From Setoptus koraiensis (taxonomy: Eukaryota; Animalia; Arthropoda), in the NCBI GenBank assembly GCA_048013815.1, contig CM106586.1, forward strand, positions 9,424,001 to 9,488,000: a stretch of 64,000 nt of DNA, in the 5' to 3' direction. The notes beneath the pieces were generated by a model that ran no database searches, was not told where the DNA came from, and worked only from the letters and a program-made list of their open reading frames with translations. This document shows, in pieces, positions 1 through 64,000 of this stretch (the stretch's first letter is position 1; the number at the start of each line of letters is the position of its first letter). Made by a program: the position numbers and the translations under genes.

Positions 1-403
1 GGAGAAAGACCCCGATTCGAGGATGTCCGACGAAATATTGGCCCATGCCCGACAAGCCCGACAGACCCGACGGGCCCGACAGGCCAGCCTTATGATGTAT
101 TGTTTGTATTGTGACAGATTGATGCCAGGTCCGTCGCGCTGCTCGTCGGGAAGTGTCACCAAGTTGCAAAGAACGCTGCGAAGAGACTATCACGAGTTGC
201 TGACGATTCACGCTATATTTAGAGCTATATTTAGACCAGCGACACGGCATAAATTCACATAAATACAAGCTGCAAGCTTGCAGTTTGAGCCTTAGTTTGT
301 GCATGCTCTCAAGGCTTTGTTCAAGTAATTTTGCTAGCAGTGATTTTCCCGAAATTTGCAGTTTTAATCCAAGTTCATCCCAGAGTCAATCTCAGAGTTG
401 CAA

Positions 404-2104
404 ATGGCAATCCCCGGGTTGCGAATGTCGATTGAGCGCCACTTGCTGGTGGCTTTGATTGCTTTCTATTACAATTGTGATTTAATTTTGGTGCACGCGG
501 GACCCGCGGCCCTAGTCCAGCTGATCAATCCCATGAGCATGGGGCTGTTTCTGGCGGACGGCGCCATGAATTTCATTGACTTTGCCAAGGAGTGGAAATT
601 GTGTCCCAGCAAGCCCGCCGAGCTGCACGAGTGGGACACGCCGGACCGGGCCGCCCACGATTGGCCCGGCATGATCTTTTTCACGCCCGACACTCAGGAA
701 GATCTAGAGATTTATTACGACAAGAACAGCGGCGGTTTTTTGGACCAGGACATCGGGAAATTCCTGGAGCGGGGCTTCAACAAAGACCTGCCCACAGTGA
801 TGTATTTGCATGCCTTTACGCAACATCCGCACAGTCGCTGGCTAGAAACGGTTCGCCAGGACTACATTGATCTGCTCAAATGGAGCAACAACCAGCCAAG
901 GATCAACCTGTTGTTCATGGATTTTAGCCACTTTGCCAAGCTCGGGTACGCGGGTTGCGCCCGTTGGGTACCGGCGCTGGGCAAAATACTGGCCCAGTTC
1001 ATTGATAAACTTGTACAGGTGAGCCAGATAGACCCGATGCAGTTGCATCTGGTGTCCTTTTCGCTGGGCAATCACATATGCGGCCTGGCCGGGCGCCTGT
1101 CTAACAGCACTATTGGGCGCATTACGGCCCTCGATCCGGCCGGCTGGTGTTTCAGCGAACGCTACAATCACGCCTACACCAAGTACGGGCTTAGGGCAAC
1201 GGACGCGTACCAGGTGGACGTGAATCATTTCGACAAGGACTTCTTGGGTAGTCGCGTACCCGTGGGCACAATAGACATATACATGAACGGGGGCGCCGCT
1301 CAGCCGGGTTGCGCAAGCGGCCGCAAGGCACTGGTGAACGCGGCGCTGGCCGTGAGCGGTCTGCGGCCGGGCAAATCGTATTGTGAGGGGCATTCGCGAG
1401 CGGCCGTTCATTCGGTGTACGCGGTGCAAGCAGAATGCCAGCAGATCGCCTACGAATGCTCGTCGTACGAGGCCTTCGAACAGGGCGAATGTGGCCAATG
1501 TGACGCAACAAACGAACAATGTTTCTCCACGAGCATATACGGAATCCAAGAGACCTGGTCCCATCGGCGTCAGGCGCCCCGTTCTTTCGCGAGCCACAAG
1601 AACATGTTTATCAAGACGGCGGCTCAGCCACCGTTTTGTGTGCAGCACTATCAGATTGTGTTGAAATTGAGGGGCCACAATGAGCCGGACGAGACAAAGA
1701 AACAGAGCCTGGTCAACAAGTTGTCGGCCGCCTTCAAGGCCAGTCAGCCGGTGCTGAAATTGTACGACACCGAATTCGAAGAATGGTTCGTCTCGGCGCC
1801 GGGCCAAATAGAGCACGAGGCCAAAGAATTGACATTCACGGCGCTTGCCATCGACTACAACAAAATGAGTGTTCGCGACACCCACAGCGCCATTCTCACT
1901 GTCAACAAGACACCCTATCAGGTGACACTGAAGAAACTGCTGGACAGCGTTGAATCCGTCGAGCTCAACTACATGAGCAATGCCGATTATGAGAAACGTC
2001 AACAGCACTCTGTGACACTGTGCCCGGACGGCATAGACAAGCAAGACGAGGGCATGCTCTGGATGAAAAAGTGCGGCGTTGAGTGGCAACCATTTGCGCC
2101 CTAA
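404..2104 (+). CDS. Secreted pancreatic-lipase-family (lipase/vitellogenin-type) alpha/beta hydrolase with probable C-terminal PLAT-like domain; intronless
   Basis: First ATG is at 404 (the ORF track starts at TTG 398; a second ATG is at 425). Hydrophobic N-terminus (LLVALIAFYY). Family motifs: YLHAF (oxyanion region, 809-817), LHLVSFSLGNHICG (nucleophile elbow, Ser at 1061-1063), RITALDPAG (Asp at 1133-1135), DAYQVDVNH, VGTIDIYMNGGAAQPGC, CEGHSRA (His at 1391-1393), AYECSSYEAFEQGEC and FIKTAAQPPFC. AATAAA at 2112-2117. Confidence 0.9.
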   Translation: MAIPGLRMSIERHLLVALIAFYYNCDLILVHAGPAALVQLINPMSMGLFLADGAMNFIDFAKEWKLCPSKPAELHEWDTPDRAAHDWPGMIFFTPDTQEDLEIYYDKNSGGFLDQDIGKFLERGFNKDLPTVMYLHAFTQHPHSRWLETVRQDYIDLLKWSNNQPRINLLFMDFSHFAKLGYAGCARWVPALGKILAQFIDKLVQVSQIDPMQLHLVSFSLGNHICGLAGRLSNSTIGRITALDPAGWCFSERYNHAYTKYGLRATDAYQVDVNHFDKDFLGSRVPVGTIDIYMNGGAAQPGCASGRKALVNAALAVSGLRPGKSYCEGHSRAAVHSVYAVQAECQQIAYECSSYEAFEQGECGQCDATNEQCFSTSIYGIQETWSHRRQAPRSFASHKNMFIKTAAQPPFCVQHYQIVLKLRGHNEPDETKKQSLVNKLSAAFKASQPVLKLYDTEFEEWFVSAPGQIEHEAKELTFTALAIDYNKMSVRDTHSAILTVNKTPYQVTLKKLLDSVESVELNYMSNADYEKRQQHSVTLCPDGIDKQDEGMLWMKKCGVEWQPFAP

Positions 2105-3281
2105 TTTGCATAATAAACAACCGACAAACAAATTCATAGATGAATCATTAGTTGGCCGCGAGACAGCTCGAAAGTTCTAGTTTCCTGATGGCCACTCCGT
2201 TGCCAAATTGCCATGTTGACACAGAATGAAAAACCGGCACAAAATTCACCGGTTCGAATTCTTAATTATGGCCGCTAATTAATTGTTCTCTGGCGATCAA
2301 TTAATTAGCGTGACAACTCGCGATTCACAAGTTACCCGTCCGGGAGCCTCTGCTACCCCGGGCAACGGGTAGCGGGGCTCCCGCCCATCGGTTCCGCTTG
2401 ATCTGCATGGATCTGCATTGATCTGCATTGCGTGAGTTTCGTGTGGGCTTCACCGCAAGTCTCACATCTGATTCGAGAGAGATCCGCCAGAGGCGCGGGC
2501 ATCTTCCAAAATGCTGCTTTTGTGCAGCCCAACAGCCGGACTGTCATTCCATTGGCTGCATTTAGTTTTTTGATTGCCTGCTGTAAATAATCGCTCCAAT
2601 AATCTCTAATCGCGATGCCTATCTCTGACGGTTCATAATCCTACAGATAGATGAAAACTATCCATGAATACTCACTTGAAGCACTCATCATAGACTCCAT
2701 GACATAGAGGGCCGAGTGGCGCCGCCCTGTCGCATTTTATTCTCAACTATTTTGAGGCCATTGAAAAATACGCGCACGCAAAACCCAGTCTGTGCAAACA
2801 TTATATAACAATGCCTGTGAATGCTGCACGGGTATCGGATCCGCCCTTTAGCGGTATTTTGCGTATAGCTGCAATGTGCAATATGACTCGCTATGTATCG
2901 TGATTGTTTAATAAGAATATAAATATTACCATCTCACCATGATTGCGTGTACATTTTTTACATTTTAGGTTGAAAGAGCCAGTACAGGTACAGGTGTTTC
3001 GGATGAGTCCCGTGTGGGCGTGTGGCCGCGCAAGCATGACATAATCGCAATACCCTGTGCACGCACTAGAGGGCTGTTTTGTGCATGTTTGAGCGCCTGT
3101 CGCAACAGCGAGAAATGTGCTCGCAAATTTAACATTCACGTTCGCCAGATTCACTACTCATCTGGCTTCTAGTATAATTTTTTTTATCGACATACTCAAT
3201 AGTTCCGGATTTGGAAAATCTTTTGCCATTATCCACCATCGTCACACATACTACTATATTAGAATTGTTACCAATACCAAA

Positions 3282-3291
3282 TTATTTTCAG
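3282..3291 (+). other. Probable 3' splice acceptor (ttattttcAG) of a 5' UTR intron immediately upstream of the DLAT start codon
   Basis: The sequence reads attattttcag|aATG, with the AG at 3290-3291, and is preceded by about 130 nt of AT-rich sequence. The donor was not identified. Confidence 0.45.
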
Positions 3292-3292
3292 A

Positions 3293-4954
3293 ATGCTTTA
3301 TTTGCGTGCAGCTAGAGAATTCAGACCTCTCCTCAATGGTTGTAGGACGTTCAAAACAGAGACTGCATCGTCACCTTCATCATCCCTAAAGGGTGTACTA
3401 GCGCAAAAAATTGTTGAACACCAGAATAAAGTCAGAGAATTTCGCGGCGCCCACGGACACAAAGTATCCGGCGATCGGGCGTACGCTGATTGGCGCGGAC
3501 TCAGGCCTTTAGTTACTCAAACATCATACCTAGATTCTTGCGAGGGCATCGCGTTTCGTGGATATTCCATACCCCAAACTGCCTCTCAACGGCGTGCACT
3601 CCATACATCGTCTGTAAAATGTGCTATTATGGTCCCGTTGCCAGCACTATCGCCCACAATGGAGAAGGGCACAATTGTGTCGTGGGAAAAGAAGGAGGGC
3701 GATCGCTTGAATGATGGTGACCTTCTAGCAGAAATCGAAACAGACAAGGCCACAATGGGCTTCGAGACGCCCGAGGAGGGCTATCTAGCTAAAATTATGA
3801 TACCTGCCGGCTCTAAGGATGTGCCTCTAGGTAAACTGTTGTGCATTATTGTCGAAGATGAGGCCGATATAGCCAAATACAAGGACTACGTTGACGATGC
3901 CACAACGTCGCCGGCACCGCCCGCCAATCAAGGTCAAACAAGTGCAACCACCAGCTCACCACCACCCGCTGCTAGTTTTACACCACCGCCACAACAACCA
4001 GTGCAACAGCAATCTTTCTCTGCTCCTCCTCCTCCTTCTACTCCTATTCAACAACAAATCAATCCGGCAACAAATGCCTCTGGCCGCGTCTTCGCCACTC
4101 CGTTTGCCAAAAAATTGGCTAGCCAACTTGGCATAACCTTGACAGGATCTGGCTCTGGACCAAATGGAAGAATATTAGCCAATGATTTGGAGTCGCTAGC
4201 TCAACAGCAACAACAAACAGCTGTAAGCAGTTATCAACAGCAGGGTGCGGCAACGGGAACTTTTAGTGATATCTCTCTAACTGGTATGAGACAAACAATT
4301 GCCAAGAGGCTGGTACTATCCAAGCAGACTGTTCCCCATTATTACCTCACCGTGAATCTCAATGTTGATGAATTAATCAAACTTAGAAAAACAGTCAATG
4401 ATATGCTAGCGGAGGACGGAGTTAAAGTTTCAATTAATGATTTTATAACTAAAGCGGCCGCTTTGGCTTGTAGGCAGGTACCCGAGGTTAACAGTGCATG
4501 GCATGATACATTCATCAGGCAGTACAACAATGTCGATGTTTGCATTGCTGTCAGCACAGACAACGGACTTATAACACCAATTGTTTTTGGGGCGGAAACA
4601 AAGGGAATCAAACAGATTAGTCTTGAAACTAAGGCCCTGGCCGAGAAGGCACGCCAAGGAAAATTGCAACCACAAGAATTTCAAGGTGGAACTTTCACAA
4701 TCAGCAATCTCGGTATGTTCAATATTGCACATTTTGCCGCAGTCATCAATCCCCCTCAAGCAGCCATTCTGGCTATAGGCTCTACGCAAAAATTAGTCGT
4801 ACCAAGCAACTTGGATGGACAAGATATGAAAGTCATAAATTCTTTGAATGTGACTCTCAGTTGTGATCACAGAGTTGTGGATGGGGCAGTTGGTGCCAAA
4901 TGGCTCGGGTGGTTCAGGCAATACATGGAGAAGCCATTCACCATGATGATATAG
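3293..4954 (+). CDS. DLAT: Dihydrolipoyllysine-residue acetyltransferase (PDH E2), mitochondrial, with an in-frame N-terminal citrate-synthase-derived segment; intronless CDS
   Basis: Single lipoyl domain (LPALSPTMEKG...EIETDKATMGFE), Pro/Gln/Ser linker, E3/E1-binding domain (VFATPFAKKLA...GSGPNGRI) and catalytic domain (MRQTIAKRL, PHYY, QGGTFTISNLGMF, LSCDHRVVDGA). Codons 31-94 match the citrate synthase N-terminus. AATAAA at 4975-4980. Confidence 0.96.
   Translation: MLYLRAAREFRPLLNGCRTFKTETASSPSSSLKGVLAQKIVEHQNKVREFRGAHGHKVSGDRAYADWRGLRPLVTQTSYLDSCEGIAFRGYSIPQTASQRRALHTSSVKCAIMVPLPALSPTMEKGTIVSWEKKEGDRLNDGDLLAEIETDKATMGFETPEEGYLAKIMIPAGSKDVPLGKLLCIIVEDEADIAKYKDYVDDATTSPAPPANQGQTSATTSSPPPAASFTPPPQQPVQQQSFSAPPPPSTPIQQQINPATNASGRVFATPFAKKLASQLGITLTGSGSGPNGRILANDLESLAQQQQQTAVSSYQQQGAATGTFSDISLTGMRQTIAKRLVLSKQTVPHYYLTVNLNVDELIKLRKTVNDMLAEDGVKVSINDFITKAAALACRQVPEVNSAWHDTFIRQYNNVDVCIAVSTDNGLITPIVFGAETKGIKQISLETKALAEKARQGKLQPQEFQGGTFTISNLGMFNIAHFAAVINPPQAAILAIGSTQKLVVPSNLDGQDMKVINSLNVTLSCDHRVVDGAVGAKWLGWFRQYMEKPFTMMI
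3383..3574 (+). other. Citrate synthase N-terminal homology segment embedded in the DLAT ORF (codons 31-94)
   Basis: SLKGVLAQKIVEHQNKVREFRGAHGHKVSGD----RAYADWRGLRPLVTQTSYLDSCEGIAFRGYSIP aligns to the metazoan CS N-terminus as recalled ([68 protein letters not shown]). About 30 of 64 residues are identical by hand, with one 4-residue gap. Confidence 0.88.
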
Positions 4955-5273
4955 AGGCAGTTTGAAAAATAGAAAATAAAAAAGTGAGATTGTTGCAAGC
5001 TGTAAAAGACCTGTGAGATCTCAACCAGCGTTTTTTTCTGTTCTCTTGATCTGAGTAATTCAAAGAAGCCAGTCTAGTTGATAGGCCTGTTACTGGCAAG
5101 TAAAAGATAGTTTTACATCTCAAATCTCGTTTGGATCATTCAAAAGATGCGCCCTCTCATTTTGTAAACAAAACGATTATTTCGTCCTTGCATGTGGATG
5201 AATTGAATCAACATCGCATCGCCAATTATTAAATATCGTCATATTTATTAATCCAAAAAACCCAACCGAGAAT

Positions 5274-5867
5274 ATGCGTCTAACACGCACATTATACAAC
5301 ACAGCATCCAGGGCTGGATACCTGGACCGGCAACGCCACAACGTTTTGGACAAAATGTTGAGAGTAAATCACGCCGGAGAGCTGGGTGCCGATCGTATCT
5401 ATTGCGGACAAAGTTATATTCTCAACAAGGATCAGACCCATGCTCCGGTCATACAAAAGATGTGGGACCAAGAGAAGGCCCACCTTGAAGAATTGGAATA
5501 CCTTAATCTTCGTCACCGAACTAGAAAGTCCCTGCTAGAACCATTTTGGTCTTTGGGTGGATTTATTCTTGGATCAGGATCGGCCATTTTCGGGCCCAAG
5601 GCTGCGATGGCTTGTACTGTTGCTGTGGAGAAAGTCATCACAGAGCATTACAATGATCAGATTCGCGATTTGATTGCCGAGGAAGATTTGAAGGACCCCG
5701 AGACAAAAGAATTACTGGATAAATTTAGTCAATTTCGTGACGATGAACAATCGCATCACGATGAGGGTATAGCGTACGATGCTCAAGCCACCCCCAACTA
5801 CGAAGCCTTCACCAAAGCCGTAGAGTTAGTGTGTCGAACGTCAATCAAAATAGCTGAAAAGATTTGA
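5274..5867 (+). CDS. COQ7: 5-demethoxyubiquinone hydroxylase (COQ7/CLK-1), mitochondrial; intronless
   Basis: Di-iron motifs: MLRVNHAGELGADRIYCGQ, MWDQEKAHL, R-x-SLLEPFW...GFILG, AMACTVAVEKVITEHYNDQIR and QFRDDEQSHHD. AATAAA at 5902-5907. Confidence 0.96.
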   Translation: MRLTRTLYNTASRAGYLDRQRHNVLDKMLRVNHAGELGADRIYCGQSYILNKDQTHAPVIQKMWDQEKAHLEELEYLNLRHRTRKSLLEPFWSLGGFILGSGSAIFGPKAAMACTVAVEKVITEHYNDQIRDLIAEEDLKDPETKELLDKFSQFRDDEQSHHDEGIAYDAQATPNYEAFTKAVELVCRTSIKIAEKI

Positions 5868-6139
5868 CGATACTGGAAAAAAAATACAGTATCACCGACA
5901 AAATAAAAACAGCATCTCATATTATGTCATCCATAGAAGCCACAGAAGCTGTAGCACAGGTGGAGCCACTCTACTCGTGGTGTACGCACCATCTATCAGC
6001 TGTGAATTTTCACTTGTTCACAACCATTGTTTATCATTATTGATGTAGATCTCACACAAGTTTACATTTATAGTTTTATCTTGGCAAAAGAAAATGTTAG
6101 CATTGTATTGTAAATCTATTAAATTCAGATTATACTCTA

Positions 6140-8014
6140 ATGGAGTCATCTCAAAATTATCGTCCGCCCCAACCGTCGACTTCGTCGCTGTCGCCTGGTG
6201 GCGACGAGAATATCGTCGCTGTTGACGATACCACCAGCAGGGACTCGTTTGACAAAAAATTTTATTCATGTCGCCTGGCCGATCCAACATTCGAATTGTT
6301 TATACTCAGCGAGGCGGGTAAACCCATCTATTCCTACACACGAAGAGAGGATATCATAACGTTGATGCCAGTTTGTCAGGCTCTCATGAGCGTCGCCAGG
6401 AGTAGCCAGGATGACACGTTACATTCAATAACAACATCGTCGAAAATTCGAATTAACTTTGCCTCACGATCGCCATTGATTATTATCGTCATCAGTAGGA
6501 TCAACTCGAGCGTAGAACCGAAGGCAGTCATTGGTCAGGTCGAAGCGCAAATAGCCTCCATATTAACCCTGAGATACCTTAAGAATTTATTCGATGAACG
6601 GCCCACATTTGACTTGAAAAGATTGCTTCAGGGTAGCGAAAAACTAATTGATTCCACAATTCATTTAACTGTCTCGATGCTGGACCATCAACAGAGACGA
6701 GCTCTGCCTCCTCCGAATTTGTTCGGACATCATTATCAGGACAGTAGCAATTATGCTGGCCATGTCAATCAAGCAAATGAGATAGATAGACAGAAAGAAA
6801 ACGAAATTGACAAACAGAATTACATGATTGCACAAAGCAATTACCTTCATCAAAATCACGCCGATCACCAATGGCCCTGGTCTCAAGCATTCCTTTGTTG
6901 TGGCAACACAGCCATCCAAAAGTCGACTAGTCAACAAGAATTAAATAGCATACTTGTACCCATAGTTGTAATGCCATCCAACAAACGAGATCAAATCAGC
7001 GCAATATTATCCTCGTCAGTTTCGGCAGGCTCCACAAAAATCATATTTTCTCTGTTATTCAAGGTGATTGGCAACAGACCAGATCAAACCATTGTCCATA
7101 CACCACAAGTACAGACTGCTGGCCCATCTGATTCAACCCATTCCAAGGATGACACGAGTGACTCGCCACCAAGTGTCAATGATGATGTGAACAATCCGAC
7201 CAAAGAAGCAACAACAAAAAATGATGATGACCTGTCTGAAAGCGTTGAGGATTCACGAACGGATAATATCAGATTTGAATTGGTGACTATCTCCAATCAT
7301 CACAGCGGTCACAAGATCTCACCATTGGATATTCACCTTTTGTTAGCTCTACTGAATGGCTCTAAGAATCAATTATTATCAGTCGAGTCTTTGTGGATGC
7401 CAGTGTGTCTACCTCGTTTCAATGCAACCGCTTTTCTTCACGCCCACATATCGTGTCTAAAGAACGGATTCTGTTTAGTGATACTAACTGTGGACAGAGA
7501 TGAATTTTCCAACTGTCAAACAATCAAACTATCAATAGAGGATAAACTAATCAAGTTGTTGAATAAATTAGAGGCCAAATCAGGCGACTCTTCAGCCTAC
7601 AATGGACTGACATCTCCCATGATCCAATCAAATTCATCGTCTAGCTCTCAGCAGAGTCAACAATCAAACTCAAAGGAATCAACGAAAGGCCAAGAATTAT
7701 TGCCTCTTAGACAGTTACAGTTTCTTTGGTACCAAACTCAACGGCAAGTACTTATGCTACAACAATCGCCAAGTTGGACATTGAGCCCGTTAGTTTATCA
7801 TATAGCCAGACGAATGTCGCAATCTAAACTGAAGACACTGTGGTTAAAAAGTGAGAACGATAAAGTGATTTTAGGTTGGCATGTTTCGACATTTCAATTG
7901 TATGCGCAGTTTGATGCCACCATCAGTCCTGGTCAAGCCTTGGAGGCCGTTCATGTGATAACCAATTGGATCAAGAAAGAGGAGGACAACTTTTCGCTTA
8001 GAGATTACAAATGA
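6140..8014 (+). CDS. MON1: Vacuolar fusion protein MON1 homolog (Mon1-Ccz1 Rab7 GEF subunit); intronless, with low-complexity insertions
   Basis: FILSEAGKPIYS, SPLIIIVIS, QIASILT, FDLKRLLQGSE, WMPVCLPRFNATAFLHAHIS and the C-terminal LGWHVSTFQLY...ITNWIKKEED match MON1 longin-domain motifs. Confidence 0.9.
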   Translation: MESSQNYRPPQPSTSSLSPGGDENIVAVDDTTSRDSFDKKFYSCRLADPTFELFILSEAGKPIYSYTRREDIITLMPVCQALMSVARSSQDDTLHSITTSSKIRINFASRSPLIIIVISRINSSVEPKAVIGQVEAQIASILTLRYLKNLFDERPTFDLKRLLQGSEKLIDSTIHLTVSMLDHQQRRALPPPNLFGHHYQDSSNYAGHVNQANEIDRQKENEIDKQNYMIAQSNYLHQNHADHQWPWSQAFLCCGNTAIQKSTSQQELNSILVPIVVMPSNKRDQISAILSSSVSAGSTKIIFSLLFKVIGNRPDQTIVHTPQVQTAGPSDSTHSKDDTSDSPPSVNDDVNNPTKEATTKNDDDLSESVEDSRTDNIRFELVTISNHHSGHKISPLDIHLLLALLNGSKNQLLSVESLWMPVCLPRFNATAFLHAHISCLKNGFCLVILTVDRDEFSNCQTIKLSIEDKLIKLLNKLEAKSGDSSAYNGLTSPMIQSNSSSSSQQSQQSNSKESTKGQELLPLRQLQFLWYQTQRQVLMLQQSPSWTLSPLVYHIARRMSQSKLKTLWLKSENDKVILGWHVSTFQLYAQFDATISPGQALEAVHVITNWIKKEEDNFSLRDYK

Positions 8015-8357
8015 TATTAGGCTAATTAATTTTACGACAACACAACTCTATATGCAACTGTCATAGGTTGCCTAGAAGCGTTTGTTCATAAGCTCAACAC
8101 AGTGTACACAAATTGTATTTTCTATATACCTAAGTATAGTAATTGTTATTATTATTATTATTATTTACATCTTTACATATTCTTTGAATGTTGTGTGTGA
8201 GTATAGATAAAGAATTTCCATATATAAATATATATTTACATACATATATATAGAAACTACAAAACAGAGAAGAAGAAACAGAGAACTACTGTGCACAATA
8301 GATATGATTAGCTTAATTAGCTGACCACACAAGTCGTTTGTATATGTGTGAGTTGTG

Positions 8358-9158
8358 TCAGTTAGTTTCAATCAATGATTGGGGTGATGATGTTCGCGTA
8401 ATTATAGCTCCATTCGAAGAAGCCGGCGATATAGACTGTTGGGGCACTGGCGAATTGCAAACACTTGATACCTTTGATGAACATATAGACGATTGAGGTG
8501 AAGGACTTCTAGAAACGGGTGACAGTTGGCCATGATGAATTGGATGTGATTGTTGTTGTTGTTGCTGGTGTTGTTGTTGTTGGTGATGTTGATGCTGTTG
8601 TTGGTGTTGCTGTTGCTCTATAAGATGTTGTAATTGTTGCTTTTGCATATGATGATAGGCCATCACATGATCCATCTGACTGAGGAACAATAACGAAGCG
8701 TGATGATGCGCCCCATTGGCGTGCGCGCCCAAATGTCCAAACGGAAGTGGCTGATTGAGGCCAGTGGCATTTTGATTGTTTGTTTGTTGATTAATGCTCG
8801 CCTGTTCATGCGATTGTTGTTGTTGTTGTTGTTGCTGCTGTAAATGATGCTGTTGGTGCTGTTGTTGTTGTTGCTGCTGCTGCTGGTGTTGTTGCTGCTG
8901 CTGTTGATAGTCTATTCTAGCAGAAAGGGTTGAGGGTGAAAGCTGAGCGGATTGCTTATTCGGGGCCGTTTGATTGTTTTGGCCTAAATGTGAGTTCGGT
9001 GGTGGCGGCGATATGGACGCAGCGGCTGCTGCTGCTGCCGCTATCGAGCGCATATCGAAGCCCACAAATGGATTGGCGAGACCCAATTGTCTGGCGGCCA
9101 TGAGTCGGTGCTTCTCGACCTCGGCCTCTCTCAGGCGCTTGTCTTTGGCTCTGCGATT
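8358..9158 (-). CDS. Msx: Msx/msh homeobox protein, exon 2 (266 codons plus stop); full protein 559 aa
   Basis: Begins NRRAKDKRLREAEVEKHRLMAAR (Msx family pattern [21 protein letters not shown]). It is in frame with the 8358..9101 ORF and continues into polyA/polyQ/H and Ser/Pro-rich tracts. Confidence 0.93.
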   Translation of the reverse strand, partial: NRRAKDKRLREAEVEKHRLMAARQLGLANPFVGFDMRSIAAAAAAAASISPPPPNSHLGQNNQTAPNKQSAQLSPSTLSARIDYQQQQQQHQQQQQQQQQHQQHHLQQQQQQQQQSHEQASINQQTNNQNATGLNQPLPFGHLGAHANGAHHHASLLFLSQMDHVMAYHHMQKQQLQHLIEQQQHQQQHQHHQQQQHQQQQQQSHPIHHGQLSPVSRSPSPQSSICSSKVSSVCNSPVPQQSISPASSNGAIITRTSSPQSLIETN

Positions 9159-10172
<1,014 letters not shown>

Positions 10173-12072
10173 CTATGTCTGGCTGATCGATTCCACTTTA
10201 TATCGGTGCTATTTGTTGTGATTTTGTCAGTTGTTGTTATCTAGTGCGGACATGAAATGATTATGAGCGAACAAACCGATCGAAGGCGCCTATTAGTCGT
10301 TCAAGTGGCTCACTGACTCCCCCCCCCCTTGCCCGTTCTCTCTTATCTTGTTCTCTCATACAAACATCATCACCAGACTCATTATAGGCTGTGGCGCGCA
10401 TGCGCACAAACGCATGTCGGAATCTATATGCTCGAGAGTGGATTCGAGGTTCGAATTTCGAACGCTTCGAATTGTTAGCGGCCGCGAATCGAAGCGGCTG
10501 CGAATCGCGTTCGAATTGGAACAAGCACACTGCCACCATAAGTACATAGTTTGTATTACACTAATTGAGACTGGCACACTGAGTATCAGTTTGCGCGTCT
10601 CGTGCGCATCTCGTCGTTTGCTCCTACTTATTGACTCATTAAGCCATTAACTGTGCTCGTTATCACTCTCGGCGCTTCGGTGTCAGTTTCGATGGTCCGA
10701 CTGCGCTAATTCCGCGCCGACCCGACATCGACGCGGGTACCGTCGTTGTCGACGTGGACGTGGGCACCGCCATCGACACCGACACCGGTTCCAGTTGTCG
10801 CCTAGCGGCGCCGCCGGCAACTAAACCAACCACCTTTTCGTTGCTGCTGGAACTTGTTTGACTTGCGCAGAGTGGCACAACACAAAACGAAATTGCAGTT
10901 GTGTGTCAAGCTCGAACATTGTGACGGACGATGAAAATTGCGATAATCAGTCATGAGGCCCAGCTAATTATTGACTCGCTGACAGCTCACTTGTGAGAGC
11001 TGATTGAGCTGTCCAGCAACTGCGCCGCCGGTCAACTGTGCCGCCGGTCAACTGCGCGTGATCGGGGCGAACGGAAGCACGCAAAACGTGTCTACGTGGT
11101 CGCGTTTTGTTTGTTTGTTTTGTCGAATTTCGACAGTCGCAATGCGCATTGTGATTTTCAGCACACTTTTCGAGCTCAGCGCACAGCACGCTCGCACATC
11201 ACCTGTCGACAGGTATAAAAGGTATAATGAGGTAGAGAAGAATGGTAATTAATTATGCGTTGTCTCGCGCAAGTCCCGTTCTGTCAATGGTGGATGCAGT
11301 TTGCAGCGATTCAAGCGAACGCGAGAACAATCGCCGGAGTGCGCGCCCCAGTGAGCGGACGAGCGGTGGCACAAGTGGCGCCCGCTACCCCGCTATTATA
11401 TGTCCGCTATTATATATCCGCCCGTTGCTGGCGTCGTGTCCACCATTAGAATTTGCAACCGTTGCTCCGACTGGCGGACGATTCGCGTTTCGCCGATACA
11501 ACAGAAATTACAACAGATACGCCTATTCTCGTGTTTGTTGGCGGCCTCGATTGATTGTTCGCTCGGCCGATTGTAGCCCCATTGGAAGCCGAGAGTGGCC
11601 GTTGCTCACAATTGTCGACAATTGTTTGTCGACGAATTGGCGAAATGCAAATCGCTGAAAATTGCTGGCGATTTGTCGGCACGAACGCACGATGACTGTC
11701 TGACAGTCATTGGCTGTCACTGGCTGTCAGGCACCGGTCAGCCGCTGACCACTCAACCAGCTGATGGCGGCCGATCAGCTGGAGTGAGTGCGTCTCACAG
11801 ACAGGGTAGCGGATCGATCAGCTGGACGGGCTAATTGTAATTGTGGCCATTGTAGTAATTGTATAATTGTTGATTGAGACAACAACTGCCAGCAAACAAA
11901 TAGATAAACAGTAAAAATAAAAAATAAACGCGCCGCTAAACGGGCCCATTGGAGCCCGCTGCTAATGATGCTGCAAACAGCAATCGGTCCGCTCGCAACC
12001 GCCTCTGATACGTGCTCAACATGCGCCTATATCCCCTATCTGGCCTCTATATCTGGCGGTGATCAATCAATT

Positions 12073-12073
<1 letters not shown>

Positions 12074-12110
<37 letters not shown>
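12074..12110. repeat. (GT)18 microsatellite
   Basis: Read directly from the sequence. Confidence 0.97.
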
Positions 12111-12115
<5 letters not shown>

Positions 12116-13300
12116 GACTGGACCGGTTTTGTTGATAATTTAATTAGTTAGTCAGATTGGTTGTCAATGGGAATCTCACGCGAGAATCGGAGTGGGCCGG
12201 GCAAATCGGAAGCAGCGTTCGTTTGCATTATAATCACAATGTTATTACAATGCCACTACATTGACAATGTGTCCACCTGAGGCGCCCCTAGCGGCGGCTC
12301 ACAACAGCTCACCTGTATTATAATTTATAAGCCAATTGTGAACATTTGCAACATTTTTGCCTAATTTATTATTGGTAATAACAGGCTGATGGTAGTGACG
12401 CGATGGCCAGACATGAGACCGGGCCGATTTGTCGCGACCCGAAGCTCAACAAACGCGCATCGCACGCACTTTTATGCAAAATGTAAATGCAAACAAAACA
12501 AAACAACAAAACAAAACAAATAACAGCCAGCCAGCCAACAAAAAGACAGAAATTGTCAAATCACAATCGATGTGGCTAGACGTTGTAGCAATTATTGGTC
12601 GTACTTGGTATTTATGGTTCAATGGCAAACGCACGGCAAGCAGCCAAGCAGACAACTGGCAGACGCCGGCTGAACACGGCATGAATAACAGCAGCATGTG
12701 ACACATGTCTATTATAATGTTATTATTATGTAACACCAAAGTTGCATGTTGGCGCAACGACGATAACGACAATGTTATTTATTCAGCAACATTGCAGTAG
12801 CAAACAACGCGGACGTTGTCGCGTGCGTGTGTGTGTGTCACTCGAATTGCCTATTACATTATGCAAGTAACATTATGCAACAATCAAATTGTTTAATTGC
12901 TTGATCTCATGTTTGTCGCGACTTGCCACTGGCAACCGGAAATGACTGCGGCTGTCGCCAGTCGCCAATAATAAAGTAAACAAAAGCGGTAGTCATGGCA
13001 ACACACTAATCGTGCCAGACCCGTGCCAGACCGCAAAAGCCGAGGTACAAACAGGGCCACGCAGGCAGGTATGGAGGTACGAGCGAAGGCACGGGTAGAG
13101 GCACGATGGACTTCATTGACCCCTGTTACCGGATCGAGCGGCGCGGTGCAGTTTATCGGGTACCGGAGTGCGGGGTCACGCACACCAGTGTCGCAAATCT
13201 AATAACAGACGCTCTCTATTAGCCTGATATGATCACGGGTCATTAGCATGGCCGATGATTATACTCGCTGCCAGTAGTGTCTTAATTTTGCTCGCCATTA

Positions 13301-13350
13301 GTGGCCAGCAGTGGCCAGTAGTGGCCAGTAGTGGCCAGTAGTGGCCAGTG
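13301..13350. repeat. 10-nt tandem repeat GTGGCCAGTA x5
   Basis: Read directly from the sequence; 1-nt variants in the first and last units. Confidence 0.93.
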
Positions 13351-16300
13351 CCGCCAGTGTCGCCAGTAGTGGCCAAAAGCTGGCACGGGCACCGCTTGAC
13401 AGCCGGTGTCAATCTATATCCACTGCGGCCACACTTGCCGCGGCTAGTAGCTTGCCGAGCGGCCCAGCGCCAGCAAACGCAGCGCTCACAGTGGACGGTA
13501 TAGGTGACACAGTTGGTCTTAATTAGCGGGCAGCTCTAATGAGTCTTGTGGCTGCCATCGCCACACTGGACAATGGTCAATTAGGCTTCTGTTCGCTGGT
13601 CACCAGTGGCCAGCACGCTATTTCAGCGCCTTCGTTTGCTGGCTGCAGCTTATTTTGGCACCAGTTGGTGGTTACGCTGATTAGCATTTAATCATCATTT
13701 AATCAATGTCATGTAGCCGGTGCCTGCGCGCGACCTCTACCAGCCAGTAACCGGCACTAACTCGCGGCTGCCGGTGGCTCGTTGCTGCCGATGGCTTGTA
13801 GCAACCGACGATAACAGCGATTGGCCAAACTTGAACCTGTTGTCGTGGTTGTCGTTGTTGTCGTGGTTGTCGTTGTTGTCGTTGTGGTTGTTTGTCGCTT
13901 GACACGGGTCAGCGCCGCATGAAAAACATACGCACCGTTAAACAGTCACAGATATACCCGTATCCGCGGCTGTCGCACGTACCAAGGCCCGCGACTGTCG
14001 GATACATCGATGCATGAGTGATATAATTATAATGCGCCGGCGCGACAACAACAAGTGCAACAACTCAACCACAAGTGCAACAACTCAACAACATGTGTCC
14101 AGTTGACCGGCCACATGTTGGCCGGTCACTCACTCCGCAGCGGCACCACCGATCGCCACAACTGACCAGTCACCACTGTCAGTGTAAACTCGGTGTGGCC
14201 AGACTGTGCGATTGCTGGCCCTGGCAAGACAGACAACGCTGGCGCCCCTGGTGTCGGCGCAAACAATTTGAAACTGATGGAGATATTTTGTGATAGCTGG
14301 GGTGATTTTGCGCCCAGCTGAATATAAAATGACGAATGCTCGCAAGGGCGTCACTTTTATCCGAGCGACAGCTCGCAAGTTTTGCAATGTCTGCCGCTGC
14401 GCTCATATTTATATTCATGTGTGAATGTAACAACACACGCATATTCATACATTCACACATTTATATATTTATGCATTTATCCATTTATGCATTTATACAT
14501 TTTTACAATTATCCATTTATCCATTTGAACATTTTTGCATTTATACATCTAGCGCGTACACTGTTGCTGGCGCTCACAATGGGCCATTGTTGGGTGTAAC
14601 TAATTGACGACTTATGATAATCGTGCGAGGTATTTAGTCGACTCATCACACACGCACAAATGCAAAGTCCGGAATGCGAACACACAAATAGCTTCGTGCC
14701 GAACCGATAAACTCGTCGGAGCTCTTCGAAGCGTTCGAGGCTCGTCGAAGCGTTCGAAGGGCGGATTGTCGAGAGTTGGCGTCATTATCGAGCCGAAGCA
14801 GCTCGCAAGAAAAGTTGTGCGTTAGGTGTTGTCAGCGTGAGCGGACAGCGACGGAACGCACTATTAGTAGCATAATATATAACCAATTATTTATTCAATT
14901 TTGATACCAAACAGTAACCTTGAATGCCAAATTGTTGTCGTTAGTGTCGCTGTTGGCCGTAGGAATTAAATGCGGCAGCGGCGGTAATCCCGGCACGGCG
15001 ATTGCCCGATGGCCACACACAATGGGCCACTGATTGGGCACTGATTCGGCACTGATTGACAAAACGGTAGGTGCAGTGTGCACGAGTCTGCACGAGTTGG
15101 CGGCCTCACCTAGCGACCGGTGGCACAACTTGTATAACGGGCAGCAGCAGCGTGTATCAACAGATATATCAATAGCAATCAATGCTTATTTATTTGACAG
15201 TTACTAAACAGTTGGCTGCTGTCACTGGTCATTATTGGCCGCCGTTATTGGTTGTTGTTGGCCGCAGTTGCTGGTTGTTGTTGGCCGCAGTTGCTGGTTG
15301 TTGTTGGCCGCAGTTGCTGGTTGTTGTTGGCCGCTGTTGCTGGTTGTTGTTGGCTGCCGTTGTTACCGTTACTGTGGCGCTGGTGCGGAACTCTGGCGGC
15401 CGGCGCTGGACTGAATTTTGGGTGCGACTAGTGCATTAACAAACAACTCATACTAAACCGAAACTCGTATTAAACTGGCGCTGTCGTCCGACAGGGCGAC
15501 CCAAGCGACAGTAGGCACTGCTGGGCCAATCAACAGGTGATGGATGAGCGGGCCGGTTGGCATGGCGAGCAAACGTTTTGTAAAGATGTCACCGGACCAT
15601 TGGCTCGCCCTCATTCCAGCGATTCCTCACTTACCACACAATTTATGGGCTCACCATTTGCACTCTATGTGCGCCCTGTTGGACAGTTCCGCGGCCACCA
15701 CCAATTACCATACCGAGCCGGCAACGCCCACCGGTCGGCCGTAGCCCGGGGCCGGGCGTCGGGCCGGCAATTCGGGCCGATTGGCGCGCCAACGGAGATA
15801 ATCAAGACGCAAGTTGTGCTCTTTATTAGCACCTGTGGCCACAAACAACCGGCAGCGCGTTTGTTTGTGTTTGTAGATTGGCGAGTTTTGTAAATTTCGC
15901 TGTCGAAGCTTGTACATCTCGCTGTCGAAGCCTTTGACTCACAAGTTCTGTCAGCGGTTCAGCGGGCTTTTGCGGCTCGCAGCCCGGCCCGACTGGCCGC
16001 CAGACCGGCCGCCAGGGGGACAAAAAGAGCGACATTGTAAAAAGTGATAGATTGATTTCGCTGCAGCTTGTGTGTGTGTGTGTGTGCGTTTGTTTGCCAA
16101 TTCGCACACAATTCGAGCTCGCGAATTCTTGCTTAATTATTTGTATTATACGAGCTTGTGGCATTATCTGGCTGTGCCAGCGTTCGCACAGTGCGCCACA
16201 CCCTGGCAGCCTGACACAAGCGAGCTGCTGACACGGATTCACACGGTAAATAAAGATAATTCACTCGGCGCGACGCGATCGCCGATCGCTGATCAACTGT

Positions 16301-16555
16301 CGTCTCTGTCGACGGCTACCTGTGCTGCCCGTGGACGCGAGCGAGCGGCCACCGAAGCCACGAGCAGCGCCGAAGCCACGGGCAGCACCGAAGCCGCGGG
16401 CAGCACCGAAGCCGCGAGCAGCAGGTTTGTAAAACAGGAGCAAAGATAATAAAGGTGGCTAATTTAGTTTGCTGCTGGACACGGTGGCTTGCATGCGCGA
16501 TGGCCGCTGGTCGCCACTCGCCTCGGCGTGCCAGTCGCGTTCGAATCGAGCGGTT

Positions 16556-16606
16556 CGACCGTTCGTGGCGTTCGAACGGCCCTCGTTCGAACGCCACGGA
16601 CGGTCG
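16556..16606. repeat. Inverted repeat: 23-bp arms (one G-U pair), 5-nt loop
   Basis: CGACCGTTCGTGGCGTTCGAACG-gccct-CGTTCGAACGCCACGGACGGTCG. Confidence 0.9.
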
Positions 16607-17189
16607 GTGTGCGCGTCTGCGTGTGTGCAAGTGGCTCGAGTGGGAACAGTCAACAGGCACACTAATGGCATTTGCATCTTAATGGCCGGCATCATTGGTC
16701 ACGGGCCATTGTGCGGCCCGACCCGACTGTCAGCGCGGGCCGCAGACGCTGCCGGCCGGCCGCACTGGCGCGCCGTACCCGTTACAAGCAGCCAGCAACT
16801 TGTGAGAAAACTAAACAAGCTCATGATTAGATTCTCAGATTTGCACCGGCTCTCACCGGCACTGTCCGCCGGCCAGCGAGTCATTGTCTCGTTGCGGGCA
16901 CCTTCTGCCAACAAACTTCTGCCAGCGAACTTCTGTCAGCGAACTTGTGCCAACAAACTTCGGCCAACAAACTTCTGCCGGCCAGTGGGGCCGGCCACAG
17001 GTTGACCGCTGGCCGGGCGCTCCGGCCCGCGCTCCACGGTGTAGACTCTAAACTTTAGAGACAGTACAGTAGAGTCGGCTGCACTGTCCACACTGCGGGC
17101 CGTGGCTCGTTGCGTGGGCGTCGCCGCTCACAGTGCTCCAATTCGGAGCTTCCCAATTCGAGCCTCCGAAAATTCGAATTCCGAGCCGC

Positions 17190-17315
17190 GAGTTCAGATT
17201 TCGAATTCGGGCTGCGCATTTCGAGCTGCGAACTTTGAGCTGCGAATTTCGAGCTGCGAACTTCGAATTTCGAGCTGCCAACTTCGAGCTGCGAGCTGCG
17301 AACTTCGAACCTCGA
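17190..17315. repeat. Degenerate 12-14 nt tandem repeat (TTCGAGCTGCGAA-like)
   Basis: Read directly from the sequence; about 7-8 imperfect units. Confidence 0.8.
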
Positions 17316-17700
17316 ACGGTATGCGCCGGCCGAGCGGCCGGGCCTGGCAACGGCTCGCCAGCTCGCGGTCGGGCGAGCAGAGCGAGCGAAGAGAGCGGAG
17401 TGAGCGGAGTGAGCGGAGTGTTGCATGCAAAGTGTCAAAGAGCGATCAATCGGCACTGGCGATCTCTGGCGGTGGCTCCTGGCGAGAGCCATTGAGCCAT
17501 CGAGAGCCGAATTGGCCAGCAAATGAGTGGCGTGCCAGCGCCACAAACAACAAACAGCAGCGAGGCATCGGCAACTGGGCACAATCTCGGCCGACGAGCG
17601 CTCATAAGTTGATTATTGGCTTGATTATGAGCCTCGTGAGCATTCTCTGTGGCTGCTCTCATCAACTCTAATTAAGACGCGATGGCCGGCGCGAATAGCT

Positions 17701-17758
17701 GAGCTGTGACTCTCAGGTGAGCTGTGGCTCTCAGGTGAGCTGTGACTCTCAGGTGAGC
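17701..17758. repeat. 18-nt tandem repeat GAGCTGTGACTCTCAGGT x3; each copy generates CAGGTGAG
   Basis: Read directly from the sequence; CAGGTGAG at 17714, 17732 and 17750. Confidence 0.93.
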
Positions 17759-20700
17759 GCAGTCACGAAATCATTAGTATGGCCGGTTGGCCCACACGAG
17801 ATAATGATGCCTGTTTGGCAGACTCAATAATACGAACGCTGGCGCATTGCTGAGATTTGGCTCGACGGCGACGACGGCGACGACGAGCCAGCGCCACTGA
17901 GACAACGGCAGCTCACGAGGCTCGTTATGGGCAACGAGATTGGCCATTGTTTATCATGGTCAACTGGACGCTGGTCACCTGGTCATGGATGCTCCGCCCA
18001 AGCGACTGACAGCGAAGCCGAGTGACAGCGATACACAATCGAGTGACAGCCGGAGTAACGGTCCCATTCTGACAGCAGCAGCAGCAGCCGATTGTTTGGC
18101 AATTGGAGAGTCGTTCCGTCATTGTGAACAATCATCATCATTCATTGATAATTGATGATGATTAGCAACGGCAACAACAGCACCACCAGCGACACAATTA
18201 ACTTTCATTAAACACAAACACAACAATTGGTCACACTCTCGGCATTCCTCAGGTGTCGCTGCCGGGTCGTGCTCGGTGCCGCTCGGTCGCCGCGCGGTCG
18301 CCGCTCAATCGCCGGACAGCGCTGACCAGCGCTGGTCTTGTCGCGCACACACACTTAATTAGCATACCCGGCATTGGGCTTGGCCGCCGGCCGGCCGATC
18401 GCTTGTTTGTGATTGCTGGTGATTGTTGGCGGTTGTTGGTGGTTGGTGGTTGTTGTTTGTGATCGCTGCTGGTGCACAGTTCGCGCACAGTTGGTGCACG
18501 TCGCCGGGCGCGTACTTGTATTTACAGTATTTGCACGCAGCAGATAGAGACATCATTGCAAATTAACCAACAACCAACCACGGCCAACCGGCGAATTCTT
18601 GCCGCGAATTCTTCGTTTCGCTGCCCATTCAAAACCCGTTCAACAGTGGCGTGCAATTACCGCTGGCGGGTAAATAAACCAGCCAACAACACACAAAAAA
18701 CAACTCTTCGGCTTCTATTGCCAGCGGCGCCCCGTCTCGCTCGCTCGCTACCTGTGCCGGCCTATACCTGCGCTTAGCTGCGCGTATCTGTGCGTCCATA
18801 AAGCACGTACTTTGGTGGCTATCAGGTATTTATTAAATACGTATTGAGGATCTTTTAAATATCTGTCGGATAATACTGAGTAAATATTAAATATATGTCA
18901 GATATATATTAAACATATATCAAATATATATTGAATATATATCAAATGTACATATCAAATGTATGCTGAATATGCGCCAAATGCATGTTGAATGTGTCGG
19001 CATATTGATGGGGCCGGGGCACGAACGGCGTCGTCGGCGCGACAGTCGCCGCAATTGGCCGCCGATTGACCGCCGATTGACCCGCGATCGAGCCGCCGCT
19101 TGTCGCCGGCAACAACAAATTGGCCCCGAGGAAACCCAGACAAATAAATGGGGCTCTGCGAGCGGGTTTGCGAACTGGCACGAATTTGACGCGAGTTCGT
19201 GCCCGTGCGACAGCCAAATTCGAGCCCGTGCGACAATCGAGTTCGTGCCACTCGGCATAACTCAGCGGCGCTGCCAGCGACAGGTTGCTGGCCGGCCGGC
19301 CGGCGCGACTGCCCCCGATGCGCGGTCTCGCTGTGTCGCGGGCGCATAGAGCGGCCGTTGGGCGTGTGACCGGCACTTTGGGGAGCCCAGTAGCGCCCAG
19401 TTGCGCCGCTGAGCCGAGCGGGACCGGAGCGCGACCCGGGCAGCCGCGCGGGCCGGTGGCGCAACGCGTGTGCAACAATGAACCAGCCAGCCGGAACCGG
19501 CTGGCTCATTACTAATGAGTCATTAGAGTATGGCGAGCGCGGGGCCCGTGAGGCTCGGCATAAATTGACAGTGCTCATATTAGATGTCTCAAATTGGAAA
19601 TTTATATTTGTTTTTTATTTATATTCATATCTTATTTTATGCTCAAACTGTGCTCAAATGCTCGGATCCGGCTCGGCACGGCGGCCGGCGCAATCTGGCT
19701 GTCATAGGCAATCTATTGCGTTTAACAGCAACGATAATGATAATACTGACAATAATGATGACAACGCCAACATGGTCGTATATGCTGAGAAGAACGGCTC
19801 GAGAAAATCTATCGAAGCAAACAGATTATCGACGATCGGCCAGACTGGAGATTATGTTTAATGAAGTGTCGCATCATTAAATGGGCCTGTATCACGCGCT
19901 TGCGGGCCCCGAAAGTTTGTTTGATCTGGCGCTGGCGCTGGCAAAAAACCTTGTTTTGCGACTGAATTTCGCCAGTTTCGTCGTGTCGCCATTGGCGATA
20001 TTGGCGACATTGGCGGTATATTGGCGACATTGGCGGTATATTGGCGACATTGGCGATACAACTCGGGCCTCAATGGAGTGCGCCAGGGATGGCGCGAGTG
20101 ACTTATTTAAGTGAGTGCCGTGGATGCTGGTGTCAGTTGATTCGGGGGCCGACAGCAAACAGTTTATTGTCGCTGACACTTGACCAGCAATTGTCTGGCG
20201 CGGCCAGTGGGGCCGGCAACAAATCAGCGCGGCCGACAATGGATATTTATAAATATGAATTGGATTATGATTTGAGTCGGCGGCGGTTGTTGCCATTGTT
20301 GTTGCTCAGTTGAGCAAAATGGCTGCTGATGGTTGGAGCCTCGTTGAAGCGTTTTTTATTGGCACCAGTCCGCTTTATGGGACTGCATTCAATTGTTGTC
20401 GACAGCGTCGGTTTGATGGTGATCATTGTCATGCCAGCGAGCTCAGCGCCGGCATATAAATAGCCGGCCCCGAGCCGAGTGCTGGCATTATGGGCATTAT
20501 ATAGTTGTAGCCACTACATTATTTTGGTGATAGAGTGGGGCCAACAAGATTGATGGCACAAATATGGTTGACAAAATTAATAGGTGCTGATAAATGGCTC
20601 TCGAGTCATTCACTTTTTAACAATGACAACAACAATAATCATATTGCCGATAATGGCCATAATGGCAGCGGGCCCAATCGGATAATAAACGGCACGATAT

Positions 20701-23700
20701 CATCGTGCCGTTTATATCGTTTAAAGTTATTTTTATTAAGCATTATTTTATTATCAATTGTTGCTGCGGCTACTTTGTTGTTGCTGCTGCTGCTGCTGCA
20801 CAAAAACATCGCCTATTCGGACACAAACATTTGCGACTGCAACAACTCGCACCAATAATTCAACAATTTAACAACTCGACAATGATCTCATTTCACAATC
20901 GATTATCGCCGTCGCCTCTGCCGTTGTTGCCTCTGCTGTTGTTGTCGCTGTTGTTGTTGTCGCTGTTGTTGGCGCGGTTGTTGGCCGGTTGTTGGCCGGT
21001 TGTTGGCCGTTGTTGGCCGGTTGTTGGCCGTTGTTGGCCGGTTGTTGGCGGTGAGAGCCAGTCACTCAACAAGCACTCAGGATCATCATTATTTTTCAAT
21101 CAAATCAATTTCAAACATGAGATCATCACCGCTGGCACCACAACAATGCGCTCCACTCCGCCGGCCGGGCTCCCCCCGCCACCACCACTCAACAACGCTC
21201 AACAACGCTCGACAACGCTCGACAACGCTCCATGACAGTCGCTGGCAGTCGATGGCTCTCAATGGCAGTCAATTGAAACATTGACAATTGACAATCCGCA
21301 CACCGCTGACCACTGACAATCCGGCAAAACAATGACACAAAACGCTGACACGAATCGCTGACACGAATCACTGACACCAAAAATACAAAAACTCAAAAAT
21401 AATATGGCACAATGGCGGCCCATTGTGCCATATTATTTTGTCTATCATTTGCTATATTATTTTGTATATTATTCTCTATATTATCCTCTATATTATTCTC
21501 TATATAATCCTGTATATTATTCTCGATATTATTCTGTGTATTACTTCGTACATTGTTTTGTGTATTATTTTGTCTGATATGGCTGGCCCCGGGCCCTGGT
21601 TCGCTCCGACCAGCGACAGCTGACCATCATGGCCATTATGGCGATCGCTGTAGCGTGACATAATCGCCTAATCAACTGGCCGGTCGCCGTCCATCTGGCT
21701 GACTGCGTCTCATGATGCACTCAGAGCACACATTTGCAATTTATTGTCGACTTAGCTTGATTGACGCGCGCGCAATCCACTTAAATTATCCGGATAAACT
21801 TGTTGTATAGTGCACCCGTTTGGCAAGCCACTGTTTTTGAGATGTGGCAATATCTCACAAATCTTTGCGGCGACATTCGATGATCGAAGGTTGCATCAAG
21901 CAATATCGAGCATGGAAATTATTATGAGTATTATGATAATATCCATGATAACTTTGGAGAAAAATAATAACAATTGAGCGACCAAGAGAGTCGAGTTGAT
22001 CTAGCCACATTGAGGACGGTCTAGCGCGAGACAGGCTTGCTGACATCGCAAGAGACCTCGTTTGCTACTGGAACAAACCAACTATAACGCTAGAGAGATA
22101 TTTTTGTGATATATGAGACATTATTTAACTATCCACCATTGCAATTATCCAATTACGTCTGCTCAGATTGGTTTAGAGCGCGTCTCAGAATGCACTGACA
22201 AGTGGTTGTGAGGTGGCCCCCATTTACACCTATATGCCATATAGTACACTCATTGATTCGTGGCTCATGATTCACCATGAATCTGACTCACAAGATTCAT
22301 CCGAACCTGGTTCATCATGAATCATGAATCATGAATCATGAATCGTTCATGCCAATATCCACACCGGGCTCATGCACTGTGTTGCGGGTACTGATTGCAC
22401 CAATTGTGAGTGAGATATTCACTGTCGTCCAGATATTCGTGCGTGAATGTGCGCCAGTGGCAGCGACAGATTCATTGCACGCGCAAATTGATTTATTGGT
22501 ACGTGCTCGCAAATGGCGCGATTGATCAATGATTTTCAAAATGACTTTCAAATGATTTGAATCAAATCGAATCGTTCATATCTCGCGTCTAGTTAGACGC
22601 TAATCGTTTAGTTGGTAGTCGGCTCAGGAGATGGCCGCCGCTAATAGAGGACATCATCAATATTTTATGCATGGGCTACTTTTTGAGAGGGCCGCTTACT
22701 CATATTCAAATTCATATTTATATTTATGCGATTCGTGCGATTTATGCGATTTACGCCATTGCCGTGATTACTATTTTTATTGCGAGTCACCACTGGTGGA
22801 GTAATGGCATAGTTGGCATCAATAGGCCGCTCACAAACAAACAATTGCAATTTGGTGGCTGCTGCAATTGTGTATTTGACGCAAATATACAATTGTTGTG
22901 CCGTCGGTCACAATGTTGTCGAACGCTGTCGGCGAACGCTGTCGTCGGAGCGATGCTGTCGAAAGGGGCGATTTGTTGAGCGCGGCCGTAAGTGGACGAA
23001 AGATGATACCATCACGGCCAGTTATAAGTCAAAAGTCGCGCTGACCACTCGTTGCTGGCGCTGCCGGCGCTATATTAAATGCCATTAAATTATCGTTGTC
23101 AGTTGGTTCAGCGATCGCATTAATCGATTAATTCGACTAATTCAATTGACTCGAAAGTGGCTCGCCCGTTCGCCCGTTCGACCGTCCAGTCGGCGGCCAC
23201 GTCGGGCCGGCGCGGCCATTGAGCGGACCGGCAACTGAGCGGACTGTATCAACTGTATCAATTGTGTCACTCGGCGAGCAGTCGATTAAACTGGAGCAGT
23301 CAATCCGATTGACTCCGTCGATGGTCGCTCGTGACGCTCCACTGAATCGGGCGACATGTTCATCGGGCGCCCGATTTGTGTGCCATGGCTGTGCCAGCAC
23401 AGGAAGTGGAGCGCCATTATACTCGAGTTGAGTTATCATTTATTATACGCGCGCCATTATAGACTCGCGACAGCCTATATGTTGCACGTACCGGCGTGCC
23501 ATGCATGTGCCGCATCGTGTGCCGCATCGTGTGCCGCATCGTGTGCCGCATCGTGTGCATATAAAGCGTGTCTGTGCGTATAAACGCGCGCACCTTGTCG
23601 AAGCCGGTCGAGGCCGGTCGAAGCCGATCGAGGGCATTTATCGAGTCGCTCGAGCCGCCGCCACACGACAAATGCTGCCCATACAATAGATACAATAGCG

Positions 23701-24837
23701 GCCAGAGATTAGACCGTGCCGGTCAGCAATTTCGGCCAGCGATTTCGAAAGGATTAAGAGCGCGCAAAAGCAGGCCAGCCAAAGTTAAAAGTTGCTCTCT
23801 GGCGATCGTGCCAGCTCGTTTGCACGAGTTTGCCGCGTGCTGGCCGCGATTGTCAGCGACCGGCGCGCGTTATAATGGACGCAGTGTTGGGCCCGGCGAA
23901 CAATAATTAATTTGCGCTTGTTTGCTCGGTCGGTTGGTCTCATTTTTCAATTATCTTTTTATACCTGACGCACTTGCAGCGCTCAGCGGTGGTGCGAGTG
24001 ACGCTCGGGAGCTTGTTAGTGGCACGCTGATAAAAGAATCGCTATATTGCTGCTCCGAGCGAATATAATTGTCAGATAAGCGAGCGAATATAATTGTCAG
24101 ACGATACCTGTCGAACGCCGGCCACAAGTTGATTGGATTAGCGACACGGGCTCAACAAACACGCCGATTGGGCCCATTCTTTTCATTCATTCGGCAGTGG
24201 TCATGTGGCACGACACAACAAGTGGCGCACAAAGGCCGGCACGCGTTCTCTGACAGGCGCTCGTGCGCCAACGCGAGCTAGTTGATTGTTCGCTACGTGT
24301 CGCCAATTGTTGCTCACTGCCGCTTACGCCGCTGTCGCTGTCGGCCGCTAGCTAGGGTCGACAAGTTTGGACGCCCCCTGCCGGCCGGCCCGCACTACTA
24401 TAACAACTACAACAAGTACGCCCACCACTGCCAATGACAAGCGCCAACGGAACTATAACGGATAATAAAACTATAATGCAAATGTAACACAACAATGGCC
24501 TGGCTAACAATGGTCTATTTGCCTCCGATAATCACAATCGCGCGACACTAATCCTCTCAGCTCGTCGGCCGGTGTCATGTCCAGTGGTTGCAGTTGTTGT
24601 GGCTGTCGTTGTGGCTGTCGTTGGCGCTGTTGTTGGCGCTGTTGTTGGCGCTGTTGTTGTCGTTGTTGTTGGCCGTGCCGTTTGTTGGTGTTTGTTCAAT
24701 TAAAAATTGAAATTAAAAATCAAAACTCAAAACACGCTGAATTGGCAGCGAAAACTCGCAAACATATAGCAGCATCAACAGCAGAAAACTGTTTGCTGAT
24801 GGCTGCGAAAGTGACAAAAAGTGACAGGCGCCCGTTA

Positions 24838-24840
<3 letters not shown>

Positions 24841-24873
<33 letters not shown>
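24841..24873. repeat. (AC)16 microsatellite
   Basis: Read directly from the sequence. Confidence 0.97.
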
Positions 24874-24875
<2 letters not shown>

Positions 24876-26958
24876 TCCGCTCAACTGCTCTTGAGTTGGC
24901 CCGGCCGAGCAACGGTCCGAGGCGCCCGCTCGAGCGCCATCCACTTCCGGTCTCGGCTCCGGCTCTGCGCACCGGCTGCACAGGCCGCTGGATCGTGCGA
25001 TATTTATCGCAGCCACCGCAGCCGGTATGAGCCAACGTGAGCCAATATGAGCCGATATGCGACAATATGAGCGCGAGCTGGCTGATCATGGTGCTTCGCT
25101 GCACCATTTCGCGCCATTTCGCTCTATTTCGCGCCCTTTCGCGCCAACTGCACGCTATTGCGCAATAATTGAGCGGCCTGTCGAAGCGCCGCAACTGTGC
25201 AAAATTAGCTTGCGCGGCCCAATCGGCCCAATCAGCGCAGCTTGAACAGGCGCGATGGGGCCCCGGACACAATTAAAAACGCGCGCCGTCTGACGGTGGC
25301 GTTGGAGTGACGCGCCGCGTGCGTCATACCCGTCACACTGAATGATACTAGCTGTGCCGACTGCGATATTGCGCCGATAGCGCCGATCAAGTCGCCATCG
25401 CGACAGAGAGGGAGACGGGGAGCCTCATCATCAAATTCAAATCAATCTTGGCGCTCATCGCGCCCCCATCACGTGCTGTGCCACTGTTCGGGGCGAGCGT
25501 GTGCCGGCGCTGTGCCATGATTCATTGTTGCTACAAACAAGCGCTACGTCATTATTGTCGTTATTGTCGGCGCCATTGTTATTGCTCGGCTTTGGCTATT
25601 AAAAATAATAACAAGGCGACGCGGCGATCGCGCCATCGATTAGCCCGACGGCGCCGCCCGAGCTCGGCCCACGTAACAGCGGCGCACAGCGAAGCCTATA
25701 TCGGGCGATCGAGTTGACTTTTGGCCGGCACCGCTGGCCGCGCCGTCGGCTCGGGCGAACGCAGTGGGAACCCCCGATTCGCACACTCGACCGCCAGAAG
25801 TGCACGCGCTTGTGCACGTGCCGCGCTGCGCCGTTTTGGCGCGGCCACTTTTGTCTTGGCCGCTTTGGCAAATAGCGGCGCCTCTCTATGTGTTTTGCGC
25901 GCGGTGCGGGGGCGTTTCGCTTGCGTGCTTTCTCTGTGCCGCTGTGGGCTGCGGCGCGGCGCAGTCGGGACAGTCGGGCGCGGCAGAGTGGGCCAGTCGG
26001 GACGGCCGGGCGCCGCGGCGACCGGCGCGAGCGACGGTCCGAGCGGGATCCCGAGAATTGATTTGTGTTTGTGTGTGACTTATGGCGCCACGGCCGCACA
26101 ACATCGCTCGTGATCGGCGACACAGTGGCGCAAGCGAGCCCGTTATTATATAATGTGTAATGTTGTTATTGCTGTTGTTTGTGTTATATTATCGTTATTA
26201 TTATTGCTGTTATTGGGCCGCTTATTGTCATGATTATGTAAGCCGCTCTGTTTATATTGTGTCCGTCGTGTGCGTGTGCGTTGTGCTCCGTTTGTATCGT
26301 TTGAGTTTGTATCGTTTGTGTTTGTATCGTTTGTGTCGCTCGTGTCGGTGTTTGTGTCGCCCGTGTTGTTGTTTGTATGTTTGCGCGTGCTGACAACGAC
26401 AACCACGGCCGGACAAACAGTGGCCCGTCTCGGGCTGATTATGCGATCACCGTTTCAATTTGACACACGGCCGAGCGGCTGACGGGCCGGCGGGCGAGCC
26501 GGCCGCTCGGCATGCAGATGAAGCCGGCGCCCCAAAGCGGAAGCGGCTCGAGTGTCAACACGGCGCGCTCTGGCTGCTGTCCGTGCTGCGCCACTGTTAC
26601 TGTAACAGTGTGACACTGCACAGACACTGTATCTAAGGCACAGTGTGTAACAAGTAAATAAACGGTCATCACTCATCGTTCGGCCACCACTGACCAGTGC
26701 TGCGCATTGCGTCACCGGCCGACGGCGTGGGCGACAATGGTCGCTCAACGGCCGCTGGCGGCGCGCAAACAGTTGACAGTTATTAGACCGGTCGGCTCTA
26801 ATGATACAATTACTCGCCATTGGCAACATCCTAATGACGTCCACACCAGCCGCACCCTGGCGGCCGCGCCGACAACCACCGCTGACCAGCGGTCAATTTG
26901 CTGCGCGTCGCCATACGTCTCCAAGCGTCGCCATACGTCTCATCATATCGCCGCACAG

Positions 26959-27015
26959 CGATATTGCATAACGCGATCGGCGCGCAATCGCCGCATGGCG
27001 CGTTACGCAATATCG
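26959..27015. repeat. Inverted repeat: 17-bp arms (one mismatch) with an inner CGGCG/CGCCG stem
   Basis: CGATATTGCATAACGCG-atCGGCGcgcaatCGCCGcatgg-CGCGTTACGCAATATCG. Confidence 0.85.
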
Positions 27016-27660
27016 ATGGCCATATCGCACACGGCGAGCGGGTTGGCGTTATTTGCATCGTTTGCGACGGAACGAGACGGCGGGCGCCAGTGAGAGACAG
27101 CGCGAGACGGTGTGAGACGGCACGAGATGAGATGGCCAGATAAGATTAATTGGTGCAGTGGCCCGCTCGTCGGGCCGTGTCTTGGGGCCGTTCCTGGGGG
27201 CCGCAAGCGGCGCACAGATAATCGGCGAGATTGCCCACACTGGCCAACGAGAATCGGCCGCTGGCCAGTGTTTGTGTTTGTTTAGCCAGATTAGTGGCGG
27301 GCATAATGATCGGCGAGATTATCGCCGCGGCCCGTTGCGGCACCGTCGGCGGGCCGCAACGCGCCGCTTTATTTTTATTTTGCCGTGTGCCGGCCAGCAT
27401 CAACCCGCGACGATTGTGCCCACTGTGCCCACAATAACCGCACAATCGTCTCTTGGCTCACTGTTACATAATAATCTTCTCAGCGTGAGCTGCGGTCTGC
27501 CCGATCGGCTCACCGCAACGCGCCCCAACTGCCCAATCACAACTGCTGTGGCCCGTTCGTGGGCTATTCACGGCCGGTTACGTCACTGTTGCGCCCTCAT
27601 GGCCGCGCCACTCAGCACAGCGCCACAGCAACCTCTTTCGGCCCCCCCCCCTCCCAAATT

Positions 27661-27726
27661 GGCGCACAAACACGCGCAAATGGGCGCACAAACACGCGCA
27701 AATGGGCGCACAAACACGCGCAAATG
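27661..27726. repeat. 22-nt tandem repeat (GGCGCACAAACACGCGCAAATG) x3
   Basis: Read directly from the sequence. Confidence 0.9.
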
Positions 27727-27756
27727 CGCGCTGTACGTGCACCGTTTCGCGCTCGT

Positions 27757-27832
27757 TGAGCGGTGCGATATTGTTGATATTGTTGATATTGTTGTATCGC
27801 GCACAGCAATATCAACAATATCGCACCGCTCA
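27757..27832. repeat. Perfect 26-bp inverted repeat with a 24-nt spacer
   Basis: TGAGCGGTGCGATATTGTTGATATTG (27757-27782) is the exact reverse complement of CAATATCAACAATATCGCACCGCTCA (27807-27832). Confidence 0.95.
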
Positions 27833-30800
27833 TATCATCATGTACCGTACATGTTAACAGTGCTGCATGCGTGTGTTGCGTAATACATATTCAGTGGCTC
27901 GGGTCGGTGTGACAGCGAGTGTGTGAACTAACCTATCACCTAATACTCATTATATAACTTATAAGTCATTAAGTGCGCCAAGTGAAAGTCGCAACAGCGC
28001 CCAAAAACGACGCCACCAGCTACTCGTAACGTTGCTCGTATCATTTGTTATTTACATGTAACACGTGGGACACGCCGGGCCCCATCGCCAGTGTTGTGAG
28101 CGGCCCACAGTGGCCATAAAAGCAGATATAAATGGGCCCCGAAAGATCACACAGCACAATTGAGCGTGTGAGATTCACGCGTGGATATCTGTGGATCGCG
28201 CAAGGCCGCAGCTGCCGAGCCGAGCCGCGCTGTGCCGAGCGTCGTCTGTGCCGCTACCGGCGCCTCGTGTGCCGCCACCGGCGCTTCGGGTGCCGCCCGT
28301 TCCACAATTGCGCCACTGGTGACATTCGCGCCGGTTGCGCCAGCGGTGCGAGGGGCTCCGAAGAAAAAAGAACCGCTAATGCCCCCACTAATGCCACCGC
28401 GGGCCGGCCATCAGCGAGCGAACGACGGGCAAACGGGGCCAAAGTGCTAGTTTGAACGCAGCCAGAGACGCGCCAGGGACCCAACGGCCGCCTGTATCGG
28501 TATCGCATTTGGGTGTGTGAAACGGAATCCCGGGGCTGCCATCGGAACATGGGAACATTATGAGCCGGTTGGCGCCAACAAGCAAATGTGTGTCACAACA
28601 ACAACGACAACAACGACAACAACGACAACAACGTCAACAAGCGCGACAGCGCCAACTACAACTGGAACAACTTCATTGATAATTAATTGTTTTTGGGCCG
28701 GTCGCGGGCGCGTCGCCGCTTGCGGCCCGCAACAATGCGCGCCTGGCAGCAGCAACAATGGACTTGGTTGTTTGTATCCCATTACAAACAAGCGGATCGA
28801 GTTGCCAATAATGACCGGCCCGTCATAATGAAGCCAATCATCGTCGCCGGCGCTCTTATCTCGCTCGCTTATCTGTGCCGTTGCTGGCATTGGCCCGCTG
28901 AGGCTCACAATCACGGGTGCGCGTGGTATCGCTACTTATAATCAGGCGCTCGGTTTATTGACTGGCGGACGGGCCGCGTTTACCCGAGCCACCGCCCGAT
29001 CTGATTTATCGCCGCCTGCATGTTAAGCTGACTTATCGGGGGCAGCCACCGGTTGATTGTTGTGTGCGAGCTGCCAGGTTGGCTTCTGTGGTGCGCGGTC
29101 AACGCGCGTCCGCGCTCGCGTCTGCGGGCACCCAATGGGGCGCCGCTGGCCGGCCCGGCAACTGGCTAGTGATATAGCCTGTCGGTGATTGGTGCCCGGC
29201 GTGTTTTATTGCCAGATATCGCAATTGTTTGCAGTGGCTAGTGGCGCTTGTAATCTGCTCACGAAATCGCTCCTTCCATTAGATTAATGCGTCAGATTAA
29301 TTTTTATTTTATTCAATTGTGGCTGTCGTTGTCGCTGTTGTCGCTGTTGTTGTTGCTGGCGTTGTCGTTGTCGCTGCTGTTGTCGTTGCTGTTGTTGTTG
29401 GTGCTGTTGTTGTCGTCGTTGTTGGCGCTGTTGTTGTTGTGGTTGTGGCTGCGGTCGGGAGTCAGGGTGACACGACGACAACTCAATTATGGTCGCTGCC
29501 AGCGCGACAAATGAAACGCGATACCACTCGCCGTTATCGGTCGCCCCACAGCGACAACAGCGACACCGCCAGCGACAACAACAAACAACGACAACAACGA
29601 CAGCGACAACAACGACAGCGACAACAACGACAACAACAAACAACAAATTGTACAATTGTGGCCGACGACCAACAAATCCGGCCCGGCGGCCAGCGCCGAC
29701 CAGATTGATTGCCGGACAATCGATGCAAATTGAATTAAGCTCGCACCGGACTCAAATCCGCACGGCGCGCCAAACAAACGCGTCTGTTTTTTATTTATCT
29801 TTTATTTATCTGTCATCTGTCATCTTTCGCTGTGCAGTGGCACTGGCCCCTTACAACAACCTTGTCAGTGGCGAATTGCCAGTAGCAACAGTTGATACCA
29901 GCAAGCGCTTTGTTTGCCCCCTCGTCGGCCCATTGTTTTGGCCTCACGTTGGCGCTGATTGGCTGTTGTGAGTGATTGTTGGCCGGCGCCATAGCTGCCA
30001 ACTCTGCCGTTTATCCGCACGAATTTGTGTATCCGCGCACCGCAATCGGCGCGCAATCGCCCGCAACTCTTTTGCCCCGGCCCGGCCACTCCCACCGGCC
30101 GCTTGTGCTCAGACACAAGCAGGGCCGGTTGCGGTCGCCAGTGGCGACCCCCGGCTGCGCCAGGCTGCCCCGAAACCGCCCGGAGCGCCCTCCCCACGGG
30201 CGGCTCCACGCCACGAGCTCGCTACATATTGGCGCGTATGCGATCGGCACACATGCCTGGCAATGCAAGCCGATATGTATCAAATCGATATACGCCGATG
30301 CGCATCAATATAGAGCGATAATTGCGGGCACCGCGCGGGCATGCGGGCGTACGCAGCGCAGCGGTGAGCGGCGGGACCGTGCGACCGTGTTGACGGGCGC
30401 GCAACGGCGACGCGCAATGACAAGCGTCGTGACCAATAATTGACCAATCAAATGAAATCAAGTGGAAGCGGCGCGTCCGAAGTGCGTTTTTTGAGAGTCA
30501 GTTTGTTGGCTTTATTATCGATTTTATTGAGTGATTCGACAGTCACTAGCTGGCAGCCCCACAAGCCAACAAAGGGCACAATGCCCGTGCGCAGTGCGCC
30601 CCGTCTGGCGGCCGCAAACGTCGCCACGGAGCCGCACAAACCGACGGGCCGGCATCCGCGCGCGATAATATCACCGCTCTACATGCTGTTGTGCCCAAGC
30701 GAATATCTGGCCAATTGTGGCAGCACTCCATTGATTTTTGACAGCCACTTTGCAGCAACTGACAGCGCGGTCGAAATTAAGTGACTGCTCTCATTCTCTC

Positions 30801-30846
30801 GCTGTCACACCGCCGCCGTGTCACCCCGTCGCCTCGGACGGAATGG

Positions 30847-30942
30847 CGCGAACACTCGCCTATTCGTCGCGAACTCTCGCCCATTCTCAGCGAACTCTCG
30901 CCTATTCGTCGCGAACTCTCGCCCGTTCGGCGCGAACGTTCG
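30847..30942. repeat. 21-nt tandem repeat x4 plus a partial copy (CGCGAACTCTCGCCYATTCGT)
   Basis: Units start at 30847, 30868, 30889 and 30910. One + frame reads REHSPIR RELSPIL SELSPIR RELSPVR. Confidence 0.9.
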
Positions 30943-33900
30943 GCGCGGATGCGTTCGCCGGAGCGAACGCCCGTCAAGCGTCGGCGCTCGTCGGGCCCCG
31001 AAACGGAGTCGGTCGCGACAACCGGCGACGGGTCCCCCGTGTTCCGCCGGGCGCTGCCACCAGCGACAACGGCGACAACAGCGACAACGGCGACAACGGC
31101 GACAACGGCGAACTTTGTCAATATCCGCTCCGCTTTTGGCCCTTTTTTGGTGCTCCGACAGCTCGACGGCTCGACGTCCCGGCGGCCCGCCGCCTCGAAC
31201 GCCCGGGTTGACTGTGCGGGGCAGCGCTGCTGGGCGGCCGCGCGGGGAACGGAAGCGGCGCCGTTTATAGGCCCCTTATTGGGCCTCGACTGCGGGCGCC
31301 GCGCAGCGCCAAATTCAAACGTCCACTCGAAGCGTTCGAGTCGAACTGTTCGAATGCTCGAGTCGAACGTCGATGGCACTGTGCCGCTGAGCGCCACGAC
31401 TCGGCCGGCTGTGCCGCGCGGAGACGACAATCATTGTGAGACAATGTCACAATCAAAGTGGAGACGACACTGTCGGCCATAAACTATTGCCGCTATTACA
31501 TGGCAGTTATTAGTTTGTTATTGTGCAATTTGATAATCGGCGCGACCGGCGCCGCGCCGGCTTCGCCTGCTTCGGCGGCCCGATCGCCGCTGGTGGGCGG
31601 ATAATTCGGGCAGCGAGGCGGCGATCGAACGAGTTCTCGCAGCTCCACCAACAACAACGACAGCAACAACAACAGCAACAACAGTGACAACAACGACAGC
31701 TCATTTGACGTGATTTCGGCCAACGAGGGCGACCTATAAAGTCGCCGGTCACGCTCTCGAGTGCTCACAATGTGACGGTGGTCACTCGAAACATGATACA
31801 CGCCAATTGCGTTTAATTTACTGCCCTCAATGTGTGTATTATCTCTTTTAGAGCGCTCTAATGCGCACCATCTGATATGCTTAGTACGCTCCACTGATCG
31901 CTCTGTTGTTTGCTGGCGGCGGCCGGTTGTTGTCGCCGCCGTTGATTACTCGACTTGACTAGTTCTCGCTCCGGCCCGCCTCTAGCGGCGCGGCGGTCGG
32001 CCCGCGAGCGGTTGCGGCGGGCCGGTCTAATTGTATGTCCGTCTCATTCGCGTTTATTGGCTGCGCCGCGACGCGGCCAATAAATTGATCAAATTTATGC
32101 GCGCATTGTACACGCCAATTCACGTATCGATATGCACTGACATGTACACTGATATATGCGTATTGGCACCGCAAATTGTTGCAATTGTTGCATTTGCGAC
32201 GTCCAATTGAAATATGCAATCAGTGTCTCGAGCGGGCCGGGTACCCGCGCGCGGAGCGGCGTGACCGGGGTATTGGCGCCGCGCCGTCAGCGGGTCGCGA
32301 CGGGAACGGATCCGTTGGCGCTAACGTGTTCCGAACACTGTGCTCGAGCGCGACTGTGCGCGGGACCGATCGGGGCACACACAAACCCGACTGATTCGAG
32401 GGCGATTCGCGAGCGACCCGAAAGCGAGCGGCGAGTTGTGAGTGGCGACTCGGTTGCGTCTTCATTCGATTGCAATCATCGCCGGGCGAGTCGCAATTGA
32501 GCCAGCGGCGCGCCGGTCAGCGGCGCTGAGCGAGCGGTCAATGGTCAAGCGGGCGGATATTGTGCACATTGTGTCAATGTGTCATGGCTCGCCGCTCAAT
32601 CACACAAATCAATTTTCGTCAGCGTAATCTCAGCGCAGCGCACAGTTAATCGGAACAAACGTGACGACTGGCCACAATGGACGCTGGCCAATGGTCAGCG
32701 AGCAAATTTTTGCACGACGCGCCGACGACGCTCGTGACATGACTATTTGCTCTCTTTCGCTTGTAATAACGATAATAACAGCAACAATGAGCAATCAGGA
32801 TAATGCACAATAATAGCAGTGATAATCAAAATCATAATCACAATCAAAATCATAATCATAAACGCATAATCGCAGAGCCGTCATGCGATAATGACAGCAA
32901 TCATGTCTGACGCAACCATGTTGACGCGCGCAGCAGCTCGCCGATCAGCTGGCACGGACAAATGTCAAATTTGACAGTTCACATGTGTGTGTGCGGCGCA
33001 CAAACACTGTCCAATAGCGCAGTTGTCAATTGCGCTCAACATTGACAGCGTCTAACAACGTTTGTACATTAGTGACGTGTATTAATGACGTAACCTTTGC
33101 GCCGCTTTGATGAGTCAATCACAGACGGCATGCAAATGAATGTTTGAATGAGACGACGGCGGCCGCGGCACATTTGAGACCGCGCATTGCGTCATACGCT
33201 GGCGGGCCGGCCATTCATACTTGCGTTACGTACGCCGGCTTTTAATGGCCGGGCCGCTTGGCCCGCTTGGCGGCGCCGACATATAAACACGGTCGGCCGG
33301 GCCGGGCCGGTCGATATGAATGTGTCCTATAATGATGTTTCATTCAATACGTAACGCCGTGCGCGCCGCATGAATAATGCAGCCCACGCATGTTACGCAA
33401 TAATCGATCATCATTCATAAACTGTCCAACTGTTTAACTATTTAACTATTCAATAGTTTTTTCTTATTGCCCCCTCTTATTGGCCCTTTGTTGGCCAGTC
33501 GTCGATTGAGGGGGCAGCGGCGGCAAAAGTTGTTGTCGCCGCTGTTGGCGCTGTTGTCGCTGGCTGGCTGGCCGGCCGGCTGGCTGGATTGTTGGACACG
33601 ACGTCGGACACGACAACGGAGCGCAACACGACACAACACGAATTATGCAAATCGCCGGCCATTCACAACAATAACAAGTTGCGCAATGCGCAGCCACATC
33701 GGGCACAACGGCACACATTTTATCATCGATAGGCCGCTATCTCGCCAGCCAGTATCTCGCCAGCCAGTATCTTGGTAGCCAGAAGCTGGCGCTGGTGGCA
33801 TCGTTGCGTCGGGCAGGTAGTTTTGATTTTGCATCCAACGCCCATTAGCTGCCCGCCGGCCCGGCGCTTGCGAGAGACGAAAATCCGAGGCTCCGCGAGG

Positions 33901-36900
33901 CGAAAATCCGAGGCCCCGAGAGGCAGAAGAAACGAGGCGATGAAACGAATGGCTCGCTAATGGTCTGCGCCTCGGCTTTACTGACGTTTGCTCGCCTTGC
34001 GATATCCGTTGGAATGTCGCGACGATTTGGTTGAAAGTTTGGCTCAATCTCTCGGGCGAATTTCCCTGCATTCGCTAGAAAGGGAGCCAAATCAAACGAA
34101 AATCAACCGGGCCAACGGGAACAATGCAACCAATGTGCTATGGATAATATAATACGCGGATAAAATAATACAAAATAAACTGCCTGCTGAAACAATTGCG
34201 CGCCACGCTTGACCCGGCCCCGGCGGTGTTTCGATGGCGATTCGAGAGTGTCGAGATGTTAATCTTTGAAATCATCGCCGATTGCGAGTGGGCCAAATCC
34301 GTGCGAGCGGGCCCATTCTCGCTGCCCGACTGGCTGGCCGAGTCTTATTGCGAATGTCATCAAATATCATCGAATATCATCAAATATCGTCGAATATCAT
34401 CGGATATTGTCGAATATCACCGAATATTATCAATAATATTCGGCGACATCATCATCGACACCGGCGTCATCGATGCTATCATCACCGACGACGATTATTA
34501 TTGGTTATTACGGGACAGCTCGCTTAATGGTCATGTTAATGATAATGGTGCAGCGCTGGGTGGCGCAGCGGTGATAATAGCGCCGATAATAACGGCGATA
34601 GTTGTTTCAAATTGGCGCCCGGCCCGCCGAATAAGCCCGAATGAGCCCGAATGAGCCCGAATAAGCCCGAATGAGCCGCACGGGCCGCGGCTGCCATGAC
34701 GGATATTTCGCGCCGAGCGGACCCGCTCCGTGGATAATAATAATTCAACGGCGGCTCGCGAGCGACGCCGGTCTCGCTTTGGTCGCCCCCGCAGAGCAGC
34801 ACGTGCAGCCGCACCTCATTGGGGTGCCGGTGGCGCCGAAAAGTAGGTTAGTTTTTTGAGTCACGGGCGCCCAGTTGAGGCCCGCAAGTCGCTGCGGCCG
34901 CTTGCCGCGCGCGTATATTAATTCTTGTGCGCCGCCCGGGCTCGTTTTGCGTCGGGAGTGGCGGCGCGGCGCCGCGACGGGCCCAATTGGCCCGGTGTTG
35001 CGACGGTCACATGATGAAAAAGAAATAAAAACAAAATATTCAATGTAAAACTGGCGACTAGTTATCTGGCTGGTTTCGTCAAGCGTTGCATCAACTCTCG
35101 AGCCGCGCCGCACGGAGCAGAGTCACAATATAGAGTGGGTGCCCCGATACGCCGATACGCGCCTGGCCAATATATATTAGCCCGGCTATTAGAAAACAGT
35201 TGGCAAACTGTCGGGATAAGCGGCGGATAAATACCTGAGCGGTTTGGCCCCGGTCGCGGACGCGCGCTGGCTGTTGTGCGCGACTCGGCGGGCTCATGAA
35301 TAATTTATGATGGCGCTCACGCGGCGACGATTTGATTCAATTTGAACCGACGCCGTTCGCCATAGCGCCCGTTTAGCCGCCATTTGGCGCGGACCGGCGA
35401 AGAGCGGGTAAAGGGTGGGAGCGCGATGGGAGCGGCAGGGAGAGTGGCGAATAAAGAGCAGAAATTTGCTGCTGTCAGCGGCCGTCTGGCGGCTAGCCCG
35501 AGCGAGCGTCGGCGGTCGGATACCCGCCGACAGTCAGTGAGAGCCTGGCGTCGCCGGCCGTGAGCATGGGCCGAGTCAGTGAGCCGGCGGGTATCAGTCA
35601 GTGTGCGGGTGCGGGGGGGGGGCGCCGCATTTTCGAATACATAATAAGTTGACACTTTGTTAGTCGTTATTGTCGCTGTCGTTTTATTATACAATATGGT
35701 AATAATAACGATAATATTAGATAATAATTCGTCCAGCCGGCTCGCTCGTTGTCTGGCGGCCAATTTCTCGCCCGCCAAGCTAATATACGGTTATAATGTG
35801 AGTGTTTATACAACTATTATGGCCCCGTGCGGCACACTTACTGCAGCAAATTTATCCCTTCCGGTCAGTATGGCCATAAAGTGACCACTGTCTAATGCCC
35901 GTCTAATGCCGCTGTCACAGGGCCATAATGCAACCAGCTGTGAGCGGTCTTGGCCGCTGTGAGTCGGGCCGGCGTGAGTGGCGCTGGCGTGAGTCGGGCC
36001 GGCGGCAAGCGGGCCGCTGACGGCGACAAAGAATGGGAGCCAACAACTTGTCTCACATTGTATAATAATGTATATGACACAATATGAAAGCGTGCAATAT
36101 GGTGCCCGTTGAATGGAAAATAAACAACGGGCGCCGCTGCATTATCGAGCAATAAAAGCATTCCTATGGCACCGCCAACAACGGGGCCCCAACAACAACA
36201 ACCAGCGGCCATAACAACAACGACAACAATAACTCACGCCGGCGCTAAACTGTCGCCTAAACGCAACCAAATTTAACGCCTCTATAACGAGCGGCCAAAC
36301 TCGTTCGAGCCGGGGCCCCTCTTTATAGGACCCTATAAAACGGCGCGCTCTTCCGGGGCCCCAACTGCGCCCAACTGCGCCCAACTGCGCCCAACTGCGC
36401 CCTACTGCGCCCTACTGGCCGGCCCGGAGTGTGCCGCACTGTCGAGCCATCCGCGCGTCGAGCCATTTGTGCGTCGAGCCGGCCCGGCGCAGGTAATCGA
36501 GCCGCTGTCGAGCTCGCTCGTGGGGCCCATTTCCCCTTCATCTATTTATTTCGCGTGTCGGCCCATTTCGGGCTTGCCGCTCGCATGGTGCCCGATGTGC
36601 TGCGATCAACGGCGTTTAGAGATGGTATCAGCTCAATTTCGCGTTGTCATACAACTTTTATTGGAGGCTCATTCGCTCGTTTTGGAGCATGTAAACTTTT
36701 GTTCAAATTGGCGCCATTCGAATTGAATTTGATTTTATTTTATTTGTGATTTTATTTGATCGAGCGCCCCGTTCACAAATCGCAATTTTTGTCAATTTAA
36801 TTTCCTATGGCGCCCTAATCTGGTTGCGCAATCGCCGGCTCACAATCTGTTGTCGGACAACAACAATACACACACACACACACCCATAACGGACCATCAT

Positions 36901-37214
36901 TTATCAAATGGCGCCATGACAGACACGACACAAGCCAATGACGCAATCACATCATATGTACATACATATGATGTGATGTGATTGCGTCGCTTTCAGTCGG
37001 CTTGCTGGCGAGCAAGCGCGAGCTAATGATTTCGTGATAAATGTTGTTGTTGTTGTTGTTGTTGTTGCTGTTGTTGTTGTTCACTCTAAGTCTCTCTCTC
37101 ATGGACATGTCACTGTCATTAGTTGGTATTAATTTCAATTACTACACATCACTCCATAGCGCCGCATGACCGTTATCTTGTGCCCCTGTCCATTGTGCAG
37201 TAACTGTTGCTGTT

Positions 37215-37295
37215 GTTGTCGCTGTTGTCGCTGTTGTCGCTGTTGTCGCTGTTGTCGCTGTTGTCGCTGTTGTCGCTGTTGTCGCTGTTGTCGCT
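37215..37295. repeat. 9-nt tandem repeat GTTGTCGCT x9
   Basis: Read directly from the sequence. Confidence 0.95.
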
Positions 37296-37614
37296 GTTGT
37301 CGTTGTTGTTGTCGCTAGCAATGACGCAATTGTTTAACCGTGTGTCACGATTGCGCTGCACAATAGGGTGCTGCTGTGATTGCTTGGTCGCCTCTTGCTC
37401 GGCTTGACTCACACAAGTAGCGGTCGGCTAGCATAGATAATATATTATATTGTATAATATATATATAATACAGACAGATCACAAGCGGCGATAATAGCTT
37501 GACAAGCGGCGCCAGCCAACACAACGCAGCGCGATCAGCCACTGACTTGTGAGTCCAACTGTCTAACGGTCCAGCGCTTGTCGCGCGTTCACGCCAACCG
37601 GCCCCATCGGCTCG

Positions 37615-37892
37615 ATTGGCCCCATTGGCTTCATTGGCTCCATTGGCTCTATTGGCTGCACGCGTTACGTAACAGTTAGGTGGCAGTTACGTGATAGTTG
37701 CTGTTGCGTAACTGTTACGCGTTGCTGCTACTACGTAACTGGTAAGTGACTGTTACGTAACTGTGGTGTGATTGTGAGGGCGAGCGGCGAGCGGCAAAAG
37801 GTAGCCCACCCCCTTATGAGCAGCGTCAGCTGTTATGCTGAGCTGTGTCAGTTGGTGTTGTGATACAACAGTAGCAGTTATAGTTACGTAAC
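37615..37892. promoter_or_regulatory. Candidate enhancer: five ATTGGC (reverse CCAAT) at 9-nt spacing followed by a cluster of PAR-bZIP-type GTTACGTAAC palindromes
   Basis: ATTGGC at 37615, 37624, 37633, 37642 and 37651. Perfect GTTACGTAAC at 37664, 37752 and 37883. Near matches at 37686, 37703 and 37730. Function is inferred. Confidence 0.4.
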
Positions 37893-38279
37893 TACATAAT
37901 AGCGTTATAATAGGCTTGCTGGCGCTGGCGTTGCTGCTGGTGCTGGCGCTGGCGTTGCCAGTTGGACAGACGGCCGCAAACGGCACACAATGGAACGAAT
38001 GACACACACTATTGGATGATACAGTTATGTAGCCATTATATAATAGCCACGACATAATACGCACACATATAAATACATATGAGAGTGCACACAATGAACA
38101 ACGATGAAAATGATTACGTCACTTCATTCTTGACAATCCATCACGTTCTTGACGTGATGACATTGTTGTGTGCGCACTGCCCTATAACGCGCCTTATAAG
38201 TTACAACATAGCGTTATATAACGCGCTTATTATTATATATTATATAATGCTGTTGTATAGTGTGCAATATAAAGGTTGA

Positions 38280-38365
38280 GTGTTGTTGTTGTTGTCGTTG
38301 TTGTTGCTGCTGTTGTTGCTGCTGTTGTTGTTGTTGCTGCTGTTGTTGCTGCTGTTGTTGTTGTA
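38280..38365. repeat. (TGY)n trinucleotide tract (CAA/CAG on the minus strand)
   Basis: Read directly from the sequence; not part of any supported ORF. Confidence 0.92.
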
Positions 38366-41300
38366 GTGGGCCCAAGGTGGCTCGATTGTTTGTGTTGTTG
38401 TCGGCGGGCAAAGAGCGAGCCGAGACGCTCACTTTTGTTGCGCCTCAAATAACTAGTTGGCACTAGTGGGGACGTCGAGCAGACAGATAGACAGAGAGGC
38501 CCAGTTAAATGGCGATCAATCAAGCGAACAGTTATAAATCTATTAGTTGATAATACAATATATCGCCGTTGTCGCCGTTGTTGTTGCTAGCAGCCAGTGT
38601 GTCGTTGTTTCTCTCTTGTTGATATTATATAACTGTCATTATATAACTTGTTTGCACGTTGTTACGCAACCTTGGCCAACCTATTTGGCGGCCCTATTTG
38701 GGCCTATAAACGCTGGCTAAACGCTAAATAGTTACAGTTATTTGCAGCGAGCTAGTTGCCAGCAGCTAATAGCTGGCTCTGTTAGTAGCGACTTAATTGG
38801 CTCGCCGATTGCTCGCCATTGCCCATCGCTCGCCATTGCCTATTGCTCGCTCCACCGAGATATAATAGCAGCAGCAACAACAATAACCGCTCGCCCTATT
38901 ATGTAACACCCTTCTATGTGTATTATGTAACGCACAGCTCACTGCATCCTCGGCCGCGCCGTTGCCACTGCGCCCCGCCGAGCCCCATTGGGCCCCATCG
39001 GGCTCCATTTGGCTCCATTTGGCTCCATTTGGCTCTATTTGACTTTATTTGGGGCGCCATTAAGCGCGCATTATTTAGTATTAGTTGTTGTTGCGCAACT
39101 GATTGCCACTGAATTGATTATTAGCTTCACGCCAACTAATGATGTCAATTCAATTCACACACGCACACGCACACATACTGGCACACACACACGCACACCG
39201 TCGTCGCAATAGGCACACTGTTCAACGGCGACTGTCGCGACGCCACCGCTCAACAGCGACTGTCGGAGTCGTTATCACTTGAGTTTGGCACTTGCCGTTA
39301 TCTCCGCTAGTTGGCGAGCGGTTGCGATGCGACGTGTGATATATGGCACTCGGCGTGCTATATGGCAGCTTGTTGGCGTTTGTTTGTCTCTGGCTGGCTG
39401 GCTGGCTGGCCGGCCGTTTATAGGCTGCCTTTCGTGGCTCGGCTCATCACGGTTACAACTCAATTAATGTAAGCCCAACAGCGCACATTACGTAACACGC
39501 CAATCTAATCTAATCTCGAGCTTGGTCGCGCGCGCGCGCGCGCCAATTTCTGTTGACGCTCGCCAATTTCTGTGACGCTCGCCAATTTCTGTGACGCTGG
39601 GCGTCGTTGGTCGGCGCTGGGCCGAGGCACAAACGAGCCACAAACGAGCCACGAACGAGCGAATAATCATTATGTAATCATTGCGTGTGCCTCTTGTGTT
39701 GTTGTTGTTGTTGTTGTTTGTAGCAACAACAAGACAAGTTTGTCGCGCATATAAACAACACTGACAGCAGCGCCATTGTGGCCATTGTCAGACTCATCTG
39801 CCATTACATAATAACAGCGCACGCAACAATAATACGGCCAGCAGCAGCTTGTGGGCCTGTCAGTTGGCCAGTTGGCCAGTTTGCGAGCCAACGAGAGCCG
39901 CCGAGAGCCGCCGAGAGTGAGTGTGACGCACGCACAAGGAAGTATCAATGTCCGTTTGTTTGGCCATTGTTGTGCCCACTACAGTTATCGCGCTGTTACG
40001 CAATATCGCCAGCAATATCGCACCAGCTAATGCCGGCTAATAACAAACAACAGCTAATCAACTCGACGACTGACAGACGTCCGGTCGGCAGCCGCCGCCG
40101 CCGTCACTGTGAGCGGCGCCTAGCGGCCAGACTATACTGACAACTTGAGAGTACACATAATCACACTTACTGACGGCCGAATAGCGCCGCCTATATGAGC
40201 GGCCAGGCGTTAATTGTGACCGGCAGCCCGTCACAGTGTCACACACCGTGTTATGTAATGGCACGGTGACGCAATGGCGAAATGGCCCAACGCTCACAAT
40301 GTTGTCGGCCGCTGTCAGCCGGCTGCCAAATGAGTAAATTGACTCCCAACGAGCTAATAATGTGTGTGCTGAGGCCGATATAAACAACGGGCCGGCCGGC
40401 CAAACAAGCGGCCAAACGAGCGGCCAAACGAGCGCCATCGTGAGCCATCGTGAGCCATTTGTCCTATATTGGCGCTCGTTGAGCTCATTTGCGCTCGTTG
40501 GGCCCCCATTTGGGCCCATTTGAGCGCAAATGAGACTACAAACAATATCAGATTGGCCAAGCGGCCTCGATGCTCGCCGCTGCGCCGCCGATGGCAACTT
40601 AATGGCCTGTTATGTAACTACATGACCGTGATCATTAAACGATGATAATATAATCAGCTCATCGAGGCCGCTGTCATTTGGCATTAGCGGCCAGTTGTTG
40701 ATGGTCGCTCGGTTGCGCAACATGCCGTCGCAATCGTGCCTGCCCGGCTAATCCTCGAGCGGGCGCGCACTCCGACCGACCGCTGGCCGCCAACATGCGA
40801 CCGACCGCTGGCCGCCGGCATGCGACCGCCCGGTCGCCGCAGCGGCGATTCTCGGTTCGATCCAGCGATCGGTCGGTTTGATCCGGCGATTCTCAGAATT
40901 GCCGCGAATTCCGAGCGCAGCGCCGAGCGCAACGCCGAGAATCGCCGAGAACCACAACAGCGGCCCGGCCGCCGCGGCGATAATTAATCATGGCCGGCCC
41001 GCTCACTCGCCCGTTCGCCCGTTCGGCCAACTTTAAACAAGTCGTTCAAGTTGGTGTCGTCACTGATTAACCGACACACGGACCACACACTTTGTTGTTG
41101 TTGTTGTTTGTTTGTTTGGCCGCTCGCTTGCCAACTGGAGATTTGTGCCACATTGGCCGCATTGGCCCGGTCACAGGTGAGCCAACCAGGTAAGGTCGTC
41201 GTCGACAGCGAGCTGTCACAAGTGGGCTCACCTGAGCCTGCTGCGTATGAGAGTCGCTCAGTGAGTGCGCTTGTTGTCGGTTGTCGGTTGTCGACGGCTC

Positions 41301-44300
41301 GCTTCAAATTCAAATTCAAATTGTTACCAGATTTATCTGGCACAAGTCGCTGTCGCTGTTGATGCCATCATACTGTCATGATGAGCGGATTATCAAATGA
41401 TCGTCGTGATTGCATTAGCTGCAATTGCAAGCCCATTGAATGGCTCAAATCTGCTGATTGATTGTCAGTTGCGTTGTCGCTCAATCGGGGCACCAACCTA
41501 TTGCGTAATAACAGCGACAGCAGTTGCATGGCCGCACTGCATACCAATGGATTGCATAATCGCGTGAATCATGATCGAGCGCAATTGATCACACAATTGC
41601 ACATTGCTCAATACGAGCATACGAGATGCATAACAAGCGATATCCACTTGATATTCACTTGATTCACGCATATCTAATGCCATCAAACAAACCTCTCATT
41701 TACTGGATACTTTTCGTGCTTGTCAGATGCGCCATCATTGGCATGTGTGTTGGCCAATTGATGGCTCGCCACATTTAATAAGCCATAACATAATGTGATT
41801 ACATAATGTTATGGCTTATGATGTTTATGATGTAACGATGTAATGATGAATTGATGGAGTCATTGAAATTGACACAAGCGCTTTTAATTCGCCCCTTGCG
41901 AGTTGTTGGCGCCTCTTGGCGCCATCTGTGGTCCAGTTGCGCAAAAACAGGCAGCTCCAGTGTTGCAGCAAACAGAAACTCTCCGTAAGAGAGTCGTCGA
42001 GCGCCAGCTCGACCGCAGCGCACTCTATGTCACATGACCAACTCCTCGGGCGTATTCACGCACGGATATGGCCATATAACCACATTACATCATGTAACTT
42101 ACAAATGTAATTTACATGTGCTTGTATTGTGGTTGTGCGGCTGCCGGTGCGTTATATTCACGCGTGAATCTGCATCAAATGCCACGAAAATCACAAATCA
42201 CAAATACAAACCGCAAAATCACTGCCGCTGGTCGCTAGTTTAACATCGCCGGCCACCACTAATTAGTCAAAATGGCCGCTTGATTGGCTAATTATCATAG
42301 TCAGCTAGCCTGTCGTGAGCCGGCGGCGCCTTGGGCCGGGCCATTCGAGGGCCAGCGGCTTGTTTGTCGCCATTTTTTGTCGTTGTTTGTCGTTGTTTGT
42401 CGTTGTTTGTCGTTGTTGTTGGTCGTTGGCGATTTTGGCCGGTGCATCTAGTCGCTTCTGGTCGCTTCTGATCGCCTCTGATCGCTTTTGGGCTGCTTGC
42501 GTCGCGCTGCCAGCGCGGCCAAACTCGAACCAGTGCCCGTTAGCCGACTTTGACACTGTCAAAGTTTGACTGACAACTCAAACTTGCCGTTGACTTTGTT
42601 TATCGTGTGTTTATCGTTTGTTTATCGTCTGTTTATCGCGAGTCTGCACGCGTTTGCACGCGTTCGCACGGGTAGCGCACAAGCGCGACAGTAGCGCCGC
42701 CGGAGCCCGAGCAGCGTGAGCTTTGATTCAATTTCGAGCGTGTCTTGGCGTGGGCAGCCAGCGACAACGGGTCGACCGCAGCGGGCGACAGCGGCCACGA
42801 GCAACAGTGGCAACAAGCGACAACAACGGCGACAACAACGACGACGACAACAACGGCGACAACAACAACGACGACGACGCTAAACGAAACCAAATGGCCC
42901 CAGCGCCACGGCCGCTGACGGCGGGCAACCGACGGCGGGCGACTGGTCGCAGGCGGCCATACATCATCGTTTGCGGTTGTTGCGGTTTGGAGCGTTTTCA
43001 ACAACAGCGTGTTGTTTACACGGACACCACAATCTCATTAACTGGCCACTCATGGCATTCATTACTGCACAGCAGCCGCTTTGACGGCTCGGCGGTGTCG
43101 CCGATGTTGTTGTCGTTGTTGTTAATGTTGTTGTTGTTGTCGGTGTTGTTGTTGTTGTTGTCGGTGTTGTTGTTGTTGTTGTCGGCTCACCTGGAATGTC
43201 GCTGCCCATGGGCGACATGGGTGCCAGTTTCAGAGTCCCAGAGTGGCCATTACAGATTGCGACATTGGCCGGGTATCAAGTACACTCATGTTGACGAGTG
43301 GGCGCATGATTTATGGGTCGCATGATTCGCGTAGCGATTGCCATTAGTCGCGACTCACTCACTGGGGCCCAACTCGATCGTGCTGGCCGCTCGCCGGTTA
43401 CGCTCAAATTGCGACTCGCAACACGAGTATCGCTCAAACCACTTGGGCAAACTCGGCCAAACAATTGCCACGCCGATCATTAGATCGGTATCAAGAGTCC
43501 ATTATGTTGTTATGGCCTCTTGTCGTAATCTAATTTCGGCTATTCTCGCTCACAAATCATCGTTTGCGAACGAATCTCCAGCAGCAGCGAACGGGCATAA
43601 TAATAATAATAATAATGATAATGCAAGCATGATAATAATTTTCTAATAACGTGCGCAATGATGCCGCTAAATCGCTCGCATCATTATGATCACGGCCATC
43701 GGTGTGATGGTTGTGTGACCCCCGACGACAGTGTCGGCTCGGCCCGTTTTAAACTGTCACCCTGTCGGGCTCAGGCTGATCACAGCCCGCGATGATGTCA
43801 TGCACCCCGACCATGATTCCAATTTCGGTTTTAATTCAAATCGCAACAACAACACCGACAACAATTCGCGCCGGCCATTCGAAACAATTCGCTATTCGCT
43901 ATTCGCAAGCCGCAATCGCAAGCCGCTATCAACCGACAACAATGGCTCAACTGCAAAAAAGAGAATAGTGATAATGTTCAGTTGTTGTTGTCGTTGTTGT
44001 TGCGCCAACATTACAAACCATTACATGTGTGAGTTGGTGTGTATTATCCGACAAACGAAATTCATTTCGTTTTCAAAGCGTTCGGCGCCTCTGCCGAGTC
44101 GCTTGCATCGGGCAAATTGTAATTTACTAAAAGTTTACATGCCTCGTTTCCTATCTATCGTTTGACCACTATTATATTTTTATACTCCAGTTAACTCCGC
44201 TGCCCGGCAGCCATTGTAAAGCCATTGCGGGCTGCCAGTCAACGGGCGCCCAGCCAGCCGATTATGGTAATGGTGAATAGGAATAATAATAACAACAATT

Positions 44301-45499
44301 TTTTCCGCTTCTCGATTAATATTCATGTCATTGTTTGAGTTGTCACAACATATTTTGCTTCAACGCTTTTGTGTTGCCACTGTCGCTGTTGCGGTAGCCA
44401 CTTACTTTTCTTCTCATCTCCCTCTCTCTCTCTCTCTCTCCATGACCCTACATGTAACCGCTGTCATTGTTGTTATTGTCGCCCTTGTTGTTACCGTTGT
44501 TGTCGCTGCTGCTGTTGCTGTTGCTGTTGTTGTCGCTGTTGCTGCTGTTGTTGTTGTGCCGCTAATACACAAATGATGATGCTAACGACGCTGCTGGTGG
44601 AGGGCGACAAAAGTCAAAACAACCGCAACAACAACAATAGGAGATTATTTTAACAAAGCAATTGGTGCACGCTCAATGATATCGATTGCAATCTATTGAT
44701 ATCACTACTGACAAGCACTTTTGCAATTGTTCCAATTGCTTATTCGTTGCTCGAATCACACCGCCGAACACCACTGTTCAACAATCATCATTAAATGGGG
44801 CTCCCGCCGCAATAATAACCACAATAATAATGATTGTGGTAACCCACAAATACTCTCCAACTGTTTGTCGTGTCGACCCGTTTCACTCTTGACTCTCACA
44901 ACTTCACTTGTCAGTTGAAAAATGTGAATATAATCTCGCATTGCATTTGCATGTTCACCAGGTAGATTCAAAGACAAAATGGCCAACAGCATTTAATTAT
45001 CATGCTCTTTGTGTGTGCCCATCCATTTAATGGCCCACTCTGATTGGAATAATCTTTGATCAGCTGGGTGAATCACAAATCTACTGACTCAGAACGAGGC
45101 CAATGTGCCCACTTGCAAGATCCTTAGACAGCCGTCAAAAGATCGATAAGAATAATAAAAAATAGGCCTAAGTCTGCGGGAAGAATGTGGCCCCCCGTTA
45201 AGTAATGATATGATGACTCGTAATAGTAAAGCAACGGGATTGGGTTTTATGGTGAGTTTTATTAGCGAGTATATTAGTTTGGCAGTCCAACTAAGGATCG
45301 AAATGGCACCGGGACAGTTACTCTGCATATGATTCTCTGCAATGCTAATTAATATCATTGTTTAAAATAATATAATAAAAAAAAACTTCAACCAGAAAGG
45401 GTTAGAAGATCAAATAGGAGAGATCATTAGAGGAGAGTAGCCGACGATAAGAGGTGTGAGTGTCACCATTTCTTGAAGACTTGACGCGCTCCATCACAT

Positions 45500-47341
45500 C
45501 TATACCGCAATCGGCTCAGTTTCTCTAACAAGCCATTCTTTCACGTCTAGCTTGCCGGTAGACTCTAAATATTGCCCTATTTTGGCGCGAACTGTCGCAT
45601 GATAATTGTTTAGCCACTGAATCTCTTCTTTGGTCATTAGAGCAACATCAATCATTTTCTTTTGAATTGGCGCTAAAGTGATAGTTTCAAATTCTAAATA
45701 ACCTCGATTTTTGAAATTGTGTGGAGGGTTGGACTTTCTAAGAACGACTAGATTCTCAATTCTAATACCAAACTGACCATCTTCATAATAACCAGGCTCA
45801 TTCGATATAATCATGCCCTCCTGGAGCCCCGGATCATCAGCATAACCATAGAAACTGATACCTGAAGGGCCTTCGTGAACATTCAGGTACATACCGACAC
45901 CATGACCCGTGCCATGTAAATAGTCGAGACCCTGCTTCCAAAGTGCCAGTCGGGCAATTGTATCCAATTGATTTCCTTTGGTTAGACGCGGAAAAACGGT
46001 TAAGGCTAATTGTATGTGACCTTTGAGTACACGGGTGAAACATTCGCGCTCATACTGCTTTGGCTGACCCAAATGAATTGTTCTGGTTACGTCTGTTGTT
46101 CCATCTAGATACTGAGCGCCAGAATCAACAAGGTAAATCTCGTCTGTGGTAACGTCCCTGTTGGTCTCTGGAGTTGGCAAATAGTGTATTATGGCGCCGT
46201 TCTTTCCAGCTGACGATATAGTGGGAAAGCTGAGACCCATGTATTTGGGTTGCTGTTGTCGACATTTCTCTAAATAGTCGGCAGCAGTTATTTCAGTTAG
46301 GCCTGATTGTTTCTCTAACCAGGCCAGGTACTCACAGAGGGCAGCTCCGTCTCTGACATGGCAATTGGCCATATTTTGCAGTTCGGTCTCGTTCTTGATG
46401 GACTTTTTCACTGTTACAGGACTGAGTGATACATGTGCTTGAGCCTCAGGTACGCTACTCAAAATGGCATGTGATGATTTGTTGCTCAACCAAATTTTGG
46501 CCTTGAGTTTGTTTTTTAAATTGGCCTCTATGAAGGTGAACACGCTATCGTAAGGCTCTATCTTGACAGATAATGATTCAGGTGTCTGCTGTGTTGCGTT
46601 TAGAAATGACAGACAAGTTTGAGAGAGTTTTTTCTCGTCGACAAACAAATAAATGGCATCTAATGTCACTATGGCATAGGCAAAAAATACCGGGTTATAC
46701 TTGATGTCGGTGCCTCTCAAGTTGAATAAGTATGCGATATCGTCTAGAGCTGTCAAAACAATTGCCTCGCATTTGTGCTTCTGAAGTTCAGCCCTGAGCC
46801 ATTTGATTTTATCCTGCCACGATTCACCGACAATGTCCGTTGTCAAATGGGTCAGCTGGTTGGCCGGTTTAGCGGGCCTGTCGGCGGCCCAGACAATGTC
46901 AACCAGATTGTCCTTGACAGCAACTAAATTGTTGTTGCTGGCGCGTAGATTCTTCGACATGGCTAGCCATGACTCCTCCGACAACAGAGTGGGGTCGACA
47001 CCAATCTGTCCGCCGCCCTGCTGTAGTTCTTGGTTGAGCCATTCCGATTGTGTGGGTGTGTTGGCCAGGCCATCCTTCATCACTGTCCAATGTTGTAAAT
47101 CTACCTGCTTGTCCGCCTGAAGATGATATCTGCCGTCCGTCCATAGGGCAGCCTTGTCTTTAGTGACAATGGCCGTTCCGGCGCTTCCGGTGAATTTGCT
47201 TATAAACGCTCTTCTGCTGTCACAATCGGCTATATATTCACTCTGATGTGCGTCGCCTGGCGGAATGATGTAGGCATCCAATTTATAATTGGCACTGGCC
47301 ATCAAGGCTCTCAGCTGTTTGAGTAGATTGGCAGCGGCCAT
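45500..47341 (-). CDS. XPNPEP1: Xaa-Pro aminopeptidase 1 (cytosolic aminopeptidase P, M24B); intronless, 613 aa
   Basis: LDAYIIPPGDAHQSEY, RRAFISKFTGSAG, LWTDGRY and LFNLRGTDIKYNPVFFAY. Metal-ligand motifs: LVDSGAQYLDGTTDVTRT, DYLHGTGHGVG...VHEGP and SNEPGYYEDGQFGIRIEN. C-terminus WLVRETEPI. Confidence 0.97.
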   Translation of the reverse strand: MAAANLLKQLRALMASANYKLDAYIIPPGDAHQSEYIADCDSRRAFISKFTGSAGTAIVTKDKAALWTDGRYHLQADKQVDLQHWTVMKDGLANTPTQSEWLNQELQQGGGQIGVDPTLLSEESWLAMSKNLRASNNNLVAVKDNLVDIVWAADRPAKPANQLTHLTTDIVGESWQDKIKWLRAELQKHKCEAIVLTALDDIAYLFNLRGTDIKYNPVFFAYAIVTLDAIYLFVDEKKLSQTCLSFLNATQQTPESLSVKIEPYDSVFTFIEANLKNKLKAKIWLSNKSSHAILSSVPEAQAHVSLSPVTVKKSIKNETELQNMANCHVRDGAALCEYLAWLEKQSGLTEITAADYLEKCRQQQPKYMGLSFPTISSAGKNGAIIHYLPTPETNRDVTTDEIYLVDSGAQYLDGTTDVTRTIHLGQPKQYERECFTRVLKGHIQLALTVFPRLTKGNQLDTIARLALWKQGLDYLHGTGHGVGMYLNVHEGPSGISFYGYADDPGLQEGMIISNEPGYYEDGQFGIRIENLVVLRKSNPPHNFKNRGYLEFETITLAPIQKKMIDVALMTKEEIQWLNNYHATVRAKIGQYLESTGKLDVKEWLVRETEPIAV

Positions 47342-48576
47342 TCTCTATATTGACTTATTCTGGCTATCTAATTTCACTAGATTGAAGGAACTGGTAGTTA
47401 GACTAGTTAGTTATTAGGGACTAGATTTTTATATTTTATATAATCGTACCGATTATGTCACTAAACTTGACTACTTAAGTAATTGAGCTGAACTTGAGTG
47501 ATTAAGCTGAAATATAATGTAATAGAGATTTGACTTGAGATGTACACCCGCTTTAGTAAATATTTGGACGGTTTTGCGAGTCTGTGTGCGCAGAAGGAGA
47601 GCGCCAAATTTGAAGGCGCAAAAAGTGTCGCGCTATTAGTGATTTGGCGCTCATGTGTCAGTTCTGCGCATACGGGGGTCGCATCAGTTTTTCCCACCGT
47701 CCAAATATCTACGCGCTCAAGTTCACGCTGGCCCAAAACAACTGGGCCACATTTACAGGCGGCCATGCGCCGTTGCCGGCTGTTCTCGGCGCCACGACAT
47801 TTTACACAGACAATAATGACCAATACATGAACAATTTTTGGGAAAAGGGGCCGAGTTACGTAACAAGTCCTTGTTATCACCACCCAGACGAGTCAATTGT
47901 GGGCATGCGCCATCAACAATAGACAAATGATAACTACATAAGAAATATATAAGAAAAAAGAAAAAAATTATATAATATATTATATTTATATTGTCGCTAC
48001 AAGCGTGCAGGCTTCTTGCCATTCGTTGGCACCACACCGATGAGGGGCGACCTGTGCCGCGCACGAGCACACACTCTGTGCCGCAGAGCGTACTCTAGAC
48101 CGGCTATAGAGGCTTTAAAGGGTTGCAATTTGATGCACGCTGCAGCCCAGTCAACAGTGTGCGGCGGCACGTTTTGTGCTGCGGGCAGACGATACTCAGC
48201 AGGGCTGCAACAGGCGCACTGAAACACCCTGTACCAGTCGGGACAAGAGATGGCATGCCATATGTTGTTATTATTATTATCTTTTATAGTTGTGCTTTAT
48301 TCGTTTATCATCATTTCATTTGATTAATTAAGTACTTTTAATCAAATTAATCATATTTGTCATAGTTTGTCTATTAGTATCGCTATACTACCACTAACAA
48401 TCAACAGACAGGCGCCCAATTCACAAAATATGACAATAATTTATTTCTTGTTCTCTCGATGATGTTGATATACTGTCTATTTAGTAAGCTAGTGAAAACT
48501 ATGAGCTAGTAGTAGTAGATTACAGTACTTGTGTGTGTCTTTGTCACTTTTTCAAGATCACCAATATGTACCTAAA

Positions 48577-50413
48577 TTAGTCATTATTATCTTGGTTGCT
48601 GTCAATCAATTTAATCTTTTTTCTCTGCTGTTGGTGCTGCTGCTGCTGATGACGTTGTTGTAGTTGTGGTTGTTGCTGCTGTCGACGATCTATGGCATCG
48701 TCCAACAATTGATCCGTGAGCGTCGGTGGCGGCGGTTGCACGGATCCCGAGGATGTGTCACTTTTGGTATCATCGTGATTGTTTTGCTCCACCTTGGCGG
48801 CCAAATCGTTGATATTGTCGTTTATGTTGTTGTCATCATCATCATCATTTTGGATGCCATCATCGTCAATGTCGCCATTGTCGTCTTGCTCCTTCTCTCC
48901 GCCACCGTCATCATCACAATCATCATCGCAATCATCGCAATCATCGTCGTCTTCGTCGTCGCCGTCGTCGTCGTTGTCGTTGTCGTCGTCGTCGTCGTCA
49001 CCGCTGACAACATCATCATTATCTTTCTTTTTAAGTCGTTGTTGTGCTTTATTCTTGTTGCTACCAATGAACGTTTTCGCTTGATGTTGTTGCTGTTGTT
49101 CGTCTTTTGTGCAAAGAGCTATCGATGAATTGTTTCCACTACTGCTACCACTAATTGTGGGCGTAGGTGTAGGTGTCGGTGTTATACCGTTCAACAATAT
49201 GAGCAACATGGCTAATTGAACCTGCAGACTATCTTGTAGTTGTTGCTGGTTGTTGTTGGCTTGGTTGTGATTGGCACTTGTTGATGAGTGAGTGTTGCTT
49301 AGCAGACAATTGCTTTGCTGCTGTTGCTGCTGCTGTTGCTGTTGATACCTGAGCGTATCGGACAATTGATTTAGGAATAGGCTTCCAGAAGAATTAGAAG
49401 CGGATTGGTTGTTGGCTTGTGATTGTTGCTGCTGCTGCTGTTGTTGGTGCACGTTGTGGCTATGCGGATTGTGGTGTGGCGTCGTGGTAGTGGTGGTTGG
49501 CGTTGTTATCGGCGGCGGGGGCGACAACGACAGCGCCAGCCGGCCCGAATGATGCTGATGCTGCTGTTTGTGATGGAGGTGTAACCCGGACGAAGAGGAC
49601 GAACCGGTGCCACCAATCAGCTGCTGCTGATACCTGAGCGTATCGGACAATTGAGTTAGGAATAGTCTTCCGCCGGAGGAATTGGAATTAGAAGAGTTAG
49701 CGTGTAGTGTTTGGCTGTGGCTCTGGAGCAGGGGCGACGCGGACAATTGTCGAGAGCCGGCATGTTGCTGTTGTTGCTGTTGTTGGTTGGCCACTGACGA
49801 AGAAGAATTGTGCGACGACGACCCGGAACTGGCCTGATTATTATAATTGCCGTGTTGCTGATTATAATGATGCTGATTATTGGCGGCGGCAGCGTTGGCG
49901 AATTGTTGCAGTAAATTGTGATGATAAGACGAGCTGGCCGGCGAGCCGGCCGATTGCACAGATTGCGACAATTGCGACAGCGACGACGACTGACACGACG
50001 ACAGGAAGTGGTCAGCGGCCGACACGAGCGCACTCGATGTCTGGTGATGTTTCTGCTGCTGTTGCTGCTGCTGCTGATGATTCGGGTGGTGAGTTTGCGG
50101 GCCGCCCGCGGCCCCAAACGCCTGATGATGATTGTGACCGGAAGCGGCGGCTATGGCGGCGGCTGCCGCCGCGGTTGCGGCGTGCCTGGCGGACAGAAAC
50201 GCGTTTGGCGACGCGGACGAATGCAGCCCGTGCAGTAGCTGGTGCTGCTGCAGTGTCTGGTGCAAATTGTGGTGATGATGGTGGTGCCCCAGTAGGGCAT
50301 GGTGGTGATGGGGCAAGGGGGTCTCGGGCGCGTGATTGTGTTTGTTGTTGGTTTTCTTGACGCGGTTGTCCACGGTCACCGCCCGGCCCGGACAATTGCG
50401 GTTCTTGCTGCAC
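48577..50413 (-). CDS. FLYWCH-type zinc-finger protein, exon 2; predicted total 649 aa with a His/Gln/Ser/Asn/Asp low-complexity tail
   Basis: CSKNRNCPGRAVTVDNRVKKTNNKHNHAP completes W-x-C-x5-C-x17-H-x-H. The frame stays open for 1837 nt through polyH, polyA, polyQ, a TPTP run, a polyD acidic block and a terminal RKKIK. The 3' third could contain an unrecognised intron. Confidence 0.78.
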
Positions 50414-50674
50414 CTGTCGGATGTGGGATACATAGGGGGGTTCGATACATAGGGATAAATTTGTGAGATTTGTGAGATTTGTTAGTTTGTGGCTTGTGAT
50501 TTATGGTGGAAAAGCGAGACAGAGTTGCGTAATATCGTCGGACGGGTTTGGCTCAGGTGGGCGCCGGTGGGCGCCGGTGGGCGCTACATTCAAAGTCATT
50601 TCACCTGGTGCGCATGGTTCCCATTGTTTGCATGGCCAGCGGGTGAGCGGGTAGGGCCAGATAAATAAACTTAC
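50414..50674 (-). other. Phase-2 intron (261 nt) splitting the FLYWCH domain at W-R|C
   Basis: Donor AG|GTAAGT and pyrimidine-rich acceptor ...cccacatccgacAG|G. Splicing gives YW-AGG(R)-CSKNRNC in frame with ORF 48577..50433. Confidence 0.88.
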
Positions 50675-50787
50675 CTCCAGTAGGTGACGTTTTTGTCGTT
50701 GTTGCAGCGCACCTTGTTGTACCTGTAACCGTCGAACAGGAGCGCGGTGCCCCCGCGTTGAGTGGGCACAAATGTTATCGTGGACAT
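50675..50787 (-). CDS. FLYWCH-type zinc-finger protein, exon 1 (not in the ORF track)
   Basis: ATG at 50787 gives MSTITFVPTQRGGTALLFDGYRYNKVRCNNDKNVTYW+AG, followed by a GTAAGT donor. A possible upstream acceptor (ttcattcAG, 4 nt before the ATG) means further 5' exons cannot be excluded. Confidence 0.88.
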
Positions 50788-52074
50788 GACGCTGAATGAA
50801 CTAGGTGCCCCCGTTTCTGGCAACTGCTTTAATTAGTCGACACTAAGCTGAGCCCTTAATTAGTTGCGCTAATTAAATTAATTAATAGCTAGATAGCGAC
50901 ACTAGTGTGTGTGTGTATTCAAATGTAAGCTTTCACAGGTAGTTGTTTTGTAACTCTAGATTCATGAGAGAGTTTAAATACAATTATAAATATATATATC
51001 GCGCCACAATGTACGTTGGCCAACGAGGTTGGTGTCAGTAGTTGTGTGGTTGTTACGTGTTGGGAGTGTCGAGCTTTGCTCGCTTTCTATCATATGTTTC
51101 TATTTAATCATACGTTTGCCATGAGATGATATCAAGTTAGAATTAATCAATTAATTAATTAGTGTGTGCGTGTTGCGACCGGCAATTGTGTGATTAACGG
51201 TAATTGTGTGATCAACGGTAATTGTGTTGCCGGTGTCGCGTTGCCAACACGTTCGTTATTGAAAGAATGAATATTGAATAGATTGAATTGGGTCGGATTA
51301 TGATGATGTGTGTGTGTGTGTGTGAATTTGACATTTGATGCAAATTGTAATACCTAATGAGATGCTGATTGTTTATATCTTGGCCCGTGTGCACAATGTG
51401 GCCACAACAAAGGTCGCCCCTCGTAGTGCTATCCTGTTGTGTGCTGCCCAATGGAGCCCCGTCGGCCCAGATAAACAAAGATCGTATCTTGTCAAGTTAG
51501 TTGTGTGTGTGTGAGGATCACAAATTTCGAATCGCTATGCGCTGGTTTATTGATGCTGATGTGCACGGTTGTATAAACGATAATAATTACTATTATCTAA
51601 CAGTGCTCATGATCACTTGGTTGTGGTGTAAATCACTGTGGGTAAATTAAAGTCATTAGATGACAATTGATCAATTGATGATGAAGCTGATTAGCTTATT
51701 AGCGCCACCGCTGGCCAGTGGCTGAGATGCGCAATTGGCTAATAGTAGTTAGTAATTAGGATAATTAGGTTGTGCTGATAATTATTGTCATCTGGGATGA
51801 CCTTGGTGCTTCGAGCTGGATCATGGGTTTGTGTGTGCTAGCTGAGCTGAGTAGCTGGCCTATATCACTAGTCGTCGTGGTTGAATGATCACGTGATTAT
51901 AAATTACATTTACATTGATATCCCAGTCATTGGATGAAGGGGCTCGAGTTTCTTCTTTCGTGCGCGCCCGGATCTCTAATTGATCTGAGCTCTGACAATG
52001 TTGTCATAAGCTGTCATAAGTGTGTTTGCCTCTGGCTCGTCCAATCCCCGCGTAATCTCTCGTGTCAACGGGCT

Positions 52075-52149
52075 AAAGTAGCGTAAAGTAGCGCAAAGTA
52101 GCGCAAAGTAGCGCAAAGTAGCGCAAATTAGCGCAAAGTAGTGCAAAGT
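52075..52149. repeat. 10-nt tandem repeat (AAAGTAGCGC) x about 7
   Basis: Read directly from the sequence. Confidence 0.92.
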
Positions 52150-54213
52150 GTAGGCGTCGAGTAGCGGGATTAGCGCGAATTTGCTAGCCGCTGCTGTTTG
52201 TTAGCCGTGGGACGCTCAGGTGAGCTAGGCTCGCCGGGTTGGCCGCTTTTGAAAAGTATCGCCAGTAATTGAGTCTATGTTGATTATATCATATCATGTA
52301 TGTGTCAGCCCACGGGCTTAGCAAGTGCTCGGCGCGTTTGTCCAATTGGCACATTGTGCAATCATGTAGCAATCAAAAATGAGCTAATCAACGCTGCTGA
52401 CACAAACGCTGCTGCTGATGACAAATTTTGATATAAATACTGTTTATCGTAATAGTATTAGTAATAAATATCGTTGTGTTGCTGTTGTTGTTTATCGAGG
52501 CGCGATCATATCGGCTACTCGGTTGTTGTTGTTGTTGTTGCTGTTGTTGTTTGAGCACAGAATTGTTGTTAATTGTTGCAACGAGCGGCAACAATTAATT
52601 ACGGGCTGAAATTCAATTCAATCAAGTTGTTATTAAACTTATTATAGTGAGACATCGCTTAGTGGCTCAATGTCGCGGATGTCGCACTCAATCACTTGGC
52701 TTGCTGGCGCAATCTTGGTTGTTGTGCGTTGTCTGTTGTGCTGTTGTAACGGCGACAGATTGCTTGTTTGTCGGCGCTGTTCATCTGGATATTATTATTA
52801 TATTTGGATATTATTATTATATCTGGATATCGTGTCTGGACATTATATCCGGACGCTTGTATCCGGATATTTGTGTCTGGATATTTATGTCTGGATGCTG
52901 ATTTTGGTTGGCGCTGGTCACTGCTGCTACTACTGTGATACCATTGGTCACTAATCGACCGCTCGCCCGACGCAACGAGCGCCAAATAGCCAGCTCCCGC
53001 GACAGGTGAGTTCGACGGGCGAGTTCGACGGGCGAGTTCGACAGGTGAGTTCGACAGGTGAGTGGGCAAGGCTCGCCAGTTGTTGCTCAATCAATTACAA
53101 GTGGGGCCTCGCTGGCCAGTGGCTGTTGCTGGTGCGCGGTGTGTGTGCAATGTGGCGCACTGTACAATGAACAGCGATGATATCGGATGCAAGTGACACA
53201 AGTGCTGTTGATGTCGCTGTTGTTGATGCTGTTGTTGTTCTGTTGTTGATGCTGTTGATGCTGCCGTTGATGTCGCTGTTGCTGTTGTCGATGTCGCTGT
53301 TGCGGTTGGTGTTGTTGCTGCTGCGGCTGGCACAACAATGGCTAATTGATTACAATCATTGTGTGTCGTCGTTTTGATGCGTAGGTGTGTTTAGATAATA
53401 ATGCAGGTGAAACATGCGCGCTATATAAATATAAATATATGTGCATGCTGCTGTTGTTGTTGTGTCTATTTTGGAACAATGTGTGTTTGTTAATTAATTT
53501 AATGATAACAATATATCACCGGCAGCGCACTCACTAATGTGTATTATGATAGTGATTCAGCATTATCGTGCTCGCTGGCTTGCTTGCTTTGTCGGCCATC
53601 AAACAGTCGCGACGGAGGCCATTGTTGTGGTGCTGTTGTTGCCGTTGCTGTGGTTGTGGTTGTTGTTGTTGTTGTCGTTGCTGTTGTTGTTGTTGTTGTT
53701 GTTGTCGTTGCTGTTGTTGCTTTGGCCGTGGTTGCTTGCGTGCTTAATTGTCTGACACATCACTCGACGTCTAATCGCGCACTGGCTTGCCGTTGGGCCT
53801 CGCTCGGCCCGCTGATGCGACCAACTGCTGAGACCAACTGTTGCTGCTCAATCACGATGCACACTGCTCACTGTGTGACATACGATCACAATAACACGTT
53901 ACGATGTGCGATGCGGGGACCGCTCGCCACTTCCGGCGCCCAACACGTCGCTGGTGTCGCCCCTGTCGGCTGTCGATTTGGGTTTTTCAGTCGGATTTGG
54001 GAGTGGGCAAGTCACAGGGCGCTGAGTAACTGCCTATCTGGCTCCACTGTGACTGCTGGCGTGCTCTGGCGGCGGGGCGCCCACTTCGGCTTGATATCGA
54101 GCAGTCGATATCCGACCATGAATAATTAGCTTGGCCGGTAGTTGCGGCGCGCTATCGGTAGTTGCGGCGCGATGTCGGTAGTTGCGGCGCGATGTCGGTG
54201 GTGCGTATATGCG

Positions 54214-54214
<1 letters not shown>

Positions 54215-54266
<52 letters not shown>
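54215..54266. repeat. (TG)26 microsatellite
   Basis: Read directly from the sequence. Confidence 0.97.
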
Positions 54267-54267
<1 letters not shown>

Positions 54268-55012
54268 CGATAAAGTTGCTCGGCTGATGTGATCGGTGTG
54301 TAGGCCGTCGCAGCGACTCGTCGGATAAAAGTCGTCGAATCTTGCAAACTTCAAAACGAAATAAATTGATGAATTTAATTAAACAAACTTGCGCCGGCGC
54401 GTTAAGTAATAACAACACACTGGCTGCTGATCGCTGGTTCGTTTGTTAGCTTGTTTGCCAGCTCGCTAGTTAGTGAGTGAGTAAGTGAGTGAGTTAGTGA
54501 GTGAGTTGGTTAGTTAGTTAGTTAGTCAGTTTGTTAGTTTGTTTGTTTGTTTGTTTGTGTTGGGCTGTGTGGATGCTGTTGGTAGCGCACACTGACACAC
54601 ACTGACACAGGTTGTTGAGATTGCGATGCAACCACTTGTTGTCGATCTGTCTGTCTATCTGTTGATGTTGCTATTGTGCCGCATGTGTAGTAGTGGTGCT
54701 GGTTGCGGTGTTATTCTAGTCATAGTTGAATAATCGTTAATCGCTGTTTGTAGTTGCAGTTGTTGCTGTTGCTGTTGCTGCTGTTGCAGTTGCGGCGGTT
54801 GCTGCAGTAGTTGTTGTCATCGTAGCACTAGTTGAATTGGCCAACGACGTCTTGGTTCAATCGCGGCGCAACACGCCAATATCAACAGTAACAACAGCGT
54901 AACTAGCGTTGTAACAACTAACTAACCTGTCGAGTGGCTGCGCGAAAGCGAATTCGCGCTGCCTTATCCCAACGCTATTACCACTAGCTAGCCAGCTACG
55001 GCGCACCACCGG

Positions 55013-55060
<48 letters not shown>

Positions 55061-55448
55061 CCAAAGTTGCGCCACTGTGCCAAATCGCGCCAAACTGCGC
55101 TCAGGTGAGCATAGGTGAGCACAGGTGAGCGGGCCCGTGGACAGTGCCGAGTAGTAGCCCGGTTGTGTGGCGCCCTCTGGCAGCGATGGCAGCGGAAGAC
55201 GCTGCAAACCGGCGCACATGCACACTTGTCACATTTGGCTAACTCTTGCTGCTCAACTGGATCGCTGGCGTCGCCTGCCATCGGTCAGCCCGCTCGCAGC
55301 GCCCAGTCGCCTCCCCTCCCGGCGCACACACACACACACACACACCGACAGCTACCTGTTGCCCACTCGCTCACAGTTGTCAGTCTCGGCAACCACTGAC
55401 AGCGCCAACTGCACAAGCTCACCTGTGCTCGCCTGCTCTCATATGCTC

Positions 55449-55526
55449 GCCCGCTCACCTGTTCTCACATGTGCGCCCGCTCGCCTGTTCTCACATGTGC
55501 GCCCGCTCACCTGTTCTCACATGTGC
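55449..55526. repeat. 26-nt tandem repeat x3 (GCCCGCTCACCTGTTCTCACATGTGC)
   Basis: Units start at 55449, 55475 and 55501; the middle unit has CACCTG changed to CGCCTG. Confidence 0.95.
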
Positions 55527-58500
55527 GCCCGTGCGGCACAGGCTGTGCCCACCTGAGCTCGGCTTGCTTGTGACTTGTGGCTTCTTGGCGAGGCCAGTTC
55601 GCACTTGTCGCCGGCTCACCTGTGCGCAACGCGCCCTCTCAAGCGTGCGCGGCCAACAGCAGCGCGATTAAACGAATTAAGACGACGAGTCGCCAAATTC
55701 GTATCATGGCGCGGCCGTACGCTGCCCCTGCGACACCGATGGGCCACGCAGCAGCCTCACCTGGCCACAGGCTCACCTGGGTCGCCAATGACAGCTCAAC
55801 ATGACAACCGGCTCATTCATGGCTCGTCGGTGGCTCGTCGGTGGCTCGTCGGCGGCTCATTCGTGGCTCATGCCACTGGCGTGATGCGAAACATGCCGCC
55901 GACAGGTGAGTGCATAGGCCACAACGCACTGTGCGCCAGTTAGCCGTGCCAGTGGCTCGCTTGCGTGCCCTCTGTAAATTGAGAATTGAGCTTGGCCGAA
56001 ATCAATTTGATATGACAATTTCGCTCGCTCGCCATCTTGCTGCCCTCAGGTGAGTGCGAGCCACTCGAATGGGAGCCACTCGAGTGCGAGGCCCGCTAAC
56101 AAACTCGAGCCGCTCGTCGGTACCTGTGGCCATCTAGCGGCGGTGCCCATGCTCAATCAATCATGTTTGTGAACTGTTACAGTTCATAGCCAACACGAAC
56201 AGCCCGCGTCGGGGCATCCGTAGAGGCGGCGGTAGAGGCGGCGGTAGAGGCATCTGCCCGACGGCCTCCGCAGACGCAGCGCAAAATCAGAGCCGCAACT
56301 GTCAGATATCGCCAAACATCCATTGGCAGCAATGTCTCATTGCCAATGAGTCATTGGCCATAATTAATGATCCGATTGACATTGGAAATTTGATATGATT
56401 TCATGAAATCGATAATGTCGATTTGATGCAATCACTGCCTGGACATACATGGATATTCACGGGTATGCATGGATGTTCATGGGTAGGCATGGATATTCAT
56501 GGACATACATGGATATTCATGGGTGAACATGGATAAATGAGGATACAAGGGGAGATAGGTGGACGATGGTGGCGCCGGCATTGTCGCGGTGCCACCATTG
56601 GCGACATTGGCCGAGGCCGCGGCCCCAAAACATCGTCGCATCAAAGTCGGAGAGTGAAAATCAGAGTCAAAGTCAGAATGATAATGATAATCACTCTGTG
56701 ACCCCGTGACCTCATGACCTCGGCAAGCCGCTACACTCGGGCTGACAAGCTTGTTGCCGGGCATGCTGACTTTGATTTCATACGTAGATCGATAGTCGCC
56801 GGCTGATTGATGGTCCGCAGGTCCGCAGGTCTGCAGGCCCGCGGAATCGCGCCGGGCCCGACAGAGCGGCCTCTGGCCAGTGTGCCCGACGCACCCGATG
56901 CGCCCGACACACCGCGACTGGTCGGTGTTGACCATCTTCGGCCGGGCTCCCACTGGCCAAGCTGTGGCGCCCAGTCGACGTGTGTGGCCGCACCGACCGA
57001 TTCCATGATGACGCCGGCCGGGCCAACATGCTGGGAATGTTTCCAAAGCGCCAACAAAACCGAATGGACAGGCGAGGAGCTCAGGTGAGTTTGAGAGTCT
57101 GTGTCTCAATCAGTTGATCAGGCAAACAACAGAGAGCGGACAGAGAATCAATTGTGATCGGTTGGTCATTTCGGTGTGCGAAATGATGGCGCAAGCCGGC
57201 CAATCACACAAACATAAGTTATGGTATTAGTAGTAGTTTCAAAAATGAAAAATAATCAATGATAAATCACATTGAATAATAAGCTGGCATTGCACGCTTA
57301 TGCCAGAGCCAACAATTTGTGCATTTATGCAAGCATTTATCGGTATTGGAGACAATTAGCATGAGGATGCAGTATTTGGCGAGCGAGTGTGAGACCAAGT
57401 CGCCAACAGGTAGGCGATTGGTTGCGCAATCAGCGCCGCACAAACAAAACACACACATAGTACATGAAACTTCACAACAGCAACAGCAACAGCAGCAACA
57501 ACAACAACAGCAACAACAACAACAACCGTGACCATGCCAACCACAACTACTCGGCTCAATTAGCCAATCGGCCAATGCTCGCTACTTGTTGTCTCGCCGC
57601 CGAAGCTGAGAATGCACAACTACGGCGCAATTAAAGCACGACAGCTCGCTGTGGTTGTGCTGCAGTTGTGCTCACCTGTCGTACCTAGAACAGACAGCGA
57701 CAGCAACAACAGCAACAACGGCAACAACAAGTCGGGCTCAAGTGGCAGCGCGGTCAAGTATCATCAATTGGCCAGTTTGTTTGTTTGTTTGTTTGTTTGT
57801 TGATCAGTCGCCATTCACAACAGTGTCAGACCATTCGGCTGACCTGTTGCGCAACGGCCTGCTGTTGTTGTTGTCGTTGTTGCGCAATCGCTCTCTTGAT
57901 TGGCTCCATTATCAGCAAGCCATGCCAATGGGCGCCCGCTATGTCAGCTGATCGAGTTGTGGGTGCCGCATGCTGGCCGCTGGCCGGCTCGACGTGGCCG
58001 ATGAAATTCTAATCTTGGCCCAACTGGCAAGCCGATGCCATCGCCAGTGTTCGCTGTCGTCGTTGGTGTCGTTGTTGTTGTCGCTGCTGCTGTTGCTGTT
58101 GTTGTCGTTGTTGCTGTCGCTGCAGTGGTTGTTGGTGTTGTTGTCGTTGGTGTCATTGGCGTCGTTGGTGTCGCTTTTGCTAGCGGCGATGTCGCATTGT
58201 TGTGAGCCGCGGGCCAGGCGTGTTTGTCATTGATGATAATATCATTGTATTGCCCAATGGAATCGCATTTTGTCAGCCTCACGCAACACACACACAAGCA
58301 AAGCCAAAGTATGCCTAAAGAGCCATGACAAGCGCAAATAATGTGTCTTGTAAAGCAACAACAATACGCTCACCTGTACCACTGCGCCAAAGTAGAGATA
58401 TTACGTAACAAGCTTAACGTTAACCTGTTGTGTGCAGTCCACATTGTGCTATGGCTTTGGTAGCAGTGAGCAGGCAACTGTAAACGGCCATGGCGCTAGA

Positions 58501-60460
58501 CGATGCAGACGAGAGGTGGGCATAAAAGGAGGGGACGCGAAGGATGGCACAATTGTGGAAATTGTGAAAATTGTGCAAATTGTCGAGCTTGTTGAAATTG
58601 TCGAAATTGTTGAAATCGTTGAAATCGTTGAAATCGTTGAAGGAGGAAATGAGACACAAGACAACACATTGGCTAATTATAGAACTCATATCAAGTTGTG
58701 TCGCCGACAGGTGAGCTGTTGTTGTTGGTGTCGTTGTCGTTGTTGTTGTCGCTGTTGTCGTGTGGGGATACAACAATATATCACCGACATTGGCGAACAA
58801 GAGTCAGTGGGTTGTCACTTGTTGTTTGTTTGTCGTGTCTCATGAGCGCGATGCCAAAATCAAGCGCCGTGTAACTGATGATAAACGATGATAACCAGGC
58901 ACTTTTTGTGTTAACTTGTTGACTAGACACAATGCTAATTATGCCAAGACCGTCACACTCGCACAACAGCAACAGCAACAAAACAGCGACAGCAACGCCA
59001 ACAACGGCGACACCTTTTTTCTTGGCTGTGTGTCGGCACGACAGTTACGCAACAATGCTCAGCAGTTGTGACTCGCAACTTGCGACCAGTTGTCTCGACA
59101 AGTGTCCAGTCTGTTTGCCAGACATGACACGTGGCAGCGTTGACAAATGGCGACAATCTCGGCACAATCTCGGCTCAATCTCGGCACAATCTCGGCACGA
59201 CAACGTCTCGACAGGCGCTGTCTAGGTGGCCCTCGTCTAGGCGGCTCTCGTCTGGGTGGCGTGTGGTCGATCGGACACGACCGGTCACAAGCCGCCGCTG
59301 ACCGAACGGCCGCGAATAAACGCGAACGTGACGTAACACCAAGTGACCAAGTGACCGAATGCGCTCGTCGGTCGCTAGAGGCGCCTCGCTGACAACAACA
59401 CGCAAACGACCACTGACAACAACAACAACAATACCGATTGAGACATCGCCGCTGACAGTTACGTCTGCCGACCTGTCAACTCGGCGCAGACAATGGCCAC
59501 TTTTGTAAACATGAACGCTTATATGAATATAAACGCTCATATTTATATAAGCGTTTATATGATATCCATATATGAATACAAAAGCGAACGCACATATGCA
59601 TAAATGGACAGCGCGTTGGCATATGCTCATATCCATGTATAGGCTAGTTGGCTAAAAAACAGCGACACATTGATGTGGCAACTTTTGCATGGGGGCACAA
59701 AAAGTTTATATTAAAAACAAGACTAGACACTTGTTGCGACCGGCAACCAACTGGCTGCTGTAGTATGTGCGCAAACGGCTGACGCAATCAAAATATCTCG
59801 CTCTTTGCATTGGAGTGTTGCTCGGTTTGTGGCCGGCTCAGGTGAGCCTATCGCTCAGGTGAGCTGTCCATGGCTATGTCAGTCTGCGGCTATGTCAGTC
59901 TATGGATATGTCAGGCGCCGTCAGCTGACGGCTGGCTTGGCGGGTGTCGGCGAGCAAGGTATCGAGTGTGTTGTGGGCTACGAGTTAAGGCCGAATCGTA
60001 CATAATACAATAAAGCGTATACAAAATAGTAAAAATAAAAAGTATAAATAAGGTAGCGAGTGCCAATAAAATGAGTGCCGTCGACAGTTGGCCAACTGTG
60101 CGCCACTGTGCCGACTCGACAAAGTTACGCAAATGTGCACATACGCGCAGTATCATCATGATACTATTATTGTATGTACAGGCAGTTTCCAGTTGGCGAA
60201 ACTGTGCACAAGTGGCACAGAAGCAGTGGCACAGAAGCAGGCGGATAATGGGAGGCGCTCGGTGGCGGGCCGGCGAGATCGGCGCCATTGGGAGCTGCGG
60301 CGAAAGAGTTGCAACGATGTAGCCGCATGAGACGGCATGCAAGCGGCTATTAGCCGTAGACGTATTAGTAGTAGTCGAGTCTGAGAGAGTTGTCTAATAA
60401 TATTAATGTGACCACCACCGCATGAGCCTGGCACACAGATAGAGCTCACAGATAGAGCTC

Positions 60461-60466
<6 letters not shown>

Positions 60467-60496
<30 letters not shown>
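60467..60496. repeat. (AG)15 microsatellite
   Basis: Read directly from the sequence. Confidence 0.95.
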
Positions 60497-60500
<4 letters not shown>

Positions 60501-60572
60501 AGGGTTGCGCAAATGATAAATTAGCAACAGGCCACTGGGCACAAATGGCAGCACCATCTCGACAACAGCCAA

Positions 60573-60656
60573 CAGGTAACAGGCGACAGGTAAGAGGCAA
60601 CAGGTAAGAGGCAACAGCCAACAGGTAACAGGTAAGAGGCAACAGCCAGCAGGTAA
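60573..60656. repeat. Compound repeat with six CAGGTAA in 84 bp
   Basis: CAGGTAA at 60573, 60587, 60601, 60622, 60629 and 60650. Confidence 0.9.
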
Positions 60657-60882
60657 CAGGCATGAAAGCAGAGGAGGAATAACGAAGAAGTTTATGAGTT
60701 TAGGTGAAAAACTCGCCAATAACGAAGCCTATAGTTGAATGGTCTTACATAATATGACCACGACGATTTTTGTCTATGCGATGATGGTGACCAAAATCTA
60801 CATTGCACAGGTGCATTCTATTATGGCATGAACACTGTTCATGTGTAGCAACACGGTGAGATATATACACATTATTGCACTC

Positions 60883-60960
60883 AGATACTGTATATATATA
60901 CAGAGATACTGTATATATATACAGAGATACTGTATATATATACAGAGATACTGTATATAT
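60883..60960. repeat. 21-nt tandem repeat x about 3.7; each full unit contains the 16-bp palindrome CTGTATATATATACAG
   Basis: Read directly from the sequence. Confidence 0.9.
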
Positions 60961-61163
60961 AGAGAGAGATATATAGAGAGGTACATGTATAATTAGAGTC
61001 GTTGTTTACTGCTGGGCACAGACGCTCGTTGCGAGCCGGCCCGATACGCCGGCCAAAGTCACCTGGTTGAGCACATTCAACATTAAATAATACCATTACA
61101 TAACATATTAGCCAGTGCCAGTCGTTCATTACTGCCATTGCCATTGGGCTTGTTGCAACTTGC

Positions 61164-61164
<1 letters not shown>

Positions 61165-61240
<76 letters not shown>
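61165..61240. repeat. (AC)38 microsatellite
   Basis: Read directly from the sequence. Confidence 0.97.
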
Positions 61241-61246
<6 letters not shown>

Positions 61247-64000
61247 TAACCATTAGCAGCACTTTGTTTTCTTCTTTTTATCTTTTCCTTTTTGCAACCC
61301 TTTGGATACATATACATTTTTATATCTACTGTTTAGTGTGCCACTTTGCCTGCCGCTTATCGGTCGCCTGTTCGGGCCGCCAGGGCGCCAATATGGTGTG
61401 ACTACCACTAGTTGAGTTGACTTGAGTCATCGTATATTATAAGTGATACAGGCGAGCACAATGAGGCCTACTGGCAACTTGAGAGCGCGCGTGATGCCAA
61501 TCAGTTTTACAATCAATTGTACAATTTGTAGGCATGCGCTGCGCTTGAGTGCGCGCCCCGCGCGCCTCTCGCGGACAAAAGGCCAAGCGAGCGAAGAGGC
61601 ACGGAGGGTGGCGCACACAGCGCACAAACATGTCTACACTCGCTCACATAAATGCTTACTTATATGCTTACTTATATGCTTGCTTATATGCATACGGATA
61701 TGTATATGGATATGTGTGTGCAAGTTTATACTACCAGTTGTGTGTATAAACAACATAGTAGCAGTGGTTGTGCAATGGATATCTATGCGTATATCTATCG
61801 CTGGCAGAGCGAGAGAGAGGATGAATATGGACACCTGTTGGAGTTGTTGTTTAGGGCCAAAGGGTTGCTGCTTTCGCTGCTTGCGCAACAACAGCACCAG
61901 CAACGACGCCAACAACGACAGCAAAACGACGACAACAGCAGCAACGACAACAGCAACAGCAGCAACGACAACAGCAACAACAACGACAGGTATGTGGGTA
62001 TTGTAGCGATGTCTATTGGCTGGCCGGCGAGCCATGAGCAACTGCAATCGGTTTGTAGCATTGGCAGCGGTGTGAGCAGTAGTAGGCGACAGGGGCAAAT
62101 GATGCTGAACATAATGATGATGATAAGATCGCACGAACAGCAACAACAGCAGCACACACGCAACACTGGCGCAGTAGAGAGTTGAAATGGAATCGGCTGT
62201 GAGAACGACAGCGCACAAGGGTTAAGGCCTAATATCAGGTCTAATTCTGTCTAAACTCGACCAACTCACCTGTGAGCACCTCTACCTGTTCTGGCCGCTC
62301 TAGCTGCTGCGGCTGCGGCTGCCTCACCTGGTTTACCTGGTCTACCTGGTGTGCAGTGTCAGCCTGTGCGCAGCCTGCGTCTAGCTGCGCATGCACATGT
62401 TACACTGTTGCTGTCGTTGTTGTTGTTGTCGTTGTTGTTGTTGTCGTTGTTGTTGTAGTCGAGCGCGCCGAACGGCAGCGCCAACAGCAGCAGCAACAAT
62501 ACTTTCTTTACTTTTGAAATTAAATAATAATGATCGGGGCGCCGCCGCTGATGCTGGCGACGCCGCGGCGATACTCGGCCGGCAACGACAACAGCGACGC
62601 CAACAGCAGCACCGAGGCTCGAGTCAGCAACAACGACAACAACAACAACAGCAACGACGACAGCGCCAGAGTCAGCGACGAGCGGCCCGCAGTAGGCAAG
62701 CCGTACAGGTAAATGGCGTGCCATTACACACTCTATTAGCGAGCGCCAGGCGCTCGCAAGCTTCGTAAGAGCTGTTCGCTACAGCACACACAGGTAGACC
62801 AAAGTGGGCACAGGTAGGCCAACTGGTGGCGCTGGCGCTGTTGCCACTGGCCGCCACGACAGGTGAGTGGCAGCGAGCGCAGTTTAGCGACTAGTAGACA
62901 CTTGCTCTACTGCTTGCCGATGCATGCCTAGAAGCAGTTTGGCCGGACACTGGCGGCGAGCGAGCCTGCCAGCGATAGAGACTGTGCCCGAGAGACGCTC
63001 CGTCAGATATAGCCAGATATAGCCAGATATAGTTAGATATAGTGAGATGTAGTGAGATGTAGTGAGATGTGAGCGGGCATGAGCAGCCGAGATAAGAGGA
63101 GCTGTGAAGAGAGTGGGCATTAGCTTAATTGTACGACAGTTGGTGTTGATTGTGGAACAGGTTGTATACATTAATTAACAAACAAACCCCTTTGCATCCA
63201 TTAGTCGCTGTGCTATTATGTAACCATGGCTAGCACACCTTTGCGCCATACAACATAATGCTTATCCATGTGTACAAGTGGACTGGCCAACGAACCGCCG
63301 CTGTTCGACTGGCGCTGTGCGACGCCAGCCGAGCCAGTTGAGCCAGGGATAAATTTATCATTATCATGCCAGCGCAGCGCAACAACAACAGCTAACAAAC
63401 AGGCCAACAGGCGCAATGACGCAATGACGCAATGGCGCAATGGCGACCCGGCCAACTGGATAAATGGCGACCGCGATGCCGGCGCGGCAACAAGTTACAA
63501 AATGAAGTGAATCGAAGCCGCCAGCGCGTCTCTACGCAACATTGACTGGCAACGCGACTGGACGGATATTTGGACGACATTGTCGGCCTGGCTAAACTCA
63601 CGTAAACTCACCTAAGCTCATGCGTTGCATCGTGAGCCCAGGGGAGCCGAACGCCAGAAGCGGCCTGCAAACGTCGCCGTGGACAACGCGCCGGTGGCGC
63701 CGCTGAAACAATAACCTTCATTCTCCGCGTTGCGCAATGGCGCCTACTCTCCATGTTGCGTAATGTTGCGCAATGTTGCGCAATGGCGCCTAATGGGCGC
63801 GTTTGCATATTTGCTGCGCTCCGTCCGCCGGCGTGCTCACCTGACAGAGTTATGCAACAAGCGCGACAAGTGCACATTTGTCATGCCACCTGCAGCTTGT
63901 TTGCCGCTGTTGTTTGTTTGCTGTCGGCCAGGCTCGTGCTGGCGGTGGTTGCAGTTGTAGTTGCAGTTGTAGTTGCAGTGGTTGCAGTGGTGGCAGTGGT

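What the first reader, a model, noticed from the sequence alone, without database searches (positions are those of the whole stretch)
3293..4954. Chimeric citrate synthase::PDH-E2 (DLAT) gene, with a CS N-terminal module fused in frame to the acetyl-CoA-producing subunit
Seen: one uninterrupted 553-codon ORF. Codons 1-30 look like a mitochondrial presequence (Arg-rich, nearly acid-free). Codons 31-94 align by hand to the citrate synthase N-terminus (LKxxLA...FRxxHG...YxxxRG...LVxxTSxLDxxEGIxFRGxSIP, about 30/64 identical to human CS as recalled, with a 4-aa deletion). From codon ~111 it is a complete E2. There is no in-frame ATG between codons 1 and 113, and no AG near the CS/E2 junction (3575), so the CS segment cannot be skipped by an internal start or removed cleanly by canonical splicing. 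Established: CS consumes the acetyl-CoA released by E2, and the CS catalytic His/His/Asp lie far C-terminal and are absent here. Inference: a partial CS duplication captured DLAT. It either donated a promoter and targeting peptide, or created a CS-like docking arm on the PDH core that could favour a PDH-CS metabolon. The erosion of MYGGMRG to AYADWRG suggests relaxed or changed constraint. I know of no described CS-DLAT fusion.
Basis: partly seen in the sequence, partly recalled or inferred. Interest (0 to 1): 0.88.

Follow-up and report, generated by a model that had tools for sequence, protein, structure and literature searches.

The report
Mite PDH-E2 gene with borrowed citrate-synthase head
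In this gall-mite-type genome the pyruvate dehydrogenase E2 gene has replaced its own start and upstream region with a ~530-bp copy of the front end of the citrate synthase gene, which most likely supplies only expression and mitochondrial import signals and does not build a new enzyme complex.

Summary
ORF 3293-4954 (553 codons) is uninterrupted. Residues 1-95 are homologous to the N-terminus of mitochondrial citrate synthase (CS): PDB E 1e-13, and 80% identity to a full-length mite CS. The rest is a complete single-lipoyl PDH E2, orthologous to the E2s of other eriophyoid mites.

The copied piece is DNA, about 3048-3579. It includes at least 245 nt upstream of the ATG, so the promoter and leader came along. 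It replaced only the first ~5-9 E2 codons. Contigs from two other samples bridge both junctions without mismatch, and one looks like a transcript (3112-4988).

The CS-derived mature part has lost CS constraint. It differs at 10 of 50 positions that are invariant in real CSs, carries a 4-aa deletion, and gives no confident autonomous fold. E2's own R-x-L-x-x-S processing motif survives just downstream, at residues 101-110.

Best reading: promoter plus presequence capture. The result is a long composite leader that is probably cut off. The "CS docking arm / metabolon" idea is unsupported but not excluded.

The scan found a related case earlier in this same genome: NDUFS8 also starts with a CS head (s1-325845). 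Read data here suggest that the two heads are sister copies.

The parts
3048..3292 (+). Copied CS upstream region and 5' leader (probable promoter plus 5'UTR). Homologous to L001 about 5700-6000, immediately upstream of a real mite CS gene.
   Evidence: The DNA alignment shows conserved blocks starting at window ~3048, with 83.6% identity over aligned bases and several indels. The X7 contig begins at 3112 and the X11 contig at 3195. X2 contig 2800-3207 bridges the left boundary with 0 differences.
3293..3373 (+). Codons 1-27: CS-derived mitochondrial presequence and the only usable start codon.
   Evidence: The first 31 residues (codons 1-31, slightly beyond this part) show only 2 replacements and a 1-residue indel against P0001's first 32. 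Composition of residues 1-27 is 5 K/R and 2 D/E. Pairwise dN/dS is 0.06 over codons 1-31. An in-frame stop lies just upstream, and the next in-frame Met is at codon 113.
3374..3577 (+). Codons 28-95: decaying copy of the N-terminal part of mature CS (helix A and the following strands). It has no CS catalytic residues.
   Evidence: PDB match to CS chains. 10 of 50 CS-invariant columns are changed, against 0 in P0001, p=0.002. DITV deletion. In the AF2 model only helix 30-54 is confident and the rest has pLDDT <50.
3578..3631 (+). Codons 96-113: junction and remnant of E2's own presequence. It contains the R-x-L-x-x-S-x-x-x-x motif (R101-C110, nt 3593-3622), a putative MPP plus octapeptidyl-peptidase site.
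   Evidence: CS homology ends at 3579-3581. Residues 99-113 align with the presequence tails of eriophyoid E2s. The same motif sits at the homologous place in 25 of 27 orthologs.
3632..3850 (+). Single lipoyl domain (aa 114-186) with the ETDKA lipoyl-lysine motif.
   Evidence: Pfam PF00364, E 2.2e-15. Motif found. Highly conserved against orthologs.
4088..4192 (+). Peripheral-subunit (E3/E1) binding domain, aa 266-300, flanked by P/Q/S-rich linkers (3851-4087 and 4193-4258).
   Evidence: Pfam PF02817, E 3.3e-10. Coordinates.
4259..4954 (+). Catalytic acetyltransferase core (aa 323-552) with DHRVVDG, and the TAG stop at 4952-4954.
   Evidence: Pfam PF00198, E 2.4e-79. Motif at aa ~525. Stop codon.
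4975..4988 (+). AATAAA hexamer (4975-4980) and the probable 3' end of the transcript (4988).
   Evidence: This is the only AATAAA in 4940-5100. The X7 contig ends at 4988, and X7 has no coverage beyond that point.

Best explanation
This is a 5'-module capture. A DNA-level duplicate of about 530 bp from the front of the citrate synthase gene landed at the very start of the mite's PDH E2 (DLAT) gene. The duplicate carries at least 245 nt of upstream/leader sequence, the ATG, the ~27-codon presequence and ~68 codons of mature CS. It replaced E2's own upstream region, its start codon and its first ~5-9 presequence codons.

Shown:
- The chimera is the ortholog of normal eriophyoid E2s.
- It is contiguous in independent samples.
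- It is covered by what looks like a colinear transcript.
- It has no alternative in-frame start before the lipoyl domain, so E2 must be translated from the CS ATG.

Inferred:
- The CS presequence drives import.
- The CS-derived mature segment is a tolerated, degenerating spacer.
- The retained E2 motif R101-A-L-H-T-S-S-V-K-C110 still directs cleavage: MPP after the residue following R101, then removal of an octapeptide. Mature E2 would then begin at about A111 and be ordinary.
- The CS promoter copy may also co-regulate E2 with CS.
For: - ORF and domains.
- CS homology of residues 1-95.
- The homology extends ~245 nt upstream of the ATG and stops at 3579-3581. This argues for DNA duplication that included the promoter and leader.
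- Orthologous E2s are 447-466 aa with presequences of only ~22-30 aa, and none has a CS head.
- The search restricted to the head found only true CSs among proteins of 304-968 aa.
- The window E2 sits inside the eriophyoid E2 clade (100/99 support), sister to P0009, with an end branch of 0.82 against 0.69, so it is not a degenerating extra copy.
- Both junctions are bridged with no mismatch in another study's run, X2. X7 covers only 3112-4988, ending 8 nt after the AATAAA, and is colinear across the junction. A contig from the probable RNA run X11 spans 3195-3505.
- Met occurs only at codons 1, 113 and 123.
- The head has lost 10 of 50 CS-invariant residues and has a 4-aa deletion, while the presequence keeps 29/31 residues.
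- The head has no confident fold apart from one helix.
- The R-x-[FLI]-x-x-[STG]-x4 motif is kept at the homologous site, as in 25 of 27 orthologs.
- MPP is documented to cut composite precursors at internal sites: PMC8734313 (read) and PMC5063612 (abstract seen in the listing).
- Copying of presequences from existing genes is documented in plants (PMC2631504, citing Kadowaki 1996).
Against: - No protein-level data exist, so the cleavage site and the fate of the CS segment are inferred from a motif only.
- Pairwise dN/dS of the CS-derived mature part against L001 is 0.17-0.23, not 1. Two stretches (LKGVLAQKIVEHQ and EGIAFRGYSIPQ) carry only synonymous differences, so some constraint on this segment cannot be ruled out.
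- The presequence versus mature-part contrast in nonsynonymous/synonymous counts (2/8 versus 16/20) is not statistically significant on its own.
- X7 and X11 are not certified RNA libraries (kinds '?' and 'RNA?').
- I could not search the rest of the genome for a second E2, nor read this genome's own CS. L001 probably comes from a related species, because four window proteins had no exact match in the gene collection that holds L001.
Confidence: 0.68

Rival explanations
1. Functional CS-derived arm. After removal of the ~27-residue presequence, the ~70-residue CS-derived segment stays on mature E2. Displayed on the multimeric PDH core, it recruits citrate synthase or another partner and favours acetyl-CoA hand-over.
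For: The segment has stayed in frame. Pairwise dN/dS against a real CS is below 1 (0.17-0.23), with two blocks that show only synonymous differences. Helix 30-54 is still confidently predicted. CS uses the acetyl-CoA made by E2 (textbook knowledge).
Against: In-frame maintenance is forced anyway, because the only start codon lies upstream. 10 of 50 CS-invariant positions are replaced, the YGGMRG motif is destroyed and there is a 4-aa deletion. There is no autonomous fold (pTM 0.28). An intact E2 processing motif lies between the segment and the lipoyl domain. According to an earlier scan note, the same head in shorter form (about 37 codons, presequence only) serves NDUFS8 in this genome. That points to a generic leader function.
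Confidence: 0.1
2. Redundant young chimera. This locus is an extra or decaying E2 copy, and a normal E2 elsewhere does the work.
For: I could not scan the whole genome. Chimeric duplicates are often short-lived.
Against: All E2 motifs and domains are intact. The branch length is similar to that of its sister ortholog. It is expressed according to the contig pattern. X2 contains no other E2-like contig at >=90% identity. Notes on this genome mention only a PDHX chimera, not a second E2. The synonymous divergence of the head from the related CS is large (dS ~0.58), so the gene may have survived a long time; this dating is uncertain because L001 is probably from a related species.
Confidence: 0.1
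3. Assembly or annotation artefact. The CS fragment and E2 were mis-joined, or the CS part is skipped by splicing or by a downstream transcription start.
For: The head is a repeat in this genome, and repeats can cause mis-joins. Short-read graphs do break at 3178-3210, 3288-3317 and 3379-3408.
Against: X2 (different sample and study) has a 5.2-kb contig covering 3379-5200 and a contig covering 2800-3207, both with 0 differences. X7 (third label) has 3379-4988 with 0 differences. Each has far more than 31 nt on both sides of the junctions at 3048 and 3579, and no joints or loose ends were reported. No AG lies between 3544 and 3642, and no in-frame ATG precedes codon 113. An E2 started at M113 would lack any presequence.
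Confidence: 0.04

Closest known systems
Presequence acquisition by duplication of an existing targeting signal in plants: presequences of rice rps11-1, Arabidopsis sdh3 and carrot rps10 copied from atp2, hsp70 and hsp22 (Kadowaki et al. 1996 and others, as summarised in PMC2631504)
   Same: A mitochondrial protein gene gets its N-terminal targeting sequence as a copy of the 5' part of another nuclear gene for a mitochondrial protein.
   Different: In plants the recipients were genes newly transferred from the mitochondrial genome and lacking any presequence. Here the recipient is an ancient nuclear animal gene that already had a presequence and still keeps its tail. The copy also carries upstream DNA and ~68 codons of the donor's mature enzyme.
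Composite mitochondrial precursors cut internally by MPP (yeast Arg5,6, PMC8734313; Atp25, PMC5063612)
   Same: An N-terminal presequence followed by an internal presequence-like cleavage motif, so one precursor may be cut at two places after import.
   Different: In Arg5,6 and Atp25 both products are functional proteins and the cleavage has been shown experimentally. Here the upstream piece is a non-catalytic enzyme fragment, and cleavage is only inferred from a motif.
NDUFS8 with a CS-derived head in the same genome (earlier scan note s1-325845)
   Same: Same donor gene (CS), same kind of event (upstream region, leader and first codons), same chromosome piece (~358 kb away).
   Different: The NDUFS8 copy is reported to stop at about codon 37, so it is the presequence only. 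The E2 copy runs to codon 95. I did not see the NDUFS8 sequence itself, only a second copy in run X2 that fits it.
Ordinary eriophyoid PDH E2 (e.g. NCBI KAG9510351.1 = P0009; Aceria tosichella P0111)
   Same: Single lipoyl domain, PSBD and catalytic core; 60-68% identity; same presequence-tail motif.
   Different: Those proteins are 447-466 aa with presequences of 22-30 aa. This one has ~95 extra N-terminal residues of CS origin and lacks the native first ~5-9 codons.

Membership tests
PDH E2 / 2-oxoacid dehydrogenase acyltransferase | Lipoyl domain with the lipoyl-lysine motif | tested here: met
   PF00364, E 2.2e-15, aa 114-186. ETDKA at aa ~148-152.
PDH E2 / 2-oxoacid dehydrogenase acyltransferase | Peripheral subunit-binding domain | tested here: met
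   PF02817, E 3.3e-10, aa 266-300.
PDH E2 / 2-oxoacid dehydrogenase acyltransferase | Catalytic core with the DHRxxDG histidine | tested here: met
   PF00198, E 2.4e-79, covering profile positions 3-231 of 232. DHRVVDG present.
PDH E2 / 2-oxoacid dehydrogenase acyltransferase | Orthology with the E2 of related mites, rather than PDHX or another acyltransferase | tested here: met
   The ML tree places it inside the eriophyoid E2 clade (100/99), sister to P0009 (94/78).
Citrate synthase (PF00285) | Match to the Citrate_synt domain model | tested here: not met
   No Pfam hit for aa 1-111, even at E<=10. Only the N-terminal ~95 residues are homologous.
Citrate synthase (PF00285) | Catalytic His/His/Asp and the CoA/oxaloacetate-binding regions | tested here: not met
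   CS homology stops at residue 95 (nt 3579-3581), where the sequence switches to E2. The catalytic residues lie far C-terminal in CS (established knowledge). The conserved YGGMRG is changed to YADWRG.
Presequence capture by duplication of an existing targeting signal | Identifiable donor gene whose presequence and 5' region are copied | tested here: met
   The head is 80% identical in protein and ~84-89% in DNA to the 5' end and upstream region of a real mite CS gene (L001).
Presequence capture by duplication of an existing targeting signal | The recipient depends on the captured start and presequence | tested here: met
   There is no other in-frame ATG before codon 113, which lies at the start of the lipoyl domain. 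The native first codons seen in orthologs are missing.
Presequence capture by duplication of an existing targeting signal | The captured presequence actually directs import | not testable with these tools
   This needs an import assay or localisation experiment.
Composite precursor with internal MPP processing (Arg5,6 type) | Internal presequence-like cleavage motif | tested here: met
   R101-A-L-H-T-S-S-V-K-C110 fits R-x-[FLI]-x-x-[STG]-x4 and is positionally homologous to the motif in 25 of 27 orthologs. This is a motif match only.
Composite precursor with internal MPP processing (Arg5,6 type) | Demonstrated cleavage at the internal site | not testable with these tools
   This needs N-terminomics or an in vitro MPP/Oct1 assay.

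The most novel reading that the evidence does not exclude
The ~70-residue CS-derived segment is not removed. It remains as an N-terminal arm on every E2 subunit of the PDH core, where its surviving helix (residues 30-54) and conserved blocks bind citrate synthase or another matrix partner. That would make a genetically hard-wired PDH-CS metabolon in an animal.
Probability: 0.08. Interest if true: 0.85.

Novelty: new member of a known kind. Interest (0 to 1): 0.45.

Why it matters
This is a clean, datable animal example of an essential, ancient mitochondrial enzyme gene swapping its promoter-proximal region, start codon and import signal for those of another mitochondrial gene. That process has mainly been documented for genes recently transferred to the nucleus in plants.

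Other cases are noted in the same genome: an NDUFS8 gene with a CS head, and an ACAD9 leader fused to mS38. Together they suggest that in these extremely compact, intron-poor mite genomes the 5' modules of mitochondrial genes are interchangeable cassettes. The CS cassette may place E2 and a complex I subunit under CS-like regulation.

The gene also offers a natural test substrate. It would show how the import and processing machinery handles a long composite leader that contains a piece of a folded enzyme.

Tried and rejected
- Pfam on the head alone gave no hit, so the homology had to be shown with PDB phmmer and the protein database.
- Exact-protein look-ups for the fusion, COQ7, the Mon1-like ORF and a 613-aa ORF found nothing on record. 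This genome is therefore not in that gene collection. I could not prove whether L001 (SRR33593474) is the same species or a relative.
- I searched for short proteins carrying the head, to catch NDUFS8-type chimeras in relatives, and found none.
- The exhaustive representative search with the head returned only CS fragments and gave no evidence of other CS-head fusions.
- No NDUFS8 lies next to CS in L001.
- The window contains no second copy of the head; the repeats found are only low-complexity trinucleotide and CA tracts.
- A mixed CS-plus-E2 alignment for folding head and lipoyl domain together misaligned and was dropped. The head was folded alone with the shallow alignment A3.
- The search of earlier findings does not accept coordinates outside the window.
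- Literature searches for a described CS-E2 fusion found nothing relevant.
- The presequence versus mature-part contrast in dN/dS was considered as a formal test and rejected, because the counts are too small to be significant.

Full report
**What is there.** The window carries one uninterrupted ORF, 3293-4954 (+), of 553 codons. Pfam finds a complete E2 in it: lipoyl domain aa 114-186, E3-binding domain aa 266-300 and acyltransferase core aa 323-552 (E 2.4e-79). The ETDKA lipoyl-lysine motif and the DHRVVDG catalytic motif are both present. Pfam finds nothing in the first 111 residues.

**The CS similarity is real.** phmmer against PDB sequences matches residues 4-96 to mitochondrial citrate synthase at E 1.3e-13. 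A database search restricted to the head, but allowing proteins of 304-968 aa, returned six proteins. All are full-length citrate synthases of mites. The best, P0001 (463 aa), is 80/100 identical to the head.

**Extent and nature of the copy.** P0001's gene lies on a Logan contig, fetched as L001. The DNA alignment shows that similarity is not confined to the coding part. It begins about 245 nt upstream of the ATG, near window 3048, and runs through conserved blocks in the leader. It continues through 95 codons and stops abruptly at 3579-3581.
- The upstream part is 83.6% identical over aligned bases, with several indels.
- Codons 1-31 are 89% identical.
- Codons 32-95 are 81% identical.

Because non-coding upstream DNA was copied, this was a DNA-level segmental duplication of the CS 5' module, meaning the probable promoter, the leader, the start codon, the presequence and the start of the mature enzyme. 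The limit of the transcribed part is only approximately known, since contigs start at 3112 and 3195.

**What was replaced.** Twenty-seven eriophyoid E2 orthologs are 447-497 aa long and have short native presequences. All but three (P0034, P0036, P0021) have 22-28 residues before the PALSPTM of the lipoyl domain. None has a CS head. Window residues 99-113 align with the tails of those presequences. Only the first ~5-9 native codons, including the ATG, are missing. The window's E2 lies inside the eriophyoid E2 clade (100/99 support) as sister to NCBI protein KAG9510351.1 (P0009). Its end branch is similar in length (0.82 against 0.69). It is therefore the regular ortholog and not a degenerating side copy.

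**Is it an artefact?** Several runs from other samples and studies hold this DNA. Contigs of four runs were laid on 2800-5200.
- X2 (another sample and study) has a 5.2-kb contig covering 3379-5200 and a contig covering 2800-3207, both with zero differences. Both junctions (3048 and 3579) are thus bridged with hundreds of bases on each side.
- X7 (a third label) has contigs 3112-3408 and 3379-4988, the second without any difference. It has nothing outside 3112-4988. The 3' end falls 8 nt after the only AATAAA (4975-4980). This is the pattern of a transcript, not of genomic coverage, and it is colinear across the CS/E2 junction.
- X11 and X12 ("RNA?") contribute 3195-3505 and 3699-3954.
- No joints or loose ends were reported.

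The library types of X7, X11 and X12 are not certified, so transcription of the whole unit is likely but not proven. There is no in-frame ATG between codons 1 and 113 and no AG between 3544 and 3642. The CS part therefore cannot be bypassed in any simple way.

**State of the CS-derived part.** I compared the head with six real mite CSs.
- Within residues 32-95, 50 columns are invariant in all six. The head differs at 10 of them: K45N, K48R, Q62R, G65A, G66D, M67W, K71R, T72P, E76Q and P82S. P0001 differs at none of the columns invariant in the other five (p=0.002).
- The head also lacks four residues (DITV).
- The first 31 residues vary freely between species, yet here they are 29/31 identical to P0001.
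- Pairwise dN/dS against L001 is 0.06 for codons 1-31 and 0.17-0.23 for the rest, with dS ~0.58 overall.

The counts are too small for the contrast between the two parts to be significant. L001 probably comes from a related species, since four window proteins had no exact match in the gene collection. The branch-specific rate on the head therefore cannot be fixed. Two blocks (LKGVLAQKIVEHQ and EGIAFRGYSIPQ) carry only synonymous differences. An AlphaFold model of the head, built from a shallow alignment, has mean pLDDT 57.5 and pTM 0.28. Only helix 30-54 is confident, and residues 55-95 are below 50. CS-specific constraint has clearly been lost, and no autonomous domain is evident.

**Likely mechanism.** In 25 of 27 orthologs the presequence tail contains R-x-[FLI]-x-x-[STG]-x-x-x-x, ending a few residues before the lipoyl domain. 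The fusion keeps this motif at the homologous place (R101-C110). From established knowledge of mitochondrial processing, not tested here, this is the classical two-step motif: MPP cuts two residues after the arginine, and an octapeptide is then removed. MPP is documented to cut composite precursors at internal presequence-like sites, as in Arg5,6 (PMC8734313) and Atp25 (PMC5063612).

The best reading is as follows. The CS copy provides transcription signals, the start codon and the import signal. The CS-derived mature segment is a tolerated spacer. The precursor is probably trimmed at E2's own site to give a normal mature E2. The closest precedent for the evolutionary event is presequence copying between nuclear genes in plants (PMC2631504, citing Kadowaki 1996). 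No paper describing a CS-E2 fusion was found.

It is not excluded, but several points argue against it: the erosion of CS-invariant residues, the deletion, the lack of a predicted fold and the retained processing site. An earlier scan note (s1-325845) adds that a shorter version of the same head, about 37 codons and so presequence only, starts NDUFS8 in the same genome.

**A second copy in run X2.** In run X2 the graph around the head forms a bubble. Segments 3178-3210 and 3288-3408 have twice the depth of the flanks (280 and 248 against 125-174). Between them two equally deep paths differ at 9 positions. A second copy therefore shares 3178-3408 with the E2 head at 96% identity, is identical over codons 1-38, and diverges after 3408. 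That fits the reported NDUFS8 head. This second copy is much closer to the E2 head than L001's CS is, which suggests the two heads are sister copies, either a copy of a copy or the result of gene conversion. This is inference; I could not read the NDUFS8 locus.

**Context.** Downstream lie COQ7 (5274-5867), a Mon1/Fuz-type longin protein (6140-8014) and a homeobox gene (9237-10148, minus strand). All are intron-free ORFs, in keeping with eriophyoid genome streamlining (PMC7738191).

**Verdict.** The chimeric gene is real and apparently undescribed, but its most probable meaning is ordinary: promoter and presequence replacement by partial duplication. It belongs to a wider pattern of leader swapping in this genome. 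Interest is moderate.

Noticed in passing
window 3178-3408 (run X2): A second genomic copy of the head exists in the same sample. It is identical over 3178-3210 and 3288-3408 (double depth), has 9 differences in 3211-3287, and diverges after 3408 (about codon 38). It implies that the two heads are closer to each other than to the related CS in L001.
   Followed up: partly
window 3112-3408 (runs X7 and X11): Strain variants in the leader and head: C>T at 3191 and 3243, G>A at 3349 (in frame this reads as a Gly-to-Ser change at codon 19; the tool reported only the base change), and a 1-nt deletion at 3175. The 3243 variant is shared by X7, X11 and the second copy in X2.
   Followed up: no
window 3115-3132: A 5-codon upstream ORF (ATG at 3115) lies in the copied leader, inside one of the blocks conserved with the real CS upstream region. 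It may be part of the transcript, because the X7 contig starts at 3112.
   Followed up: no
window 398-2137: Two long overlapping ORFs lie on opposite strands (568 aa on the plus strand starting with TTG, 431 aa on the minus strand starting with ATG). The minus-strand one has no Pfam match. It bounds an unusually long (1.15 kb) intergenic region upstream of the chimeric gene.
   Followed up: no
window 8500-62700, many sites: Dense (GTT/GCT)n and (CAA/CAG/GAC)n trinucleotide-type low-complexity tracts and several (CA)n microsatellites (24.8 kb, 55.0 kb, 61.2 kb). There are no transposon-like repeats and no further copy of the CS head.
   Followed up: no
L002 1379-2872 (SRR33927463): One deep-branching eriophyoid E2 (P0034, 497 aa) has a longer N-terminal leader of ~60 residues that is not CS-like, ahead of the same R-x-L-x-x-T motif. 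E2 leaders may therefore be labile in this lineage generally.
   Followed up: no
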